A stretch of DNA of 64,000 nucleotides from a virus. Its lineage: Duplodnaviria; Heunggongvirae; Uroviricota; Caudoviricetes. The translations under genes were made by a program, and so were the position numbers. Below are positions 1 through 64,000 of this stretch, piece by piece. How positions within the stretch are numbered: the stretch's first letter is position 1; every line of letters begins with the position of its first letter. The notes beneath the pieces were generated by a model. It saw nothing but the letters and a program-made list of their open reading frames with translations, had not been told where the DNA came from and made no database searches. The stretch lies in the IMG/VR virus record IMGVR_UViG_3300025364_000002; one strand, given 5' to 3'.

Positions 1-438
1 TTCATTTCTACTATTTACTCTTTGTCGATTCCATTTTTTCTGTATGGAACAAAATTCTTCAAAAGTTACTGGATTTGAGGCGAAAATTTTGTCATGCGGC
101 GTCCAATCTTCCTCAGAGATTTCAAGATCGGTCCCGTCACAAAACGGATATGCATCCGAAGCAAGCAAGGTGTTGCACTTAGGACAATACCAGGGTTTTG
201 TATCGCCCCAACATTCCCAATCAAACTTAAGATCTTCTTCGGTTGGTTCCATTATTTTTTACTTTTCAGATAAGACCAAAAAGGTTTTCTCTTGATAATA
301 AGGTTGTACCATCTTTGAGGAGCTTCCCAACCAGCTCTAATGGTGTTCGAAACAGCAATGGCCGGCAGTCTTGTTAAAAACAAGACGTAACCGGCCATGC
401 TTCCCTTTCTGCGCTTTCTTCGCCTCATATGAGGCAAT

Positions 439-870
439 TTAGTCGTAGGTGCGCCCAATGGTTAAATGAGACTTCCAATTGCTTGGAATACCAAACTCAT
501 CACGGATTTTCCTTACCATCGGGCAATCAACTTCAACAATCCAAAAGTAAGGCTTTTTAGCCTGACGCACTTCATGACTATAGCTGAATTCTACCTTTTG
601 TCCGTCATACTTCTTCCACAGGTGGACCAAGTGCTTTCTAGGCTTTTCACCACGAATAATAGAAATATGCGCATCCCATGCAGGTTGCTTGAGATCAATC
701 ATATAACGACGCCAAACCCACCAGCGGTAATACCTGGTAATTTCACGATCAACTATGATGATTGCCCACCAATCCGTACGCCTCTTCATCCCTGGTCGAG
801 GCGGGTCATACTTAATAATTCCAGTGCTGGTGTGCCACATGATACCCTCCTCACTAAATGACATTGACAC
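439..870 (-). CDS. 2H phosphoesterase family protein (LigT/Acb1-like fold)
   Basis: Two Hx(S/T)h motifs, AHISII and SHLTIG, in a 143-aa ORF. Confidence 0.6.
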   Translation of the reverse strand: MSMSFSEEGIMWHTSTGIIKYDPPRPGMKRRTDWWAIIIVDREITRYYRWWVWRRYMIDLKQPAWDAHISIIRGEKPRKHLVHLWKKYDGQKVEFSYSHEVRQAKKPYFWIVEVDCPMVRKIRDEFGIPSNWKSHLTIGRTYD

Positions 871-873
871 TTC

Positions 874-902
874 ATCTTATCATCTAAGTAAGGAAAAGTC
901 AA
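874..902 (-). promoter_or_regulatory. sigma70-like promoter
   Basis: TTGACT-17 bp-TAAGAT just upstream of the 870 start. Confidence 0.5.
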
Positions 903-922
903 GTGCATTATGAGAAATTGCA

Positions 923-1168
923 TTAATCGTTGAAAAGTGGCAGCGGAATGCCATAAGGCTGTGTCACATCTTCATCATCGGCCCAATCAAAATTATCTTC
1001 TACGTCAGCTGCTGATGGAAATTTCTTTTTCAAGAACTCTTGAACTTCTGCGGCCTGTTTTTCAGTATAATTTTCACAAGTTTCAACGTATCCACATTCA
1101 ATGGATGTTGCACCAAGGTAAATGTTTGGGTAACCACATTTTGGACATCGTTGGATTTTATCAGTCAT
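923..1168 (-). CDS. hypothetical protein with N-terminal Cys cluster
   Basis: 81-aa ORF, CPKC...C...C, acidic tail. Confidence 0.6.
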   Translation of the reverse strand: MTDKIQRCPKCGYPNIYLGATSIECGYVETCENYTEKQAAEVQEFLKKKFPSAADVEDNFDWADDEDVTQPYGIPLPLFND

Positions 1169-1215
1169 TATTAACTCCTTTGATTAGGAGTATTACACAT
1201 CCGAGCAAATGTATT

Positions 1216-1260
1216 TGGACCTTGTTGTCGGATTCGAACCTGTGACCCCCTGATCCCAAA
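1216..1260 (-). pseudogene. 3' half remnant of tRNA-Pro(TGG)
   Basis: TTTGGGA loop, GGTTCGAATCC and terminal CCA but no 5' half; directly after intact tRNA-Pro. Confidence 0.5.
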
Positions 1261-1265
1261 TTTAG

Positions 1266-1337
1266 TCGGAGTGGAGGGATTCGAACCCCCGACCGCCGGT
1301 TCCCAAAACCGGAGCGCTACCACTGCGCTACACTCCG
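1266..1337 (-). tRNA. tRNA-Pro(TGG)
   Basis: Full cloverleaf, loop TTTGGGA, C1-G72, ends A-CTA. Confidence 0.93.
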
Positions 1338-1401
1338 AATATCGGTCTAACTCACCACAATGATAAACTGTATGACAATTTTACCTGTAAGTATTACTAC
1401 T

Positions 1402-3309
1402 CTACACCGGATACTCTCGTATTTGAATAGATTTTGGCCACTCGACAGGATCATCACCTTTTTTACTGTTCAACTTCGACATGGTCAAGCCTGTCAATAT
1501 CGGCTTAGAACCGAGCTGTTTTACAAATACTTTAGTTGATGTACCATTGACGCATTTCACCACGTTGTCTGCCCAAATCCAATCAAAAGCTCGGGCTCCT
1601 GAACCGCTTTCCCCGCCCACAACAATCCAATCAAGGTCATTGACCCAAGGAGAAAAGTCAACGGGTGCTAAGGCTGGTTCGTAACTTGCCCAGCGTACTT
1701 TTGAAGTAGTTCTCAACAGAATTGGGATTCTTTTATCTGCTGTTGACTGGTCTTCACAAGACACTCCGAGCCAAACATTGTTCAGCGGCCACGTTTTGTC
1801 AACTTTATCAGTTTCTTTTCGACCGGTAAGCTTTCTAGCCTCATTGGCACAATATTCAGCTGGTGATGGGACTTGCAAGGCAACCCAATCAAACCAATCC
1901 TTTGCTCTTTCTGGTCTTTTTGTTAATACCTGAAAGGTATGCTTTTGTGCAGCTGCCATTACGCCAAAGACAGCAGCAATGTATTCATTAGCGACGCCAT
2001 GATGAAAGAGATCACTCATTGAATTAACGAACACCATTCTTGGCTTAGTCCAACGAATGGGGTCTGCAAGCTTGTCTGGTACAAGCATAATATTGCCATT
2101 CCACCTTGGACCCTTTTTGCCGACGGCAATTAACCCATGGTAAGGCTCTCCAGGCCCAGAAAACCTATGTGCGACCGTTTCCGCATAGCAATTATGCACA
2201 GCCATTCCTAATGCTATGAATGTACCAGAGGTGGTTTGTATATCTACCAAATTGCGTTTACCAATTCGTCTAATCCCATCAAATTTTATTGATTGTTTTG
2301 ATGGAAATCTTCGTCCATGAAAGTCAACCGTCTTTCTTTGTAATGCAGGTTGAATTGTAGATAAAAATTGAATTTTATCAGAAATGGTTCCCAGGAGTAT
2401 TTCACTTTTGTTTACTTGCGTAGAATATTGTTCATATTTGGATTTAAATCCCAAATCAGCAATTGCACGATGAGCAATGTTCAATAAATTGTTTTCTTTG
2501 GTCTGATTAAATCTTAGATTTTTGCCACTATAACATCCATCCATATCCAAAAAACCAGCAAGAAACCCAGCTTTCCAATTAAAGTCACTTTCTTCCCGTA
2601 TTATAATATTCCTAATTTTTAGGAGATTGTCCATAATCCGAGTTTCAATTTTCAACATGGGAAGGTTGGCTTCCCTGTAAAGAAATGCATCACCTCCATT
2701 AAAGGAGCGAATATTAATATTTTTACAGCCAAATTCGATCAATGCTTTTTTTAAGCGTTCAAGAATTGGTTTATCTGTTGCCAAAACTGCCACACGACAA
2801 TAAGATTGAAGAGTGCCATTTTTCCCAGAACCTTCAATTCTAATTGTGTCGTCGCCACCAACAACTCCAGCAATATATCCTGCCAAATAGGGTTTAGAAT
2901 TTATATCTGGCAACCACTTTGGAAACCCAATACTAGATATTTTTGTGTTTAAATTAATCTTTTCAGCTTTTCTCCAATATGGTCTATGTGGAGATAAAAA
3001 CAAATGGTCAACACTTGATACTATCGTATTAGAACCAAAATATAATTCTACCGCTTCTTTCCTGGTTTTCCAAGTTTTAACAACCGTAGCCTCTTCAAAA
3101 ACTCTATTTTGTCCAACTTTAGGATTGTCAGTAAAAGCAATAACTTTATCACCCTCTTTAATCTCGCCAATAGGCACCCAACTCATATCGGACATTAAAA
3201 CAGGCGTATCTGGGCCCAGGCAATTTTCGCAACCCTTGGAAACTCTAGAACAGCCTCTCAAAGGATTCCATGTGGCATCAGTCCACTGTATTCCGGTCTT
3301 GTTTCCCAT
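1402..3309 (-). CDS. DUF5131 / phage Gp37-Gp68 family protein (CX6CX2C motif) containing an intein
   Basis: WTDATWNPLRGCSRVSKGCEN|CYAE and MVFVNSMSDLFH, WLGVSCEDQ, WIVVGGESG motifs. Confidence 0.88.
   Translation of the reverse strand: MGNKTGIQWTDATWNPLRGCSRVSKGCENCLGPDTPVLMSDMSWVPIGEIKEGDKVIAFTDNPKVGQNRVFEEATVVKTWKTRKEAVELYFGSNTIVSSVDHLFLSPHRPYWRKAEKINLNTKISSIGFPKWLPDINSKPYLAGYIAGVVGGDDTIRIEGSGKNGTLQSYCRVAVLATDKPILERLKKALIEFGCKNINIRSFNGGDAFLYREANLPMLKIETRIMDNLLKIRNIIIREESDFNWKAGFLAGFLDMDGCYSGKNLRFNQTKENNLLNIAHRAIADLGFKSKYEQYSTQVNKSEILLGTISDKIQFLSTIQPALQRKTVDFHGRRFPSKQSIKFDGIRRIGKRNLVDIQTTSGTFIALGMAVHNCYAETVAHRFSGPGEPYHGLIAVGKKGPRWNGNIMLVPDKLADPIRWTKPRMVFVNSMSDLFHHGVANEYIAAVFGVMAAAQKHTFQVLTKRPERAKDWFDWVALQVPSPAEYCANEARKLTGRKETDKVDKTWPLNNVWLGVSCEDQSTADKRIPILLRTTSKVRWASYEPALAPVDFSPWVNDLDWIVVGGESGSGARAFDWIWADNVVKCVNGTSTKVFVKQLGSKPILTGLTMSKLNSKKGDDPVEWPKSIQIREYPV
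2191..3222 (-). mobile_element. intein with LAGLIDADG homing endonuclease (344 aa)
   Basis: Starts CLGPDTPV, ends AVHN before Cys+1; YLAGYIAGVVGGD and FLAGFLDMDG motifs. Confidence 0.92.
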
Positions 3310-3312
3310 TTA

Positions 3313-3537
3313 CTAATTCGTTCGACCAATTTGTCTATTGACCATAGACATCAACTGATTGTACACGCCTGGATCTGGCGGAAGAACCCAGTTTCCTTCT
3401 TCATCTACTCTCATACAGTTTTCTTCAAAAACTGACCAAACGTCACAGTAATAAACGTCGCCCATTTCGGTGCACATGTCTTCAGCAGTTTGAGCAAAAT
3501 CATTCACCAAAAAAACAAGCATGTGTTGCTTGAACAT
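3313..3537 (-). CDS. hypothetical protein
   Basis: 74-aa ORF packed in operon. Confidence 0.6.
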   Translation of the reverse strand: MFKQHMLVFLVNDFAQTAEDMCTEMGDVYYCDVWSVFEENCMRVDEEGNWVLPPDPGVYNQLMSMVNRQIGRTN

Positions 3538-3856
3538 AGCGCATTAAATGTGATGTTTGATGGTCTAATAAACTTAATCTGAAACCACGTTCAAGTTCTG
3601 TTGAATGCATTTGTTCCAGTCTCAACTGCTGAACGTCATTGAACTCTTCAGTTATTCTAATAATTTCTCTATTGTTTTCTTGAATCAATCTCACGGTCTC
3701 AATTTGACCTTCAGCCATTCTAAGTCGCATCGACAATTGATCAACTTGTTCAATGACATATAAACAAAAAAGACATAAAACCATCACTGCTGCTGCTACT
3801 AACGCAGTTCGCAACCCATCTTTACTGTTATTATAAAGCGATTTTAGGAAACTCAT
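3500..3856 (-). CDS. hypothetical membrane-anchored coiled-coil protein
   Basis: One hydrophobic segment followed by a heptad-like region. Confidence 0.6.
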   Translation of the reverse strand: MSFLKSLYNNSKDGLRTALVAAAVMVLCLFCLYVIEQVDQLSMRLRMAEGQIETVRLIQENNREIIRITEEFNDVQQLRLEQMHSTELERGFRLSLLDHQTSHLMRYVQATHACFFGE

Positions 3857-4125
3857 TATGCAAGTGTCTCAACTCTCTCATTAATGCTCAAAACTGCAAC
3901 TTCACAAGTTCCTTCACCAAAAACCTTTTCCCAGGATTTTTTTAGATCACGGGCTCTCTTTTTCACTTCCTTGCTGTCAGGGTCATCTGAATATAATACA
4001 AAGACACGCTTGGGGTCAAATACATATTCTACAGCAGGCGAGTAATTGTCAACAGATTCTCCGTTAACAGTAATCATTGATTCTGTGGTCATGCTAGGCA
4101 CTTGTGCTGAATTGTTTGAGTTCAT
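3856..4125 (-). CDS. hypothetical protein
   Basis: 89-aa ORF; start uncertain because it overlaps the GIY-YIG end. Confidence 0.55.
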   Translation of the reverse strand: MNSNNSAQVPSMTTESMITVNGESVDNYSPAVEYVFDPKRVFVLYSDDPDSKEVKKRARDLKKSWEKVFGEGTCEVAVLSINERVETLA

Positions 4126-4846
4126 TTCTTCTCTCCATTTTGTTTAAAATATAAGGTGTCCAACCTCTATATGTGTTACGTTTATTATTTGCCACTTGAT
4201 TCATCTTTGAAAGATGTAAGTTATTTTCTCTGCAAAATTTCGATAAATTTGTAATTGAAACTATTTCTCCATCAGGAGAAACAATCTTATAAGATTTTTG
4301 ATTTGATTTGATTGCTGCCAAGTTGGTAACTTTAGATGGTCTTTTGCCCCTATTTGCATTTTTTATTTTTTTTACATGTTCTTTTGATAGACTTCTTCCG
4401 GATAGTGCTTTAGATATATTGTTTTTATGTTGTTCTGATAGTAATCGACCTTTGAGTGAAGAAGAAATTTTTCTTTTAGTTTCCTCTGATACAACAGTTT
4501 TTCTTGAATTAAAACTTCCTTCACGTGAAATGGCTTTTTGTCGTAAATTATAGCATTTTTTTCCGGAATCAAAAAATTTATCTAAATATCGCTGTTCTAT
4601 TTCCAATCTCTTGTTCAAATCATTCACTTCTTGAAGAACTTCGAAAATAAAAAATTCTGATCCACATTTAGAAAAATCAGATTGAAGAAATCGATTGCCA
4701 TGCTTCCCCAAAAGAAGAGCATGTTTATGTTTATAGGCTCTTGTTTTAAAAGATTTACAAGAACCATAATAAACTCTATGGTTCTTACGGTTAAAAATTC
4801 TATAAACCCCACCTTTATTGGAACAACCGTTATATATTAACTTCAT
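4094..4846 (-). mobile_element. free-standing GIY-YIG homing endonuclease with NUMOD3-like repeats
   Basis: GGVYRIFN...VYYGS motif; SEETKRKISSSLKG and SEQHKNNIS repeats. Confidence 0.88.
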
Positions 4847-4882
4847 ATAAAAATTGTGGGTACTGCTGGTTATTTTGTCTAA

Positions 4883-5323
4883 CTATTCAATATTTATCCG
4901 CTTTAATTCAGCTCTGCGCTCCATGAGTAAAATTCCTAACCAATTCTTACCCTGACCTGTCTTATTGTCTACTCCCCAAAATTGATCATGCCACGTATTT
5001 CCCTCAATCAAAATGGCTGGTTCGGTAGCAATTAGCATTTCGGCAAAAATCGATCCTTCGGCAAACTTAAGTCTAAGTCCCTCTCTCATCACATGTATTT
5101 TTACAGATTCCCAATCCTTGCGCAAATCTAGAGATTTTCCAGCTCGCTTTGCAGCTCCTGGGGATTTAAGAGAGGCAATGCGCTTTCTTTCGCTGTGTGA
5201 GTTTGTCTTCATTGCTTGATAAAAGTGCTCATTTGTTGCATAGACAATTCCATCATGAATGAAGGGGCTTTCATAGAAATTTGAAAGAAAGCTAAAGTCA
5301 TCAGTAAAACTGTCGATTTTCAT
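4883..5323 (-). CDS. NADAR (YbiA-like) family protein
   Basis: FLSNFY, NEHFYQAMK, LIEGNTWHDQFWG motifs. Confidence 0.9.
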   Translation of the reverse strand: MKIDSFTDDFSFLSNFYESPFIHDGIVYATNEHFYQAMKTNSHSERKRIASLKSPGAAKRAGKSLDLRKDWESVKIHVMREGLRLKFAEGSIFAEMLIATEPAILIEGNTWHDQFWGVDNKTGQGKNWLGILLMERRAELKRINIE

Positions 5324-5643
5324 CTGACATTTGCCCTTCGTGTCTTATTCCGACGCCTTTTTTGTTTTGAAACCCAGGTTGTAAAGTTTACAACTTTTGG
5401 ATGTGTCATTAAAAGCTCTAGCGTATTGTATTCTTTGCCAAGATCCTTTTCGGTAATAAAGTCGTGAAGTGCTTCGTGGCAATCTTCACATATGTCTACA
5501 CCACGATTCAACTCTTCCTTTGAGTACCTTTTCTGATACCATTTCTTAGAATGAAGAGTTCGTGGAATCAGGTGATGAAAAGTAAGACATGTCTCTTCAC
5601 GAGAACACATCGGACAAGTTCCAATTTTATTGATTGTTACCAT
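5320..5643 (-). CDS. small HNH-domain protein
   Basis: CPMC...TFHHLIP...CEDCHEALH. Confidence 0.75.
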   Translation of the reverse strand: MVTINKIGTCPMCSREETCLTFHHLIPRTLHSKKWYQKRYSKEELNRGVDICEDCHEALHDFITEKDLGKEYNTLELLMTHPKVVNFTTWVSKQKRRRNKTRRANVR

Positions 5644-5872
5644 TGTTTTGATATAGAGATTCTATTCTATAAGAGGCAATTTTCATCCCAGAATGTTCAA
5701 CCAACCTCATAAAGATATGCAATGCATGGTTTTCATTTTCAGCATCGATTACAGCTTCGTGTGATTCTTCAGCACCTTTTGTATGTTGATCCTGTTTTAC
5801 TGCCCACCGATTTGAAATGTCAGTAAGTGGCCTAAAAATAATTTTATACTTCATCTTATCCCAAAGCGCCAA
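5627..5872 (-). CDS. hypothetical protein
   Basis: 81-aa ORF in operon. Confidence 0.55.
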   Translation of the reverse strand: MALWDKMKYKIIFRPLTDISNRWAVKQDQHTKGAEESHEAVIDAENENHALHIFMRLVEHSGMKIASYRIESLYQNNGNNQ

Positions 5873-5919
5873 ACGGCATTTTTAATAACTACATTCGAAC
5901 CTGTCTTTAGCTATTTTAG

Positions 5920-6039
5920 CTCCAGAGGAGGGATTCGAACCCCCGACTAATCAGCTATCTTTGAAACCATCGGATTCGCATTGCAACAAGCTTTATCCGA
6001 TTCCCACAACCGATCGCTCTACCATTGAGCTACTCTAGA
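5920..6039 (-). ncRNA. tRNA-Asn-like scaffold with ~47-nt insertion in the anticodon loop
   Basis: Perfect acceptor TCTAGAG/CTCTGGA, G73, normal D and T arms, stem ATCGG/CTGAT enclosing a hairpin insert. Confidence 0.8.
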
Positions 6040-6052
6040 ACGACCAGAATCA

Positions 6053-6117
6053 GCAGACCTGTGGAGTCTCCAATGACCTGGCCTAGTCGCATTCCTCAGT
6101 CCACAATAAAGGTCTGC
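6053..6117 (-). ncRNA. putative structured RNA
   Basis: Stems GCAGACCT/AGGTCTGC and GTGGA/TCCAC in intergenic DNA. Confidence 0.4.
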
Positions 6118-6158
6118 GAGTAGATTTTTACTTTAGAAAGAACAGACGCAAATGTTTG

Positions 6159-7565
6159 CTATAAACATGGATTAACAATAATATCTTCAAGTCTTTCAAC
6201 CATAACCGCTGGGTCTGTAGAAATTAGATGAAAGGTAGCACAATCATCAAAATCTGTGTTGTTAACTGATGCCCCAAAGACTGTCAATGATTCTCCGTGC
6301 GTAAACGAATTACACATTTCCATTTCACGTACTTCTGACAAACCTCTTGTAGAACTTCTATATGTTTGCCCTCTTTCATCAGTAAACATTATCATAATGC
6401 GAATTGAACCTTCCCGCCAAGATAAACCTCTTCTGGTGGGTGAGAGCATATCAGCTATACCATCACCATTTGAATCAATACCGTGTTCAATTTCACCAGT
6501 TGCGCTTTCATAAACTGCATCCCAAGTTGGCTCCTGTGCACCACCATCAGCATCCAAACTAGATAGCCTACTATTAAAGCTAGTGAAATCAGAAAAATCA
6601 AGTTCTACAAATGCTCTTCTGTCTAATGCGCCTCGGCCAGAAATAAGAACCAATGCAAACCTAAATTCGGGATTTCCTGCATACAGTGCTGAAAAAGTTG
6701 TTGTTGCTTCACGAACAGCTGCAATTGTAGAAGACATTGAACCAGAAATATCGATCAAATAAAGAATGTCAAAACCATTTGGTTCTATTGTTATACACAC
6801 CCCATCTTCATAAGCACCATCAATGCATCCATCACAATCATCGTCGACCCTATTACAGGCAAGCAAACCAACTTCTGGCACCGGCGGAATTTCACCATCG
6901 CATTCAGACCAAGTTCCTCCGGTTTCACAAACTTGACGTCCTTTTCGACAAGGTGAGATAATCGAATCTATATTAGGCCCAGAATAGCACCATTGTGATA
7001 AAGGCCCTGTGGAATCACTATTTTCATCTACCTCACCATCACAATCATTGTCAATGTCATCACAATCTTCTGGAACGCAATTTAAAAAAGTACAAGAGCC
7101 TTCAATGCATGCAAATCCTCTTGGACACATATCATCAAATTCACAAATATCTACACAATAGCCATTGCCTGTAATGGAATCAGTGATACATTCTTGCTCA
7201 CCAGAACTTTCTTCATTGTTGCAGTCTTGAGTATTTTCGCATTCAGTAAAACGATCTGATCTGACGCAAGAACCCATACGGCAGTCTGCACCTTCACCAC
7301 ATGGTGGCCCGTTACCACATCTGCAAGAGCCATCTATGCATTGGTCAGAATCCATAATCGGACAAAAATTTCCACAACCCCCGCAATTTCTGAAATCAGT
7401 TCTTAGTCTAGCAAGATCATCACTTTCACACGGGGGTCCAGCATCCGTGTCTGTTATAGACATCAATCCAGAATCAGAGAGTGGCGGTATTAGTGGTATT
7501 CCTTCTTGGTTGGAACACGCAAACAAACCAATGCAAAACACACTTAAAACCGCTACTTTTTTCAT
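6159..7565 (-). CDS. Cys-rich lipoprotein with myxobacterial-type repeats and a C-terminal vWA domain
   Basis: Lipobox LFAC, TDFRNCGGCGNFC, CDDIDNDCDGEVDE repeats, LIDISGSMS MIDAS motif. Confidence 0.8.
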   Translation of the reverse strand: MKKVAVLSVFCIGLFACSNQEGIPLIPPLSDSGLMSITDTDAGPPCESDDLARLRTDFRNCGGCGNFCPIMDSDQCIDGSCRCGNGPPCGEGADCRMGSCVRSDRFTECENTQDCNNEESSGEQECITDSITGNGYCVDICEFDDMCPRGFACIEGSCTFLNCVPEDCDDIDNDCDGEVDENSDSTGPLSQWCYSGPNIDSIISPCRKGRQVCETGGTWSECDGEIPPVPEVGLLACNRVDDDCDGCIDGAYEDGVCITIEPNGFDILYLIDISGSMSSTIAAVREATTTFSALYAGNPEFRFALVLISGRGALDRRAFVELDFSDFTSFNSRLSSLDADGGAQEPTWDAVYESATGEIEHGIDSNGDGIADMLSPTRRGLSWREGSIRIMIMFTDERGQTYRSSTRGLSEVREMEMCNSFTHGESLTVFGASVNNTDFDDCATFHLISTDPAVMVERLEDIIVNPCL

Positions 7566-7636
7566 GTAAGCTCCTGTTTATTACACCTTACCAGATAATC
7601 AATTCTAATTCAACAGAAAAAATTATTAAATAATCC

Positions 7637-8434
7637 TTACTCAAGATCCTCTGAGTTTCTCAGAGTTTGATTACGTTGTGTTAACACCTCACAACCTTCA
7701 TCTGTAACAAGAATGGTATGCTCAAATTGAGCTGAAAGACTGCCATCTAAAGTTAAAACCGTCCATCCATCTGATGCAATGAAGCATCCATCATTGCCCA
7801 TGTTTACAATGGGTTCAATTGTGAAAATCATGCCCGGCTTAAGAACTTCTCCGAGGCCAGGTGTCCCAAAATGAAAAATAGACGGTTTACTGTGAAATTC
7901 TCGACCCACTCCGTGCCCAACAAATTCTTTTACAACTTTAAAACCTTTAGAAGTAACATGCGTTTCAATCGCATGACCAATATGCCCAACAGTAATTCCA
8001 GGTTTTACAATCTCGATAGCCTTCTTGAGGCTTTCACGGGTCGTTTCAACAAGTAGCCTTGCCTCTTGAGAAGGCGTGCCAACATAAAACATAGCACTGC
8101 TATCACCATGAAATCCTCCATTTTTTGGAAAAAAAACGGAGACATCTACATTAATAATGTCACCATTTTCTAGTTTTTCTTTAGTGCTTGGTATTCCATG
8201 ACAAGCAACTTCGTTACGACTGGTACATACGCTCTTAGGGAAGCCCTTATAATTCAAGGGAGATGGATAAGCGCCATTACTTGTAATAAACTCATGCACC
8301 AAAACATTTATATCTTCTGTAGTGATCCCTGGTTGGATGTGTTCGCCAACCAAAACGAGAGTTTCTGCTGTTAATCGGCAAGACTCTCTCATTAATACCA
8401 TTTCTTCTTTGTTTAAAGGTAGCACATTACCCAC
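7637..8434 (-). CDS. map: methionine aminopeptidase type I
   Basis: SVCTSRNEVACHGIP, DVSV, GDSS, GHGVGREFH, TIEP, SAQFEHTILVT motifs. Confidence 0.96.
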   Translation of the reverse strand: MGNVLPLNKEEMVLMRESCRLTAETLVLVGEHIQPGITTEDINVLVHEFITSNGAYPSPLNYKGFPKSVCTSRNEVACHGIPSTKEKLENGDIINVDVSVFFPKNGGFHGDSSAMFYVGTPSQEARLLVETTRESLKKAIEIVKPGITVGHIGHAIETHVTSKGFKVVKEFVGHGVGREFHSKPSIFHFGTPGLGEVLKPGMIFTIEPIVNMGNDGCFIASDGWTVLTLDGSLSAQFEHTILVTDEGCEVLTQRNQTLRNSEDLE

Positions 8435-8584
8435 CGTGTGTTATTAACAATTTTAGACCAACTTTTCAGTGTCAAGGAAACACCTATAAGGTTACTTTAC
8501 TTTTAAGGTGTTGGTCAATATCACTCAAGTATCAACACTAGAGCAAATTATGTAAAGCCACCTAGGTGGCTTCATTGTTGCTTC

Positions 8585-8665
8585 ACAAAGAACTCGGATT
8601 CGAACCGAGAATACCTTTACAGGCGGCGCAAGTTGCGAAGTGTATACCATTTCCACCATTCTTTG
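8585..8665 (-). ncRNA. tRNA-Leu-like RNA with collapsed anticodon loop
   Basis: Leu-type D arm, long variable arm, perfect acceptor and T arms, anticodon arm CGCA-ACT-TGCG. Confidence 0.7.
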
Positions 8666-8681
8666 GAGAGGCAAACAAAGT

Positions 8682-8903
8682 CTAGGTCCAGACCAACTTA
8701 CCTTTCTTTCCATTGTGAAAAAGAGTCAAGCCTCCTTGGTCTCTAAAGCACCCATAGGACTGTCCACGAGAAGTCATAACAGCTTCGAAATGGATAAGGT
8801 ACAATCCATCTAGTACAAAAACCTCCCGCCCTTCTAGGGCGGCATCAAGCAATTGTTCAGCGAGACTTATGTCATACATTGCTTTTGTCGTTACCATATT
8901 CAT
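8682..8903 (-). CDS. hypothetical protein
   Basis: 73-aa ORF. Confidence 0.5.
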   Translation of the reverse strand: MNMVTTKAMYDISLAEQLLDAALEGREVFVLDGLYLIHFEAVMTSRGQSYGCFRDQGGLTLFHNGKKGKLVWT

Positions 8904-9189
8904 TTTTTCGAGCTTTCATCATTGTTTCGGTTTTAATTTGGGCAATAACCGTATCCAACTCATCTGCAAGTTTGCGTAGCTTTTCTGGTGTTATTTCCAC
9001 TCCACCCAGGTGGAACTTGGCTGCGTTGTGGTATGAATTCAATTCCAACTGCTGGGTGGTATTTAATCCCCTAAAAACACCATCGCCATTATCCCAAAAG
9101 TCAGTAACCAACGAAAAAGCTTCGCCGCCATTGTCTTTTTCATTAAAGGTAAATACATGACGAGCAAGATGTTTTTTATCAGAACTCAT
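8872..9189 (-). CDS. hypothetical protein
   Basis: 105-aa ORF in operon. Confidence 0.65.
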   Translation of the reverse strand: MSSDKKHLARHVFTFNEKDNGGEAFSLVTDFWDNGDGVFRGLNTTQQLELNSYHNAAKFHLGGVEITPEKLRKLADELDTVIAQIKTETMMKARKNEYGNDKSNV

Positions 9190-9393
9190 TTATTCATCCT
9201 TATCCTTGTAAATTCGATTTTTTATTGCAAATTGCGGGGTTAGCCAAAATCTTGAGTCTGGCTTTGTTGCTATTTTACTTTCATTTGGATGGTAAGCTCG
9301 GCCATGCAATGGTTGAAAGCAGGGTTTTTCACAATACACACAAGTTGTATTTCCGAAACTTTTTCCAATAGCCTTAGAACATAACTTTGTCAC
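9190..9393 (-). CDS. hypothetical protein
   Basis: 67-aa ORF with CxxC. Confidence 0.5.
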   Translation of the reverse strand: MTKLCSKAIGKSFGNTTCVYCEKPCFQPLHGRAYHPNESKIATKPDSRFWLTPQFAIKNRIYKDKDE

Positions 9394-9707
9394 AAATTTT
9401 CCTTTGCATGGGTTTCAAAGTATTCAATTACATGCCCGGTAACAACATTTCCATTTTCAGGGTTGATAGCCAAAGAAACGAGGTCTTCCATGTATTGCTC
9501 CGGAATGTAAAATTGAAAAATCGTATATGATTTCTTATTTTCTAGTTGATATGACCGAATTTCTTCTAGAAGATCATTGATATTTTTTCTAGGAACAGCA
9601 AACCAAATTTTGGTTTGATCAAATTCAACTATCAATTGGTCAGATGGATCAATCGCATAAGGAAATTCAAAATCTTCACTAAATGTTGCAGACCAAAACT
9701 TTTGCAT
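9390..9707 (-). CDS. hypothetical protein
   Basis: 105-aa ORF with RBS GGGAGA. Confidence 0.65.
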   Translation of the reverse strand: MQKFWSATFSEDFEFPYAIDPSDQLIVEFDQTKIWFAVPRKNINDLLEEIRSYQLENKKSYTIFQFYIPEQYMEDLVSLAINPENGNVVTGHVIEYFETHAKENL

Positions 9708-9722
9708 AATATTTCTCCCGAG

Positions 9723-9794
9723 TGGGTTGCCTGGGATTCAAACCCAGAACCAACATTTTAAGAGACTGTTGCACTACCATTGTAGTGACCACCC
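9723..9794 (-). tRNA. tRNA-Lys(CTT), slightly degenerate
   Basis: Loop CTCTTAA; one mismatch each in acceptor and anticodon stems; T loop TTTGAAT. Confidence 0.7.
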
Positions 9795-9825
9795 AAAAAG
9801 CAACGGTCCTATTATAGGACCGTTG
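9795..9825 (-). terminator. intrinsic terminator-like hairpin
   Basis: CAACGGTCCT-ATAAT-AGGACCGTTG followed by CTTTTT. Confidence 0.55.
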
Positions 9826-10034
9826 GGTTAAAATAATAACTTTAAAAATAAACTAAGTGCGGATTCAATAATATAATAATAAACTTGGGATTTCTCGTCT
9901 TGCCGGCCATAACGCCCCGCACGGCGAATTTTCGGGTTAGCAACGATACTATCCTGCGTCTACAAAACAAAGTTTGCAGATATTTCTACGTTACCATATG
10001 TGTTCGGGTTTATAAACTCGGTTTGGTTTTGGTT

Positions 10035-10104
10035 TGACCCTGGGATTCGAACCCTCAGTCTCCCGATGTTATGTCGGGCGTTCTACCGTTGAACTAAACG
10101 GGTC
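10035..10104 (-). pseudogene. degenerate tRNA
   Basis: Intact D arm and CCCGA/TCGGG stem, loop CATAACA lacks U33, deletion in the 3' T stem/acceptor. Confidence 0.6.
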
Positions 10105-10121
10105 AAAACTTGAGCTAAGTT

Positions 10122-10196
10122 TGGAGCGGGTAGGGGGAATCGAACCCCTCGTCATCTGGTTGGAAGCCAGAAGCTCTACCATTGAGCTATACCCGC
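10122..10196 (-). tRNA. tRNA-Gly(TCC)
   Basis: Canonical cloverleaf, encoded CCA. Confidence 0.95.
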
Positions 10197-10197
10197 A

Positions 10198-10383
10198 TTA
10201 AATCAGTATCGTTAAATACTTTGCGTTGTCTTTGTCTATTTGACTTTTGTGAAAAAGTATTAGCTTTTCTTCATACAGAAAAGAATATGACTCAATAACT
10301 TTTTTAAGTGATTTTGACACTACTGTCTCATAGTAATGAATTCCAACATACACTAACAATGACTCATCTGGAATGGAAATCAT
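10198..10383 (-). CDS. hypothetical protein
   Basis: 61-aa ORF. Confidence 0.4.
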   Translation of the reverse strand: MISIPDESLLVYVGIHYYETVVSKSLKKVIESYSFLYEEKLILFHKSQIDKDNAKYLTILI

Positions 10384-10531
10384 CCCGAATCATAACCTTC
10401 ACTGCTGACTTCATCATTATTATTTCTGGGGATTTGAACGGAAGTATCACGAGCCAGAAATGGCGACAAACTGTCATTAGATTTTCTAGAGGTTTTTCGT
10501 TCTAGATGATATACCTTGCCGGGAATTAGTT

Positions 10532-10942
10532 TTACCACGTATTCCATCCGCAAGTTCCCATCTCTTTTTCAAAATCATCCCAGCGATTTTGTTTTAACAA
10601 GTCTCTTTCTTTTGCACGCCGACGGCGACGGTCAAACTTTTTCCAAGATTTACTTTCTTTTGAATACTGAGATTTACGAAATTTTTTTACGTAACGTTTT
10701 TCTACTGCAACCTTGGTATTACTAAACATTTCCATTTTCCACCGTTCAAAAATGGAAGGTTTGATAATAGTAAAACCCCAATAAGGATTGAAAACCACAG
10801 GACGTCGATAAACTATATCAATATGCGTGCGAGTATCAAAGTAATATTGTCTTCCTTCAGAATCGAATGCGGCCCAACCAATACCATCACGAACTTTTAA
10901 ACCTTTTGGAACAGCGTGACGATTTCTCCATGTTTTAGACAT
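10532..10942 (-). CDS. hypothetical basic protein
   Basis: 136-aa ORF with RBS GAGGAG, Arg/Lys-rich C-terminus. Confidence 0.7.
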   Translation of the reverse strand: MSKTWRNRHAVPKGLKVRDGIGWAAFDSEGRQYYFDTRTHIDIVYRRPVVFNPYWGFTIIKPSIFERWKMEMFSNTKVAVEKRYVKKFRKSQYSKESKSWKKFDRRRRRAKERDLLKQNRWDDFEKEMGTCGWNTW

Positions 10943-10958
10943 ATATTCTCCTCAAAAC

Positions 10959-11360
10959 CTAACGGTTATAAGAAGAGATAAAAATTGTGTTTGCTTCATT
11001 TTCTGTTTTATAGAAACAAATATTGCTAAGCTGAAACCTAGAAATGTAAACAATCTTTTCTTTATGGGAAAATCTTAAATAAATTCCATTGCCTGCTCTA
11101 TTCGTATATCCCGCAGCATCGCCGCAATACAATACAATGTCCTTGTTTGGGATGCTCACGATATTACTTTTGAGTTGATCAACTGCTTCTTGTAAAGAAC
11201 CTTTATGCACATTCCATAGAGGTGCAAATGAATCGCTATTCCAAGCTAAGACACAATCATTCAGTAAGGATTCTACCCTGTAAAGGGTACCCAATGTAAG
11301 TTTATTTTGATAACTTTTACTATTTACTGTAAACTTGTTCAACAATCTATCATGCTCCAA
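10959..11360 (-). CDS. hypothetical protein
   Basis: 133-aa ORF. Confidence 0.6.
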   Translation of the reverse strand: MEHDRLLNKFTVNSKSYQNKLTLGTLYRVESLLNDCVLAWNSDSFAPLWNVHKGSLQEAVDQLKSNIVSIPNKDIVLYCGDAAGYTNRAGNGIYLRFSHKEKIVYISRFQLSNICFYKTENEANTIFISSYNR

Positions 11361-11441
11361 ACCATCATTGTCTTATAAGATTAGAGTGGTAGCACCAAGG
11401 CATTAAATCAAGCCCTGAAAGCTCAATGAGCGAGTTAAAAC

Positions 11442-11747
11442 TCATTGACCTCGGTTTGAAACAAGTTTACCAAATATAGCATTTTTTGAAATCCAACCAT
11501 TAATGAACCCACGATTATTGGATATTTGAAACCTTTCGCCTTGGATTGCACTTATAAGATGCAGATACTGCTTTCCTTTAACTTTGCAAAGAACGATATC
11601 GCCCTTGTCGAATTCAGTTTTTTCTGAAATAGGTTCAACGACTACAAGGTCACCAGACTCAATCAACGGCTTCATCGAGCTGCCCCTAGGTCGGAATTCT
11701 ACTGTTTCACCGCTTTTGAGCTTCTTTATGTATTCTGTGGCCCACAT
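11442..11747 (-). CDS. S24/S26 peptidase-like protein
   Basis: RGSSMKPLIESGDLVVV and KGDIVL...YLH motifs. Confidence 0.75.
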   Translation of the reverse strand: MWATEYIKKLKSGETVEFRPRGSSMKPLIESGDLVVVEPISEKTEFDKGDIVLCKVKGKQYLHLISAIQGERFQISNNRGFINGWISKNAIFGKLVSNRGQ

Positions 11748-12064
11748 TGTTCTTCAACCTTATTAACAAACTCTTCCCATTCTTCATCGGTAAATTTATC
11801 ACCAATTGACTCAAGTGTTTTTCTAAGCCGTGCTTTGACTTCTTTCTCCCAAAGCTCTTCAAATGGTTCACGTTCGCCTAACAAAAAATCATCAACCTCA
11901 TAAAGTTTAACCTTGTATACAGATGAAGCATTGTCATAATATTCTTGTGCTTCTTCTAGAGAAGAAAAGGTACGCTGTCGATAACATTCTTCATAACTTG
12001 TTCCATCATCCCCATAATGGCTTAGCCATTTTTCTACTCGATAATATGTTCTATTTTTGCTCAT
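11726..12064 (-). CDS. hypothetical protein
   Basis: 112-aa ORF in operon. Confidence 0.65.
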   Translation of the reverse strand: MSKNRTYYRVEKWLSHYGDDGTSYEECYRQRTFSSLEEAQEYYDNASSVYKVKLYEVDDFLLGEREPFEELWEKEVKARLRKTLESIGDKFTDEEWEEFVNKVEEQCGPQNT

Positions 12065-12644
12065 ATTGTTTTCTCGGGTCGGCTTCTGTAAATGACCCTC
12101 GCCATGTTCTTGGCCACTCTAATTTTAGAGTTACCATGTAAGTCTCAACAAGTACCTTATAATACCAAGTCTTGTTTTGTTTATCTATCCAATGTTGAAC
12201 CAAGAAAACAGGCTTGCCGAAAGCAATATGATCTAGAAAATTTCTGGACGCCTTTAACCCAGGTGGTTCGATCTTGTTAGTTGACACTACAGGAGCTTGA
12301 CCACAAGTTTTATCTTGGTGCCTGTAAACATACAACTTACCAACGACTGCGGTTTCATCTCTTTCAAATTCGGAATCGTTTCCAAGAATCTTTTCTTCAA
12401 TGTATTTCCTTACGTTCCCTGGAAGGATAATTTGTCTAGAATCAGGAATATCATGCCAATCAAATGGAGCTTTATCCCAACCTAAAATCCTATATTTTGG
12501 CACAGAGTATTTTTGTCGTTCTGGAGACCAGATCAATACCTCCGAACCGTATAATCCACCAACCAACCAATGCCAAGTCTGGTCATTGAAAGTCAGCTTT
12601 CTGGCTTTAGATGGAATTCGTGCTTTATTCACCTGTTTCCCCAA
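12051..12644 (-). CDS. hypothetical protein
   Basis: 197-aa ORF in operon. Confidence 0.7.
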   Translation of the reverse strand: MGKQVNKARIPSKARKLTFNDQTWHWLVGGLYGSEVLIWSPERQKYSVPKYRILGWDKAPFDWHDIPDSRQIILPGNVRKYIEEKILGNDSEFERDETAVVGKLYVYRHQDKTCGQAPVVSTNKIEPPGLKASRNFLDHIAFGKPVFLVQHWIDKQNKTWYYKVLVETYMVTLKLEWPRTWRGSFTEADPRKQYEQK

Positions 12645-12918
12645 CTTCTAATGGTTCAAGAACACCAACCGCCAATTTGACTTCACCAATTCTCTCAACA
12701 ATGGCCACTTCATAATAACAAGACCTACCCCCTGGGTAATTCGGGTCAACCATTTCATCTATGCTGTGACCAAGAAAAATGCAAAAATCTTCAGGGTAAA
12801 GGTGGGCAAACTTTCTTGTTTTACAAGAAACGGCTGTGTATTTCAGTCTGTTGCCAATGTTGCATGACTGACCAATCACAACCATACTTCCAGCTTGATC
12901 ATAAAACTTGTATTCCAT
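12625..12918 (-). CDS. hypothetical protein
   Basis: 97-aa ORF in operon. Confidence 0.6.
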   Translation of the reverse strand: MEYKFYDQAGSMVVIGQSCNIGNRLKYTAVSCKTRKFAHLYPEDFCIFLGHSIDEMVDPNYPGGRSCYYEVAIVERIGEVKLAVGVLEPLEVGETGE

Positions 12919-12997
12919 TTATACCTCTGACAGAGGGTACTTCCAAGAAGTATTTTCTCAAAAGTTTTCCCGTTTTACATTTTGCGTGGTTTCGAAA

Positions 12998-14248
12998 TTA
13001 GAAATGGACAGGAAACGGAATAGCATCGTGCACTTTTTCAAGCTTTGCCGCAAACATTACAAGTCGTTCAATGCCAAGTCCAAATCCAGCATGGGGCACA
13101 GTACCCCATCGACGAGTCTGTAAATACCAGTTCATCGATTCCATATCCATACCAGTTTCAATCATGGCACTCTTTAGCTTGTCATAGTCTTCTTCACGGA
13201 CCGAGCCTCCAACAAGTTCGCCAACATCAGGAAAAATCAAATCAAAACACTCGGCATACAAACCTTCGGTCTTCATATAGAAAGGCTTCATTTGCTTGGG
13301 CCAATGTGTGATGAACACCGGACCATTATATAGATCAACAAGCTTACGCTCGCCCTCGGCGCTCAAATCTTCACCCCAAGATTTACCAAGACGATCAATA
13401 GCTTGATCATAAGTAATTCGGGGCCAAGACTTGGTCTTGGTGAACAACACCTTTTCCAGATGTTTTTGGTCAGTACGAAGCTTATCAAGTTCGGGTTGCC
13501 CAAGCGTCAAAACTGACGCTAGCGACGCTCGTATCAATTCTTCTGCCAGGTCCATCGTTTCTTCTAGATCATAAAAAGCCATTTCCGGCTCAACCATCCA
13601 AAACTCAGAAAGATGTCGACGACCAGTGGACTTTTCTGCACGGAAACAAGGCCCGAAAGTATAAATCTTACCACATGACATCATGCCAACTTCACCATGC
13701 AACTGAGCTGATACCGTTAGATGACTATCCATCCAATCGGATGAAACCTTGAAAGTTTCTCCGGCACCTTCACAATCAGCTGCGGTAATCAGTGGAGCAT
13801 AATACTGGATAAAATCTCTTTTTGTTAGAATTTCATGAATTCGCATTGATAACAGGTGACGAATTCGCCAAACAGCTTGTGTTGCTGCGGTGCGTCCACG
13901 CATTCCTGGAATGGACCTCAAAAACTCTGTGGAATGTTCCTTTGGCTGAATAGGAAAATCGTCATCGGAAGCTCCAACAACTGCAAAGGAAGAAACAAGG
14001 AATTCATACGAACCCCTCGGAGTCTTGGAATCCATTCCCACGGCCTCAAAAGAGGCTCCAATCTTGAGTTCACCAAGAACTCGTGCATCTTCATCGTCGC
14101 CCTTGTGCTTTAGGGTAAGTTGATATTCCTCCTTGCCATCGGTTGCAGCAAGGAAAGTAATTTTTTTACTACGACGAATCGAGCGAATCCATCCATGACG
14201 AATTCGCTCCCCAACGCCAACATCTTTCGGCAAAAATTGCGATACCAT
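12998..14248 (-). CDS. asnS: asparaginyl-tRNA synthetase
   Basis: OB fold N-terminus, LTVSAQLH, GPCFRAEKS...RHLSEFWMVEPE, PHAGFGLGIERL. Confidence 0.92.
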   Translation of the reverse strand: MVSQFLPKDVGVGERIRHGWIRSIRRSKKITFLAATDGKEEYQLTLKHKGDDEDARVLGELKIGASFEAVGMDSKTPRGSYEFLVSSFAVVGASDDDFPIQPKEHSTEFLRSIPGMRGRTAATQAVWRIRHLLSMRIHEILTKRDFIQYYAPLITAADCEGAGETFKVSSDWMDSHLTVSAQLHGEVGMMSCGKIYTFGPCFRAEKSTGRRHLSEFWMVEPEMAFYDLEETMDLAEELIRASLASVLTLGQPELDKLRTDQKHLEKVLFTKTKSWPRITYDQAIDRLGKSWGEDLSAEGERKLVDLYNGPVFITHWPKQMKPFYMKTEGLYAECFDLIFPDVGELVGGSVREEDYDKLKSAMIETGMDMESMNWYLQTRRWGTVPHAGFGLGIERLVMFAAKLEKVHDAIPFPVHF

Positions 14249-14593
14249 GTCTAAAGCTTTTCAGTTAAGAGGGACACCCAAAAAAGTGGTCCAAAAATGG
14301 CTCCGAGAATAATTCCCAAAACAATCCCTATGACAATTCCTAGCGGAATTGTTAACACAACAAGTGTTAATAACATTTTTTCTTTAAAATTTTTCATTAT
14401 TGACAAGTTTGTTCAAATGAGGCAAATCAAGGGTATTTAAAAAGCGTGTGAGAAATCCAGGCAACCCAGGCAACAAACCCCTTTGTGACTCCAGTAAAGG
14501 CACCAACGATAGCACCTATGATCATGCCAATAGGACTTGTAAGAATCGCAAGGCACATTGCCATCAAATATAATACAAGATATAATTTTTCCA

Positions 14594-15502
14594 TCACTTG
14601 CCCAAAATATTTAGAAAGTCATCAGACTGAGAAATTTTAATACGGTCCCCGGTAGTTACCGGGAAAGTCAGTGTAGTACCATCACATGATACCACGGCTT
14701 TTCTAGTTTTACAAGTGATTTCTACAGACTCATCTTTCTTAAAGAAACCACTTGTCCAGCGTAAAGTCATACCTCGTTCCAAATTTTTCACTGGCTCTCT
14801 TACAACAAATTGACCTCTGTCATCTTCTAAATACAAAGGAAGACCGTCAGCACTTAAATTTGCTCCAGTGGAGCCACAAGCTGTAGAAATCCAAATTCCA
14901 CTAGAACGATGCTCTTCTTTTACAATCTCCTCTTTATTTTTAGTAATTCTAAAAACATACTTCGTAAGAGCAGCAGGGTGTGACGCTGCAAACAGTACAT
15001 CATTCAAAATACGATCTTGAATCAGCTCACCATTTATTTCAAGTTTGAATCGCTTTACTCGTTTGCTTGGCAATGAGGAAGAAGCAAGGGGGCCGAAACC
15101 TTTCCAAAGTCTAAATTTAGTTTTAAAATTATTGGCATCTGCGCAAGTAAAAAATCCAACAGAACTGCCGGGTGCGGAGTTTACTCCCATTATTGGGACT
15201 TTTGTGCCAACAAATTTTGATGCCCATAAAAATGTGCCATCACCACCAACCGTAATGACAATATCATAGTTGTCAATCTTTACAGCATTAGCACGATACC
15301 GCACATCAACTTTATCAAGAGTGAAACTTGACAAATTCTCTTTAACAATTTCTAAAGTTCTCTGGTGTGCTTCATGCGTCACCAATATCGAAGCGACACT
15401 TTCATCTCCAGCTTCGATAAGGTCGAGAAGCTTCTCGTTCTTTCGCTCTTTTGCCAACTGGTAGGCACTTTTTTTATAAATAACGAGAACCTTCTTAGAC
15501 AT
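14594..15502 (-). CDS. nadK: NAD kinase
   Basis: VITVGGDGTFL, ILNDV, SSGIWISTACGSTG motifs. Confidence 0.9.
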   Translation of the reverse strand: MSKKVLVIYKKSAYQLAKERKNEKLLDLIEAGDESVASILVTHEAHQRTLEIVKENLSSFTLDKVDVRYRANAVKIDNYDIVITVGGDGTFLWASKFVGTKVPIMGVNSAPGSSVGFFTCADANNFKTKFRLWKGFGPLASSSLPSKRVKRFKLEINGELIQDRILNDVLFAASHPAALTKYVFRITKNKEEIVKEEHRSSGIWISTACGSTGANLSADGLPLYLEDDRGQFVVREPVKNLERGMTLRWTSGFFKKDESVEITCKTRKAVVSCDGTTLTFPVTTGDRIKISQSDDFLNILGK

Positions 15503-15594
15503 TTTTATTTACTTAATAGATTGAACTTTTAAATCATTTTTAGCTTAATTTGATGTCAGCAGCTCATAAAATCATAGGATTATTTTAATCCATT

Positions 15595-16479
15595 TCAGAT
15601 TTCCATGGCGCTCCAATAATAGCGGAAGCTAAGCATTACCCAGAAATTAAAATCTCTTAATGGTGTTCTTTCTAAACGAATTTCAGCCTCAGGACCCCAC
15701 CGACCACCATCTGCTTCATCGTGAACATTTAAAAACAATCGCTCTTGGATAAGAAAACCAGTGGTCTGCCAATTTACTAAACCACCGCCGCCAGACTCAG
15801 CTTCTGGATCACGTGGCGGAACCTCGCACATAAGGTCGCCACCGGCAAGAACTTCGTCGAAGTTGTCACAAACAATTTCTGTTCCTGACAAATCAATTTC
15901 TCCGGTGCCCACTTCCAAATTTTGGTATACAGAGACCTGTAAAAAATTTTCAAACCGCCAAAACTTGGCTCGAATTCTTGCACCTACTTGAATACCCCAT
16001 TCTTGAAGATTGACATTGTTCAATGATTCATCAAAGTAATCTACTCCTAAATTTACATCAACTCTAACAATGTCTTCGTGTGAACGAGTATACGAAAAGC
16101 CAGCCAACAGTCTCAGTTCATCACCATCAAGATATCGACGGTAGGTAATATCAGAAACTCCAATAGCTAAAAGATGTCCATAACCTGAAACCTCTGTAAA
16201 TAACCAATCATTAGGAGAGTTACCTAAAGCACCTATGTTGACATTTAATCCCACATATGCCCAATCTGATTGGAAATCAAATCCACCACCACCAACGACA
16301 CCCGCTGAATCATGCCTCGACATTAGACCGAGGCCGCCGTTTAATGTCAATACGGGAAAGTGGGGTTCATTATTTTCTGACTCTTCCGTTGAATTTTGTT
16401 CGTTGGTACCGTTAGTGGCTTGAGCCAATGCAAAATTTGGCACTATGACCAAGAATGTGATTAATGAAATGTATTTCAT
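15595..16479 (-). CDS. secreted protein, possible outer-membrane beta-barrel
   Basis: Signal peptide ending ALA, alternating amphipathic strands, aromatic C-terminus. Confidence 0.55.
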   Translation of the reverse strand: MKYISLITFLVIVPNFALAQATNGTNEQNSTEESENNEPHFPVLTLNGGLGLMSRHDSAGVVGGGGFDFQSDWAYVGLNVNIGALGNSPNDWLFTEVSGYGHLLAIGVSDITYRRYLDGDELRLLAGFSYTRSHEDIVRVDVNLGVDYFDESLNNVNLQEWGIQVGARIRAKFWRFENFLQVSVYQNLEVGTGEIDLSGTEIVCDNFDEVLAGGDLMCEVPPRDPEAESGGGGLVNWQTTGFLIQERLFLNVHDEADGGRWGPEAEIRLERTPLRDFNFWVMLSFRYYWSAMEI

Positions 16480-16874
16480 TCTTTCTCCAGGTTCAGCTGT
16501 TTCATAACAAAAGCAATTTGCTTATCAAGTATTCTTGCAGAATTGCCAACATCTACCAAATTTAATTTGGCAGCTATATAACGATCCTCAGAGGTTTTTC
16601 TTTCTAACTCACATGTAGCTAGAAATGCAGACTCTAAATAAGCATCACAGGTTTCGGCATGTTCTGCGGCTTTTTGGAGTAAAACTGTTAGTTCTGCTTC
16701 TCTGTCCCCTGCGACTAGTTTTATATCTTTAAAGTTTTGTTCAGCTACATAATCTTGAACGACCATCATTAATGATTGTTCAATCATTTCTATGAGGCTG
16801 GACTCGTCCAATAGATTTTGATGATTTTTCAGGCGTTCCCAAAGGTCTTCTGCTTCAGACTTGAAGTTCTTCAT
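16476..16874 (-). CDS. hypothetical helical protein
   Basis: 132-aa ORF, translationally coupled. Confidence 0.65.
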   Translation of the reverse strand: MKNFKSEAEDLWERLKNHQNLLDESSLIEMIEQSLMMVVQDYVAEQNFKDIKLVAGDREAELTVLLQKAAEHAETCDAYLESAFLATCELERKTSEDRYIAAKLNLVDVGNSARILDKQIAFVMKQLNLEKE

Positions 16875-17082
16875 TATCCAATTCCAGTGCTTTTAACACC
16901 TTACGGTATCTGGATATGATTTTAACCTGGTTCATCACTGCATCAGCAATGGCTGAAAGCTCTTCTTCGGAAAGACCTGGCTTTAGCTTGGGTGTGATAT
17001 CAATATAAAATTTCTTATTTGAGATAAGAGGGTCGTCATACTCAAAAACTATCGAATTGCTATTTTTAGTTGATTTTGCCAC
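16855..17082 (-). CDS. hypothetical protein
   Basis: 75-aa ORF preceded by ATACTTA. Confidence 0.6.
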   Translation of the reverse strand: MAKSTKNSNSIVFEYDDPLISNKKFYIDITPKLKPGLSEEELSAIADAVMNQVKIISRYRKVLKALELDNEELQV

Positions 17083-17201
17083 TACTTTTAAGTATTTCTA
17101 ATACCGTTTCGTATCGAATGTAGATTATGAAACTAGACGCTAGCTATCGTCCCCATATTTTACAATAAAATTACTAATTCTTTGGTCTTTAGTTTTGAAC
17201 A

Positions 17202-17429
17202 TTAACCGCCCAAAATGCAAATCAAGCTATATGTCTGATATGAAATGCCATCTCTTGGATAGGTGTCCATGCGCCATGTATTTCGATACGCAGCTGCCCA
17301 CTCTCCTCTTTTCAGATTCGTAGCAACTTTACGATAAGCTCTTGCATCATCAGAATTAGTTTCTTTGCTTGCAAGATTTTCCAATTCGAAAATTGCTTCT
17401 TCGATTCGTCTTTGGAGTTTTTCTGGCAT
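17202..17429 (-). CDS. hypothetical protein
   Basis: 75-aa ORF. Confidence 0.6.
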   Translation of the reverse strand: MPEKLQRRIEEAIFELENLASKETNSDDARAYRKVATNLKRGEWAAAYRNTWRMDTYPRDGISYQTYSLICILGG

Positions 17430-17439
17430 TTTTATTTAA

Positions 17440-17515
17440 TAGGACGCCCAGGAATCGAACCTGGTGACGACACAGTTTATAAGACTGCCGGCTTGAACCA
17501 TCGGCCTCACGTCCT
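17440..17515 (-). tRNA. tRNA-Ile(TAT)
   Basis: Cloverleaf with loop CTTATAA, A73. Confidence 0.88.
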
Positions 17516-17538
17516 GAACTATTACCAAGTATAGCAGC

Positions 17539-17859
17539 TCACCTTGGATTGTTGAACAGAAAAAGATTTATCCTCTTCCTAAGTTCATTAGCTTTTTTAC
17601 TATCTTCATCTTCTGAAGAAATCAGATACTGTAATATATTTCTAAGCTCTTCTCTAAAGAATTGTACACGATCAGCTGACGCATCTCTTTCGTCTATAAT
17701 TGTTTTAACTGACGCTTCAATAGAAAGTCCCGCAGCATTAGGTGCTCTTCTGCTAAGAATTGCCGAAGTCATTTCAAACTTTTTACGCCAAGCAGCATTT
17801 TCATTTAATAAACGAATCAAAGCTTCATTGAGTTCTTCAACATCTTTTTCTTTTGGCAT
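17539..17859 (-). CDS. hypothetical coiled-coil protein
   Basis: 106-aa ORF preceded by ATACTTA. Confidence 0.65.
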   Translation of the reverse strand: MPKEKDVEELNEALIRLLNENAAWRKKFEMTSAILSRRAPNAAGLSIEASVKTIIDERDASADRVQFFREELRNILQYLISSEDEDSKKANELRKRINLFLFNNPR

Positions 17860-18113
17860 CTAAGATAAGTATGTGAAATATCACTTCGAAAGCATGATAA
17901 CAATTAAAAACGATGACAATACCACAATGTCAATAGGAAATTGGCGTCGCTGGTTTTTTTCCAGATATAGAAGGAAGCTACAACCTAAGCCTATTAACAT
18001 TATGGTATTGTCATCGTGAAAAATGCACAGAGGAAATCAGCAGCGCTGGTTAAAGATTACAATTTAGAAGGAAGCTCTAACTTAAGCCTCTGGCATAAGT
18101 ATCAGTTAATCTC

Positions 18114-20297
18114 CTATGCTAGGAATTCATTCAAAACTGATTCAATCTCAGTTGCATTGAAGTCGCAGTCCGTAACACCGATCGTAAGATCGGCTTCATC
18201 ACGGTCCTGAACCAGGATAGCACCTCGGCCATGAACATTGAACAAGGCAAGGTCAAGCATGTTCGGCTTCGTCTCAGCCATCCTGGAGATTTCTCTCGTA
18301 ATAGCAGAAACCGATTCAAGCGAATTTTCAACTCGGTTGTAAAGAATACGATTCCCCACATAGAGGTCTACAAAGACAATTTCATTAGTGTGCAAGTCTA
18401 CAATCATTGGAAGACTGTATGCGGCACGACCATTCAAGTTGAAAGCATTTTCAACCGTCTTGATATCAAAAGACTTGTACTTTTTATCAACCTTTTTACG
18501 GCACATCCAACCAGCATAGCACTCGTCCATATCAGCAAAGGAATCACCAGCGAAACGATAAATTTGTGGTGCAACATAACGAACGCCCCTCTTCTTTAAG
18601 ACATCAATCTTGACGTCAATGAATTCAGATGCACCATACGGAGCAGAGGTGATATCACCGGAGTGAACAATGCCAGAATCCGAAAGACGGGTGTAGCTAA
18701 CATGACCCCTAAAATTCATATTCTCGTCAAACTGAACCAAGGAAAGGTCAAGGTCTGTACAGGTATTCTTTTGCTTCCACCAAATGAAAAGACGAAGAAC
18801 TTTTGAATCGTCGAACTTAAGACGAGTTCCTCGACCAACAGTCAAGAAAGAATCAGAAGCCTTGCGCTGTTGAAGCGGCACAACAAAGCTCTTCAAAATC
18901 GGGTCAACCCAAACCTTCTTATCGGCCCAGCTTTCCTTTTCCTGTGCAATCTTCTTTTTAATTGCATCAGCCATGATAGCACCAGCAGCTACACCAGTGC
19001 GGTCAAGCTTTGGAAGCTCGTTCTTGAAGATCTTAATTTTGCCCTTTTTATTGATAACAGTACGATAATCGCAGTCATCAACTGTCCAGAAATAACGCTC
19101 CAAAACAAGAAGGGTTTTGAGTGGGACACGCTCTGCAACCTGCTCAAAAGCAGTTAAAACTTCGCCCTCACCACCATGAGCCGAAGCTCGACGAAGAACT
19201 GCGTGAAGTCGTCGAGCGAACTCACCCGGACGCTGCTTGAGCATCTCAAGATCATAAGAACCCGCAGACATAAGCATTTCGATTGTGTTGTTCCACGTGG
19301 CAAGCTTTTTCTCGCTGATTAGAGCGAAACCAGCAACCGCTGTCTTGTATTTGCCAATGTATTCACCAAAGTGAAGACCACGACCAATTGCGATCCAGAG
19401 ACCACGATAAGTCTGCATATCCGTTGCCAAGCCTGGGAATTTATCCAAGGTTGCCATGATCAAACGTCGTTGCCTACGAGAAAATTTTGGAAACTTAATC
19501 TTTTCAGAAAGCGAAATGTCGCTATCTGTAAGTGCAGCAAAAAGACGCAAAAGGTCTGTCGGGGCAGACGCAAGATTTAGCGCAGCCTCATAGTCCCCCT
19601 TGCTCCAGAAATACTTCTGGACGTACGCCTTCGTTTCCTTGAAGGAAATTTGGTCACCGGGAATGTAATCTGCGCCATAAAGGTCAAGCAGAGTTTCAAT
19701 ATCTTCCCTGATGGTTTCTTTGATGGAAGACTTTGCTGTCAAAATATCGTTTAGATACTTCTGCCCAATTTCCCAAGCCTCATGTTCCGTAACAAAACGA
19801 AGCTTTGAAAGTGACTTGGCCGTGTCTTCTTCACGGGCCTTTTGGTTATCAATTCCCTTGAGAAAGAGACCAAGATCTTGAAATTGAGTAATTGGGTCAA
19901 CACCGAACTCATTGAGATCAAAAAGCCATTCAGGTATAATTACGCCCGAATCAAGCGTTTGACCGTTGGTAAACAATCCCAATACATTTCCCATAAGGCC
20001 ATAAAACCTCTTTGAGAAATGCTCAAGTTCCGAAGGAACCTTGTTGGGAAAACCGGAAAAGAGCGGTACGTAATCTACATGACCAGCTTTTAACTTCTTA
20101 AGTGAGTTGATAATCTTTGAATGGTTATCAAGAACAGTGTCAGCATACTTGTGCGTATCAATTGGTTCATAACCAAGAGAAGCCAGGCCGGAAAGGAAAA
20201 TAAGCTTTTTTGCTGGAGTGGCACTCGTGCCATCCGGCACAACTAAAATACGCTTTTGACGGAGTAGTACGTCTGCCAATTTTTTGGAATATGTCAT
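18114..20297 (-). CDS. large protein with C-terminal TerD-like domain
   Basis: LRLFIWW, DLDLS, HSGDITSAPYGASEFIDV motifs; start moved to MTYSKK because the longer ORF overlaps two tRNAs. Confidence 0.75.
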   Translation of the reverse strand: MTYSKKLADVLLRQKRILVVPDGTSATPAKKLIFLSGLASLGYEPIDTHKYADTVLDNHSKIINSLKKLKAGHVDYVPLFSGFPNKVPSELEHFSKRFYGLMGNVLGLFTNGQTLDSGVIIPEWLFDLNEFGVDPITQFQDLGLFLKGIDNQKAREEDTAKSLSKLRFVTEHEAWEIGQKYLNDILTAKSSIKETIREDIETLLDLYGADYIPGDQISFKETKAYVQKYFWSKGDYEAALNLASAPTDLLRLFAALTDSDISLSEKIKFPKFSRRQRRLIMATLDKFPGLATDMQTYRGLWIAIGRGLHFGEYIGKYKTAVAGFALISEKKLATWNNTIEMLMSAGSYDLEMLKQRPGEFARRLHAVLRRASAHGGEGEVLTAFEQVAERVPLKTLLVLERYFWTVDDCDYRTVINKKGKIKIFKNELPKLDRTGVAAGAIMADAIKKKIAQEKESWADKKVWVDPILKSFVVPLQQRKASDSFLTVGRGTRLKFDDSKVLRLFIWWKQKNTCTDLDLSLVQFDENMNFRGHVSYTRLSDSGIVHSGDITSAPYGASEFIDVKIDVLKKRGVRYVAPQIYRFAGDSFADMDECYAGWMCRKKVDKKYKSFDIKTVENAFNLNGRAAYSLPMIVDLHTNEIVFVDLYVGNRILYNRVENSLESVSAITREISRMAETKPNMLDLALFNVHGRGAILVQDRDEADLTIGVTDCDFNATEIESVLNEFLA

Positions 20298-20317
20298 TGT
20301 TTCCCTAATAATATTAG

Positions 20318-20392
20318 TGTGATCGGGGAGAATTGAACTCCCATTTCCCGAGTCACAGTCGGGCGCCTTAAACCATTGAGACCACGACCACC
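20318..20392 (-). tRNA. tRNA-His(GTG)
   Basis: Loop CTGTGAC, encoded G-1, A73 rather than C73. Confidence 0.88.
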
Positions 20393-20403
20393 ACAAAATT
20401 TGA

Positions 20404-20480
20404 AGACGAGGTAGGGAATCGAACCCTAATAACATGCGGTTTTGCAGACCGCCGGCAGCAAACCCAGCTACAACCTCGTC
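20404..20480 (-). tRNA. tRNA-Cys(GCA)
   Basis: Loop CTGCAAA, U73. Confidence 0.88.
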
Positions 20481-20523
20481 ATTAGACTTATATTTTTAGC
20501 AGGCAATCACTAAAGTGTAAACC

Positions 20524-22107
20524 CTATTGGCCACTTTTTCCATAATTAGGCAACACTCTAGCACTTGGATCGGTAACCTTGCAATTTTCCCATTCTTGGT
20601 TGGGCAACCAAAGTGCAGGTATAAGCTTGTCACGACCAGGATAATGTTTGTCAAAGATTTGACGGTAAAACAAACCTTCTTTGCTTAGTGGAGGTACATG
20701 TTTATATTCAGCACTCCATGCTTCAAACTCTTTATCAGAAATCATCATTTCTGCATATGCCTTAATTCCATCAGCAACTGAATGTCCAACTGCGTCAGAA
20801 AATGCTGCTTTATCTCTAAATAAAACATCTTTAGGCAGAAGTTTGAATTCTTCAAAAGAAGAACGTAGAAGGTGCTTTCCAATGCCTGTTGTGTTCATCT
20901 TAACCTGTGGATCAATTGACATAACGAAATCAACAAATTCAAGATCGCCAAATGGCACACGAGCCTCTAGAGCGTGTGAAGAAATACAACGGTCAGCTCT
21001 CAACACGTCATAAAGATAAAGCTCTCTGATGCGCTTCTGAGCCTCTTCCTGAAAAGCCGCAGGAGTCGGTGCAAAGTCTGTGTACTTGTAACCAAAAAGC
21101 TCATCAGAAACTTCACCAGTCATAAGAACTTTAATATCAGTATTCTCACGAATCCATTTACAAACCAAGTACATTCCGATAGATGCTCTTATTGTTGTTA
21201 CATCCCAAGTTTCAAGCTGATAAATCAACTCGTCAAGGGTGTTCATAACTTCCTGTTGAGTGAAAGTTACGGTTGTGTGTTCCGCACCAATATATTCGGC
21301 CACCTTTTCAGCCCATGGGTTATCAATAGCATCAAGCTCTGATCCTACCGAAAAAGTTCTAATTGGAGTTTTCAAAAGTTTTGAAGCGATGGCACAAACC
21401 AAACTAGAATCTAAACCACCGCTAAGCAGGAAACCAATCGGTGCATCTGAATGCAAACGCTTTTCTACAGCTTTTGTAAGTTTGGTTGCAATTCCATCCT
21501 TCACTTCTTCAATAGGCCGATGAAACGTATGCTGGTCTACCATCGACCGAAAGGGCTTCAATTGTCCATTAATGAGGATATGTCCTGGCGGAAACGGCAT
21601 TACCGTTTCGAATAGATCAGTCAATGCTTTTGCTTCGGATGCTAGTGCATATTCTCCATCTGGATTGACTCCGTAAAATAGAGGTCGAATACCAATTGGA
21701 TCTCGTGCCGCTTGCAGATCATCAGAACTTGCATTATAATAAACCAGTGCGAATTCAGCATCTAAGTTTTGGGCCGCACGAAGCATACCGACGTTAGCTA
21801 TTAACGGCAACAGTGCTTCACAATCAGAAGTAGATCGATAATCATAGCCAGAATACATCTCTCTTAGATGCTTTTCATTGTAAATCTCACCGTTGCAAAC
21901 TACGAATGCTTCGTTAGTGTAATCAACAAATGGCTGGTTTCCACGAAACGTCAAATCCATGATTGATAAACGATGAAATGCAATGAAAACATCATTAACT
22001 CTTTGATACGTGGTCAAGTCAGGTCCACGATGCTTTAACCTTGAAGCAGCTTCTACAAGTTTATGTTCAGGGATTTTTATGCCCTTATACGCAAAGATTC
22101 CGCACAT
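20524..22107 (-). CDS. asnB: asparagine synthetase B (glutamine-hydrolyzing)
   Basis: N-terminal MCGIF Ntn nucleophile, HRGPD, CNGEIYN, RDPIGIRPL, LLSGGLDSS, EARVPF. Confidence 0.96.
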   Translation of the reverse strand: MCGIFAYKGIKIPEHKLVEAASRLKHRGPDLTTYQRVNDVFIAFHRLSIMDLTFRGNQPFVDYTNEAFVVCNGEIYNEKHLREMYSGYDYRSTSDCEALLPLIANVGMLRAAQNLDAEFALVYYNASSDDLQAARDPIGIRPLFYGVNPDGEYALASEAKALTDLFETVMPFPPGHILINGQLKPFRSMVDQHTFHRPIEEVKDGIATKLTKAVEKRLHSDAPIGFLLSGGLDSSLVCAIASKLLKTPIRTFSVGSELDAIDNPWAEKVAEYIGAEHTTVTFTQQEVMNTLDELIYQLETWDVTTIRASIGMYLVCKWIRENTDIKVLMTGEVSDELFGYKYTDFAPTPAAFQEEAQKRIRELYLYDVLRADRCISSHALEARVPFGDLEFVDFVMSIDPQVKMNTTGIGKHLLRSSFEEFKLLPKDVLFRDKAAFSDAVGHSVADGIKAYAEMMISDKEFEAWSAEYKHVPPLSKEGLFYRQIFDKHYPGRDKLIPALWLPNQEWENCKVTDPSARVLPNYGKSGQ

Positions 22108-22182
22108 ATGTGTCTTCCTACTTTCTCTATGGAAGATATCATCTTATGAAAAAGCTGTTTACCAGCTTTGGAAATTAACAAA

Positions 22183-22267
22183 GGAAGGTGGACTTGCACC
22201 ACATACGGATATATCCTCACTCCTGAATACTGGAGCTGCTTTCACCATACCCATACCGCACCTCTCC
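22183..22267 (-). pseudogene. degenerate class II tRNA-like sequence
   Basis: GGAGAGG start, GTGG-TGCAAGT-CCAC T-like arm, 8-nt loop. Confidence 0.35.
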
Positions 22268-22305
22268 ACGAGGTGGTCAGCACGCTTGTCTGATTCATCC
22301 AGTGT

Positions 22306-22392
22306 TGGCGGAAGGCAGAGGAGTTGAACCCCATGGCCGAAACCACTCCACGCTTAGCAGGCGGGACCTGTCACCGTTCAGGATTACCTTCC
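22306..22392 (-). tRNA. tRNA-Ser(GCT)
   Basis: Loop CTGCTAA, long variable arm, G73, CCA. Confidence 0.92.
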
Positions 22393-22448
22393 ATGTTGTT
22401 TGTTTTCAATAACAATACACTCTTTTAAAGAGCTTATTCTTACGTTAG

Positions 22449-22539
22449 CGGAGAGCACTGGAGTCGAACCAGATGCGAGTTTCTCACCCGCACGCACCGC
22501 TTTCCAGGCGGCCCCCATCACCGTCAGGGCTTACTCTCC
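22449..22539 (-). tRNA. tRNA-Ser(GGA)
   Basis: Loop CTGGAAA, long variable arm, G-CTA end. Confidence 0.92.
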
Positions 22540-22793
22540 AAAATTATTCAAATGAATTTCACAGAAATTACTAAGCATCATTGCCGTATCCTTGTAAGTA
22601 TGGGACTACAAAGAAAGAATAGATAGTTCACACCCTGCATTAGCACAATAACGCTTGTAAGTTTAAGCAAATCGTGGTCCACTATTTCAATCAAAAACAC
22701 AGATTGTTCTTCAAATGATTTTACATTGAGCACGCATCTAAGATACAGTTACAACTCAAACGTTCTCTGCTTGAGCATCTTTTTCTTGCTTAG

Positions 22794-22930
22794 TCGAGAA
22801 GGTAGGGATCGAACCTACTATCATCCGTTGGATACGGAAGTCAAGAACATACATGTTCACACAATTATGAGTCATGTAGCACTTGTGGCATCCTTCACTG
22901 GGACCGCTTTTCCAGTAAGCTATCTTCTCG
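22794..22930 (-). ncRNA. 137-nt tRNA-scaffold RNA with several anticodon-like hairpins
   Basis: Acceptor CGAGAAG/CTTCTCG, D arm and T arm enclose hairpins with loops CAGTGAA, CTCATAA, TGTA and TATCCAA. Confidence 0.8.
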
Positions 22931-22931
22931 T

Positions 22932-23018
22932 TGGTGGAAGGTTGAGGTGTCGATCCCCACAGCCGAAGCTGCGCACTGTTTTCAAGACAGGCCCCGGAGC
23001 CGTCCGGGTTAACCTTCC
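22932..23018 (-). tRNA. tRNA-Ser(TGA)
   Basis: Loop CTTGAAA, long variable arm, atypical T loop ATCGACA, CCA. Confidence 0.85.
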
Positions 23019-23426
23019 AAAATTATCATTGACATGTATCATATCAGTCGTTTATATTCTTACAAACTCTATTACTCGCCTTCTGTAGGTTTGCTTACTT
23101 CAAGATTTACTTCTGCTAAAACTTGTTCAAGGCCCACTTGGTCAGTCTCTTCTTCACCTTTTTTAGTAAGGTTATCACACATAGTTTTGTGATGACATTT
23201 CAAACCCTTGTTGGCTGATACATGAATGATAAGTTGTTTTTGTTGTCAACAAAAACAACCAAGTAGTTACGCAGACCGTGTCTAGAATTATTTACCCATC
23301 CATCTTTCTGTTAGCACCCTCAACCAGCATGCCAAAACTTTCTCGTTCGTTGTTGAATGCTCACAAATCAACGACGTTGCTAAAAGCCCCAAACTAATAA
23401 ATTAAAAGACGAACAGCTTTCTGCTT

Positions 23427-23822
23427 CTAAAATAGAAACACATCACCTGCTCCACCGAATTGGCGGATAAAGCCTAACGCATAATTCCAACCAGCTTCGT
23501 TGGCCTGAAAGAGTGACACAGAATATCGATTATCTGTGACTTCATCCTCCCAAACCCATCGTATTTCTTTTTTTATTTCAAAAATCTTGCGAAGTTGAAC
23601 ATAGTCAACGTGGTTTCTATAAACCAATATAATGTTTTTAGTTCTAATAGCAAGAAGTGAACCAAAGATAGCAAATTGCTTTATTTCTTTGTCTTCTGTT
23701 AAAAACTTGATTGCATCAAGTGATGTTTGAGAATGGCCTTGGTTCTCCAGAGATTTTAACTTCACAAGTATGTCCTCGGAAGATTTTGGGGAGTTGCTCG
23801 CCAACTTCTTTATTTTTGACAT
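23427..23822 (-). CDS. hypothetical protein (start uncertain)
   Basis: Protein-like C-terminal part; overlaps the upstream ORF. Confidence 0.45.
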   Translation of the reverse strand: MSKIKKLASNSPKSSEDILVKLKSLENQGHSQTSLDAIKFLTEDKEIKQFAIFGSLLAIRTKNIILVYRNHVDYVQLRKIFEIKKEIRWVWEDEVTDNRYSVSLFQANEAGWNYALGFIRQFGGAGDVFLF

Positions 23823-24003
23823 AGAAAAAAATCCTATCAGTTCCAATTCCAACAGCTCTAACTCCAGTTGATTCGCCATTCTCTTGTTCTACAAACTGTT
23901 CAGAAGCAAGTTTGGCAGCCTCACGTAAAGGAAGTTCCTCATTGCTGGGATGGGAGTATGGATCAATGTATTTTGTTTGTTTGGTCATCTCTTTCTTACT
24001 CAA
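23716..24003 (-). CDS. hypothetical protein
   Basis: 95-aa ORF with natural composition. Confidence 0.6.
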   Translation of the reverse strand: MSKKEMTKQTKYIDPYSHPSNEELPLREAAKLASEQFVEQENGESTGVRAVGIGTDRIFFYVKNKEVGEQLPKIFRGHTCEVKISGEPRPFSNIT

Positions 24004-24042
24004 TCATAACGCTTTATGTGCATCAGTTTACCACATGCCTGG

Positions 24043-25908
24043 CTATTCTTCAAGCCTTTTTTCAAAGGCCATACAAGCTTCTCCGTAATCCTTGAGAAGT
24101 TTGTCAAAATCTTCAAAACTAATATATGCACGACCATTTTTGCCCCAGCTGTTTCCAGACCAAACAGCTTTACCATTTCGTCTCACAAAAACAATCTGAT
24201 TTGGAACACTGACACAGTAAACCTTTCCCTTGTATTGTTCTTTCTGTGGCACCCAACCACAACCAGGACTTGGTGTCCTTTGTATTTCTTTAATACCAAC
24301 TCTATATTCAACAAAACGAGTTGTTCCTGATTTGTTTTTTCGACCTACTCTATCAACAAAAGAAACATCGCCACAACGTCCTGTTTTTAAGCACAACTCT
24401 TGAAAATCGTCAGCCAATTTTTTTGAGGAAGTGTAATATGTTCTTTTAATGCTTCCGTTTTTTCCTTCTTTAATAGAGCCATCGCCCAACATCAGTGCCT
24501 GATACAATACCTCTAATTTTGCGGCCGAAAGCGCTTTAATGTTTGCTAGAATGTACTTTTCATGTGATTTTCCGAAATCAATCAAATACTCGTACAATTC
24601 TTTGGAGGCGCAGGTCCATGTGCCACTTTTTTCATTTCTACAAAAATTGAAAGGAAGCCTGCGCAAACATTGTTCAATTTTTTCAATATTTGCCCTACTT
24701 TTAGTTTGCGATATTGAGGTAATAAATTGCTGTTCGACAACTGCCTTGTTATACGTGGTCGTTTCGACGAATTCCTTTTCGTCTTGACCGAGTAAATACC
24801 TACCAGTTGTTACGCTTCGTCCAGGTTTGGTTATGAATCGTTCATGTTTTACACGTTTTATTCGAGGTTTGCGTATAAAGGTATTTTTACTGCAATGCCC
24901 TTCAGAAAGAAAATACCCGAGAAATTCTAACCAGTCCTCTGTCGGTACAACCTTCTTTCCCACTCTAAAGGTGGGAATGTCCTCGCCCTGCCAAAGTGCG
25001 TCTTTTTTCATGTGAAAAAACTTAATTGGTATTTTTCTGGCTTCCTCTAATTGCCAAACTTCTGAGCTTCTTGGCTTGTAATAAATCCTATGATTTGGTG
25101 TAATAGCCAAATCAACGTCACGTGATTTGTAGTTTCACATTTCTCCGACGTAAGGATAGCAGTGATGCTCACTAGGAATTTGGAATTCAAGTTGCTCAGT
25201 TTGACTGTTTAGAGTAGCAACTTTGTCGGACACACATAAATTTCTAAAAAGCTTCCATCCACTTTCTGTAAGTATTTCCGTTTGATCATCGAAACAACGT
25301 CCCCAAGAATTCTTAATCCTGAAGCGCTGCTTTTTTACATTAACACCAGTGATAACATATGCATGGCCACCAGCTTTATGACCCGTCGCTTTAATAAGTC
25401 CATTTTTATCGGGATAAAACATATCTGAATACCACCAAGTGCCTACAACCATTGGACCAAGGTGCAACACCGTTTGGACAACTTCATCTAAGGTAGATGC
25501 CCATCTAAACTCTGAAACAACACCTAATTGTCGAAGAATTTTGGCACCTGCTCTAACGCTCGTACCATCATAATCCTCACCTACCCATTCGTCAATTTTT
25601 TGAGCTTCGTTGTAAATGCTCGCCGGGTTGAAAAGAGGCTGATGTTTTTCATGACGAGATTCATTAAGGTAGGAAGGATCAAAGTCACGATTCTTGTAGA
25701 AATGCGTAATTGGACCATCTTCCAACCAATGCACCCAAGAAAATGCAACGCAATGTGGCAAATAACCTTGGTCACCCCACCAAGCAGAATCCCACCAGTA
25801 ACGATATTCTCTCTCAGGGGCAGAACCTTTGGGAGGAAGTGCTTTGGAAATTGGATAATTTTTGTCCCGACTATCGGGAATGTGAACACGACCTAATGCA
25901 TATTTCAT
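24043..25908 (-). CDS. papain-like (C1A) cysteine peptidase with an intein interrupted by one in-frame TGA
   Basis: DQG..PHCVAFS, GGHAY, KNSWGR|SWGKNGRAYISF; ORFs 25135..25965 and 24043..25110 are in the same frame. Confidence 0.85.
24151..25296 (-). mobile_element. intein with LAGLIDADG domain, TGA at 25135-25137
   Basis: Starts CFDDQTEILTESGW, ends CVSVPNQIVFVRRNGKAVWSGN before Ser+1; FLGYFLSEG and ALMLGDG motifs. Confidence 0.9.
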
Positions 25909-25942
25909 AATGATCTCAAAAATATTTAGGTCGCCGAATGGA

Positions 25943-26383
25943 TTAGAACTTTCTTGTGAACTCATCCACCTTGTTATTAAGCCAAGCTTGCCTTGTATTA
26001 GTTTTTTGGTGGCCTTTCACATGTCTTATCTTTATCAAACAATCCTGAGAGTCCAGCAACTCATAAAGAATTGCACGAATTTTCAACCAATCATTTCTTT
26101 TGAGACCTTCGACACCATTGGGGCGATATTTCAAATAATGCATTGCAACTTGAGAATCAGTGCAGACAAGAACACCCTTTATCTCTTCATTGCGCCAAGT
26201 TTCAAATATTTCTACAACACCAATGAGTATCGCTGCAATCTCAGCAGAGTTACTACATTTGACCCATTTAGGCAATTTTCCATGCTTGGTTATCCGGCCT
26301 CTATCACTTTTGGCCCAAAATCCCCATCCGCCTTCCTTTGTTTCAGGAAACCAGCTCGCATCCGTATAAATGGTGACCCACAT
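25943..26383 (-). CDS. ribonuclease HI-like protein
   Basis: IYTDAS, SNSAEIAAI, CTDSQ, HVKGH, NNKVD catalytic pattern. Confidence 0.85.
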   Translation of the reverse strand: MWVTIYTDASWFPETKEGGWGFWAKSDRGRITKHGKLPKWVKCSNSAEIAAILIGVVEIFETWRNEEIKGVLVCTDSQVAMHYLKYRPNGVEGLKRNDWLKIRAILYELLDSQDCLIKIRHVKGHQKTNTRQAWLNNKVDEFTRKF

Positions 26384-26384
26384 G

Positions 26385-26891
26385 TTATCTTTCGTTAAAT
26401 AAGTAGAGGACTGCTGCCCAGCCACTATCCAACAATTGAGGAGGTTCATCCCGATCCGTCAATTTATCACCATGTTTGACAATTAAATCCAAAAAAAGTT
26501 TTGCATGAAGCATTGCTTCTATTTGTGGGCGAGTGTGCTTGAGCCAATCTGAATTATGTGAGAGATCAAAATCATGTCCAGTACCAGCTTTAACGATCTC
26601 ACGAAACCAATGATTAAGTTCCCACTCATCACCAGCAATCTTTTCGAAGAAATTGACCAAACGTTGTGTTAGCTCTTGTGAGCGATATGTTTTAAAACTG
26701 CAATGGTAGAAACGATAAAACATATCGGCAACACCCCAATCGTCATCAAGATCAGCCTGAAGTTTTTTCGCCTCATCTAGATGTTCTTTGATTTGCTGGA
26801 AGAATCGACGGTGTTTTTCTTCACGTGCTTGTTGTTCCTGGCGAATCTTTTCTCTGCGCTCATTGAGCTTTAACTCTTTGTCTTCGGTCAT
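26385..26891 (-). CDS. hypothetical protein
   Basis: 168-aa ORF. Confidence 0.7.
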   Translation of the reverse strand: MTEDKELKLNERREKIRQEQQAREEKHRRFFQQIKEHLDEAKKLQADLDDDWGVADMFYRFYHCSFKTYRSQELTQRLVNFFEKIAGDEWELNHWFREIVKAGTGHDFDLSHNSDWLKHTRPQIEAMLHAKLFLDLIVKHGDKLTDRDEPPQLLDSGWAAVLYLFNER

Positions 26892-26892
26892 C

Positions 26893-27384
26893 TTAAACTC
26901 TGCACAAATCTTTAACTTGTTGTATCACTTCATCCATAGAAACTGCAACCGTTCTACGTGGAAATTGTTTGTTAAATTTATATGCCAAATATCGGCACTT
27001 TTCAGCACCAGGGGGGTAACCTAAAATTATTTTTCTTTTTTTATCTAACCACCAACCGAATTCAACATTCGTTGTAAATCCAGGCATGCCACCTTCAATG
27101 TCCCTAGGAATCCAAAATATTAAAATATCAGAATACCTAATGGCTTCTTCTTCCCAATCTACTTGATCTAAGTAATTTTTGTTCCAAATGCCATTTCGTG
27201 GTTCTGGAATAAGAACTTCAGTGACCATCGAACTCCTCAAGTCCTTGAGCTTTAAAAGCATTTCAGGTCGCCAAGATGGTAATGGAGTATCGGCCCTTGG
27301 GGTGGGACCGGCTAAAAATACAGATTGTCCAATCTTGAGACCCTTGTGTTTAGGCAGCGGCTCCTGTGCATATATGAGTTTCAT
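26893..27384 (-). CDS. nucleoside 2-deoxyribosyltransferase-like protein
   Basis: VFLAGP...SWR, QVDWE, IFWIPR...MPGFTTNVEFG. Confidence 0.82.
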   Translation of the reverse strand: MKLIYAQEPLPKHKGLKIGQSVFLAGPTPRADTPLPSWRPEMLLKLKDLRSSMVTEVLIPEPRNGIWNKNYLDQVDWEEEAIRYSDILIFWIPRDIEGGMPGFTTNVEFGWWLDKKRKIILGYPPGAEKCRYLAYKFNKQFPRRTVAVSMDEVIQQVKDLCRV

Positions 27385-27428
27385 TTTCTACCCTTAGAAT
27401 TGTTTTCTACTGCCTTATGAACATAAAG

Positions 27429-27821
27429 TCAAAGACAAATATTACCCCAAGGGATTGTACTGCCAGCGCAATAACCAGAACATCCTATTGCGGTTGAGTA
27501 TGCTCTGCCCGAGCAACATCCCGTTGCGGTTCTAATTTGACCCTCATATGCAGGACCCCAACAACCGCAACTTAGAATAACTGCTCCAGGTGGACGGCAA
27601 GATGGCGGTGGAGGTGTTGTACCAGCATCTACTGATGGAGGTGTTGTACTGCAAGTGCAACCGCCCCAACGCTCACCATCATACGAGCAAGTTTGAGAAC
27701 CAGATTCACCATTTGGGCAAACGCAAGTCTTTGTGTCACCAGGATCACAAACTCGTTCTCCTCCACTACATTCAACTCCCATGAGTAGTGCAGCTGCCAT
27801 AACAATACCAATCATTCTCAT
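27429..27821 (-). CDS. Cys-rich secreted/lipoprotein of myxobacterial type
   Basis: Signal peptide, CDPGDTKTCVCPNG..GSQTC, VDAG, Pro linker. Confidence 0.72.
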   Translation of the reverse strand: MRMIGIVMAAALLMGVECSGGERVCDPGDTKTCVCPNGESGSQTCSYDGERWGGCTCSTTPPSVDAGTTPPPPSCRPPGAVILSCGCWGPAYEGQIRTATGCCSGRAYSTAIGCSGYCAGSTIPWGNICL

Positions 27822-27840
27822 TTCATAATTCTTTTTAGGT

Positions 27841-27916
27841 TGGAGCTAGCGAGGGGAGTCGAACCCCTAGCCTCAGCTTTACAAGAGCCGTGCTCTACCA
27901 ATTGAGCTACGCTAGC
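27841..27916 (-). tRNA. tRNA-Thr(TGT)
   Basis: Canonical, CCA. Confidence 0.95.
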
Positions 27917-28215
27917 TTATTGTGGTTTATAAATTGCTCCCACGAAATTCCATATTCGGCAAGCATTGGGGTTAATACTTCTTCAACAGTTGGGTGATAT
28001 GGAACTTTAATAGTTGAGCTAAAACTTATAGTCCAACAACAGTCTTCCAAATCACCATTGTGCCTATTTTGAGCTTCTATAAGAATATGTTCTCTTGCTA
28101 TATCCATAGAAACCCCTGCGGTTTCGGACCAAATATAGGTCGCAACAATCGCATGATCAAGAGCTTGTGTCCAATGCTTATACATCTTTTCCTGTTCTGA
28201 TGACAGAGTTGCCAC
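27907..28215 (-). CDS. hypothetical protein
   Basis: 102-aa ORF. Confidence 0.6.
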   Translation of the reverse strand: MATLSSEQEKMYKHWTQALDHAIVATYIWSETAGVSMDIAREHILIEAQNRHNGDLEDCCWTISFSSTIKVPYHPTVEEVLTPMLAEYGISWEQFINHNKLA

Positions 28216-28435
28216 CCCATTTTGATTGTTTGGTCAGTTTCTTCTTTTTTACCCGTCCATTTGGACATATGCAATAAGCTACAACGCCAATATCCTTACC
28301 ATTCCAAGAAGCATTCTGTGTTGTATTGACAATGCCTGAGTTGGCACAAAGGCCACACATGGGTATTTTACACTCAAGGTGATCAGCATAAGCATATACC
28401 GTGAATTCTTCCCATGCATCTATAGGTTTTCCCAT
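28178..28435 (-). CDS. hypothetical protein with Cys pairs
   Basis: CGLC...CIC; start at MGKPID with RBS GGAGA. Confidence 0.6.
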   Translation of the reverse strand: MGKPIDAWEEFTVYAYADHLECKIPMCGLCANSGIVNTTQNASWNGKDIGVVAYCICPNGRVKKKKLTKQSKWGGNSVIRTGKDV

Positions 28436-28446
28436 CAAAGTCTCCT

Positions 28447-28522
28447 TGGTTGCGGGGTTGTGTTGCACCAGACATGAGCAAGATTATGAGCTTTGCTTGA
28501 GACTGAGTCTCTCCTCCCCGCC
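28447..28522 (-). pseudogene. degenerate initiator-like tRNA-Met(CAT)
   Basis: GCGGGG...CCCCGCAACCA ends, loop CTCATAA, decayed D and T arms. Confidence 0.6.
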
Positions 28523-28682
28523 ATAACTTTTAATCAAATTTATGGGTGATCCAGATCGAATTTAAACCGTTGACGTGAAATTTTTCAAAATACATCCACC
28601 TGTCAGCAATGACTCCAAGGCGCTAGCCTGGTTTCTCGAAGACCTGCATGCTGGTACAGGCAGCCTTCCTTGGAATCATAAC

Positions 28683-28964
28683 CTATGCAGATTTTCTTTT
28701 AACTTGTTTTATCTTTTTTTCTACCCGACGAATTGCTTCTCGCCACAAAGGATGAATTTGTTTAGATTCATGAATTTCCTTTAAAAGGTTGCCTTCCTCA
28801 TCTTTAAAGGCGTAAACTTTTCCTTCCTTAGTAACTTGACGATCAACTGATTTCACACGTCTAAGCAGTTCTGTGATCATTTGTGTTACTTCTTCTGGCG
28901 TCAACTGAGCTTCTTTTGGAGCTAAGAATCTAATTCTTCTTGTAAGAGTTATCTTCGGTTCCAT
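28683..28964 (-). CDS. hypothetical protein
   Basis: 93-aa ORF preceded by ATATTTA. Confidence 0.65.
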   Translation of the reverse strand: MEPKITLTRRIRFLAPKEAQLTPEEVTQMITELLRRVKSVDRQVTKEGKVYAFKDEEGNLLKEIHESKQIHPLWREAIRRVEKKIKQVKRKSA

Positions 28965-28987
28965 CTAAGTAAATATCTTTGTTGATG

Positions 28988-29494
28988 TTATCTGCCGTGT
29001 CTGCGGTTACCCCTGCGTCGACCATTAAAACTTTCATCACAGTCCTCATCAACGTCTTCATCGAAGTCTTCGTCAACGTCTTCATCACAATCAAATCCAG
29101 CATCAAAACCCGAATCAAAGTGTTCGTCAAATCCAGAATCAGATAAAAGTTCTGAACCGCCATCATTCTCATTATTTGAGGCATCTAAAATTTTTGTTCC
29201 AGAGTCAGCAGAGCTGATACTTGCATCAGTATAGATGCTTGCATCAAAGCTGTATCCAGCATCTTCTACTTGCAAGTTTGCATCTTCAAAATCTGTAGAT
29301 GCAATTTCTCCAGAACAACTATCACTGCAACCTACAAGCAGAATAGCTATTGTATAACCATATGCATAATACTTCATTATATGACCTTTCGAGAAAAGTA
29401 TATTCTGTCTAACATTTTTAATTTGTCTGAAATTACAATCCACATAACACACTATTGAATTGCTTCTCCCCTTATTGAGACAATTGTTCATCAA
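28988..29494 (-). CDS. putative lipoprotein with acidic DAG/DSG repeats (likely start MKYYAY)
   Basis: LLVGC lipobox, repeated DAG/DAS/DSG, acidic tail. Confidence 0.6.
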   Translation of the reverse strand: MMNNCLNKGRSNSIVCYVDCNFRQIKNVRQNILFSKGHIMKYYAYGYTIAILLVGCSDSCSGEIASTDFEDANLQVEDAGYSFDASIYTDASISSADSGTKILDASNNENDGGSELLSDSGFDEHFDSGFDAGFDCDEDVDEDFDEDVDEDCDESFNGRRRGNRRHGR

Positions 29495-29711
29495 GACGAT
29501 GATGAGAAATTACACGTTCCACGTGAACCTTTTCCCCAAATTTCTCTTTAATATTGAAGATTGCATCTTCTGCTGCTTCGACATGAAGCACATTTTTTCC
29601 TACGCCAGTTAGTTCAACGTTTGAAGCAGGGGTCAAAAAATCAACGATTTCTGTGATCACCACCGTATTTCTAAATTCTGGTTTTATTGCAATAGTGTAC
29701 GTATTATTCAT
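29472..29711 (-). CDS. hypothetical protein
   Basis: Start at MNNTY after tRNA-Arg. Confidence 0.6.
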   Translation of the reverse strand: MNNTYTIAIKPEFRNTVVITEIVDFLTPASNVELTGVGKNVLHVEAAEDAIFNIKEKFGEKVHVERVISHHRLDEQLSQ

Positions 29712-29726
29712 TGTGAATTTCCTTAG

Positions 29727-29798
29727 CATCCCCGGAGAGACTCGAACTCCCAACCACCTGGTTCGAAGCCAGGTGCTCTTCCTTTGAGCTACGGGGAC
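29727..29798 (-). tRNA. tRNA-Arg(TCG)
   Basis: Canonical, G-CTA end. Confidence 0.93.
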
Positions 29799-29803
29799 AA
29801 ATG

Positions 29804-29884
29804 AGCACCGAACAGGATTCGAACCTGCAAACTTTGACCTAATTTCTCAAATCTCTGGACTTTACCAATTAAGCCTATACGGTG
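29804..29884 (-). pseudogene. tRNA-like RNA (Gln-type body) with altered, extended anticodon arm
   Basis: D and T arms recognisable; anticodon region TTTGA-GAAATTAGG-TCAAA. Confidence 0.55.
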
Positions 29885-29890
29885 ATTCAG

Positions 29891-29962
29891 CAGGCCGGGT
29901 AGGGGTCGAACCTACATCTTCTCGTTTTGGAGACGAGCATTTTTCCATTAAACTACCGACCT
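29891..29962 (-). tRNA. tRNA-Trp(CCA)
   Basis: Loop CTCCAAA, A1-U72, G73. Confidence 0.92.
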
Positions 29963-29973
29963 ATTTTTTGCTT

Positions 29974-30381
29974 TCAGAGTAATTTTTCTTTAATGCAGTT
30001 AAGTAAATCTTTTCCTTGTTGCTCAACTTCTTTCGAAAGAACTTTAGAATTTTCTGGTCGATGTCTGTGATCGAACCTTTTTGTTAGTTCCCAATAATAG
30101 TCCCTATCTTTCGGAGCATGTTGCTTTTGATATTGTTGTATTGTTTGATACTGTTGCATTATCTTCACGAGATCTACAGTAGCCTCATTCGTTATTGACT
30201 TCGGAACTAAATTGATAATTGCGTCTTGTACAAATTTGGCAGCAGATGAAGCACTATCGGCAGCAGCGGGTATTTCTAAAGTTGTTGGTATCACTTCCTC
30301 ATTCCCATTTTCGTCAACTTCAATAACTGCCGTCAAGATACGAATCTTGTATGTCTTGCCGTTTTTACTCTTTTTCTTCAT
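29974..30381 (-). CDS. hypothetical protein
   Basis: 135-aa ORF. Confidence 0.65.
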   Translation of the reverse strand: MKKKSKNGKTYKIRILTAVIEVDENGNEEVIPTTLEIPAAADSASSAAKFVQDAIINLVPKSITNEATVDLVKIMQQYQTIQQYQKQHAPKDRDYYWELTKRFDHRHRPENSKVLSKEVEQQGKDLLNCIKEKLL

Positions 30382-30814
30382 ACGTTTTTTCCATCATCAC
30401 TTTAATAGGCTGTTCCTCAGATATAACTTCATCCTTGGTGTGTCTAACAGTACCATCAGAAAGAATTATATACACAACACCTGGCTTTTTCCACATGTAC
30501 TTGATTGTTTCCCAGGTGCCAGAACCTTTTTGTAAAAGTTTGTCAGTTGGAGGCAATCCAATCAAAACATCAGAAACTTCTACCAAATACCGATTTCTAG
30601 CCATATGCCCTAAGTTGTATGGGGTTACGCCCGTAGAAGCTCCCAGGTCCGCCGCTAAAGCTCTAAACATTTTGTCGGCACCTTCGCCATCATTGTGAAT
30701 ACATAACAGCTTGTGGTTTTTTAGAAAATGAACAAGAAGCTCTTTGAGTTTTTCGATTTGAGCTTCTGTAAAACCTTCTCGTCTGCCAGTAAAACCTACC
30801 ACTAATCCTTCCAT
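30365..30814 (-). CDS. SLOG superfamily (DprA/YspA-like) protein
   Basis: VGFTGRREG, EGAD, MARNRYLV, GSGTWETIKY. Confidence 0.72.
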   Translation of the reverse strand: MEGLVVGFTGRREGFTEAQIEKLKELLVHFLKNHKLLCIHNDGEGADKMFRALAADLGASTGVTPYNLGHMARNRYLVEVSDVLIGLPPTDKLLQKGSGTWETIKYMWKKPGVVYIILSDGTVRHTKDEVISEEQPIKVMMEKTYEEKE

Positions 30815-30844
30815 TGGAACACCTTGCAACAAATAGTAATTTAG

Positions 30845-30969
30845 CGGTATCCACAGGAATCGAACCTGTCTTGTGAGTTGCCTCGTCAGGCACCGGTAGC
30901 GGTCCCACAATGTCTCCCAGCACGGCCGTAGCCATGAAAGCGCAATGTTAGCGCTTATTGACGAATACC
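30845..30969 (-). ncRNA. 125-nt tRNA-ended RNA with a multi-hairpin core
   Basis: Acceptor GGTATTC/GGATACC-G-CTA and canonical T arm; core has four hairpins and no D arm or anticodon. Confidence 0.8.
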
Positions 30970-30974
30970 ATATT

Positions 30975-31068
30975 TGGTAGGGCTAGAGGGGCTCGAACCC
31001 CCATCTCAGGTTTATCAGACCTTAAGCCGGTTATAAACCGGTTGCATTCACCATTATGCTATAGCCCC
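30975..31068 (-). tRNA. tRNA-Ile(TAT) with a second Ile(GAT)-like stem-loop as variable arm
   Basis: ACCGG-TTTATAA-CCGGC followed by AGGT-CTGATAA-ACCT; CCA encoded. Confidence 0.85.
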
Positions 31069-31072
31069 AAAT

Positions 31073-31220
31073 TTTGTCTGTAAAGGTACCGTTACCTTCA
31101 ATACCTACCCGCAATGGTAGGCCCCACGGGAACTTCCATCGCACGTATTATTCAAACCCAGCGTTTAGGCTGGTTGAATGAATAAACCCTTGAGTTCAGT
31201 CATTTTCGGTTACAGACAAA
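31073..31220 (-). ncRNA. structured ncRNA with 11-bp closing stem
   Basis: TTTGTCTGTAA/TTACAGACAAA enclosing at least four hairpins. Confidence 0.65.
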
Positions 31221-31242
31221 GCTCGTAATCCATCGAGCTTAG

Positions 31243-31316
31243 TGGAGTCATCGGGATTCGAGCCCGATTCTTCGGTTTGCAAGACCGAGATTTTACCCAA
31301 CATAAACTATGACCCC
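31243..31316 (-). tRNA. tRNA-Ala(TGC)
   Basis: G3-U70, loop CTTGCAA. Confidence 0.9.
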
Positions 31317-31322
31317 ATTTTA

Positions 31323-31411
31323 CGACACAACGACCGGGATTCGAACCCGGACTAGGAGCCTACTAAACGCAAATGCTGGGCCCCTGTGCTCCCATTACAC
31401 TATCGTGTGTC
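31323..31411 (-). ncRNA. tRNA-like RNA (Gln-type body) with 18-nt anticodon loop
   Basis: Canonical D and T arms, GGGGCC/GGCTCC stem enclosing CAGCATTTGCGTTTAGTA. Confidence 0.72.
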
Positions 31412-31530
31412 GGCTTTCGCCGACTTACTTCAACAAGGATACTCACTTCACTACTCTGAAGGCGCCCGACTTCGTGTTCCGCTGCATTACTAACTTGCAA
31501 GCCTGTCCAGGCCCTTCCCCTGGCTCATGG
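31412..31530 (-). ncRNA. putative structured RNA
   Basis: CCAGG/CCTGG hairpin and GTCGGC-GAAA-GCCGAC tetraloop in a GC-rich spacer. Confidence 0.4.
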
Positions 31531-31645
31531 TTTTTTAAGCCTTTGCGTTTGTTACTAACAAACTTTCATGCAGTATTGTGTCCGTTGGCGTTCCAACATT
31601 TCGATCCGTTTTCACCTGATTATTTCAGAAGGTTACTCGCAAAAT

Positions 31646-31963
31646 TTATCTTATTCTACATCTGACATTGGACCAACCATTCACAAATGGATTCCATAGG
31701 TCATTTGTATAGACGAAAACATATGCAACTCTTCCTGGGTATACAACGCCCCCAGCGTCTGACCAGAGACGATGCCCAGAACGAAGTTGGCCAATAACTC
31801 TGCCACGACAAACAATCGGGCGATCAAGACCATTGTAAATGGCACCTACGACTCTTCCAGAAGTTACTTCAACTCGAACATTTGCTTGCCACCAAGCATA
31901 AGCAGTAGTAGTGACAAAAAATAATAATAGTGCAGCAATTGCTGCTAATACAGCTTTTTTCAT
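31646..31963 (-). CDS. secreted hypothetical protein
   Basis: Signal peptide ending AYA. Confidence 0.7.
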   Translation of the reverse strand: MKKAVLAAIAALLLFFVTTTAYAWWQANVRVEVTSGRVVGAIYNGLDRPIVCRGRVIGQLRSGHRLWSDAGGVVYPGRVAYVFVYTNDLWNPFVNGWSNVRCRIR

Positions 31964-31984
31964 TATAGCCTCAATTTAGTTTAG

Positions 31985-32059
31985 TGCCCATGGAGGGAAT
32001 CGAACCCACATTCACCTAATTTTGAGTTAGGCTGCTTTGCCAGATTAGCATACACGGGC
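31985..32059 (-). tRNA. tRNA-Leu(CAA), short variable arm
   Basis: Loop CTCAAAA, A73. Confidence 0.88.
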
Positions 32060-32111
32060 ATCAATTTACAACATAATTTTTTGTCTTAAAGAAGAGTGTT
32101 GTTTATGTTAG

Positions 32112-32192
32112 CGGAGAGCAGCGGAATCGAACCGCCGTCGGTAGCTATCCGACGCCATCCCCAGGAGCGTTTCACTTCTCCCAAGACTCTCC
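32112..32192 (-). ncRNA. tRNA-Ser-like scaffold with rearranged D/anticodon region
   Basis: Ser acceptor GGAGAGT/GCTCTCC-G-CTA, T arm and GTCGG/CCGAC arm intact. Confidence 0.62.
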
Positions 32193-32195
32193 TAA

Positions 32196-32366
32196 TGGCC
32201 CATAAGGAATCGAACCTCACTCTCCTGGAAATAAGCTCCAGGCGACCGTCTCAGCAGTCTGCAGCGCATGTATGTCTTTCCGTACTGTCATCCTGTTTCT
32301 TCAGGCAATAACTTCTCATTCGGGGAAGTCCCTATTTCTACACGTTGACGTCATTATGCAGAACGG
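32196..32366 (-). ncRNA. structured RNA with 3' D-armless tRNA-like domain
   Basis: 5' domain closed by ACCGT/ACGGT, then CCTGGA/TCCAGG arm and GTGAGG-TTCGATT-CCTTAT T arm. Confidence 0.55.
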
Positions 32367-32370
32367 TTAG

Positions 32371-32453
32371 TACCGGCGACAGGATTTGAACCTGCACTCA
32401 CTTTCGTGAACTGGCTTCTAAGACCAGCATGTCTTCCATTCCATCACACCGGC
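32371..32453 (-). tRNA. tRNA-Leu(TAG)
   Basis: Canonical class II. Confidence 0.93.
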
Positions 32454-32458
32454 AAATA

Positions 32459-32594
32459 AAACGTCGGCGTTCACCATCGGACTCGTTGACTATCAGCTAG
32501 GCGAACTCACCTCTTGGCTTACACGTCACATATAAGGAGTTACCATTAATTTCCATCCCCATAATGGTGGAAATTGATTCAGGCTCCGACGTTT
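32459..32594 (-). ncRNA. structured ncRNA with 9-bp closing stem
   Basis: AAACGTCGG/CCGACGTTT and internal AATTTCCA/TGGAAATT. Confidence 0.6.
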
Positions 32595-32596
32595 AG

Positions 32597-32669
32597 TACA
32601 CGGTACAGGAATTGAACCTGTCTAAGCCATCTTGTAAGGATGGTGCCTCCCCAGCCGGACCCACCGTGC
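32597..32669 (-). tRNA. tRNA-Val(TAC)
   Basis: Loop CTTACAA. Confidence 0.88.
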
Positions 32670-32903
32670 TCATTTCTTACGCTCTGCTCTAAGAGCTTTA
32701 GTTTTTTTCAATGAAAGGTACATAAAATACAAGTTTAAAAAAACAACAATTAAAAGGGCTGTTCCGCTAAAAATTTGCCCTTGAGCTAATATCGTTACAC
32801 CAACCAGCAAACAAAATATAATGGACATACTATACCAGTAACACTTGCGACGTTCGTTTTCGATTTCAAGCTCAAGAACTCTGCTTTCTAAATCTAGACT
32901 CAT
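32670..32903 (-). CDS. small membrane protein
   Basis: Two hydrophobic segments. Confidence 0.65.
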   Translation of the reverse strand: MSLDLESRVLELEIENERRKCYWYSMSIIFCLLVGVTILAQGQIFSGTALLIVVFLNLYFMYLSLKKTKALRAERKK

Positions 32904-33099
32904 GCATTTCCTCTTTTAGGATTGATTCAATTGCCGTTAAACAATTTGGGCACCCAACAAGCCTACCAACCATTCTATTGTTGTTATACCAGTGATCTAT
33001 GCTAGTGAAATGAAACTCCTTTCGGATATCCTTGTCACAAAGTGATTTTCTTTTGTGTTCTTCATGATTTCTAGTAATATGACATTGCCATTCTTTCAT
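32872..33099 (-). CDS. hypothetical protein with Cys pairs
   Basis: 75-aa ORF with RBS AGGAAA. Confidence 0.6.
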   Translation of the reverse strand: MKEWQCHITRNHEEHKRKSLCDKDIRKEFHFTSIDHWYNNNRMVGRLVGCPNCLTAIESILKEEMHESRFRKQSS

Positions 33100-33112
33100 A
33101 TTTTTTCCTTAG

Positions 33113-33187
33113 AGCGGATAGAGGGATTCGAACCCTTCACCACCTGGTTGGAAGCCAGGCATGCTAGCCGTTAAACACCATACCCGC
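33113..33187 (-). tRNA. tRNA-Gly(TCC)
   Basis: Canonical. Confidence 0.93.
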
Positions 33188-33191
33188 ATCT

Positions 33192-33302
33192 TGAAAGTAA
33201 CCAACTTTCCATCACCTGGTGAGGGTGAGCCCGTTGAGCTTTTCGCATTACAGTGCTCGTACGAGAAACTTCATCTGTCATCAGGTTACCTAGGTAACCT
33301 GA
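33192..33302 (-). ncRNA. putative multi-hairpin RNA
   Basis: Long palindromic hairpin TCAGGTTACC/GGTAACCTGA plus three more hairpins. Confidence 0.45.
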
Positions 33303-33307
33303 TGGCG

Positions 33308-33385
33308 TGGGGTGTCCGACGAGACTTGAACTCGCACTCTCTCGGGTCACAACCGAGCGCTCTAACCAATTAAGCTACGGACACC
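33308..33385 (-). tRNA. tRNA-His(GTG)
   Basis: G-1:C73, CCA. Confidence 0.95.
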
Positions 33386-33391
33386 ATAATT

Positions 33392-33470
33392 TGGTCAGGG
33401 TAGCTGGATTCGAACCAGCGGCCTCCTGCGTCCGAGGCAGGCACTCTAAACCAGACTGAGCTATACCCTG
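33392..33470 (-). tRNA. tRNA-Pro(CGG)
   Basis: Canonical, CCA. Confidence 0.95.
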
Positions 33471-33479
33471 TTATGTTAG

Positions 33480-33553
33480 TCAGAGTGATAGGATTCGAAC
33501 CTACAGCCTCCCGGATCCAAACCGGGTACTCTTCCAGATTGAGCTACACTCTG
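33480..33553 (-). tRNA. tRNA-Pro(TGG)
   Basis: Canonical. Confidence 0.94.
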
Positions 33554-33562
33554 ATGATTATT

Positions 33563-33640
33563 TGGTCGGGATGGAGGGATTCGAACCCACGACCTCTGGT
33601 ACCCAAAACCAGCGCTCTACACAAGCTGAGCCACACCCCG
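33563..33640 (-). tRNA. tRNA-Pro(TGG)
   Basis: Canonical, CCA. Confidence 0.93.
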
Positions 33641-33641
33641 T

Positions 33642-33875
33642 TTATTCACAAAGCTCTGGCAGCTTTGCTCTAAGAAAGTTGTTGTACTTGTTGATTCTCT
33701 TTGCTAAGTTGTCGCTATATTCGAGCAAGGAAGTTAACTCCGCTCTAATCGTATCTTCATATAGATTATGAAACTTTCTTAAATCTTCGACGACTTCAGA
33801 TTGTTTCATCATCTGATTTACTTTTTCTTCAAGCGAGCCTTGAAGTTTCAGAGTTTTGTCTTTCTTGACAATCAT
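33642..33875 (-). CDS. hypothetical coiled-coil protein
   Basis: Start at MIVKK, downstream of tRNA-Asn. Confidence 0.6.
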   Translation of the reverse strand: MIVKKDKTLKLQGSLEEKVNQMMKQSEVVEDLRKFHNLYEDTIRAELTSLLEYSDNLAKRINKYNNFLRAKLPELCE

Positions 33876-33898
33876 ATCATACCGTTCACAGGATTTAG

Positions 33899-33982
33899 CT
33901 CCTGGGGTAGGAATCGAACCCACATACACCTTTCGGATCACCGGTTAACAGCCGGCCGCTTAAACCATTCAGCCACCCAGGA
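33899..33982 (-). tRNA. tRNA-Asn(GTT) with long variable arm
   Basis: U1-A72, G73, loop CTGTTAA, variable hairpin with GAAA loop. Confidence 0.88.
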
Positions 33983-34289
33983 AAAAAGAGCCTAAGGCTC
34001 AAATCGTTTTTTGAGAGAGAACTGTTACAATGTCTTTCGGAAAAGAACCTTGGCAGTGTCAAACGCAATATTTCGAGGTCTGGAAGAGAAACCCTATCTC
34101 CCAATCAACTAGTCACAATTCGTCTTATCCAATATGAAAGTCTCTTCGTTACGACTTGCGAGTTTTATTCGTTCGTATCTTCACGTCTTACGGGGTCTAG
34201 CCTGCGTTTTCGGGGTTTAGGCTCCTCAAAATTGAGGATATGAACTAGTCATCTGTACTTCCATCGGCCTACTTTTGTACAGCGAGTTT

Positions 34290-34365
34290 TGGAGCTACCT
34301 TCGAGAATCGAACTCGAATCTCACCCTTACCAAGGGCGTGTAATTGACCGTTATACTAAGGTAGC
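34290..34365 (-). tRNA. tRNA-Thr(GGT)
   Basis: Canonical, CCA. Confidence 0.93.
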
Positions 34366-34373
34366 AAACTTAG

Positions 34374-34445
34374 CAGGGAGAGAAGGACTTCCACCTTCAA
34401 CTTCCGGCTCAATACGCCGGGCTTTTGTCGTTAAGCTATCTCCCT
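34374..34445 (-). tRNA. atypical tRNA, anticodon ATT
   Basis: All four stems pair perfectly; loop GTATTGA, T loop TGGAAGT, D loop lacks GG. Confidence 0.55.
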
Positions 34446-34631
34446 ATAGTGGGCTTCAACTCTTATCTTTCGACAGCAAATGTTTTCTGTGCCATTCTAC
34501 GCAGCCACGGTAATAAGATAAACTTTGAAACCCAATGAAGTCCCTAACTTTACACGTGTCGTCAACTGCCAAATGACTTCAATTTACAGCGTTCTTTGGC
34601 ACGTATAAAGCACAAGATTTCTCTTGTTGAG

Positions 34632-34702
34632 AGCGGCTAGTGGGAGTCGAACCCACGCTCACAGCTTGGCAAGCTGTTGTACTACCGTAATACTTTAGCC
34701 GC
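34632..34702 (-). tRNA. tRNA-Gly(GCC)
   Basis: Canonical. Confidence 0.93.
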
Positions 34703-34727
34703 AAATCCCCAATATGGGGCGACACGT

Positions 34728-34931
34728 TCATTTACATATGTCAAACTTTTCTCTTTCTGTCCAAGGTCGGAAAGTAACCCAATATATCGGTTTACCTTTC
34801 TTATCGTATCCCACAGGTTCTTTAACCCAAACCGCAAACACATCATATTGTTTTAGATCGGCTGTGCAGTGACCAATTCTACCCTTTTCAAGGTAGAAAT
34901 CACTGTCAGGGTTACCGATATCCTCGGTCAA
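34728..34931 (-). CDS. hypothetical protein
   Basis: 67-aa ORF. Confidence 0.55.
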   Translation of the reverse strand: MTEDIGNPDSDFYLEKGRIGHCTADLKQYDVFAVWVKEPVGYDKKGKPIYWVTFRPWTEREKFDICK

Positions 34932-35012
34932 TTTTACCTAATGATTGAGGTATCCTTCATCTTCTATTTTCATATTTGCCTCCATTTGCAAAGTGCGCTC
35001 TTGGAGCCTTAG

Positions 35013-35086
35013 CAAGCTGTCTAGGACTCGAACCTAGAACATTTCCTTCGTAGGGAAGTATGATAATCCAATTTCACCAACAGCCC
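35013..35086 (-). tRNA. tRNA-Arg(ACG)
   Basis: Loop CTACGAA. Confidence 0.9.
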
Positions 35087-35089
35087 ATT

Positions 35090-35557
35090 TTAATTATATC
35101 CGCCTTTACAATGTGTAGGTAATGTCGCATTACAATTTGGACATAAAAATCTTAGATTTTCTAATCTGTTATCATTTCTTATTCCATTTATATGGTCAAG
35201 AATCAATGATATCTTTTTTCCATTCCAATTATCATCCAATGGACACATAGAACAAGTGTAAGATATTAGTTTGTCTTTGACAATCCTATTTCTAAGAACA
35301 GATCTTGCAACTGTAGAATTTACTACAAATATATCTTTGTATCCTCTTTTGCTTAGAGATTTTGTCTGATACAAATAATTTGCCATTTCTTTTCTACCTA
35401 AAAAATGACTAGTGTCTATATTCCATTCTTTTATTTTCTTTTTTAGAGTTTTGTACGCAGAACTAGAAGCATTGCGCTCAAATTTATCTAAAACCATCTT
35501 GTAGCTCAATGAAACTTTCACCGCTTCTTTTAGCGTTTTTTCTGTATATTGTTTCAT
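35090..35557 (-). mobile_element. HNH homing endonuclease
   Basis: CSMC...LILDHINGIRNDNRLENLRFLCPNCN; start at MKQYTE. Confidence 0.9.
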
Positions 35558-35587
35558 AGAAATGCTCTTCCTTTGAGCTATGGGAGC
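35558..35587 (-). pseudogene. 5' half of an Arg-type tRNA abutting the HNH start codon
   Basis: GCTCCCA-TA-GCTC-AAAGGAA-GAGC-A-TTTCT followed directly by ATG. Confidence 0.75.
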
Positions 35588-35614
35588 AAAGATAACTATC
35601 CTCAGCAAATCTAG

Positions 35615-35701
35615 TTTGCCGATGGGACTCGAACCCATACTGGACCGGGTTCGAGCTTTCGCCCTACTACCAGCGCCTCTGCCAAATTGGGCTACGGAGG
35701 A
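35615..35701 (-). ncRNA. tRNA-Leu-like scaffold with a GNRA hairpin replacing the anticodon
   Basis: D arm GCCC-AATTTGGCAGA-GGC, CTGG/CCAG stem enclosing GGGC-GAAA-GCTC, T arm intact, weak acceptor. Confidence 0.6.
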
Positions 35702-35705
35702 AAGT

Positions 35706-35782
35706 TGGAGCTGGCACAGGGAATCGAACCCTGATTTCTCGCTTACGAGGCGAGTGTAATGTGACCGTTATACTATGCCAGC
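35706..35782 (-). tRNA. tRNA-Thr(CGT)
   Basis: Canonical, CCA. Confidence 0.93.
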
Positions 35783-35814
35783 AATGATTTAAATAGTTTC
35801 AATCTCTAAATTTC

Positions 35815-35923
35815 GTCGCTCGGGAAGGACTTCAACCTTCAGGCCCCTGAAAAGGGATTTGTTCCACTGACCTCCAGTGACGACGGAGTTGCACCGTCTA
35901 CCCGCCCTGTTTCTCAGGGCGAC
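35815..35923 (-). ncRNA. structured ncRNA with two T-arm-like hairpins
   Basis: GTCGC/GCGAC closure; GACGG-TGCAACT-CCGTC and GAAGG-TTGAAGT-CCTTC. Confidence 0.65.
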
Positions 35924-35933
35924 AAAGATTTAG

Positions 35934-36007
35934 TTCCCAAGGGTGGATTCGAACCACCATCACATGGCTTCAGAGACCAGTATCATAAACCGTTAGACCA
36001 CTTGGGA
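35934..36007 (-). tRNA. tRNA-Gln(CTG)
   Basis: Loop CTCTGAA. Confidence 0.9.
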
Positions 36008-36063
36008 ATATCAAAAGAAATCTTTAAAATGCCTACTTTACGCCGACACGAGGTTTCTTTTAG

Positions 36064-36134
36064 CTCGGGGTGAGGGAATCGAACCCCCATTCATGGAGTC
36101 AAAGGCCATTGTCCTACCGTTGGACGAACCCCGA
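36064..36134 (-). tRNA. tRNA-Gln(TTG)
   Basis: Loop CTTTGAC. Confidence 0.92.
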
Positions 36135-36143
36135 AAAATCTAG

Positions 36144-36216
36144 CTCTGGGAGAGGGACTCGAACCCCCGACCAAGAAGTTAACAGCTTCCCGCTCTACCA
36201 ACTGAGCTATCCCAGA
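36144..36216 (-). tRNA. tRNA-Asn(GTT)
   Basis: Canonical. Confidence 0.95.
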
Positions 36217-36352
36217 ATATTGCGTATACCATACGCAGAAACAATAGGTAACCTATCTACTTTATATCTTTTGTCAGGATATCAATGACTATTGTCGTTT
36301 GTACCTCATTATTCAGAACAACTAATCCAAAATAAACTAGTTGAATTCCTTT

Positions 36353-36425
36353 TGGTACCACCGGAGAGAATTGAACTCTCACCCAAGTGCTTATGAAACA
36401 CTGGTCCACGCCTTTGGTCGGTGGT
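36353..36425 (-). tRNA. tRNA-Met/Ile2(CAT) with atypical D arm
   Basis: Loop TTCATAA, perfect acceptor and T arm, CCA. Confidence 0.72.
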
Positions 36426-36437
36426 GTACCATATCAT

Positions 36438-36520
36438 GTACTCTATGGGATTTGAACCCATTTCTCCCTCCTTTTAAAGGGCGTTTTCTCCTGCCGAACC
36501 AAGCCTTTCCAGAGGTAACC
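36438..36520 (-). pseudogene. degenerate tRNA-like sequence
   Basis: ATGGG-TTCAAAT-CCCAT T arm; the rest is poorly formed. Confidence 0.4.
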
Positions 36521-36567
36521 ATGGATTCTCTAGCGGTATTTTTTCGGCTAAACTAAGAGCACATTAG

Positions 36568-36640
36568 TGGAACCTAAGGGATTTGAACCCTTGACCTTCT
36601 GTATGCCATACAGATGCTCTCCCAACTGAGCTAAGGCCCC
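36568..36640 (-). tRNA. tRNA-Ala(GGC)
   Basis: Canonical. Confidence 0.95.
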
Positions 36641-36651
36641 ATTAATTTGTT

Positions 36652-36727
36652 TGGTGGAGAGAAGGGGAATCGAACCCCTCACACGGTGCTTGCAAGGCGT
36701 CCTCGCCCCCTTGGAACATGCCACCCC
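36652..36727 (-). tRNA. tRNA-Ala(TGC), atypical D arm
   Basis: Loop CTTGCAA, G3-U70, CCA. Confidence 0.8.
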
Positions 36728-36808
36728 AAATAACAAACCCGAAAGCAATACCCATGATCTGGGGATTGTAAACCACCACGTTCGTGGCCCCTAACTGCTT
36801 GGGTTGGT

Positions 36809-36884
36809 TGGTGTCACCCACAGGACTTGAACCTGTACGCCTCGGGCTTCAACCGAGCGCTCTACCAAATTGAGCTAGGGTGAC
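36809..36884 (-). tRNA. tRNA-Phe(GAA)
   Basis: Canonical, CCA. Confidence 0.95.
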
Positions 36885-36885
36885 G

Positions 36886-37242
36886 TTAGTAGATAACTTT
36901 TACTGCGTGTCCTGCTTTTAGCAGGTCTTCATTTAAGGTTTCAGAAGAATCCTCAGGCGAAACGGTTACTATCCATCTTCCGTATTTACCTTGAAGCTTT
37001 TCGGACTCAATCAAGAATCTGTTTGGCGCTTTGGAAGCGAACCAGTTTTCCACAAATTCTTTAGCAGCCATACCTTTTTGGTATTCTTCGGATTCCTTCT
37101 TTACACCATATGTTTCTGGTGTATCTAATCCAGCAAGTCTTACTCGCACTTTGGTGCAAATTCTAAATCCTAGATCTACTGTAATGTCTAGAGTGTCGCC
37201 ATCGACAACACGATCAAGAGTTGCATAATAGTTGTGTACCAT
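36886..37242 (-). CDS. thermonuclease (SNase-like) family protein
   Basis: RVVDGDT, VRLAGLDTPE, GKYGR. Confidence 0.9.
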   Translation of the reverse strand: MVHNYYATLDRVVDGDTLDITVDLGFRICTKVRVRLAGLDTPETYGVKKESEEYQKGMAAKEFVENWFASKAPNRFLIESEKLQGKYGRWIVTVSPEDSSETLNEDLLKAGHAVKVIY

Positions 37243-37267
37243 GTTAGTAAATATGGCACACGTTTAG

Positions 37268-37357
37268 TGTGTCCCTCCGGATTTGAACCAGTCGTCATAA
37301 CCAACCCCACTTATTTTTTGACAACGGTTTTACAGACCGCCGTGAGGAAAGGAACCC
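37268..37357 (-). tRNA. tRNA-Tyr(GTA), D-arm-less with enlarged variable region
   Basis: Loop CTGTAAA; only TTTCCTCACG between acceptor and anticodon stems. Confidence 0.72.
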
Positions 37358-37384
37358 ATTCGATATTCAATTTTCAAAGATTAG

Positions 37385-37465
37385 TGGGGACGGTAGGAAT
37401 CGAACCTACTTGCCCGAAGGCCACGGGGTTACAGCCCGCTGCCGTACCGTTACGGCGTCGCCCCC
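37385..37465 (-). tRNA. tRNA-Tyr(GTA)
   Basis: Canonical class II. Confidence 0.93.
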
Positions 37466-37583
37466 ATTAGAGATATATTTGCATTTTATATGCAGTGTTA
37501 ACAAGGTATAAACATACTTTTGTCTTAAAATCGATTCATACAATCTACATTTGTCAGATGCTGGTAAATTAATGTTTGACATT

Positions 37584-37658
37584 TGGTAGCGGGTGAGGGA
37601 TTCGAACCCCCGTCTCTTGGTTATGAGCCAAGCGAGATGACCACTTCTCCAACCCGCA
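37584..37658 (-). tRNA. initiator-like tRNA-Met(CAT)
   Basis: 1:72 mismatch, GAGA/TCTC D stem, CCA; only two G-C pairs closing the anticodon stem. Confidence 0.88.
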
Positions 37659-37663
37659 ACAAA

Positions 37664-37777
37664 AAACTTATCGAACCGCCAACCTTACCCTTCATGGGTA
37701 CATGACTGCTGGTCTCCACACCAGGGAGCCTAGTTGTGGAGAACTAGGCTCTCGTTCCTTAGCTGCTTTAAGGCAGC
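37664..37777 (-). ncRNA. kissing-loop ncRNA family, copy 1
   Basis: Adjacent hairpins with complementary loops CTCCAC/GTGGAG; shared AACGA, CAGTC and TTGRCGGTT motifs. Confidence 0.75.
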
Positions 37778-37783
37778 AAATAT

Positions 37784-37872
37784 TGGTAGCCAGGGCGAGA
37801 TTCGAACTCGCACTCCATTTTACTGGAACTGGATCCTTAGTCCAGCGGGTCTGCCAATTCCCCCACCTGGCC
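37784..37872 (-). tRNA. tRNA-Leu(AAG)
   Basis: Class II, loop CTAAGGA, CCA. Confidence 0.9.
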
Positions 37873-37877
37873 ATATG

Positions 37878-38034
37878 AGGCTACCCCGATTTAGGGCGAT
37901 TTAATCTGGATTCAAGTCCAGAACCTCCAAAAACTTTCATAACTTGTCTGGTGTTTGACGCACCAGGGCGTCAGTGTGGATATTGATACCCGCTTCACGC
38001 CATCAGCCTTTCGGCTTCCAATATTCGTTATGAT
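37878..38034 (-). ncRNA. putative pseudoknotted RNA
   Basis: TCATAAC/GTTATGA closure, GAAA hairpin, TGACG complementary to loop CGTCA. Confidence 0.5.
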
Positions 38035-38050
38035 TAGTGACCTCGACGGG
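38035..38050 (-). pseudogene. 3' tip remnant of a Glu-type tRNA
   Basis: CCCGT-CGAGGTC-A-CTA immediately after the HNH stop codon. Confidence 0.6.
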
Positions 38051-38464
38051 TCATCTATATTGTTTTCTTTTCCAAGTTCGTAACCTATGACAATTAGAAC
38101 AGACTAATTCACATTTTTTAATTTCTTCCAAAAGTCGTTTTTGAGAGAAACCATTTACAATCCCATCTGACAATTCGAAACTTTTATTGCCAAGATGATC
38201 AAAGTCCATGCAAACAGGATGGTATGTTTTTTCACAATCAACACAAGGTGATTTTTTTATCTCCCACAAAAAATCCTTATTAAGTTTTTTTCGTTTGCGA
38301 TCATAAGCCTTTTCTTTCTTTTGATTATTTCTATAATAATCAACTCTTGCTTTCGCAGCACAAACTTTACAGTAGGCTTGTAAACCTTTTTTACCAGATT
38401 TGTACGTTCTTGAATGAAAGGCTTTATTAGATTTTTCTATCTTACATTTTATACATGTTTTCAT
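38051..38464 (-). mobile_element. HNH homing endonuclease
   Basis: CIKC...YCKVC, PCVDC...MDFDH...CELVCSNCHRLRT. Confidence 0.9.
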
Positions 38465-38469
38465 AATAA

Positions 38470-38541
38470 TGACCCTACGGAGACTCGAACTCCGATCACG
38501 AGATTGAAAGACTCGTATCCTTGCCGTTAGACGATAGGGCC
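38470..38541 (-). tRNA. tRNA-Glu(TTC)
   Basis: Loop CTTTCAA. Confidence 0.92.
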
Positions 38542-38588
38542 AAAGGGAAATCCTTATTCAGTTTTCAAGGAAGAAACTTAGTATATCA

Positions 38589-38660
38589 TCGTCCGAACAG
38601 GGATTGAACCTGTGACCTCTTCCGTGTCAAGGAAGCGCTCTCCCACTGAGCTACCGGACG
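38589..38660 (-). tRNA. tRNA-Val(GAC)
   Basis: Canonical. Confidence 0.93.
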
Positions 38661-38841
38661 GATTGTAAATATTGTTTTGCTCTTTCTAAAATCTCCACAG
38701 AATCCCTGAAAAGACCTAATCCAGTATTACAACTACTGTAACGCTTGAAACTCCTGTTTGCAACTTTGACAAATCTTCGTTTCTTTTTTCTCTGTATCTC
38801 ATGGTGTTAACAGTTTATCATGAGATAAAAAGACTGTTTAG

Positions 38842-38914
38842 TTGGCCCACTGGGAATCGAACCCAGATCTCAGCTTTATCAGAGCTGCGTGCTAAACCGC
38901 TCTACTATGGGCCA
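38842..38914 (-). tRNA. tRNA-Ile(GAT)
   Basis: Loop CTGATAA. Confidence 0.9.
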
Positions 38915-38970
38915 ATAGTTTCATCAGACGGAGGGTGTACTGCCCAATATTTTTAACTATGTTATTTTGT

Positions 38971-39246
38971 TTACTTTTTGTCTAAATCTTCGATATCTTC
39001 AGGATACACATTTCCGTTTTCATCTCTCATGGGCTGATATTCTTCCCAACCCATAATTTCGTTTCTTTTCTGGGCTGCTTCCAGCCTGGTTTTTGCATTA
39101 TATTCAGCAATCAGCTGAACCTTTTCTTTGAAAAATCCAAGACGGTATGCAATCGATTCTAGCCGATTTCTACGGCACTCGAAACTGTCTTTGGGTGATA
39201 GACTAATGCTGCCATCATATTCATTTTCCCAGATTTGAAACAACAT
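38971..39246 (-). CDS. hypothetical protein
   Basis: Start at MLFQIW, downstream of tRNA-Lys. Confidence 0.7.
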   Translation of the reverse strand: MLFQIWENEYDGSISLSPKDSFECRRNRLESIAYRLGFFKEKVQLIAEYNAKTRLEAAQKRNEIMGWEEYQPMRDENGNVYPEDIEDLDKK

Positions 39247-39257
39247 TGGTTTTCTCT

Positions 39258-39332
39258 TGGTGGGGCGCCTGGGAATCGAACCCAGCTCATTCGGCTTAAA
39301 AGGCCGTTGCATCGCCTTGATGCTAACACCCC
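39258..39332 (-). tRNA. tRNA-Lys(TTT)
   Basis: Canonical, CCA. Confidence 0.94.
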
Positions 39333-39350
39333 AAATTTACATAGTTTATT

Positions 39351-39510
39351 TGGTGGAGCTTATTGAAGCTGTCGCCACCGGAATATTACATCCGAAACGT
39401 ATTGCCCGGCGTCGCTTGTTCGGCGTCGGGGCGCCCGCCATTCCCTGCGAATCTCTTATTCTACCCTAGGTCGGCGCCAGTTTCAACCTCGTTTCCAGTT
39501 GAAACCTATT
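39351..39510 (-). ncRNA. GC-rich structured RNA ending in CCACCA
   Basis: GTTTCAAC/GTTGAAAC, GGCGCC/GGCGCC and CCGG stems; 3' AGCTT-CAAT-AAGCT-CCACCA. Confidence 0.55.
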
Positions 39511-39544
39511 GCGTCTCAAAATGTAACGAAGAAATTTAAAAGAC

Positions 39545-39766
39545 TCAGACAGTAGTTGCTGTCATTGCAGTCTGCATAGAATACTTCAGGCATTCAAGCT
39601 GAATGAGCGTCTTTTCAAGAACAACACCTGTGAGGCGCTCATCGCCATCCGTGCATTCCAATACAAAACTATGAACTTCACCTACGGTGAGTCGCCCATC
39701 TCGAATGGCAATTGCGAATCCCTTGACGAGATCATCAGCAGTATTAATTTGAAAGTTGCTGTACAT
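39545..39766 (-). CDS. hypothetical protein
   Basis: RBS AAGGAGG, 73 aa. Confidence 0.7.
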   Translation of the reverse strand: MYSNFQINTADDLVKGFAIAIRDGRLTVGEVHSFVLECTDGDERLTGVVLEKTLIQLECLKYSMQTAMTATTV

Positions 39767-39843
39767 GTTTCCTCCTTAGGGATTTCTAAGGCTAAGGAAG
39801 GATAACATCCCAGGGTTTGAGAGTAAACCTTATTTCAAATTTC

Positions 39844-40134
39844 TTACCAGCCTGCTGCCTTGAGTTTGGCCTGTACTGCTTGCTTGATAAGTTCTTTTTG
39901 CTGAGGATCTTTTTCACCCTTCATTGCTGCAAGAAGCTGATCAAGATTCATATTTGCATTCAACCAAGGATTTTGGCCTGCTTTTGCAGCCTGGGCACGG
40001 CCTGGAGTGCCTCCGGGCTTAAAACCACTGCGCTGCTGTCCAGCTCCTGGTAAACCAGAAATTTGTTCATCAATTTGCTCACGTACGGCCTCACGGACCA
40101 TTTCTTTAAGCTGTTTAAAGGTAAGTTTTGCCAT
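39844..40134 (-). CDS. hypothetical protein (probable late/virion-associated)
   Basis: LTFKQLKEMVREAVRE leader typical of huge-phage proteins. Confidence 0.7.
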   Translation of the reverse strand: MAKLTFKQLKEMVREAVREQIDEQISGLPGAGQQRSGFKPGGTPGRAQAAKAGQNPWLNANMNLDQLLAAMKGEKDPQQKELIKQAVQAKLKAAGW

Positions 40135-40213
40135 TGTGTTTACTCCGATTGCAGTAATCTGCCTGTGAGTAAATAGTTGTCTTTAGGCATTATTCTTTTC
40201 TTAGAAAAAATTT

Positions 40214-40257
40214 TGGTCGTTCCGGGAAGAATCGAACTTCCATATTCGCTTTATCAG
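40214..40257 (-). pseudogene. 3' half of tRNA-Ile(GAT)
   Basis: CTGATAA-AGCGA-ATAT-GGAAG-TTCGATT-CTTCC-CGGAACG-A-CCA. Confidence 0.8.
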
Positions 40258-40802
40258 TCAACCAATCCAAGTTGGCGTAGTTTCTTCTTTACAGCAACGT
40301 CAGACACACCGACAATTTTGGCTATTTCTGTATAGGTCATCTTGTTTTTTACAGCTAAACTCAAATCAACCTTTTCCCATTTACCTTTGATTTTAGTTTT
40401 GCCAACACAAGCCTGCGAACAATATTTTCGCAAATCAGATTTCAATTTACCACAATGTTTACAAGGTGTTAGATTTATATGTTTTTCTTTGCGATATTTC
40501 TCAAAAGAAAAATCAAATCTAACAATATCTTTTGGGATTGTTGTGATTTCGTCATGAACTTCACGATGACAATTTGCACAAAGTAAAACACATTTTTTTG
40601 CTTCTTTTACTAGTTTTTCCCATCGTGCTACCTTGTTCCATTTTGAAAATGTGAAATCTTTTTCATCTTTATTTAGATGATGGAATTCTAAAGCTTTTAG
40701 TGTTTTACTGTATCCACATATTCCGCATTTACTTCCAAAAGCCTCTTTGAGACGTTTAATGGTGCGTTCACGCCATGCTTTTACATACTTGTATTCTGCC
40801 AT
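40254..40802 (-). mobile_element. HNH homing endonuclease inserted in tRNA-Ile
   Basis: CGICGY...LEFHHL...CVLLCANCHREVH; stop codon lies in the anticodon loop. Confidence 0.9.
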
Positions 40803-40856
40803 CGTCTAACCTCAATGCATAACTATATCATAGTTGGATATAAATCTATAGAGGTT

Positions 40857-40887
40857 CGATGCCCTTAGGCCATTAGACGACGGAACG
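40857..40887 (-). pseudogene. 5' half of tRNA-Ile(GAT)
   Basis: CGTTCCG is complementary to the 3' half acceptor CGGAACG; D arm and TCG follow. Confidence 0.75.
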
Positions 40888-40902
40888 ATATGCCGGATCA
40901 AT

Positions 40903-40978
40903 ACAACAACAGTTGGATTCGAACCAACAACCTGGACTTTCATAGAGCCCCGCTCTACCATTGCAGCTATGTGTTGTA
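40903..40978 (-). tRNA. atypical tRNA, anticodon ATG
   Basis: Loop CTATGAA, good T arm, bulged acceptor. Confidence 0.55.
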
Positions 40979-40988
40979 AAGGCGACAT

Positions 40989-41063
40989 TGGTCGGTCGCC
41001 TGGGAATCGAACCCAGCTCTGATGGATTAAGAGTCCAGTGCATCGCCTTGATGCTAACGACCG
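40989..41063 (-). tRNA. tRNA-Lys(CTT)
   Basis: Canonical, CCA. Confidence 0.92.
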
Positions 41064-41158
41064 AAACGAAAGTTCACTCATGAGAAGTCATGGAATCCTG
41101 GCAGTGAACATTTCCAAAGTAAGCACTCTAGCCATTTTGATTCATTCGAGTTACTTAG

Positions 41159-41231
41159 TGGAGAATAAGGGATTCGAACCCTTGACTCCGGTGTGCAAGA
41201 CCGGTGTGTTCCCAATTAGCACCAATTCCCC
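41159..41231 (-). tRNA. tRNA-Ala(TGC)
   Basis: G3-U70, canonical. Confidence 0.94.
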
Positions 41232-41233
41232 AA

Positions 41234-41427
41234 AAAACTTGCAACCGTCAAGCCATGCCCCCAGGGGGACCGCCAGACTGCCTCTCTGCCAAGAGGGAAC
41301 TTGATGGTGGCAGCCATCTTGTTTCGTTGCTTGAATTTGCATCGTCTCTCCGACGTGTCAAGTCTAGTGCTCGGGAGTCCTTCAAAGTTTGAAGGGTCCT
41401 TTGCTGGGACGTACCGACTTTCGAACC
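41234..41427 (-). ncRNA. kissing-loop ncRNA family, copy 2 (with 5' extension)
   Basis: Complementary loops CTGCCA/TGGCAG and the same conserved motifs as copy 1. Confidence 0.75.
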
Positions 41428-41503
41428 TGGCGGGACCGACGAGATTTGAACTCGCACCCTCTCCCGTGACAGGGGAGCGCACTGCCAATTATGCTACGGC
41501 CCC
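41428..41503 (-). tRNA. tRNA-Asp(GTC)
   Basis: Canonical, CCA. Confidence 0.95.
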
Positions 41504-41507
41504 AAAA

Positions 41508-41625
41508 CATGACCTATAACAGATGATCAGTCTGTCAGGTGGTTGCCTATGGCAACTCTTACCATTTACATGACCTATAATCAATCGATCTCATTGATCA
41601 GGTAGATGTTCTCCATCTTTTACCA
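41508..41625. repeat. two tandem copies of a structured motif with covarying stems
   Basis: CATGACCTATAA-[stem]-TCAGGT-[stem]-TTACCA twice; stems differ in sequence but still pair. Confidence 0.8.
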
Positions 41626-41630
41626 GTTAG

Positions 41631-41705
41631 TCAGGATGGCGGGACTCGAACCCACATGATCCCGGCTCCAAACCGGGTGACTCAAACCAATTAGCCTACA
41701 TCCTG
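41631..41705 (-). tRNA. tRNA-Pro(TGG)
   Basis: Canonical. Confidence 0.93.
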
Positions 41706-41708
41706 TTG

Positions 41709-41819
41709 AAATTTCCCATTCCATTACCCATTGGACTTGAAGTGTCACGACTTGGCATGAACATTAAGGACTTGTAACCAACTTGCCGCTTCTGATATTC
41801 GGGGACACCTGGGAAATTT
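41709..41819 (-). ncRNA. structured ncRNA with 10-bp closing stem and four CAAGT repeats
   Basis: AAATTTCCCA/TGGGAAATTT; GTGTC/GACAC; CAAGT four times. Confidence 0.6.
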
Positions 41820-41894
41820 GGCATCTCTGGTAGGACTCGAACCTACACCCTACCGGGTAGAAGCCGGTGGCTCTTCCAATTGAGCTTCAGAGAC
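41819..41894 (-). tRNA. tRNA-Arg(TCT)
   Basis: Canonical, CCA. Confidence 0.94.
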
Positions 41895-41978
41895 AAAAAC
41901 CTGCCCAGATTAGGACTGCACTATCCAATCCAGCTCCATAAAGGTTTTTAGCGGTTTATTGACCGACAGGTATTTTAG

Positions 41979-42052
41979 CAGGCCACCAGAGACTCGAACT
42001 CTGACCTTCCGGTTTTGGAGACCGGCGTGCTACGCAATTACACCAATGACCT
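41979..42052 (-). tRNA. tRNA-Trp(CCA)
   Basis: Canonical. Confidence 0.92.
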
Positions 42053-42061
42053 ATTATTTAG

Positions 42062-42149
42062 TGGGCCCCTAGGGATTCGAACCCTAAATGGGGATTGGTT
42101 ACCCGCCTGGTTAAGAGCCAGGTGCCTTCAACCGTTCAGCCAGAGACCC
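42062..42149 (-). tRNA. tRNA-Lys(CTT) with long variable arm
   Basis: Loop CTCTTAA, variable hairpin GGG-TAACCAAT-CCC. Confidence 0.85.
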
Positions 42150-42156
42150 ATGTTAG

Positions 42157-42228
42157 CGGGGCAGGTTGGATTCGAACCAACACTTTCTAGCTTCAGCTAG
42201 ACGTGCTACCAATTAACACTACCGCCCC
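42157..42228 (-). tRNA. atypical tRNA with 6-nt anticodon loop (CTGAAG)
   Basis: All stems perfect, G73, loop one nt short. Confidence 0.6.
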
Positions 42229-42306
42229 AAAAGCGTATTCAGTTGTCAAAGAGAACTATACTTTTGTAGCCTCAGGAAGCGCTACAAACAAATAAAAAGA
42301 TTTTAG

Positions 42307-42379
42307 TGACCCCAGGGGGACTTGAACCCGCCACCTCATGCTTGAGAGGCATGCCACCTACCATTAGTTAGATGGGGCC
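42307..42379 (-). tRNA. tRNA-Glu(CTC)
   Basis: Loop CTCTCAA; weak D stem. Confidence 0.85.
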
Positions 42380-42430
42380 AAAAAGATTTGATTGTGTAAA
42401 ATCGTTCTCTGTTTCAAGAACGTAAGATAC

Positions 42431-42459
42431 AGTGTAGTACGTTATAAATAGGATGTCAA
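42431..42459 (-). promoter_or_regulatory. sigma70-like promoter at the head of the tRNA array
   Basis: TTGACA-17 bp-TACACT, with a CTATTTA motif in the spacer. Confidence 0.7.
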
Positions 42460-42559
42460 CCGGTTTTTTCCGGCCCCTGTGATTTTTCTCTCTTCGATTT
42501 CATCGAAAATTTATTTCTCACAGGGATTATGACAACTTAGACGCCTTATTTGTATTGAG

Positions 42560-42874
42560 TCAGGCTTCAGTTTTTGTCAATTGACGTTGAGCATGCTCTC
42601 CCGAGCCTTCAATTGCTGTTCCAGAACCCGATTCGCTTTCAGCATCAATCCATTCAATTACAGTCTTTCCACCATGTCCATGAATGTGGATCATTTCCAC
42701 TGTACTATGGTAAATACCAATACTCCGAGTATCAGTAAGCCAACTAATGACACACTGTCCGTCGGAGAACTTGATACCTTCGGCTACATAACCAGTGCCC
42801 GAAACACCACTCTCATCTTCATTACGCTTGAGGCGAAATCGACGAAGTTCTACTTTCCTTTTAGGTTCAGCCAT
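42560..42874 (-). CDS. conserved hypothetical protein
   Basis: RRFRLKRNEDESGVSGTGYVAEG..FSDG motif; RBS AGGAG. Confidence 0.75.
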   Translation of the reverse strand: MAEPKRKVELRRFRLKRNEDESGVSGTGYVAEGIKFSDGQCVISWLTDTRSIGIYHSTVEMIHIHGHGGKTVIEWIDAESESGSGTAIEGSGEHAQRQLTKTEA

Positions 42875-42951
42875 TGCTAGCTCCTGTTGTTTTAAGAAGG
42901 AGATGATTGGAGAATAACCCAGAACACCTAAGATGTGAACCAAAAAATTTC

Positions 42952-43311
42952 TTAGAGATATCCACATGTTGCAAATAACAATAAATTTGCTACAAACCAC
43001 ACCATTAATATAGCATACAAAACAAAAGTGAAAACAATACCAAATGTAGCCAAAGGTTGAGAACGAATTTTATAAAGAAAAGCAACTAGGATAGGTATTA
43101 TTACAAGTTTAAAGCCTAGAAACCATAATACACCCTTTTCCATAAGGAAGCCCATTACGGGGTTCGCTTCGGTGGCAATTCCCTTAAAAAGGATCAAATA
43201 CCAAGAAAGACCACCATCAATGAAATTAAAAAGGATAAGCAATATTGCTATTACAAGCAGCACCCGATCGCTTGTAATCCATGATTTAAACAATTTCCAA
43301 CGTTCATTCAC
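42952..43311 (-). CDS. DUF5658-like membrane protein
   Basis: Hydrophobic segments with D..LS and TEANPVM. Confidence 0.72.
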   Translation of the reverse strand: MNERWKLFKSWITSDRVLLVIAILLILFNFIDGGLSWYLILFKGIATEANPVMGFLMEKGVLWFLGFKLVIIPILVAFLYKIRSQPLATFGIVFTFVLYAILMVWFVANLLLFATCGYL

Positions 43312-43348
43312 ATTAGAAGTATTGAATCATACCATAACAAAAGAATAA

Positions 43349-43876
43349 TCAAGCAGCACCAACTCCGGCGGCTCCGGCGGCTTGTTGTGCTCCAGGCATT
43401 GGAGCAGTTTGCTGTGCTGCTTCAGGTGGTGGTCCTGGGGGTGTTGGTTGTTGCTGCTGGGCCTGTCCTTGTTGTGTCTGTTGTTCAATATCATCTACAC
43501 CGGTCACAAGCTTAGCAATTTGACTGAGAAGATTATCAAGATTTGATTTTTCCTCTTCTTCTAGATTTTTAAAGAACGTGACAAGCGTACCATAAACTTC
43601 GGGGTCGGTAAACGAACGACCACCTCTGATAGTATTTAGTTCGTCTATCATATCATCAACAGTATATTGGTTGGGAACTTCAGTATCAGGCGTAGCTACC
43701 GGCGGCGGGTCCCCGACCTCAGGTTGAGGTACTTGTTGATCTGCGGGTTGTTGAGCGACTGGTTGATTTGCAGCTTGTTCCGCCAATACATTTATTACAG
43801 CTTCTTCGATCATGTTTTTAATAAAGCGTTGGCGTCGCTCTTTGTGAATTTTGTACTCTTTTCTGAGTTCGCTCAT
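43349..43876 (-). CDS. hypothetical Gln/Pro-rich protein
   Basis: 175-aa ORF, LNTIRGGRSF core. Confidence 0.75.
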   Translation of the reverse strand: MSELRKEYKIHKERRQRFIKNMIEEAVINVLAEQAANQPVAQQPADQQVPQPEVGDPPPVATPDTEVPNQYTVDDMIDELNTIRGGRSFTDPEVYGTLVTFFKNLEEEEKSNLDNLLSQIAKLVTGVDDIEQQTQQGQAQQQQPTPPGPPPEAAQQTAPMPGAQQAAGAAGVGAA

Positions 43877-43908
43877 TGCAAATCCTTATTTTACTTTGAT
43901 AAGTATCA

Positions 43909-44472
43909 TTACCAATGGATTGATCCAAAGACGATTTCCACGTAAGCAATATCTTTATGACGTTTTGAACACATTGGAGAAATCTTAACTCGCTCTAATT
44001 TTTGCGAAGTTATTCCCTTGCTTCCTTTAGGCGGAACATGTTCAAATTTTTCTCCATTATTCCATTCAATAATAGATTTAAGTAATAATATACGTTTTCC
44101 TTGTACCCCCGAGCGAGCTTGTGCTTTTAACATAATTTGTTGAAGTTTCATGGCCTCAGTAAATCGCATCATCAATTTGTAACAACTAGTATGCTCAATT
44201 ACTTCCGAGCGGCGGTAATCTCCCTTGAAATAATAAACACGTTTAGCAAATTTGAGAACGAACGTAATAGTAGGTCTGAGTCGGGATTGTGTTTGGTCCG
44301 ACTTTTTTTCATTTTTAGTTAATTGATTGCTCAGTAAATTAGCGTAGGGACTTTTGACAATCAACTCGACCTGTTGGTTTTTTTCAACCATGTTTTCAGT
44401 ATCAAGTTGTTCGAAATCAACATCTTCACTTACTATGTAAGTTTCACCATCTAAATTTACTTTTTTGGGCAT
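43909..44472 (-). CDS. hypothetical protein
   Basis: 187-aa ORF. Confidence 0.65.
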   Translation of the reverse strand: MPKKVNLDGETYIVSEDVDFEQLDTENMVEKNQQVELIVKSPYANLLSNQLTKNEKKSDQTQSRLRPTITFVLKFAKRVYYFKGDYRRSEVIEHTSCYKLMMRFTEAMKLQQIMLKAQARSGVQGKRILLLKSIIEWNNGEKFEHVPPKGSKGITSQKLERVKISPMCSKRHKDIAYVEIVFGSIHW

Positions 44473-44490
44473 GTGTATGAGTATGAATTA

Positions 44491-44769
44491 TCAAAAAAAT
44501 TCTTGATAAATTTCTTCTATTTCTATTAGAACTTCTCGTACTTTTTCTTTCATTATTGGTTCATATACGAGCATAACATCAACGATATTTTCATTATAGG
44601 ATGGCGAAGCCTGCATATGAATTTCCTTGTGGGTTTTAATCTTGGTAAGCTTTACAAGGAAAGATTTTGCTTCGTATTCAACATTAAATTGAAATGCTTT
44701 AAAACACTAAAGGGTGGCTTGGAACTGCCACCCTTGCTTTTTATCGAAATTCGATAAATTTTCGCTCAT
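44491..44769 (-). pseudogene. ORF of 92 codons with an internal TAG at codon 21
   Basis: MSENLSNFDKKQGWQFQATL*CFKAFQF...IEEIYQEFF fills an otherwise empty 300-bp gap. Confidence 0.45.
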
Positions 44770-44770
44770 A

Positions 44771-45637
44771 TCAATCTTTCTTTTTCTTAGGTCTTCCACG
44801 CTTACCAGGAGGGAATACCTTTTTGGACACGAGGGACTGATAACTTTTGAAGAGGTTATCATCATCCTCGATGTCCTGCAAAAGAATGAGCATGATGTTT
44901 TCTAGTGGCTTTGACTTCAGGATTTCCAATCCCTCAAGTTCTTCGGGTTCGATAATCTTGAGATCCGTAGGAGTAAGAACCTGGCCTTTAGCCAGGTTTC
45001 GAAGAAATTCTGCGACCGAAGACGCAGACTTTAACATTTCAGCAAATTCAGCTGCGCCTTCGGCACGAGCTGCCTTGATCTTACGAAGAAATGCTTCCAA
45101 ATCTTCATCGTCTAGATCTTCAGGGTGTTTCCCACCTGTAAGCTTTGCAAACTTACCCATACCAGATGTTGCAAGCTTGTTAATCATAGTAGGTGTAACA
45201 CCACCAAGCTCTTTGCCAATATCCTTGAGTGAAACATCTCCAGTTTGATACTTGGCCTTTTCATCATCTTCTTCTGATTCATCCCGAGTGTCAAGATCAT
45301 CAGCAGCAGAACCAAGCTTAGCTGTAAGATCAACTTTGGCCTTCCAGAGATTAACCAAGTTCCTTGGAGAAGAAGGGAAAAGTTTACCACCTTTTGCAGA
45401 ACTAATATAGTCTAAAACATTGTTCTGAGTTACAGAAGGATCATACCAAGGCTTATCTTCATGCTTGACAGGATCAAAATACTGCCTCATGATCCATGCC
45501 TTAAATTCACCCATTTGAGATTTAGGCACCTTATTAAAGAGGGGATTGACGTCTTCTTTCAAAGCCCTCTGAACCTCTTCCTTGACAAGTTCTGCAATAC
45601 GATTGCGAAGTGTTGTTACTGGAGTCTTCTTAGCCAT
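44771..45637 (-). CDS. hypothetical protein
   Basis: 288-aa ORF. Confidence 0.8.
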   Translation of the reverse strand: MAKKTPVTTLRNRIAELVKEEVQRALKEDVNPLFNKVPKSQMGEFKAWIMRQYFDPVKHEDKPWYDPSVTQNNVLDYISSAKGGKLFPSSPRNLVNLWKAKVDLTAKLGSAADDLDTRDESEEDDEKAKYQTGDVSLKDIGKELGGVTPTMINKLATSGMGKFAKLTGGKHPEDLDDEDLEAFLRKIKAARAEGAAEFAEMLKSASSVAEFLRNLAKGQVLTPTDLKIIEPEELEGLEILKSKPLENIMLILLQDIEDDDNLFKSYQSLVSKKVFPPGKRGRPKKKKD

Positions 45638-45726
45638 ATAACCTTTCCCCGTTTCTCAGTGAGGTACGCACTATACCTCATAAGTATCGTGGTGTGAACC
45701 CTTTTCTTAAGGGGTTATTTTTATAG

Positions 45727-46011
45727 TTATGCTACGTCGTCATCTGAGGAATTCCGACCACGCTCACGTTCACCGACACCTTCAGCTGTGACTTTGCCGT
45801 TGTTGCTGGTCCATCGTCTACCAAAATAAAGTGCTAAAATGGGTGACAAGTAAGCCATGGCAGTTGCTGCGTCAAAAGCTGGTACTGGTACGCCAAAAGG
45901 CGATGCAATAAGCCAAGCTAATAACCAAAAAGTTACAGTAACGAAAGAAATAACCGACATTGTCAAGGAAGCACTTGGCTCACCTTCAGTATTTTTGATC
46001 CAAATTCCCAT
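45727..46011 (-). CDS. small membrane protein, holin-like
   Basis: Two TM segments and a charged C-terminus next to murein hydrolases. Confidence 0.55.
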   Translation of the reverse strand: MGIWIKNTEGEPSASLTMSVISFVTVTFWLLAWLIASPFGVPVPAFDAATAMAYLSPILALYFGRRWTSNNGKVTAEGVGERERGRNSSDDDVA

Positions 46012-46072
46012 TTTTACCTCTTGTTGAGGTAAATATATTGTTATGAAAGTTTAGGTATAATATTTCAAATTA

Positions 46073-46777
46073 TTAAAGATCAAATTCAATTCCATATAAT
46101 ACATCTTCACACATTAGCGGATGTATTTCACAGACATCAACATCTTCAATAGCTTCGGCATTTTGTTGAAGTTCCCTCATGTTTCGCAGTACGTGCCTTG
46201 CAAAACGAGGAGAGTTTCCACAACGACCACCAATATATCTTTGAAGACCTCGTCTAACATTGTTTGAACAGCGTTCAATAGAAGCTCTTAATATTGTCGC
46301 AGAATTTGCAATGATAGACTCTTGACAAGCATCCGGTTGCTGCCGACATGTCCGTCTATAATCAATGCTAGTAAAAAATCGATCGTATCGTCGATAACTT
46401 GTATCAAAGGGAATCCCCATAATTCCGCTTGCTAAATTTTCTTCAATATTAAATGGATTAAAATTAGAAGCTTCAATAGCTAATCCCAACAAAAGCCATG
46501 GATCTAAATCGTTTCGCCTCGCCTCTCTGAAAATCAAATTGACTAAAGCTTCAACACGACTTTCACAGCCCATTGGCGCATATTCGTCTCTGCAAAAATT
46601 CATATATTCACCATTGGGCAACCTTAGGTGATTCAATACTACTTCTTTTGCTTTGTTTTTTTGATTATATGAATACATCGTGTCCATTGGGTCATCACCG
46701 ACTTGTGCAAATGTCGTCGATGGTATTAAAAAGAACAATATCAACATAATTTTTTTCATGTAAATTCTCATATGCAT
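46073..46777 (-). CDS. secreted SLT-like transglycosylase paralog
   Basis: Signal peptide; LDPWLLLGLAIEASNFNP resembles the paralog's DPWLLAAIAWHESRFNP. Confidence 0.65.
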   Translation of the reverse strand: MHMRIYMKKIMLILFFLIPSTTFAQVGDDPMDTMYSYNQKNKAKEVVLNHLRLPNGEYMNFCRDEYAPMGCESRVEALVNLIFREARRNDLDPWLLLGLAIEASNFNPFNIEENLASGIMGIPFDTSYRRYDRFFTSIDYRRTCRQQPDACQESIIANSATILRASIERCSNNVRRGLQRYIGGRCGNSPRFARHVLRNMRELQQNAEAIEDVDVCEIHPLMCEDVLYGIEFDL

Positions 46778-46840
46778 TAATAACTGGCGACCACACTATC
46801 ATGCAATGTTGATCTTGTTGAACACCAATACTCTTCTAAA

Positions 46841-47587
46841 TCATTCCTTGACGAAAATGCGTTCATTATTCGGTTGCGTAAAAACAAAAAAATTATTTTC
46901 TACAATCGCCTTTGCTCGGTTTGTAATATCTGCCATGGCAGCAAATACGGCTCTGGGGTATCGACGAGGTCCATTGCATCTACCTGAATTGTACATTCTT
47001 AACCCATCATGAACGGAGCCACAATGTTCGATAGAACGCTTAAGCCAATACACTGCTCGCTCTACAATCGGTCGTTGACAGGAACCAAATTCTCTACGGC
47101 ATTGTTGTCTATACCAACGTTGTCGAACGAATTGAAGCCCTTGAGACCAGCGAGACCGACGAAGTATCTGCACTAAACCCACAGCGCCTTCACTAGATTC
47201 AGCAAATGGATTGAACCGAGATTCATGCCAGGCAATGGCTGCAAGTAACCAAGGATCAAATCCTGCCTGTATTGACACATCAAAAATGTAGTCAACCAGC
47301 ACAGAAATTTCTTTTTCGCAACCATAAGTTAGTTGACGACAGTGTCTAGCGTATATTTGACTATCATCTGCCGGTCTAGTCCACACTGTTAGTTTTTGCA
47401 GAACAGCATTTGTCATAAGCGTCCTATCCACAGCAAATTCAGCTTGATCTATTTCAGAAATTTCATATTCGTATGAATAGCATCCTTCGCCGCTTCTTTC
47501 ATCACATTCGGTTGCCTGTGCGACTCCAATTGACGTGGTAAAAACAACTGTCAAAAAGGCAGTCATTGCCACTTGAAAAGTTTTCAT
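46841..47587 (-). CDS. lytic transglycosylase (SLT domain), secreted
   Basis: AIAWHESRFNPFAESSEGAVGLVQI, YNSG. Confidence 0.85.
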   Translation of the reverse strand: MKTFQVAMTAFLTVVFTTSIGVAQATECDERSGEGCYSYEYEISEIDQAEFAVDRTLMTNAVLQKLTVWTRPADDSQIYARHCRQLTYGCEKEISVLVDYIFDVSIQAGFDPWLLAAIAWHESRFNPFAESSEGAVGLVQILRRSRWSQGLQFVRQRWYRQQCRREFGSCQRPIVERAVYWLKRSIEHCGSVHDGLRMYNSGRCNGPRRYPRAVFAAMADITNRAKAIVENNFFVFTQPNNERIFVKE

Positions 47588-47590
47588 ATT

Positions 47591-48340
47591 TCACCTAAGT
47601 TGGTTGAGAATGCAATTCTCAATACGAGGGATTACCCTACTAGCCCAATCGTTTGCACCCTCAAAAGTAAAATGTAAGCCATCCCCCGTTCTACCAAAAG
47701 TTCCGGTGATATCTCTTGATTCAATATAATGTTCTGGTCCAACTACCTCATGAATAATTCTTGCAGCTTGATCTCTGCCTCGTTGTTTTTCTCTCGCTCG
47801 TTCGTCATCTCCGACAATTACAGCAGGGGATATCCAACAGTAACTAACTGTTTGCCCCGATGGCTTGTTCGCCTCAGCTTTTTCTCTAATATATTCCCAG
47901 AGCTGCTCAACCTCATTATGATAATTTGGATTTCTGGACCGTTGCCAATCATTGCCACCAAGTTCAATTAAAACTAAAGTAGGTTGATGATTCCCCATAA
48001 AACGATTAATATTATGTCGATGTACCCACCAATTTCTCACGCCCCAACCAGGTTGTCCTGCACGAGCATAATAACTAGCACCTGCGCCAGTAACGTGTGC
48101 AAGCATTGCCACTCCAAAAGAACCAGCGACTTGTGAATTTCCCAAAAGAAAAACTCTCTGATTGTCAATAGGAGATCTCGGGGAGCCTTGAGCCTCAACA
48201 TATTCATTTGAATATGAGTCCTCCTGGGCTAAACTTGGCAAGGCTACGACTAATATTAGTGTTGCAAAACTAACAAAATAAACTATGGCACTTAATCGTT
48301 TCATCAAAACTCCGACAGTTAAACTGTATCGCTCACACAT
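47591..48340 (-). CDS. SGNH/GDSL hydrolase, secreted
   Basis: LLGNSQ, ELGGND, DGLHF. Confidence 0.8.
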   Translation of the reverse strand: MCERYSLTVGVLMKRLSAIVYFVSFATLILVVALPSLAQEDSYSNEYVEAQGSPRSPIDNQRVFLLGNSQVAGSFGVAMLAHVTGAGASYYARAGQPGWGVRNWWVHRHNINRFMGNHQPTLVLIELGGNDWQRSRNPNYHNEVEQLWEYIREKAEANKPSGQTVSYCWISPAVIVGDDERAREKQRGRDQAARIIHEVVGPEHYIESRDITGTFGRTGDGLHFTFEGANDWASRVIPRIENCILNQLR

Positions 48341-48345
48341 AAATT

Positions 48346-48621
48346 TTAACGTTTTTCTTCATGAAGATATAACACATTGCTTTCATCTGCCACAACAACT
48401 TCAAAGTTATTGCGTGATAGATCGTAAGATACGCCTACAGGTACTTTCCACACAGAGTTAGACTCTTTTTTTTGCATTTTTTCTTGCAGTGCTTCTAAAT
48501 CACGTATAATCAACTCTATTCTTGCAGGTGTAAGAAGTTGTCCAAGATGCTTTTCATAAAGCTGACTTGTATACCACATCAACGCTTTTGTCATGTGAGA
48601 TTTTATGATTCTTAACTTCAT
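48346..48621 (-). CDS. hypothetical protein
   Basis: 91-aa ORF. Confidence 0.6.
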   Translation of the reverse strand: MKLRIIKSHMTKALMWYTSQLYEKHLGQLLTPARIELIIRDLEALQEKMQKKESNSVWKVPVGVSYDLSRNNFEVVVADESNVLYLHEEKR

Positions 48622-48637
48622 ATTCTATAGTATTAGC

Positions 48638-48874
48638 TCATTTGTCAGACTTGTTCGATTTTGCTTCATGTAGTCGAATCATCCACCAATTAGCGATTCC
48701 ACCCATAAGAAAACAAATTCCATTGGCAAGAAAAAGCTGTGCATACACGTGAGATAAACCGATAAAAAAACATACAAGTGCAAAAATCATGTTCAGGACA
48801 ACCATAAACAAACAAAACTTGTACATGCGATGAGGGTTTAGAATTTGTTTTAATTTATTGATCGTCTTCATCAA
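48638..48874 (-). CDS. small membrane protein
   Basis: Two hydrophobic segments. Confidence 0.6.
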   Translation of the reverse strand: MMKTINKLKQILNPHRMYKFCLFMVVLNMIFALVCFFIGLSHVYAQLFLANGICFLMGGIANWWMIRLHEAKSNKSDK

Positions 48875-49148
48875 ACTTTATACCAAAATAATTGATTGGT
48901 ACTACCATACCCGGATTATCATCTGATATGAATAAGCAATAGTGAAACCACCAGTCAAATGTGTTGGGATAGATATAATCTCTGCTACGACAGTTCCGAC
49001 ATGACCATCCCAAACTGCATCTGTAGACCAAAACATACCCCTCTGTATCCGGGTTTTTTGTTGAGCATCTTTTTCTCGAAGATAACCCCGTCTTTAACTT
49101 TTCTCATTTAATAGCCTGATGATATTCTTCAGTGTATACGGTATAGGA

Positions 49149-49829
49149 TTACTTTAATCCTGTTATTTTACCACGATAATAATCTTTGTAGGATATTTTC
49201 TTACCAGTAATGTGACAACTTACAATGTTGTGCTTTACCTGGATGGTGCGAATCTTATCTCCACGCATTCCGGAGCCGACCTGTTCTTGACGAATTTGCT
49301 CACGCTTTTTCGAATATATTTTTTTCTTTTCACTTAAGAGCTTTGCTTTTAAGATTGCAAGAGCATTTTCTCGGTTAGTTTTTTGACTTTTTGAACTCTC
49401 AGCTCTTACAGTAACACCAGATGGTAGATGTGTTAACTGAACAGCGGTTGCATTCTTGTTTCGATGTTGGCCACCAGGCCCACTTCCGCAAGTAAACGAT
49501 TCTTTTAAATCCTTAGGATCTATATGAATTTCCTGCTGCTTTGCCTCAGGTAACACAGCTACCGTAATAGTGCTGGTATGTACTCGCCCACGTTTTTCGG
49601 TTGGTGGTACACGTTGCCAACGCAAGCCACCAGCTTCACTTTCAAAGAATCTTATTACTCCTTTTCCAGAAACCTTAAAAACAACAATATTTTCGTTAAT
49701 TGTTATTTCTTCTATAGAAAAATTCATAAGATTACAAGCTTTCCCATAAATTCCAAATTGTACGTGTATCAAATCACGGGCATCGGCACCACCCTCTCCG
49801 GGCCTTATTTCTACAATTATACTTTCCAT
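49149..49829 (-). CDS. short class I peptide chain release factor (RF1-like, PrfH-sized)
   Basis: EIRPGEGG, QRVPPTEKRGRVHTST, GPGGQHRNK, KIRT. Confidence 0.88.
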   Translation of the reverse strand: MESIIVEIRPGEGGADARDLIHVQFGIYGKACNLMNFSIEEITINENIVVFKVSGKGVIRFFESEAGGLRWQRVPPTEKRGRVHTSTITVAVLPEAKQQEIHIDPKDLKESFTCGSGPGGQHRNKNATAVQLTHLPSGVTVRAESSKSQKTNRENALAILKAKLLSEKKKIYSKKREQIRQEQVGSGMRGDKIRTIQVKHNIVSCHITGKKISYKDYYRGKITGLK

Positions 49830-50097
49830 TTTTTTCTCCTATTTGGAGAGAGGAAATAGATATCAACACCAGACCAACTCCATGTCCTGAATGTTCTTCT
49901 GAAGAACCATTTCGTAATGGGTTCTATCGTGGACGTGCTGGTGTCAAACAAGCTCAACGTATGATTTGTAAAACTTGCAACTATAAATGGAAGATAAAGG
50001 TCAAAGCCAATCCAATAAGCTGATTTGTACAAGCTTGTACGAGTTATCACACTCAGCAGCACGGATTTCTACGATAATTGACATTTTCTTCTCCTGT

Positions 50098-50173
50098 TGG
50101 TGCCCAGGAAGGGATTCGAACCCTCACTGTGCCGGTTCTGAGCCGACTGCCTCTGCCATTGGGCTACCTGGGC
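50098..50173 (-). tRNA. tRNA-Leu(CAG), short variable arm
   Basis: Loop CTCAGAA, CCA. Confidence 0.92.
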
Positions 50174-50294
50174 GTGCGACAGCGTACCCTATAAGTATAC
50201 TGTCTTTTACTCTATTGTTCCAAACTTAGGAATAGCCGATCAATGCCAATGGTCCAACCGACACCTTCACAATTTTCGCTCCTTAAAAGATTCC

Positions 50295-51118
50295 TCACTC
50301 TTTCAGTCTGAGCTTCTTCAATTCTCGGGAGCTAATTTGACGAAGTTGCCAACAATATACGCTCTTTCCATAAGTCTGTTCACACTTGCGAGCGCCCTCA
50401 CGTCCATCATATCCCTCAGTAAAATTAGAAACTTTGAGATAAACGTCGTAAAAATCTCCATGACGCCACATTTCACGAACAAATTCCCGTCCTCCGTAAC
50501 CGATTCGTCGATCTTGGTACGATTCAGCCTTGGGAATCTTTTTTAGAGCGGTCTTGTACCAGATTCCGTGTTTACGAACGTAAATCTTTCCCTGATATTT
50601 AAATACGTCAGGGTTATCTTTGCGAGGTTTTCTTTTTGGCAATCGAGGAGCACGACGAAGGATGCCATCAGAATCAACATAAAAGGAATTGTCTCGACCA
50701 CGATCGATTACCTCGTGTTCCAAACCCCAAACGTCAAGCGCATAGAGTTTGCCATCATCCTTGTAATAGGCAACACGATCAACATATCCCCAAAGATGTT
50801 GATAAATGTGTGCATTCACAGCATTATCGTTAGGGCAAACCTTTCGAATTTCCGAGTAAACGTCATCCCACTTACGGCCAATCGAACTACGCAAAAATCG
50901 AACCAGAGGACCAAGGTGTTCGCCAAAAGACTTGTCACCACGGGCACGCTTGCCAAACATAGATTCCTTACGAGGAAGGGACCACTCATCGTAGTCACCT
51001 TTCGTAGCTTGTTGAATCTTTTTTTTAGAACCTTTTCTTTTATTAAGAGCTTTTTTTTGTTAATCCAACCCTGATAGCGAGGTTCCTCGCAGAGTACCTT
51101 TTTGAAATCTTTTCTCAT
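50295..51118 (-). CDS. conserved hypothetical protein, frameshifted at an A8 run
   Basis: N-terminus MRKDFKKVLCEEPR is in one frame and the body ESMFG...LGPLVRFLRSSIGRKWDDVYSEI is in the -1 frame. Confidence 0.65.
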
Positions 51119-51230
51119 AAACCTTTTCTCCTGCTAAAGTACATATCAACCATATCCCTGTCGAATGGGTTGTAGTCTCAAAATGATTACTTTGCAGTAG
51201 ATGGTTCACTGATTTCTCCAAAAGAGGCGA

Positions 51231-51536
51231 TCACTTAGACTGAAGTACCAATCCTCGGTCGAAACCGCCTCGAAGTTGTAATTTTTTAATTCTAGTTTGC
51301 TCTATTTCAACAGAATTGTGTCCAAGAGCCTTAGCCAAGGAGTAAACGACTTCTATCACATCAGCCATTTCTTCTAAACTCGGTTCAGCAACAAGTTCAG
51401 AAGCTTCCTCAATTACCTTGTCAAGTAAGAGAGGGATTTTTTCATTGTCATGACACGAGATAATTTCAAGGTTATCAGAGAGACCGCCATTATCATCAAT
51501 AATTTTAGGTATCTTATCTCGTATTAACTTTCTCAT
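51231..51536 (-). CDS. MazG-like nucleotide pyrophosphohydrolase
   Basis: KLIRDKIP, KVIEEASE, EEMADVIEV, RGGFD. Confidence 0.85.
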   Translation of the reverse strand: MRKLIRDKIPKIIDDNGGLSDNLEIISCHDNEKIPLLLDKVIEEASELVAEPSLEEMADVIEVVYSLAKALGHNSVEIEQTRIKKLQLRGGFDRGLVLQSK

Positions 51537-51545
51537 GTTATGAGT

Positions 51546-51636
51546 TGGCGGAAGGCAGAGGACTTGAACCCCAACGGTTGTTGACCGTCCATCCGCTTTC
51601 GAGACGGCGGCGATCACCCGGATCGCTTTACCTTCC
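51546..51636 (-). tRNA. tRNA-Ser(CGA)
   Basis: Loop CTCGAAA, long variable arm, CCA. Confidence 0.9.
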
Positions 51637-51653
51637 AAAGGTTTGTGTAATTA

Positions 51654-51929
51654 TTATTTGTCTTCCAATTCGCCAAGGATTTCTCCAGTGCTTATGCTAT
51701 ATTCATAGCGTGATGGAGGTAATGTAAAAGTTGCCACAAATTGATCATAACAATCTTCACAAATGTCCCAAGCATGCTTTTGCATGTCTTTGCGAGACCA
51801 AAATCCCCAATGAACCTCTAAGGAGGCGTAATCTTTCTCAGTTTCATGGTCACACTGACTCCCACACTTGTTGCAGTAAACTGCATCAGTCTCTTGAACT
51901 TGGATAGTTTTTATCGTAAATGTTTTCAT
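51654..51929 (-). CDS. hypothetical Zn-binding protein
   Basis: CNKC...CEDC. Confidence 0.7.
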   Translation of the reverse strand: MKTFTIKTIQVQETDAVYCNKCGSQCDHETEKDYASLEVHWGFWSRKDMQKHAWDICEDCYDQFVATFTLPPSRYEYSISTGEILGELEDK

Positions 51930-52129
51930 TATTTTCGCCTAAAGGTCCAAACCCAGGCAGCAATATGCTCAACGATATCGTTGTGCAGGGCTGATTTTGT
52001 AGCGAATTCTCGTATCACCTGTGCGTTTTCCCACGCATCTCTGGAGATGCCCTGCATCTTCGCTGATTTAGCTGATAGCATCAACCTTTTTCTAGCTTCA
52101 ATTTTGGACTGAACATCTATTTCAGACAT
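51929..52129 (-). CDS. hypothetical protein
   Basis: 66-aa ORF, coupled. Confidence 0.55.
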   Translation of the reverse strand: MSEIDVQSKIEARKRLMLSAKSAKMQGISRDAWENAQVIREFATKSALHNDIVEHIAAWVWTFRRK

Positions 52130-52142
52130 AATGGAGATTAGA

Positions 52143-53318
52143 TCACTTTACAAGTTTTGTAAACAGCTCAGTCTCACGTCGTTCAATTTCTTGTCCGATT
52201 TCTCGTCCCTTTAAACCCTGAGCCATCAACTCTTGTCCACTCACGGATGGTTCGTATTTAATAAATGCATCTACCAAATTCATGTCCGGCTCACCACTAA
52301 GTTGAGCAAATTCCTTCAAGTCCTCAGGAGAAAGTCGTGTCGGCTTCCACAATTTTTTCAAATGATAAGCATTCTCGGGAGAAAGGTTTTGAAAAAGATT
52401 AAGAAAAGCAATTTGCCTAGTTTCAACTACACTGTATTTTAAGTTGTTTAACTTTTGAGACAAAACTTTAGGATTGTTATCTCGTGTAAGAAGAGCAAGT
52501 TGCACTGGGATGTTCTTTGTTTCTTCATACCACGTGTTTAGCTTTAACCCAGGTAAAATCTTTTCCCATAAATTGAAAGAGTCATAAAGACGATGTAAGG
52601 CCCTGACGGATTGGGCACTCTTAATGCTTTTCAAGAATTCATCTCTGATTCTTTCAGGCGACACACCCTCTAAGGAATTATTTGCCCTAATGGCGTCTTC
52701 GGTCGGTTTATCAAGCCCAGCACCCATACGAGCTGCAAATCTAATAGCTCGCAAAATTCTCAGTCTGTCCTCATCAAATCTTTCTGAGGGATCTCCAACA
52801 GCTCTAACCACACCTTTTTCTAGATCTTCAAGACCGCCTACCAAGTCCACAACTTCTTGACTGTCGATGTCATAAAAAAGTGCGTTAATTGTAAGATCAC
52901 GACGTTTCACATCATTTTCAATAGTAGTAAACTCAACTGCATCGGGTCGTCGACCCACCAAAGACTTAAATTCTCGATATTCTTCTGGAAAAAGTTGTGC
53001 GGCTTTATTTTTCCAATTAGCCGACTCTGTCAACTTGTTTGTGGTTGTTGGGGTAAATGTGATAAAGATACCATCTGTAGGATCACCCTCCACGACACTG
53101 ATACTATCAGTGCTGTACTCATCGAAAATTTTATAGTGTTCATCCCACCAATCTTCTTCGGGTGTACCTGCTTCATATCGACATCCGAGTGTATGAGTTT
53201 CAATGAACCAGCCATTTACAATAACAGTATCACCACAAGTTCTTGCAGTCTTCAATTTAGCCAGAAGGTCATTTCCAGCCTTTTGAACGGTTGCAGGTAA
53301 ATCTTCATACTTGGTCAT
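52143..53318 (-). CDS. CCA-adding tRNA nucleotidyltransferase, C-terminal part (motifs B-E) with ~120-aa extra N-terminus
   Basis: GRRPD, DVKRRDLTINAL, GGLEDL, RFDEDRLRILRAIRF, VSPERIRDEF. Confidence 0.85.
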   Translation of the reverse strand: MTKYEDLPATVQKAGNDLLAKLKTARTCGDTVIVNGWFIETHTLGCRYEAGTPEEDWWDEHYKIFDEYSTDSISVVEGDPTDGIFITFTPTTTNKLTESANWKNKAAQLFPEEYREFKSLVGRRPDAVEFTTIENDVKRRDLTINALFYDIDSQEVVDLVGGLEDLEKGVVRAVGDPSERFDEDRLRILRAIRFAARMGAGLDKPTEDAIRANNSLEGVSPERIRDEFLKSIKSAQSVRALHRLYDSFNLWEKILPGLKLNTWYEETKNIPVQLALLTRDNNPKVLSQKLNNLKYSVVETRQIAFLNLFQNLSPENAYHLKKLWKPTRLSPEDLKEFAQLSGEPDMNLVDAFIKYEPSVSGQELMAQGLKGREIGQEIERRETELFTKLVK

Positions 53319-54039
53319 CAACATATCTCCACATAAAACCACCAGCTTGTTTCCTGTACTTTTTGTTTCTGGCAGCACAGCTAATGTTTCTAATTCCCAA
53401 GTCTTTTTGAGCTTTATCAACACTTTCCCAAATTTGGATCATTTCACCGTCTAAAGTCATTTGCATTACTTTTTTCTTGTTCCAAGCTGATTTTCCTCTA
53501 CGAGCTTTAGAAATCTTCTGCTTTTGTGCTTCTGTACAAGGTTTTCCAAGTCTTCTGGTGTTACCTATAAGTGACTTGGAAATATTTTTCTTGTGTACAG
53601 AAGTTAATTTTCGACCCTTATGCTGTCTAGCAACTTGTGCTATTTTTTGCTTCGCCTTCTCACTGTGCTTATAACCGTGAGATCCAACCTCTCCTCCAGA
53701 AGTGACATTTGTTAAATCACAACCTTTGTCTTTGAAATATTGAATCCAATACCGCTCTCGTTCTGTCAACAAACTTTCTTCACATTTTTCAATGGCAATT
53801 ATCCTCAGTTTGGAGAGCAATCCTTTTCTCTCCAATAATCGCAACCAATTATTCTTATGCGAGTTATTCTTGTTCCTTCGATGCTTATGCTTAGAGAGTC
53901 TAACGTTTAGCTTTGATACAGTTTTACCAACATATCTGACCTCATTAGTCATTGGGCATACGAGCGAGTAGACGCAGCCTTTTCTTCCAGTTTTCTGGCT
54001 GTTTTTCTTGGATGAATTTAACGAAACTTTCATAATCAT
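53305..54039 (-). mobile_element. GIY-YIG homing endonuclease (NUMOD3/NUMOD1) splitting the CCA enzyme gene
   Basis: GCVYSL...VRYVGKT, HSEKAKQKI, KQAGGFMWRY. Confidence 0.9.
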
Positions 54040-54892
54040 CTTTTAAATATGAATCTTCACGGAAAGTTGCTATTTCATATTCATTGCCCTCAGGGGTTAT
54101 AACATTGATAACACCAAATGCCTTCCCAACTTCCATTGTTTTGTACTCTGGGAATTTCCTGATTATTTCAAGAATGCGATTAGGATTAGCATCTGTGGCC
54201 ACATCATAATCCTTAGGTTCTTTACCCAGCAATGCATCCCGTACTGCTCCACCTACAACGTAAAGTTGATGTCCAGCTTTTGAAAAGATTTGTGATAATC
54301 TTTGAATGTCAGCAGGTATTTTCATATTAAAGGGCTTTCGCACTGATTCAACTAAGAAATTGAAATTTTCATTTAAAATTTCATCAATAAGCCATTTAAC
54401 GCTTTCGTTTTTAGCCTCAGTTTCTTGGTTGTCTTTTTTTGGCACCTGATCCAGTGGCGAAGGTTGCTTTTTCTGCAAATATTTTTTAAACTTGCGCTCC
54501 CGTTTTTTGCGAGGTACAGTGTAATGTTTTTTTAACAACTGATCAATGGTAGATTGGTACCAGCGCTTTGCCTGTCCAGCAAGTTTGTTGTCATCTACAA
54601 AATGATCAATATAAAGACGCACTCCGTGCGTATCACCGGATTGACGTGGGTCCATATCTGGATCCATTTTAAGCAAGCCTGACAACTGGTCGAGTTTCTT
54701 GGTTGGAGAGTATCCTCCCCTGACTGATGACACGGAAAACTTAGCAAGTTTAGTCAAATCATCATGAATTTCGGGAAAATTTTTCTTCATGTGATTAACG
54801 TAATCTTGCGATAGCTCCTCACGGTGTTCGAGCATGACTTCATCAAGCACTTCCTCAATCAAATATACAAGGTCTTTCTTTTTCATGGACAT
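53945..54892 (-). CDS. CCA-adding tRNA nucleotidyltransferase, N-terminal part (motif A) with ~170-aa N-terminal extension
   Basis: LYVVGGAVRDALLGKEPKDYDVATDA, EIATFRED. Confidence 0.88.
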   Translation of the reverse strand: MSMKKKDLVYLIEEVLDEVMLEHREELSQDYVNHMKKNFPEIHDDLTKLAKFSVSSVRGGYSPTKKLDQLSGLLKMDPDMDPRQSGDTHGVRLYIDHFVDDNKLAGQAKRWYQSTIDQLLKKHYTVPRKKRERKFKKYLQKKQPSPLDQVPKKDNQETEAKNESVKWLIDEILNENFNFLVESVRKPFNMKIPADIQRLSQIFSKAGHQLYVVGGAVRDALLGKEPKDYDVATDANPNRILEIIRKFPEYKTMEVGKAFGVINVITPEGNEYEIATFREDSYLKDDYESFVKFIQEKQPENWKKRLRLLARMPND

Positions 54893-54895
54893 AAC

Positions 54896-54902
54896 TAAAT
54901 AT
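54896..54902 (-). promoter_or_regulatory. ATAYTTA motif (putative phage late-type promoter element), example copy
   Basis: ATA(C/T)TTA recurs shortly upstream of starts at 17082, 17859, 28964, 43876, 46011, 54892, 56503 and 58223. Confidence 0.5.
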
Positions 54903-54921
54903 TATTTCTAAAACTAACAAC

Positions 54922-55233
54922 ATGAATGATTGGATTAAAACTGAAGACGGCAAAAAAATTAAAACATTATATAATGGAAAAATTGCCGTTGTTGGACCAG
55001 AAGATACATCTAGTATTGTTCCTTTGTTTTGTTCTTGTTGTAATTTTCCAATGAGAACTACTGATGATAGTGTCAGTTATCGTAAATATGGCGTTTGTAG
55101 CAAATGCGATAATCGTTGGACTTCAAAACCTGGGGTGACGTGGCCTGAAGGACCTGATAAATCATCTGTGGACTGGCGAGAATATCTTGAACACAGACTG
55201 ATACTTGAAAAACCTGTAATAAACTTCAAATAA
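54922..55233 (+). CDS. hypothetical protein with CxxC..CxxC
   Basis: 103-aa ORF, first gene after the strand switch. Confidence 0.7.
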   Translation: MNDWIKTEDGKKIKTLYNGKIAVVGPEDTSSIVPLFCSCCNFPMRTTDDSVSYRKYGVCSKCDNRWTSKPGVTWPEGPDKSSVDWREYLEHRLILEKPVINFK

Positions 55234-55284
55234 TAAAACTACTTGTATGTCACGCTCTAATTATCTTGAGCCAAGGATATAAAG

Positions 55285-55683
55285 ATGGAAACCGATTACA
55301 AGAAACTTCTTAGAATCTCACAAGTTCTCAATAACACATTTGGTACTGATGGACCTGGATACCAACATATAAGCGGAATGAATGTCAGGCTTGATCCAAT
55401 CGACAGCGGGCTACTGAAAGCACGTTGTATTATGACCGTTACTTTTCGTTCCGATCAAATGATGAGAGAAAGACTTCGCAAACACAGAGATGAAGCTGTT
55501 GCTATGATCAAAGGAGCACTTGATCGCTTCAAAGACGATTATCAAGCTCGATTTGACGAGGAAATAAGTTACGAAATGGATGATAAAGCTCTTGAAGAGA
55601 GCACAGAGTTTATTCATGTTTCCCAATACACAGCTTTGAGTCGGGCTTTTTATAGAGTTAATACTCTAGTACGAATAAAATAA
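55285..55683 (+). CDS. hypothetical protein
   Basis: 132-aa ORF. Confidence 0.72.
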   Translation: METDYKKLLRISQVLNNTFGTDGPGYQHISGMNVRLDPIDSGLLKARCIMTVTFRSDQMMRERLRKHRDEAVAMIKGALDRFKDDYQARFDEEISYEMDDKALEESTEFIHVSQYTALSRAFYRVNTLVRIK

Positions 55684-55694
55684 TTTCCAATGGT

Positions 55695-56474
55695 ATGAAT
55701 AACCAAATTTATAAAAAATGTCAAAAGGATTTTGAATTCTACTGTGAATACTCACTGAGTATCGAATCACCGATTTATGGCGAAGTGCCATTTAAAATAG
55801 GCGAAGTGCCATTTAAACTATTTGATTACCAAAAATATGTTTCCAGACTCTTAGATAATAAGAAAAAAATGGTGGTTGTTACACCTAGGCAAATGGGTTT
55901 TACCAGTTTAGTTGCTGCTCGCTGCTTTTGGGAAATACAGTCTAAACCTAATATAAATGTGTTGGTTGTTGTACCAGGACATCACATGGTTAAATATTTT
56001 ATGTCCATAATTGATCGTTGGATCTCATACGGGAAGTATTTCAAACAAAGTCCTAACGGTCATTGGTCTACAAAAGTTGGAGAAATCAAATGTATTGCCA
56101 ACAACAGCACCTTAACATGTCATTCTTCAATATCGACATTTCATAATATTCGTGGAAAATCTATTGACATACTGGTGCTGCTTGATTTTGCCTGGTGTGA
56201 TACCGCACAGGAAATAATAAAAACATTATTTCCGGCGTTGACGCCAAGTTCTAAAGTTTTGATGGTTTCTACACCTGCAAATACTTCCAAGGTGGAATCA
56301 GCAAAAGTCTTCAAAGAATTTTATTTCGATGCCCAAAAGGGCAAAAATGATTTTTATCCATACCGAGTGCCCTGGTGGTCCAAACCAGGGCATAGTATAA
56401 ATAAGTTCGCCGATATCGTTAGTAACTTTAGCATTAATGATTATGATTATGAAATCTTAGCAAAGTTTGACTAA
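55695..56474 (+). CDS. terminase large-subunit ATPase-only paralog, degenerate Walker B
   Basis: VPFKLFDYQ, PRQMGFTS, RGKSIDILVLLDFAW, VSTP; no nuclease domain. Confidence 0.75.
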   Translation: MNNQIYKKCQKDFEFYCEYSLSIESPIYGEVPFKIGEVPFKLFDYQKYVSRLLDNKKKMVVVTPRQMGFTSLVAARCFWEIQSKPNINVLVVVPGHHMVKYFMSIIDRWISYGKYFKQSPNGHWSTKVGEIKCIANNSTLTCHSSISTFHNIRGKSIDILVLLDFAWCDTAQEIIKTLFPALTPSSKVLMVSTPANTSKVESAKVFKEFYFDAQKGKNDFYPYRVPWWSKPGHSINKFADIVSNFSINDYDYEILAKFD

Positions 56475-56502
56475 AATCTCAAGTCACATACTTACTTGAG
56501 TA

Positions 56503-58194
56503 ATGCCAAGGAGAAAAAATCACAAAGGAAAGAGCAAGGCTCCTTCCAAAAAGATACAAATGCAAGAAATTGTGAAGTGTGGCTCAGATGCTGCTTACTT
56601 CATCAATAATTATGTAAAAATCCCACATCCAATTAAGGGAATGATTCCCTTTAAGACATACCCATTCCAGGATGACTGTTTAAAAGCATTTCAACAAAAT
56701 AAAAACGTAATTGTAAACAAAAGTCGTCAGTTAGGATTATCAACAATTGTAGCTGCTTATTCTCTTTGGATGGCTCTTTTCCAAAAGGAAAAGAGCATTC
56801 TTGTTATTGCTATTAAACTTGAGACGGCAAAACTTTTCATCAAAAAGGTTGAGGCTATGCTTGCCGGTTTGCCGGATTGGCTTGTTATGCCACAAATCCG
56901 AGCACAATCCGTTAGATATATCATCTTCTCTAACGGTAGTAAAATTCAAGCAATTCCAACATCTCCTGGAGCTGGTCGTGGTGAAGCCCTTTCTTTACTC
57001 ATTGTCGATGAAGCTGCGCACGTTGAAGGAATTGATGATATTTGGCTTGGTCTACAACCAACGCTTTCTACTGGTGGTTCATCTATCTTGATTTCAACAC
57101 CTTCTGGTGTTGGTACTCTGTTCCACAAAATTTGGACAGCCTCTAAAGAGGAGAGAAATGATTTCCACGCTATCGAACTTCCTTGGACTGTTCACCCTGA
57201 ACGAGATCAAGAATGGTTCGAAGAGCAAAGAAGAGGCATTATTGAAGCACACGGAGAGCGTGGCGTAGCTCAAGAACTTCTATGTTCCTTTGCAGCATCA
57301 GGTGACACGTTTCTTAGAAGCGATGTCATGGAAAAAATATATGTTGACATCAAAGACCCAATTTCTTATTGGGGGCCAGAAGGTGTTGCCAAAAAAGATA
57401 CGTGGATTTGGAAGCATCCAGTAACAAATCACAAATATGTAATTGCTGCTGACGTAGCAAGGGGCGATGGCGAAGATTTTTCAGCGTTTCATGTCATTGA
57501 TATAGATGCGGATGAGGTTGTAGCTGAATTCAAAGGTAAAGTTGCACCGGATAAATTAGCAGAAATGCTTGTACAAGTTGGCATGAGATATAACATGGCA
57601 ATGATCTGTCCTGAGAAGAACTCTATTGGCATCGGTTGCGTTCTTAAATTAAAAGAACTCAACTATCCGAATCTTTATTATGACAAATTACACAAGAATA
57701 TTTACATGGTTTATTCGACTATGGACACTGAAAACGAAATACCAGGCTTTGATACAAACCCTAAAACTCGTATAGAAGCACTTGTAAAACTTGAAGATGT
57801 ACTAAGAAACAGAAGACTTAAAACATATTCTAAACGTCTCTATGAGGAACTCCAAACCTTCATCTGGAAAGGTAATAAGCCAATGGCGCAAAAGGGCTAT
57901 CATGACGACCTTGTTATGGCTCTTGCTATTGGTAATTCTTTATATGAAGCTAGTGGTACAAACACTTATAGTAACGACGATTTAGCCAAAGCCATGATCG
58001 CAGGTATGTCTGTAGCACACAACTCTATGGATTCAAACCCAACTCCAAATTCAACTCCGATGCCACCAGTTATGACCGACGGTTCTCTTTCCAGTTTTCT
58101 CGATCAAGCGAGAGCAAAATCTATGCGAAACTCCAAAATTCAAAATTATAACGATCCGTACTGGCAGCAATTTAATTGGCTTTGGAAAGATTGA
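56503..58194 (+). CDS. terL: terminase large subunit (T4 gp17-like)
   Basis: KSRQLGLST, LIVDEAAH, STPSG, IAADVARGDG, HDDLVMALAI. Confidence 0.93.
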   Translation: MPRRKNHKGKSKAPSKKIQMQEIVKCGSDAAYFINNYVKIPHPIKGMIPFKTYPFQDDCLKAFQQNKNVIVNKSRQLGLSTIVAAYSLWMALFQKEKSILVIAIKLETAKLFIKKVEAMLAGLPDWLVMPQIRAQSVRYIIFSNGSKIQAIPTSPGAGRGEALSLLIVDEAAHVEGIDDIWLGLQPTLSTGGSSILISTPSGVGTLFHKIWTASKEERNDFHAIELPWTVHPERDQEWFEEQRRGIIEAHGERGVAQELLCSFAASGDTFLRSDVMEKIYVDIKDPISYWGPEGVAKKDTWIWKHPVTNHKYVIAADVARGDGEDFSAFHVIDIDADEVVAEFKGKVAPDKLAEMLVQVGMRYNMAMICPEKNSIGIGCVLKLKELNYPNLYYDKLHKNIYMVYSTMDTENEIPGFDTNPKTRIEALVKLEDVLRNRRLKTYSKRLYEELQTFIWKGNKPMAQKGYHDDLVMALAIGNSLYEASGTNTYSNDDLAKAMIAGMSVAHNSMDSNPTPNSTPMPPVMTDGSLSSFLDQARAKSMRNSKIQNYNDPYWQQFNWLWKD

Positions 58195-58222
58195 ACCAGG
58201 TTAGGATATTTAAGAATAAACA

Positions 58223-59224
58223 ATGTCAAACTATATCTTTTCAGCATCATTATCGCCAGGCAATGGAGCCGACGCTTTTTTCTTTTTAAAAGAAACGTTA
58301 GTTGCTGCTGGTTTTACTGTTCCATCATCAAGCGATGGTTCTTCCCTTTCGGCTGGCGATATTATTAACACTTCTGCGGACTTAAATAACAACAATGCTT
58401 GGTTCATTGTTCGTCAGCCACAAAGTGCTACTTCGTCTCATGGCGGTGTACAGCGAGAATATGCTTTTCAACGTGGAACAACTTCAAGAACCTGGAGAGC
58501 AAAATATTCTTATAGCGCAAGTTTCACAGGTAGTGCTAATGCTACAACAATGCCTACTGCTGCTGATGAAGTACGTTTAATCGGCTCTGAGCTTCCTTCA
58601 TTTGCATTTGACTCTAATACACTTTTAACAGATGGCACCTATAGACTTAATATTGCTGTTGATCAAGAACCGCCACATTCGTTTTACTGGGTTACCTTTC
58701 CTAATGGTGGTGGCGATCCAGGCAACTGTTTATTAGTTGATGGAATGCTTAGCGGTACTTTTGCGCCAGGCGACAATGATCCATATGTGCAATATTGGGC
58801 TGATATTAGTGTATTAAGCGGCGAGGTATCAACAGGAGGACCTGCTCTTTCCATAACAGCTTCAGCCATTACAAGCCCGGCATGTTGGACTCGCAAGGGT
58901 GAGTCTGATGAAGTTTATGGTGGAATAGGACTGCTGATATATACTCTGTACGATACCCTTCAGCGTGAATTTGTTGACGGCTGTGGAACAACAAATGGTC
59001 ATAATGGTAAAGATGATCTTTTGCCAGCAATATGGTTTAGATCAGCTAATTCAAACCCGACGGGACCTGGTGGTTACAAAGGCGTTAGTTCATTACTTAA
59101 AATTCCATCTGGTCCAGATCGATCAACCGGGGACACCTATTCAACCACAGCGTCCGGCTCAAAAGACTTTATAAGATTAGGTGATATGGCATTGCCTTGG
59201 AACGGAACTGATCCAACAATATAA
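58223..59224 (+). CDS. probable virion structural protein
   Basis: 333 aa, Gly/Ser/Thr-rich, downstream of terminase. Confidence 0.55.
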   Translation: MSNYIFSASLSPGNGADAFFFLKETLVAAGFTVPSSSDGSSLSAGDIINTSADLNNNNAWFIVRQPQSATSSHGGVQREYAFQRGTTSRTWRAKYSYSASFTGSANATTMPTAADEVRLIGSELPSFAFDSNTLLTDGTYRLNIAVDQEPPHSFYWVTFPNGGGDPGNCLLVDGMLSGTFAPGDNDPYVQYWADISVLSGEVSTGGPALSITASAITSPACWTRKGESDEVYGGIGLLIYTLYDTLQREFVDGCGTTNGHNGKDDLLPAIWFRSANSNPTGPGGYKGVSSLLKIPSGPDRSTGDTYSTTASGSKDFIRLGDMALPWNGTDPTI

Positions 59225-59232
59225 TTTAAACT

Positions 59233-59487
59233 ATGGCAAATTTTGATAGCGCAGAACCGGTTAGTAGCTCTCTTTCTTTGATATTGTCAAGTGACAATAC
59301 TAAAGCAAATACCGGAATTGGAGGTAATACCTTTGCCAAATTCGAAGTTATAACTCAGGAAGTTCAAGTAGGTGGAGGTACAACACTGACGCCCATCTAT
59401 CGAGGGCTTGTAGGAAGTAACTACGTAATTTCCCTGGGATCTCCACCAGTTGGAGCCACATTTGTTACCATTGTTGGATTCCAATGA
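59233..59487 (+). CDS. hypothetical protein
   Basis: 84-aa ORF. Confidence 0.6.
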   Translation: MANFDSAEPVSSSLSLILSSDNTKANTGIGGNTFAKFEVITQEVQVGGGTTLTPIYRGLVGSNYVISLGSPPVGATFVTIVGFQ

Positions 59488-59751
59488 TCCAAAAGTGATC
59501 TAGTTTCAATTACTTAGAAAACCACAAGGTATCCATTTCAATTTCTGTTAATTAAACTCAAGATCGTTCGTCAATTCGTTCGAATCGAACTTATAGACAG
59601 AACTCCTCTGCCAAGTCAGAGTATTTCTTAGTCTAATCGAACTATAGCCGATCAATCTTTCGTTTTAAATCTTAATTTATTAATTTAACAAGTTTAAATT
59701 AAACTATAGATCTACTGGAGGTAGGAATTCCAGGTTCAAATTCAGGTTGAA

Positions 59752-59997
59752 TTGCTCATAACACTATGGTATCATGCCTTCATGAACAAAACTGGAGAAG
59801 TTTGGCTATGTCCAGCTTGTGAGACCAATGCTAGATCTTGCAGGATCTGTGATGGATCTGGATTTTTAACTAATCTGGAATTCCTTCATTATGAAGCAAG
59901 CAAGTTACCTAAACAGGCAAACAAACTGAGCAACTCTTGTAATGAGAAACAAACTCTACTTACACTAGACTTGTCTGAATTCGAAAGCGAGAAATAA
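59752..59997 (+). CDS. hypothetical Zn-ribbon protein
   Basis: CPAC...CRICDGSG. Confidence 0.6.
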   Translation: MLITLWYHAFMNKTGEVWLCPACETNARSCRICDGSGFLTNLEFLHYEASKLPKQANKLSNSCNEKQTLLTLDLSEFESEK

Positions 59998-60001
59998 ACT
60001 T

Positions 60002-60892
60002 ATGACGATGAAAGTTCAGGAACATACCATCCAGGTGGAACGTAAGGATCATCCAAATGCAACACGATATCCTTGCCGTTCAACTCATGAAGTCCTTGAG
60101 GCAGGTAGAAAACTTCTAACCTCCCTTCCCCCAGCTGATCTTGATCTTTTGTCTGAAAGACAGCTCATCGTTGATGAAGAAGATACTGAAGAACTCTTTG
60201 ATGAATTCAAAGAGAATGACATTATCGGATTGGGAGTTGTAAAGCCTGATGGATTCTACGCAAATACCTACAGAATTGAAAAGATCCACAAGGGTGAAGA
60301 TTGGATGGAATGCGAAAACGCCTATACTAAGTTAACTGAAGAAATTTCTTTTCAGGACGTTTCCGTTGGAATGGCTCTGGGCTTTGCAGAGATCCTTTAT
60401 AGGGATGACAAACCTTTTGGTGTTTCCAGCCATTATGACTTCACCATCAAGTACGAAGTCGATGAGGTTGAAGATGAAGAAGAAGACAACTCCGGAAATA
60501 GTACCGCTTCGGCTGGAAGACATGACGGAAGCGCAGATGCGAAACGTGAAGGCACTGTTGAACGAATCGAAGAAAATTCTACAACGTCCGAGACTTCGAA
60601 AGAGGTATCTGAAAGTGCTATTGAACCTTCGCTTGACTTCAACGAATGTTGCTATGCTTTTGGATTCGACGCATCCACAATGACACATTATGTGGTAATA
60701 ACGCCAATCAAATTGTGGAATGACGAGAATTTGATTTGCAACCAAGGATCAGCTGATCACTTAGCCAAAAAGCTTGGTTTACTTCCTTTCAAGGAAAGCA
60801 TGTACGAATATGAACATCAGTATAATGAATCACAACTTCGACAGCTTATGACAGCTTTTAGAGCACAAGAAATCACTGCTCTAATTGCATAA
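60002..60892 (+). CDS. hypothetical acidic protein
   Basis: 296-aa ORF. Confidence 0.75.
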   Translation: MTMKVQEHTIQVERKDHPNATRYPCRSTHEVLEAGRKLLTSLPPADLDLLSERQLIVDEEDTEELFDEFKENDIIGLGVVKPDGFYANTYRIEKIHKGEDWMECENAYTKLTEEISFQDVSVGMALGFAEILYRDDKPFGVSSHYDFTIKYEVDEVEDEEEDNSGNSTASAGRHDGSADAKREGTVERIEENSTTSETSKEVSESAIEPSLDFNECCYAFGFDASTMTHYVVITPIKLWNDENLICNQGSADHLAKKLGLLPFKESMYEYEHQYNESQLRQLMTAFRAQEITALIA

Positions 60893-60965
60893 TATGTCTC
60901 GAAATTTGGTAACTCAGTGCAAGTATTCGAAAATGGTGCTATCCTGAATTGTACAGGAGATAAAA

Positions 60966-61418
60966 ATGACAGAACGTAAAGTTGTAATCATGCGTGGTCC
61001 ATCCGGTTCAGGAAAGTCCACCTACATCAAATCTCATCTGCCCAATGCATATGTGTGCTCGGCAGATCACTTTTTCTATGATGACGAGGGCAATTACTCG
61101 TTTGATCCGAGTAAGCTCGGTGCAGCACACGAGACATGCAAGCGCAAGTTCAAAAAGGCTCTACAACAAGGTAAGTCGCTCGTCGTCGTCGACAATACCA
61201 ACACGAAGATGTGGGAAATGAAGCCCTACATCATGGCAGCCAAGAGCGCAGGATACGAAATCGAATTCGTGAGGCTTAATACGCCCGCTGATGTGGCTGC
61301 ATCCCGAAACGTTCATGGTGTACCGCTTGACGCTGTAAAGCGTATGGCTGACCGAATGCAAGATCTTCCACCCGACCTAGCACGCAAGGAAAAGGTTGTG
61401 GAAGGTGTCAGTCAATAA
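60966..61418 (+). CDS. P-loop kinase (AAA_33 / N4BP2-like polynucleotide kinase)
   Basis: MRGPSGSGKST, CSADHFF, VVVDNTN..WEMKPY, RNVHGVP. Confidence 0.85.
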   Translation: MTERKVVIMRGPSGSGKSTYIKSHLPNAYVCSADHFFYDDEGNYSFDPSKLGAAHETCKRKFKKALQQGKSLVVVDNTNTKMWEMKPYIMAAKSAGYEIEFVRLNTPADVAASRNVHGVPLDAVKRMADRMQDLPPDLARKEKVVEGVSQ

Positions 61419-61713
61419 TAACGTGCTCAAAGAAATAAGACGCTTGAGTCAAAGTATTAGATCCTATCTTGGTCAGATGCTTTGGTACAAGTGTATTGAA
61501 TACGATAGCAAGTTTAATATGTTTGCATTGCTTTGGAAGCCTGTAATGATTGTCTCGGTATCCGAAGTTTGTTTAGGTGAACAACCCTATTTTATAACAA
61601 TAGTTTTCTATCTCGATGGGGAAATAAAAAAGTTGCGAGTATTCAGTAATCATCAATTTCACAGTTATTTCAAAATAGATGACCCTCGAAGAGAGACAAA
61701 AGTTCTTAAATGA
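61396..61713 (+). CDS. hypothetical protein
   Basis: 105-aa ORF. Confidence 0.55.
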   Translation: MWKVSVNNNVLKEIRRLSQSIRSYLGQMLWYKCIEYDSKFNMFALLWKPVMIVSVSEVCLGEQPYFITIVFYLDGEIKKLRVFSNHQFHSYFKIDDPRRETKVLK

Positions 61714-61933
61714 ACATTACACTGGTCGATTAGTTCAGCTTCCCAACAACATTGGGCTTACTACGAAATTCAAAATCGCAAGAGAAAATCTAATTTACGT
61801 CGGAATACTCATAAAAGAAAAAGTTTCTATAAGAAGATGGCAAGGTGACACTACTTCACTTGTGAAGTGGATAAATGAAAAATCTAATGAAATTCAGAAC
61901 AAAGAGAACAAAGCAAAAGAAAATGGGAGCTGA
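61679..61933 (+). CDS. hypothetical protein
   Basis: 84-aa ORF. Confidence 0.55.
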   Translation: MTLEERQKFLNEHYTGRLVQLPNNIGLTTKFKIARENLIYVGILIKEKVSIRRWQGDTTSLVKWINEKSNEIQNKENKAKENGS

Positions 61934-62216
61934 CACTCGTAGCTCAGACCTTTATTTTGAAGCCTTCTCTTATGTCATGAAAAATGTCGTGGGCGGTCTT
62001 TATTTTAAAAATGGCAAACCTGTACTGATTTCCAGTGTAGAAGTTATCGACTCTTATAACAAAAGAGTAGAAATACATTATCTTATTGACTCAAAAACTA
62101 ATGATTGCACCGTTGACTCAATAGATGAATTTCATAATATGTTCCTAACAAAAGAAGAATACGAAAAACGACAAAGTGCGCTAAAAATATTTGGATTTGA
62201 TGAAGAAACCGAATGA
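61923..62216 (+). CDS. hypothetical protein
   Basis: Similar to the next ORF (..LTKEEYE..). Confidence 0.6.
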   Translation: MGADTRSSDLYFEAFSYVMKNVVGGLYFKNGKPVLISSVEVIDSYNKRVEIHYLIDSKTNDCTVDSIDEFHNMFLTKEEYEKRQSALKIFGFDEETE

Positions 62217-62583
62217 AATAAAACCGATTAAAGATATCGATAAGATATACTTCAATGCTGTTCAAGAAGCATTAAATGAGCTTGTCGGACAAGTTATGCA
62301 CCGACGTAGCAACGATTACGAGCCCTTGCTGATAGTTTCAGCAAAAGTTGAAAGTCTTGGCCGAAAAGATCTTTTGAAAATTGAGCTTTTGATAGATGAG
62401 AAAGTTCACAAGGTTTCTTACGAAAACTGGAAAAGTTTAAGAAAAGACCTCATTACTAATGAAGAATATGAAGCTCGAAAAGATGGAATTGAAGCCTTGC
62501 AGAGAATGCGAGAAGCTTTTAAAAAAGTTTCAATGAAACGATTAGGTCGACGACCTTCTAAACAACACATTAGATATAAATGA
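62200..62583 (+). CDS. hypothetical protein, paralog of preceding ORF
   Basis: LLIVS.KVE...LID...LITNEEYE. Confidence 0.6.
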   Translation: MKKPNEIKPIKDIDKIYFNAVQEALNELVGQVMHRRSNDYEPLLIVSAKVESLGRKDLLKIELLIDEKVHKVSYENWKSLRKDLITNEEYEARKDGIEALQRMREAFKKVSMKRLGRRPSKQHIRYK

Positions 62584-62858
62584 ATGCTTCCCTTTCAGTA
62601 GTAAAACCACATATTGGAAAATTATTTAGAGCAAACACTAAATTAAGTTCGATATTTGCTCATACGACATCTGTTGTAAAGACAGTGCCTAAAGATGCTG
62701 TGTTGTTGTTGTACAGTGTTGAAGACCTTGGAGTTGTAACATATGAATTGCCCAACCAAATAGTTTGTCATTTTATTTACCAAGACTGTCGCTTTGTTGA
62801 AGTATTTAAACATAGTGGTGACTTATTTGACAAAATGTGCCTTATCAACAATGACTAA
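62580..62858 (+). CDS. hypothetical protein
   Basis: 92-aa ORF. Confidence 0.55.
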   Translation: MNASLSVVKPHIGKLFRANTKLSSIFAHTTSVVKTVPKDAVLLLYSVEDLGVVTYELPNQIVCHFIYQDCRFVEVFKHSGDLFDKMCLINND

Positions 62859-62869
62859 AGCTATTGAGG

Positions 62870-62897
62870 TTTACAAAAAAACCAAGCTCTATATAAT
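62870..62897 (+). promoter_or_regulatory. sigma70-like promoter
   Basis: TTTACA-16 bp-TATAAT upstream of tRNA-Val. Confidence 0.5.
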
Positions 62898-62909
62898 AAG
62901 AAGATGTTC

Positions 62910-62981
62910 GGGCGATTAACTCAGTGGAAGAGTGGCTGCTTTACACGCAGTAGGTCGGCGGTTCGAATCCGTCATCGCCCA
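62910..62981 (+). tRNA. tRNA-Val(TAC)
   Basis: Canonical; the only plus-strand tRNA seen. Confidence 0.95.
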
Positions 62982-63156
62982 CAAAGCAATGCTCGCCAGA
63001 GCCCCGAGAATAAACTCGATTCCTTAAAAATTAAGGTGTGATTGACCTAATCAATTTAGCTATGGAGTCCCTGTGCTCCTATTCGCAGGGTGGTCGGGGC
63101 GAGCACTATTGTGCAAAAAAAGACGGGCTTGATCCCGTCTTTTTTTATGGAGTGAT

Positions 63157-63393
63157 ATGAGTTGGCCAAATGAATTATCGAAAATTTCGGGACTGCAATC
63201 TTCTCTTTTTAGAAGACTTGAGGTTAGAAGAAGGTATATCAAATTTCTCAATTCTGGTATTGTTCATATTCATGCTAATGATATCGCAGAGAAAAAACGT
63301 TGGAGTCAAAATGTGTATTTACCTTCTTTTGTCATAGCACCCACTAAACCAGTCGAATATATTAAAATGAACTTCCATCTCTTCAACAAATAA
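63157..63393 (+). CDS. hypothetical protein
   Basis: 78-aa ORF with RBS GGAG. Confidence 0.5.
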   Translation: MSWPNELSKISGLQSSLFRRLEVRRRYIKFLNSGIVHIHANDIAEKKRWSQNVYLPSFVIAPTKPVEYIKMNFHLFNK

Positions 63394-63524
63394 AATGAAG
63401 ATGATGCTTGATAAACATTACTGTAAACGAGTTTTTTACTAGACATGATATTTCGTTTAGCTGATAATCGATTTCTAAATGTCTTGAAATAGTATGATGA
63501 ATGTGATGGTATAGACGAGTCCCA

Positions 63525-63764
63525 TTGGCAAAAAACAACTATATGCAGCAGGTAGCTCAAGTAAAAAATAAAGCGGAATGGACTGGTTATGTAATTGGAA
63601 ACGAAAAAAACCATGAGCGCTGTGAAAGACGTATTAGAAACACTGATGTTCTAATTAAGCTGCCAATTCCAACAGAACAATTGCCTGAATGGGTTAAGCA
63701 ACGTCGTGATTTTATCGAAAACATCGATAAAATCGATGAAGTCTTTAAGAAAATGACGAATTAG
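63525..63764 (+). CDS. hypothetical protein
   Basis: 79-aa ORF. Confidence 0.5.
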   Translation: MAKNNYMQQVAQVKNKAEWTGYVIGNEKNHERCERRIRNTDVLIKLPIPTEQLPEWVKQRRDFIENIDKIDEVFKKMTN

Positions 63765-63775
63765 ACTGAACTGTT

Positions 63776-64000
63776 ATGATTGCACCTAAAGTTTTCTATA
63801 TTCCTCAAAAAGTTGATTATGTAGTTGTCAGTGACATGTTTGCTGAAGATTACCCAGGCGGCGCCGAGTTAACGCTCGAAGCTCTAATGTCAAAAGCCCC
63901 AGGCCAAGTATATAAGCTACATTCACAGCTTGTTACAACTGAATTGATTGAGAATCACAAGGAGAAAGTGTGGATTATCGGAAACTTTTCCCAAATGTCA
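63776..64000 (+). CDS. partial CDS, possible glycosyltransferase N-terminus
   Basis: MIAPKV...VVSDMFAEDYPGGAELTLEAL; open at the window end. Confidence 0.55.
   Translation, partial: MIAPKVFYIPQKVDYVVVSDMFAEDYPGGAELTLEALMSKAPGQVYKLHSQLVTTELIENHKEKVWIIGNFSQMS

Follow-up and report, generated by a model that had tools for sequence, protein, structure and literature searches.

The window, meaning the whole 64,000-nt stretch of viral DNA analysed here, carries a tRNA array in which two spacers had been described in an earlier note as copies of a new ncRNA family with kissing loops, raising the question of whether they encode a genuine structured RNA, how far it extends and what it might do. Reading of the minus strand, the strand of the tRNA genes, agreed with the order reported for both spacers, namely AAG-(G/C)AAC-GA, hairpins A and B, CAGUC, a third hairpin, UUG(G/A)CGGUU and the 3' strand of an outer helix, and the conserved element comprises approximately 100 nt. 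Copy 1 is flanked by tRNA-Leu(AAG) (37784-37872) and tRNA-Met (37584-37658), and copy 2 abuts tRNA-Ala(UGC) (41158-41231), with tRNA-Asp (41428-41503) upstream; a T4-type terminase gene lies 15 kb from the element. The following features were delimited:

37661-37760, minus strand: copy 1, whole conserved element, 100 nt (CM R1 match, 44.2 bits)
37754-37757, minus strand: copy 1, P1 5' strand GAAC, pairing with GUUC at 37673-37676
37726-37751, minus strand: copy 1, hairpin PA, perfect 10-bp stem with loop CUCCAC at 37736-37741
37709-37724, minus strand: copy 1, hairpin PB, 5 bp (CUGGU/ACCAG) with loop GUGGAG at 37714-37719, the exact complement of loop A
37678-37708, minus strand: copy 1, CA joiner and arm PC, closed by GUC(A)/(U)GGC, with inner hairpin UACCC-AUGAA-GGGUA
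37661-37677, minus strand: copy 1, joiner G, P1 3' strand GUUC and tail GAUAAGUUUUUU
41232-41332, minus strand: copy 2, whole conserved element, 101 nt (CM R1 match, 113.8 bits)
41298-41323, minus strand: copy 2, hairpin PA, 10 positions including a 2x2 A.A internal loop, with loop CUGCCA at 41308-41313
41281-41296, minus strand: copy 2, hairpin PB, CCUCU/AGAGG with loop UGGCAG at 41286-41291, the complement of loop A
41247-41280, minus strand: copy 2, CA joiner and arm PC, closed by GUC/GAC
41232-41246, minus strand: copy 2, joiner G, P1 3' strand GUUGC (pairing with GCAAC at 41326-41330) and tail AAGUUUUUU
41333-41427, minus strand: outside the family, lineage-specific filler upstream of copy 2

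The range 41234-41427 previously assigned to the second copy takes in about 95 nt, headed by the remnant of a second tRNA-Asp 3' half, that lie outside the family. The segment 41333-41427 was excluded because the orthologous spacers of two related huge-phage lineages (L249 and L242) have just 3-6 nt there and the CM match begins at 41332; at its start is what remains of a tRNA-Asp T-arm and acceptor 3' half, and two hairpins unrelated to the family come after it. Orthologues of copy 2 were found in both lineages (L249, 11308-11408; L242, 1727-1830), in each case in the spacer from tRNA-Asp to tRNA-Ala, which in L249 (104 nt) is filled almost exactly by the element. Thus, the designation as a two-copy family was too narrow. 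CM R1, trained on copy 2, L242 and L249 with copy 1 left out, nevertheless found the untrained copy 1 at E 4.5e-11 and 44.2 bits, with no further matches in the window; with filters off, the minus strand scored 113.8 and 44.1 bits versus 10 bits for the plus strand. No family matches were found in GenBank phages, IMG/VR or an ncRNA region of a crAss-like phage. Taken jointly with the assembly proposal presented below, there is an even chance that the family consists of cassettes located between the tRNA genes of huge phages (~0.46 Mb) that form a narrow clade sampled from saline and other metagenomes.

In both copies, the element folds into a four-way junction with the arrangement P1 -GA- PA -C- PB -CA- PC -G- P1, then AAGUUUUUU. 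The joiners GA, C, CA and G are invariant, and the GUC of CAGUC pairs with the GRC of UUGRCGG, closing PC and giving a compact junction. PA (10 bp) and PB (5 bp; also in copy 2, where 4 bp had been assumed) each carry a 6-nt loop, and the spacing of 10/6/10 nt, a 1-nt linker and 5/6/5 nt is the same in all four sequences, PA, PB and the loop helix always amounting to 21 bp. P1 (4-7 bp, 100% paired across the four sequences) and PC vary, and three of the four sequences have an internal loop of 2-3 nt in PA that could add flexibility. The U-run after P1 is conserved; the tail of copy 1, GAUAAGUUUUUU, stops 2 nt short of tRNA-Met, and that of copy 2, AAGUUUUUU, reaches tRNA-Ala without a gap.

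Comparison of the four sequences indicates that the element is a real, selected, structured RNA family, chance being excluded, and covariation establishes both the four-way-junction fold and the six Watson-Crick pairs between the loops. Standard pairs occupy 92.5% of the pair cells versus 70.3% in shuffles, none of 500 shuffles reaching the observed value, and compensatory double changes were detected at 20 of 34 pairs, counts that come from four distinct sequences in three lineages, are therefore small, and include kinship that can inflate the shuffle controls. Slid-alignment controls were 32-46% paired. The covariation claimed earlier was confirmed: the outer helix changes from GAAC/GUUC to GCAAC/GUUGC, the stems differ in sequence yet pair, and the loops CUCCAC/GUGGAG of copy 1 and CUGCCA/UGGCAG of copy 2 form six of six Watson-Crick pairs. 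In the loop-loop helix all 24 of 24 cells are paired and three of the six pairs show compensatory double changes, including the change of the loops from CUGCCA/UGGCAG to CUGCUA/UAGCAG between orthologues; since this helix was left out of the CM, the alignment was not forced to pair it. The same four-way junction was independently obtained with RNAalifold and in the single-sequence MFE folds of L242 and L249. Counting against the proposal, the thermodynamic z-scores of single sequences were unremarkable (L249, -0.39; copy-2 spacer, -0.54). The pattern CAGTC..TTGRCGGTT occurs twice versus 0.04 expected, and in 2.28 Mb of unrelated viral loci no second pair of neighbouring hairpins was found that had fully complementary 6-nt loops, 5 bp or more in both stems and no more than 2 nt between them.

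The element corresponds to no existing Rfam family. A scan with Rfam 15 (4227 models, including hammerhead I/II/III, HDV-like, twister, twister-sister, pistol, hatchet, hairpin, purine, lysine, cobalamin, pRNA, manA, ROOL and GOLLD) gave no match to it even at E<=10: at gathering thresholds the whole window yielded tRNAs only, and at E<=10 nothing in a 5.5-kb scan overlapped 37661-37760 or 41232-41332, save for a Tymo_tRNA-like match due to chance (15.7 bits, E 8.7), which lies on tRNA-Ala. This bears out the earlier view that it is neither a purine, lysine or cobalamin riboswitch nor a hammerhead, twister, pistol or HDV-like ribozyme. Hammerheads combine a CUGANGA...GAAA core with a three-way junction and an NUH cleavage triplet by stem I; this assignment was rejected, as the core is missing in all four sequences, the junction is four-way and Rfam was negative. 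HDV-like ribozymes are built on a nested double pseudoknot (P1/P1.1/P2/P3), and here, with Rfam also negative, the supported pairs form a hairpin-hairpin kiss on a four-way junction with no P1/P2 crossing, excluding theta ribozymes as well. The latter, which are minimal HDV-like ribozymes, adjoin phage tRNAs (PMC10879173) and are likewise small structured RNAs directly beside phage tRNA genes, but their fold topology differs.

The prohead RNA of the phi29 family (pRNA) offers another likeness, being a phage RNA of ~120 nt with a helical junction and two mutually complementary loops that covary between phages. Its loops pair between molecules ("hand in hand"), pairing within one molecule being sterically blocked. 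However, the junction of pRNA is three-way and its loops pair over 4 nt; it is encoded next to the packaging genes of small phi29-like podoviruses and docks at the portal, whereas the present element has a four-way junction and 6-nt loops and resides in a huge-phage tRNA array with a T4-type terminase. With no RF00044 match, identity with pRNA was discarded, and there is no evidence of homology. As regards pRNA-like behaviour, the loop covariation was observed, and a steric block to pairing in cis would follow from the 1-nt linker and the full pairing of the 6-nt loops.

Whether the loops pair within or between molecules is central to any interpretation. The claim that the kissing loops reflect a selected tertiary fold stands in that the pairing covaries, but a within-molecule contact is doubtful: because PA and PB are one nucleotide apart and both 6-nt loops are wholly paired, a kiss in cis appears sterically implausible. 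The argument uses idealised A-form and TAR-TAR*-like kissing geometry. In idealised A-form, a coaxial stem-kiss-stem stack would set the two stem bases ~21 bp (~59 A) apart, and from such geometry we infer that pairing between molecules, in a dimer or filament, is favoured. ROOL and GOLLD, other RNAs with such contacts, often adjoin tRNAs in phages. Together with OLE, they are natural RNA-only homo-oligomers with intermolecular kissing loops (PMC12286853); manA forms cages through intermolecular kissing loops, RNAs of <200 nt suffice and a 57-nt RNA forms a filament (bioRxiv 10.64898/2026.07.01.735769). In phage-associated RNAs, loops first read as intramolecular proved to be intermolecular (PMC12286853; bioRxiv 10.64898/2026.07.01.735769). 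ROOL, GOLLD, OLE and manA have other folds, most are far larger and none matches the element, whose assembly we infer.

Alternatively, the loops might kiss in cis and lock the junction into a compact shape that binds a ligand or protein, as an aptamer or decoy. Loop covariation would be equally expected if the loops touched in cis, the unvarying GA, C, CA and G of the junction, with their flanking pairs, resemble a specific binding or structural core, and purine and lysine riboswitches also have an outer helix closing neighbouring hairpins whose loops touch in cis. Those contacts, however, depend on long joiners (purine J2/3) or on a turn in one arm (lysine P2), and on unpaired loop nucleotides, whereas here a 1-nt linker is combined with fully paired loops, which would leave side-by-side stems of 10 and 5 bp no slack to make a 6-bp helix; moreover, PA of copy 1 is a perfect 10 bp and lacks a hinge. 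An expression platform is also lacking, as in three of the four sequences the next tRNA gene begins 9-15 nt beyond P1 (~55 nt in L242), and no Rfam riboswitch model matched. Riboswitches of any class were discarded, since both copies sit between tRNA genes with no downstream ORF, and the ligand aptamer suggested earlier gained no positive evidence. We consider this intramolecular reading unlikely.

The same note had proposed a ribozyme that processes the polycistron, and a new self-cleaving ribozyme could have its active site in the conserved junction, for example at the CA/GUC boundary. Its junction nucleotides are invariant and its stems freely variable, as in small ribozymes, and we take CAGUC to resemble the hairpin-ribozyme cleavage context; theta/HDV-like ribozymes beside phage tRNAs provide a precedent (PMC10879173). 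Nevertheless, in all four sequences GUC is engaged in pairing with GRC, known ribozyme cores are missing (neither the double-pseudoknot topology of HDV nor the hammerhead CUGANGA/GAAA is present), and hammerhead, HDV-like, twister, twister-sister, pistol, hatchet, hairpin and VS models gave no match at E<=10. The element occupies only one or two of ~50 spacers and related phages do without it, which indicates that it is not needed for array processing, and tRNA-processing enzymes would already define both ends. No positive evidence for the proposal was found, and self-cleavage is very improbable. A conformational or processing signal, in which loops A and B form an alternative nested helix, the stems open and RNase processing or U-run pausing/termination is thereby timed, draws on the conserved U-run after P1 and on the MFE fold of copy 1, which takes UCUCCACA/UGUGGAGA as an ordinary 8-bp helix. 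The 8-bp extension and inner hairpin are, however, exclusive to copy 1, being absent from copy 2, L242 and L249, and strong covariation is seen in the hairpins PA and PB themselves. A gap of 3-6 nt separates the U-run from a weak P1 of 4-5 bp in three of the four sequences, unlike in an intrinsic terminator, and the terminator scan found no terminator-like sites on the minus strand flanking either copy; such a signal is rather improbable. Finally, one loop might pair with a tRNA or mRNA, as a trans-acting sRNA or an anticodon/codon display, with the other loop as a built-in mask. The 3' U6 tail resembles an Hfq-type sRNA end, and the UGC anticodon of the downstream tRNA-Ala recurs within loop A of the copy-2 lineage. 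Any 6-mer holds four triplets, however, the loops of copy 1 are unrelated to its neighbours Leu and Met, and no target was identified, so that this role seems highly improbable.

The explanation that we put forward, to which we attach even odds as a whole, is a new RNA gene family of ~100 nt combining the fold described above, an origin from the tRNA operon and intermolecular loop pairing. The RNA is predicted to be co-transcribed with the tRNAs from the minus strand and, judging from its position, would be released by the maturation enzymes of its neighbours, RNase P setting the 3' end (...AAGUUUUUU-3'OH) and tRNA 3'-end processing the 5' end; no RNA run was found to contain the element. Released molecules could form a symmetric homodimer, in which two side-by-side composite helices (PA 10 + kiss 6 + PB' 5 = 21 bp) would run between the junctions, or a head-to-tail filament repeating every ~22 bp, equal to two A-form turns (10 + 1 + 5 + 6, provided that the invariant joiners C and G pair with each other). 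The loops of the two paralogues do not cross-pair, hence each would assemble only with itself. Such an assembly could act as a scaffold, or as a decoy for a tRNA-directed or other RNA-binding protein, and the conserved 3' U-tail may serve as a protein handle. The fuller proposal, that of a natural minimal self-assembling RNA forming a double-crossover-like homodimer with parallel 21-bp helices or a straight filament, with orthogonal paralogues and a scaffold or decoy role in the tRNA operon, is tentative and somewhat doubtful.

Among RNAs of phage tRNA clusters, this is one of the cleanest cases in which computation shows a covarying loop-loop helix, and its strict geometry (stems of 10 and 5 bp, 1-nt linker, full 6-nt loop pairing) is hard to square with a single-molecule fold. 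If the pairing is intermolecular, the element would be a very small natural RNA encoding its own quaternary structure and would bear on the recent finding of phage-associated RNA homo-oligomers; if the contact is in cis, it would be a new fold, a compact four-way junction whose core is invariant.

Structured non-tRNA RNAs in phage tRNA clusters have been known since T4, whose rnaC and rnaD (species 1 and 2) are similarly small, stable and, by annotation, released with the tRNAs, and the new family adds to these. Their predicted folds differ, however, the complementary loop pair being missing in the T4 RNAs, and an unfiltered search of the T4 tRNA region with CM R1 gave a best score of 7 bits (E 0.31, not significant). 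In Cellulophaga phage phi14:2 (NC_021806, 1-12000; filters off), the best CM R1 score was 10 bits (E 0.19), outside the g004-g005 intergenic ncRNA region.

Two spacers of the tRNA array carry members of a small RNA family that is real, under selection, narrowly distributed and not catalogued so far. The structural observation of an earlier note, which had described the same order of conserved blocks and hairpins in both spacers, was borne out on reading the minus strand of both copies, including the complementary loops: copy 1 has CUCCAC/GUGGAG and copy 2 has CUGCCA/UGGCAG, with six of six positions forming Watson-Crick pairs in each. The likeness in design between the two copies exceeds that first description. 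Indeed, from AAC-GA to CAGUC both consist of 10 nt, a 6-nt loop and 10 nt (hairpin PA), one C, and 5 nt, a 6-nt loop and 5 nt (hairpin PB). Base pairing of GUC, within the conserved CAGUC, to GRC, within the conserved UUGRCGG, thus yields a four-way junction, in which the outer helix (P1), PA, PB and a third arm (PC) are connected by very short, invariant joiners (P1 -GA- PA -C- PB -CA- PC -G- P1). AAGUUUUUU lies 3' of P1 and extends to the next tRNA. The elements in the window and in two related phage lineages (contigs L242 and L249) are:

37760-37661, minus strand: copy 1, conserved unit
41332-41232, minus strand: copy 2, conserved unit
L242, 1727-1830: element in the tRNA-Asp to tRNA-Ala spacer
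L249, 11308-11408: element filling almost exactly the 104-nt tRNA-Asp to tRNA-Ala spacer

The range previously given for the second spacer (41234-41427) holds for the part containing the copy 2 element, whereas the approximately 95 additional upstream nucleotides are lineage-specific. This stretch opens, immediately behind the intact tRNA-Asp, with what is left of the 3' half of a second tRNA-Asp gene (41405-41427, minus strand); the remnant reads GGTTCGAAAGTCGGTACGTCCCA in the window versus GGTTCGAATCCCGTACGTCCCG in L249 and L242. Since two tandem tRNA-Asp genes are present at this place in related phages, one copy has decayed in the window lineage. A small hairpin (GCUGC-CUUAAA-GCAGC; 37762-37777, minus strand) was also found between tRNA-Leu and copy 1; it falls outside the conserved family, since the match to the covariance model begins at 37760.

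The 3' motif pattern occurs twice in the window, against 0.04 occurrences expected. A custom scan for neighbouring hairpins whose 6-nt loops are complementary throughout covered 2.28 Mb of unrelated viral DNA; the combination seen in both copies, two stems of 5 bp or more and a linker no longer than 2 nt, did not recur there. Because copy 1 was misplaced in the MAFFT alignment, the covariance model (R1) was built from the three sequences giving a gap-free alignment (A4), and copy 1 was placed by the model. R1 recovered copy 1, on which it had not been trained, with 44.2 bits (E = 4.5e-11); over the window, also with filters off, it matched nothing besides the copies, and these on the minus strand only. 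The resulting alignment (A6) has four rows, so that the covariation numbers are small but consistent: standard pairs occupy 92.5% of the pair cells versus 70.3% in shuffles (none of 500 reached the observed value), 20 of the 34 pairs show changes on both sides, and pairing fell to 32-46% in a control in which partners were slid. The same four helices were given independently by RNAalifold and were likewise predicted in the minimum free energy folds of the L242 and L249 elements. The loop-loop helix, which was not included in the model, is well supported, with 24 of 24 cells paired and three covarying positions, a level reached by 2 of 500 shuffles. Four or more independent compensatory events can be discerned.

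The two elements outside the window were reached through gene order. In IMG/VR, the sequence patterns GCAGTC..TTGRCGGTT and AACGA..CAGTC..TTGRCGG gave nothing but random matches, and two stricter patterns gave none; a strict pattern returned two random matches in JGI metagenome contigs and one in GTDB genomes. Searching GenBank phages by blastn, with the spacer region and with copy 2, yielded tRNAs or noise only; a terminase-based search for relatives yielded fragments devoid of the motif, and a 288-aa neighbouring protein gave no match in IMG/VR. Synteny succeeded: L242 was reached from a 96-aa protein encoded within the array, and numerous related tRNA arrays from an Acb5-like protein whose gene lies 1.2 kb upstream. 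Two lineages bear one element each, at the orthologous tRNA-Asp to tRNA-Ala spacer, and neither element departs from the 10/6/10-1-5/6/5 geometry or the invariant joiners. Compared with copy 2, the L242 loops (CUGCUA/UAGCAG) have changed on both sides in a compensatory manner. Among the other arrays reached via the Acb5-like anchor, the element is absent from L253, L254-256, L257-L263 and the IMG/VR loci L264-L280; contig L282 stops short of the array. The tRNA-Asp to tRNA-Ala spacer of L253 measures 16 nt, and the tRNA-Leu to tRNA-Met site of L249, corresponding to the position of copy 1, has a 10-nt spacer. The element thus behaves as a cassette, gained or lost precisely between tRNAs. In L254, a 174-nt spacer after tRNA-Leu(AAG) (14158-14331) holds GCAGCAGTTATG...AATGACGGC, which bears a faint resemblance to the 3' half of copy 1; it has no match to the covariance model and could be a decayed or an unrelated RNA.

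No Rfam family matched the element, even at E<=10, in agreement with the novelty claimed for it, and no match was found to T4 rnaC and rnaD or to a crAss-like phage ncRNA region. Several known identities were rejected. The hammerhead core sequence is absent, the topology differs from the HDV double pseudoknot, and the GUC of the element is base-paired, whereas that of the hairpin ribozyme lies in an internal loop. PC lacks the T-loop of a tRNA-like or RNase P substrate mimic, TTGRCG is not accompanied by the -10 box of a sigma-70 promoter, and an intrinsic terminator was rejected on account of a weak P1 and of the spacer preceding the U-run.

The element lies within a tRNA polycistron, and scanning its strand revealed no terminator-like site around either copy. 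If RNase P cleaved at the downstream tRNA and the upstream tRNA were matured at its 3' end, an RNA of about 100-110 nt would be freed, whose ends would be closed by P1 and which would terminate in a U6 tail. No RNA run was listed as containing the element, and the only one found, a metatranscriptome, matched the neighbouring tRNA-Ala alone. This tRNA-Ala(UGC) (41155-41235) matches part of a 211-nt marine-sediment metatranscriptome contig over 81 nt at 100% identity; the flanks are unrelated, so that the tRNA sequence is shared with another organism or phage.

The strand is established, as are the fold, the location within the tRNA polycistron and the complementarity of the loops; the latter could pair within one molecule or between molecules. 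Two 6-nt loops paired over their full length form a helix stacked between their own stems, as in TAR-TAR*-type complexes. Taken together, PA (10 bp), the loop-loop helix (6 bp) and PB (5 bp) would measure approximately 21 bp, or about 59 Å. A single nucleotide links the base of PA to that of PB, and PA of copy 1 is a perfect 10-bp helix with no hinge; for these reasons, complete pairing in cis looks infeasible on geometric grounds, although a cis fold remains a rival. Numbers for pairing between molecules fit well. In a head-to-head dimer, PA + loop helix + PB' and PB + loop helix + PA' would each comprise 21 bp, giving two parallel helices tied by both junctions; alternatively, PA stacked on PB would produce a head-to-tail filament with a repeat of 21-22 bp, about two A-form turns. 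The lengths of PA, PB and the loops are strictly invariant, whereas those of P1 and PC vary, and constant lengths are what such a constraint would predict. Furthermore, the three variable loop positions are precisely those at which the paralogues differ; since copies 1 and 2 cannot cross-pair, each would assemble solely with itself.

Loop-mediated self-association is the most likely mechanism, to which we would give an even chance. Phage-associated RNAs including ROOL, GOLLD and manA, the latter shorter than 200 nt, have been shown by cryo-EM to assemble via intermolecular kissing loops (PMC12286853; bioRxiv 10.64898/2026.07.01.735769), whereas assembly of the present element is putative. A new ribozyme and a conformational switch also remain rivals; a riboswitch would have nothing to regulate, because no ORF follows. 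The functions proposed in the earlier note, ribozyme or aptamer, received no support from any of these results.

The window belongs to the genome of a huge phage and has genes for a T4-type terminase, a class II aminoacyl-tRNA synthetase, an asparagine synthase and a CCA-adding enzyme, together with 52 tRNA genes, nearly all on the minus strand. This DNA is also present on contigs as long as 461 kb and in metagenomes from hypersaline lakes. A tRNA gene (40214-40887, minus strand) is interrupted by an insert of about 600 nt bearing a 182-aa Cys-rich ORF (40254-40802) with no Pfam match at the default threshold; a second, similar ORF lies at 38051-38464, and both had been read from sequence as HNH-like cassettes in or adjoining tRNAs. 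The Acb5-like gene (PF26761; 42563-42874, minus strand), immediately upstream of the tRNA array, lends itself to anchoring synteny comparisons of phage tRNA arrays: its product shows 45-87% identity across many huge-phage contigs and is further present in Streptomyces phages (~130 kb), Bacillus phages and Haloarcula viruses. Within its array, a related huge phage (L249) encodes a homologue of the RNase P protein (PF00825; 14640-14927), adjoining an SNase-like gene, as do L250 and L251 at the same place; none was seen at the corresponding place in the window. Relatives (L249, L253, L254, L258 and L263) encode, near the array and upstream of the Acb5-like gene, a release-factor-like protein (PCRF/RF-1 domains), part of a HisRS-like class II synthetase and a CCA-adding enzyme; the clade thus carries a broad set of translation-related genes.

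Follow-up and report, generated by a model that had tools for sequence, protein, structure and literature searches.

Uncultured phages carry a CCA-adding enzyme gene divided by a mobile endonuclease cassette, probably into the two chains of one enzyme

The closest described system is the ribonucleotide reductase of phage Aeh1, whose nrdA gene is split in its catalytic core into nrdA-a and nrdA-b by mobE, a free-standing homing endonuclease gene of the HNH type that overlaps the downstream half ('genes in pieces', Crona et al. 2011; PMC3045599). Neither RNA nor protein splicing occurs there, close relatives are uninterrupted and differ only by the insert, and novel tails missing from intact enzymes extend the first fragment at its C-terminus and the second at its N-terminus. 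These oppositely charged, cassette-derived tails are essential by experiment; they are unnecessary for fragment–fragment binding and are needed only for higher assembly and activity (PMC3045599). In T4 topoisomerase (gp39/mobA/gp60), an enzyme subunit is likewise split at a homing endonuclease insertion, and tail-like extensions were noted by Crona et al. (PMC3045599). In the 'fractured genes' of Dassa et al. (2009; PMC2677866), phage-type genes are likewise divided in two around a free-standing endonuclease gene, and the peptide modules at their split ends are split inteins that ligate the halves. For CCA-adding enzymes, loss of the flexible loop converts the enzyme into a CC-adding one, and separate CC-adding and A-adding enzymes are two complete paralogs with partial activities (PMC2910056, PMC7014341). 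No paper describing a split CCA-adding enzyme was found in the literature.

We analysed a 64,000-nt stretch of DNA from a virus of the Caudoviricetes (IMG/VR record IMGVR_UViG_3300025364_000002), hereafter the window, in which the minus-strand gene of a class II CCA-adding enzyme is interrupted after R278-E-D280 of the BxA motif. As in Aeh1 nrdA, the part of an enzyme gene that codes for the catalytic core is interrupted by a free-standing homing endonuclease gene, which overlaps the downstream half; the host gene is that of a CCA-adding enzyme rather than ribonucleotide reductase, and the endonuclease is of the GIY-YIG rather than the HNH type. This huge, tRNA-gene-rich phage encodes the enzyme as two genes because the homing-endonuclease cassette occupies the catalytic loop, and the N-half, the endonuclease and the C-half are three minus-strand ORFs, each in a different frame.

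The N-half gene (53945..54892, minus strand, 315 aa) was identified by its ORF call and by Pfam PolyA_pol, with residues 210–288 matching positions 1–77 of the 126 in PF01743 (E = 1e-17; 65 bits against a cutoff of 23). An N-terminal extension of ~189 aa, also present in the intact 549-aa relative P0003, precedes the CCA head domain, in which motif A and BxA lie, and a cassette-encoded tail ends the protein. The motif A stretch from 'GGAVRD' to 'KDYD' as well as 'EIATFRED' could be read from the translation, and residues 190–315 had a mean AF2 pLDDT of 87. The C-half ORF runs from an ATG at 53318 to 52143 on the minus strand, its frame being open back to a GTG at 53423, and a GGAG read from the sequence at 53327..53330 (minus strand), 8 nt upstream of the ATG, is its likely ribosome binding site. 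The enzyme body of the C-half (52143..52955, minus strand) contains what remains of the flexible loop (GRRPD), motif B (RRD) and motif D ('EDRLR'), all read from the translation, together with the neck, body and tail domains. It matches PF01743 positions 74–126 (54.7 bits) and PF12627 PolyA_pol_RNAbd (36.8 bits) and is 85% identical to P0003; in the AF2 model of the 391-aa C-half, pLDDT exceeds 85 at residues 210–391.

The Pfam PolyA_pol profile is thus divided between the halves at one point (77/74), and the full set of catalytic motifs is present across the two. The first-pass annotation had assigned motif A and EIATFRED to 53945–54892 and GRRPD, RRD and EDRLR to 52143–53318, an assignment with which the two Pfam halves agree. 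It had also placed the break in the flexible loop that separates motif A from motif B, which is where it lies: the BxA-to-motif B loop, required for A-addition, is discontinuous, being cut right after R-E-D with GRRPD on the other chain. Among the 52 tRNA genes in the window, 34 have no encoded CCA, and a CCA-adding enzyme therefore has work to do. A promoter and terminator scan returned sites no more numerous than in shuffled sequence. The sequencing runs listed as containing this stretch were all DNA, from hypersaline-lake metagenomes that may themselves have supplied the sequence, with none from RNA.

To place the boundaries of the insert, the window was compared by blastn with L087, a syntenic intact locus from which it differs only by a 1097-nt insert (52956..54052, minus strand). 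Homology stops after the codons 'GAA GAT' and restarts at 'GGT CG', and the cassette replaces 9 nt coding for I-G-K in this closest intact allele. Identical junctions were found in a second pair, split L047 and intact L080, so that here, as for Aeh1 nrdA, close relatives are uninterrupted and differ only by the insert. Intact relatives have 15–24 nt between 'FR' and 'GRRPD'. At one end of the cassette lies the N-half tail (53945..54052, minus strand), comprising residues 281–315 (35 aa) and the stop codon; its two predicted helices span positions 98–108 and 113–121 of the AF2 model of N-half residues 190–315, and the final ~30 codons of the tail share their bases with the beginning of the endonuclease gene, which is read in another frame. 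At the other end is the C-half leader (52956..53033, minus strand), ~26 aa with a helix-Pro-helix arrangement and the pattern W..A..LFP.E[FY]..F, whose helices span residues 102–109 and 111–119 of the C-half model. A further likeness to Aeh1 is that both split ends, the C-terminus of one fragment and the N-terminus of the other, bear novel peptides that intact enzymes lack. These peptides look hydrophobic and aromatic here, in contrast to the oppositely charged tails of Aeh1.

Fused in frame to the leader is a cargo domain of ~95 aa (53034..53318, minus strand) with a predicted alpha/beta fold. The first-pass annotation had counted about 120 extra N-terminal residues in the C-half; these are real but do not form one unit, consisting of the unrelated cargo and the leader common to all split alleles. 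The cargo, which had no match in Pfam, PHROG or the ESM Atlas, has homologs that are stand-alone proteins of 90–117 aa (P0121–P0123), and is attached to the leader in L005 and L007 as well as in the window. Its pN/pS of 0.20 against L007, with synonymous sites saturated, indicates purifying selection, and AF2 confidence for it is low (pLDDT 45–80). The gene of one stand-alone homolog lies just upstream of a ribonucleotide reductase small-subunit gene. An internal restart of the C-half at a TTG six codons before the leader Trp was considered and rejected: no ribosome binding site lies ahead of it, and the corresponding codon in L007 is the non-start TTA.

The endonuclease gene (53305..54039, minus strand, 244 aa) was assigned by both Pfam and PHROG to the homing endonucleases; it is a free-standing gene of the GIY-YIG class and I-TevI type, carries NUMOD3 and lies in a frame of its own, and it bears out the earlier reading that a GIY-YIG gene splits the enzyme gene. 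Matches were obtained to PF01541 GIY-YIG (E = 3e-8; 34.1 bits, cutoff 22.6), PF07460 NUMOD3 (E = 1e-6; 28.8 bits, cutoff 20.4) and phrog_314 homing endonuclease (E = 6e-17). The catalytic domain is followed by a NUMOD-type DNA-binding module, an I-TevI-like architecture, and the ORF shares 95 nt with the N-half and 14 nt with the C-half. It is 64% identical to the L007 copy with a pN/pS of 0.28, and judged from its sequence the gene is apparently intact.

Thirteen distinct split loci from uncultured phages have the insertion site, the tail and the leader in common. The tails are homologous in 13/13, with 33–38 aa and then a stop; in 10 of the 13 the first residue of the C-half is a Met that precedes the invariant leader Trp by three positions, and a comparison of start codons showed that an upstream stop usually precedes this Met. 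What lies between tail and leader varies: a GIY-YIG gene of the I-TevI type or the LEM-3 type, a frameshifted gene, a 67-aa remnant, nothing, or extra ORFs. The endonuclease has decayed in L004 and L005 and is absent from L061, and the split has thus outlived endonuclease decay. At least 21 N-half clusters at 50% identity end in the tail among the top 150 library representatives. The distribution is patchy. On a tree of 68 distinct enzyme sequences, 14 of them split, the split state requires 11 changes, and a single clade of split alleles is rejected by the AU test (p = 4e-6). This scatter of split alleles across the enzyme tree implies that tail, endonuclease and leader move jointly as a single cassette; the recurrence of tail and leader with different, decayed or absent endonucleases, and their jumps across the tree, likewise indicate that the peptides travel with it. 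A single-chain enzyme with tail plus leader was found neither among 54 distinct intact sequences from the fetched loci nor among the top 150 library representatives, and a split within a pre-existing loop insertion was rejected on this ground. Aeh1 is a single case, whereas the same tails come back here in dozens of lineages, combined with two types of endonuclease, with a decayed endonuclease or none, and with cargo ORFs.

Both halves are strongly constrained between split lineages in which synonymous sites are saturated. The dN/dS was 0.10–0.29 for the N-core and about 0.1–0.2 for the C-body, indicating purifying selection on each. It was 0.2–0.35 in most pairs for the tail, while values for the leader (~24 codons) were noisy, some pairs being near 1. 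By these sequence comparisons both peptides are under purifying selection, with the leader estimate noisy. Codon periodicity was weak in the tail (0.51/0.43/0.55) and leader (0.47/0.40/0.51) relative to the body (0.27/0.13/0.60). Aromatic and hydrophobic positions are kept in tail and leader across very divergent loci, whether these carry either of two endonuclease types or none. In the window's subgroup the second tail helix and the GIY motif of the endonuclease share bases, and the other frame may therefore account for part of the conservation of that helix. Structure prediction models tail and leader each as paired amphipathic helices. A complex prediction with the tail (A2, 43 aa) and leader (A3, 37 aa) as peptides alone, without the enzyme domains, scored 0.24 against a mark of 0.32, a value that speaks neither for nor against binding.

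One continuous enzyme would still result if the insert were removed from the RNA as a group I or other self-splicing intron, or were bypassed by the ribosome. GIY-YIG genes of the I-TevI type are classically intron-borne, inserts of the shortest split loci are intron-sized (310–361 nt), and divergent introns can escape Rfam. The T4 td/I-TevI group I intron indeed has an endonuclease of the same family and the same homing logic into a conserved catalytic site of a phage gene; unlike that system, no ribozyme core was detected here and the endonuclease flanks are conserved as protein. Rfam searches, run at thresholds of E up to 10 for the window and of up to 5 or 1 for nine further split loci, matched no intron family and yielded tRNAs and chance matches only. 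Overlapping ORFs span the entire insert in the window, and the insert ends are conserved as peptides of regular length, with tails of 33–38 codons and then a stop, a Met-x-x-Trp start and dN/dS below 0.35 for most tail pairs. The two shortest inserts folded no better than shuffled sequence (z = −1.7 and −0.5), single-sequence folding being uninformative alone. For a bypass, the gaps of 300–1470 nt far exceed the 50-nt translational bypass of T4 gene 60, a mechanism with no counterpart here. We regard either route to a continuous protein as highly improbable. The earlier view that the locus has neither room nor signal for a group I intron is upheld by the lack of Rfam intron matches and by the purifying selection on its protein-coding flanks. 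Nor is protein splicing expected. A split intein would have an N-intein starting with Cys or Ser and a C-intein ending in His-Asn before a Cys, Ser or Thr, with a total of about 130 aa or more. In contrast to the modules of the 'fractured genes', tail and leader total ~60 aa in most loci; the leader is followed by Gly (by Lys in L037), and the +1 Cys/Ser/Thr and the terminal His-Asn are both missing. An intein proper, which the first-pass annotation had also dismissed, was rejected for its stop codons, its three reading frames and the absence of terminal Cys/Ser/Thr or His-Asn. As in Aeh1, where neither kind of splicing occurs, no intron or intein signal was detected.

The cassette might instead have inactivated the enzyme, leaving the halves as decaying pseudogenes and the phage tRNAs to be matured by the host enzyme. 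The interruption does fall inside the catalytic loop, and hosts normally possess a CCA-adding enzyme of their own. A dead gene is nevertheless very unlikely given the open frames and full motifs of both halves, the strong purifying selection on them between split lineages, the persistence of the split in L004 and L005, with their decayed endonuclease, and in L061, which has none, and the existence of at least 21 N-half clusters at 50% identity. A two-chain enzyme whose tail and leader do not serve assembly is a less remote prospect, though still an unlikely one. The peptides could be neutral read-through and restart sequence retained for translation or to control the endonuclease gene, or could change function, for example by restricting A-addition or recruiting the cargo or a partner. 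In favour of this are the loss of the N-terminal anchor of the loop governing A-addition, the dispensability of the Aeh1 tails for heterodimer formation (PMC3045599), the overlap of the tail with the endonuclease start in the window's subgroup, and, in three loci (the window, L007 and L005), a cargo joined to the leader. Against it, both peptides keep their aromatic and hydrophobic positions whatever the endonuclease, or with none, each is predicted to form paired amphipathic helices, and neither is present in any intact enzyme examined.

The sequence evidence therefore leads us to favour, as the probable reading, a two-chain enzyme split by a homing cassette in the manner of Aeh1 NrdA-a/mobE/NrdA-b, which the first-pass annotation had rightly named as the precedent. 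Its two-chain interpretation gains support from the conservation of the halves in many split lineages, including those in which the endonuclease has decayed or gone. Of the two systems, only that of Aeh1 has had its function demonstrated experimentally. In this view a class II CCA-adding enzyme gene would have become two cistrons when a mobile cassette homed into the codons of its flexible loop. The cassette would consist of tail-coding DNA with a stop, the free-standing GIY-YIG gene, the cargo, and leader-coding DNA together with a start codon. Translation of the N-half, which holds motif A and BxA, would run on into the two-helix tail encoded by the cassette. The C-half would begin inside the cassette at ATG 53318 and continue through cargo and leader to GRRPD, motifs B to E and the tRNA-binding body. 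We infer that the chains are made separately and reassemble non-covalently into an active head domain; tail and leader probably aid this assembly, as do the tails of Aeh1 NrdA-a and NrdA-b. The endonuclease, for its part, may cut intact alleles of co-infecting phages, whereupon repair would copy the whole cassette including the peptides, and the cassette would thereby bring its own remedy for the split. The loop required for A-addition loses its N-terminal anchor through the split, so that full CCA activity is not a given; the altered specificity raised in the first-pass annotation is speculative, and 'glue' may be the wrong picture because the Aeh1 tails are dispensable for fragment binding. 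More tentatively, and with some doubt, tail and leader may form a portable, self-sufficient heterodimerising module that at least two endonuclease families bring from one allele to another, and one that in this phage also attaches cargo and thereby possibly changes activity or targets, A-addition for example.

Read in this way, the sequences would add to Aeh1 NrdA a second and much more widespread case of an element that fragments an enzyme gene and supplies peptides repairing the damage. That such peptides travel with the cassette, a proposal only in Crona et al. (PMC3045599), follows here directly from comparative data. Dozens of natural variants become available for studying how short helical adaptors reassemble a split catalytic domain, which is relevant to split-protein engineering, and the split loop offers a system for asking whether the cut alters the switch from C-addition to A-addition. 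Paired short 'PolyA_pol' ORFs in huge phages should not be labelled pseudogenes in annotation. If true, the heterodimerising module would give selfish elements a third general means, after introns and inteins, of making their own insertion harmless.

The CCA-adding enzyme gene lies on the minus strand as two halves separated by an endonuclease gene, each of the three ORFs occupying a different frame. The N-half (53945-54892, 315 aa) matches positions 1-77 of the Pfam PolyA_pol head domain; the C-half (52143-53318, 391 aa from its ATG) covers positions 74-126 and the RNA-binding domain. The ORF between them (53305-54039, 244 aa) encodes a GIY-YIG endonuclease with NUMOD3 and shares 95 nt with the N-half and 14 nt with the C-half. 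A GGAG stands 8 nt upstream of the C-half ATG. This division of the head-domain profile agrees with the first-pass annotation, which had described a CCA enzyme gene split by a GIY-YIG gene, and the motifs it named were found in the ORFs to which it had assigned them. At its N-terminus the N-half bears a ~189-aa extension (54326-54892, minus strand) that is also present in the intact enzyme P0003 and matched no family in Pfam or PHROG. N-terminal fusions differ in other lineages, with 212 aa in locus L005 and an N-half of 521 aa in L037.

The insertion boundaries were located by comparison with the closest intact allele, which encodes P0003 (549 aa, 85% identity in the C-half) on the syntenic locus L087. 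The DNA alignment runs to codons E279-D280 and restarts at the Gly codon of GRRPD, so that 1097 nt (52956-54052) stand in place of 9 nt (I-G-K) of L087. A second pair, split L047 and intact L080, has the same junctions. R-E-D at the insertion point is the BxA motif, the N-terminal flank of the flexible loop in CCA-adding enzymes of class II; this places the cassette right where the loop begins. Located between motifs A and B, the loop is required for A-addition, and its deletion is the mark of CC-adding enzymes (PMC2910056).

A protein search retrieved further C-halves whose N-terminus is extended by the same peptide as in the window. Across 80 IMG/VR loci and several contigs, 'FR' and 'GRRPD' stand 15-24 nt apart in intact genes and 325-1471 nt apart in split loci. 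The split loci amount to 13 distinct arrangements after merging of near-duplicate contigs; the enzyme tree, with 68 distinct sequences, includes 14 split ones. In every split locus the N-half continues for 33-38 codons before its stop, a tail absent from all intact genes examined. The tails are homologous and keep an aromatic and hydrophobic pattern. Every split locus also carries a homologous leader before GRRPD (W..A..(L/F)FP.E(F/Y)..F), seen in no intact gene examined. For the window's own peptides AF2 predicts two helices in the tail and a helix-Pro-helix in the leader. The first residue of the C-half is, in 10 of the 13 loci, a Met that precedes the invariant Trp by three residues and in most cases directly follows an in-frame stop. 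When 1.8 billion representatives were searched with a profile, tail-ending N-halves made up at least 21 clusters (50% identity) among the best 150 matches; the longer matches inspected among these were ordinary intact enzymes, and no single chain was seen with both tail and leader.

The interval between tail and leader varies in content. It holds an I-TevI-type GIY-YIG gene in the window, L002, L007, L027, L049 and L052, a LEM-3-type GIY-YIG gene in L006, L036, L037 and L047, a frameshifted endonuclease gene in L005, a 67-aa remnant with a visible GIY motif and NUMOD-like piece in L004, and only about 145 nt of spacer in L061. Unrelated small ORFs (67-130 aa) are additionally present in several split loci. 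Cargo of this kind is joined in frame to the leader in the window (53034-53318, minus strand, about 95 aa), L007 and L005. The window cargo matched no family in Pfam, PHROG or Atlas, and has stand-alone homologs of 90-117 aa; against L007 its pN/pS is 0.20, with synonymous sites saturated. One stand-alone homolog (P0123) lies between an 854-aa gene and the ribonucleotide reductase small-subunit gene, immediately upstream of the latter; in T4-like phages this position is a known hot spot of mobE-type endonucleases (PMC3045599). L005 is a close relative of the window, and its cargo (4001-4510) is a different domain of ~170 aa whose matches to ADP-ribosyltransferase families are weak and fall below threshold (ART-PolyVal, E 0.014; PARP, E 0.059). 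Particular to the window are an apparently intact I-TevI-type endonuclease overlapping both halves and a cargo domain fused to the C-half leader.

On the enzyme-body tree the split state changes 11 times, no better than shuffled labels, with at least seven changes forced by well-supported branches; confining the split alleles to one clade lowers the log-likelihood by 1000 units (AU p = 4e-6). The split alleles are scattered, yet they have homologous tails and leaders. This is most simply explained if tail, endonuclease and leader enter intact alleles together by homing. The endonuclease genes would afterwards be replaced, decay or be lost, and the split enzyme gene would persist.

An alternative is that the insert is an intron removed at the RNA level. 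The first-pass annotation had seen no room for a group I intron, and indeed the window insert is coding throughout and Rfam intron models matched none of ten split loci (the window and nine others). Insert ends behave as peptides, and predicted folding of the two shortest inserts does not surpass that of shuffled sequences. An intein, of which no motifs had been seen at first pass, is ruled out by stop codons, separate frames, small size and missing splice-junction residues.

That the halves are a pseudogene is unlikely because both are under selection and the split persists in loci devoid of an endonuclease. For the N-core, dN/dS between split lineages is 0.10-0.29; over the first 80 C-body codons it is about 0.1-0.2. 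Values for tails are 0.2-0.35 in most pairs and for leaders 0.07-0.16 in the best-aligned pairs, noisy in others; codon periodicity of both peptides is present, if weak. The window endonuclease is 64% identical to the L007 copy (pN/pS 0.28). In the window's subgroup, the tail end and the first ~30 endonuclease codons share bases in two frames (53945-54039, minus strand), the second tail helix being written over the GIY motif; the endonuclease may therefore account for part of the conservation of this helix. L004 (3758-3804), with its endonuclease cut down to the 67-aa remnant, still keeps the overlap conserved. Taken at the sequence level, these comparisons support the earlier reading of a two-chain CCA enzyme.

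The window is a portion of a very large phage genome; the records closest to it in the database come from uncultured 'huge phages', and its terminase-like neighbourhood is also present on related contigs. Metagenomes from hypersaline lakes contain identical DNA and may be where the window comes from. It carries 52 tRNA genes (1265-62982), of which 51 are on the minus strand. According to ARAGORN coordinates, the CCA end is not encoded in 34 tRNA genes, many of which are followed by TAA. This gives a CCA-adding enzyme an obvious job. Clusters of tRNA genes also lie within a few kb of the CCA gene in the split-allele phages L036, L052 and L061. A 135-aa ORF call (51231-51638, minus strand) runs with its 5′ end into the window tRNA-Ser (cga) gene (51546-51636, minus strand); the ORF's real start is probably downstream of the tRNA.

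No publication describing a split CCA-adding enzyme in a phage turned up in our literature search. The closest known case is phage Aeh1, in which nrdA is split by mobE. There, unique tails came with the mobE insertion and are essential for activity, although dispensable for binding between the two NrdA fragments, and similar tails were predicted in further fragmented genes (PMC3045599). The present case extends Aeh1-type fragmentation to a new host gene, the CCA-adding enzyme, and adds comparative evidence that the tails belong to a recurrently homing cassette.
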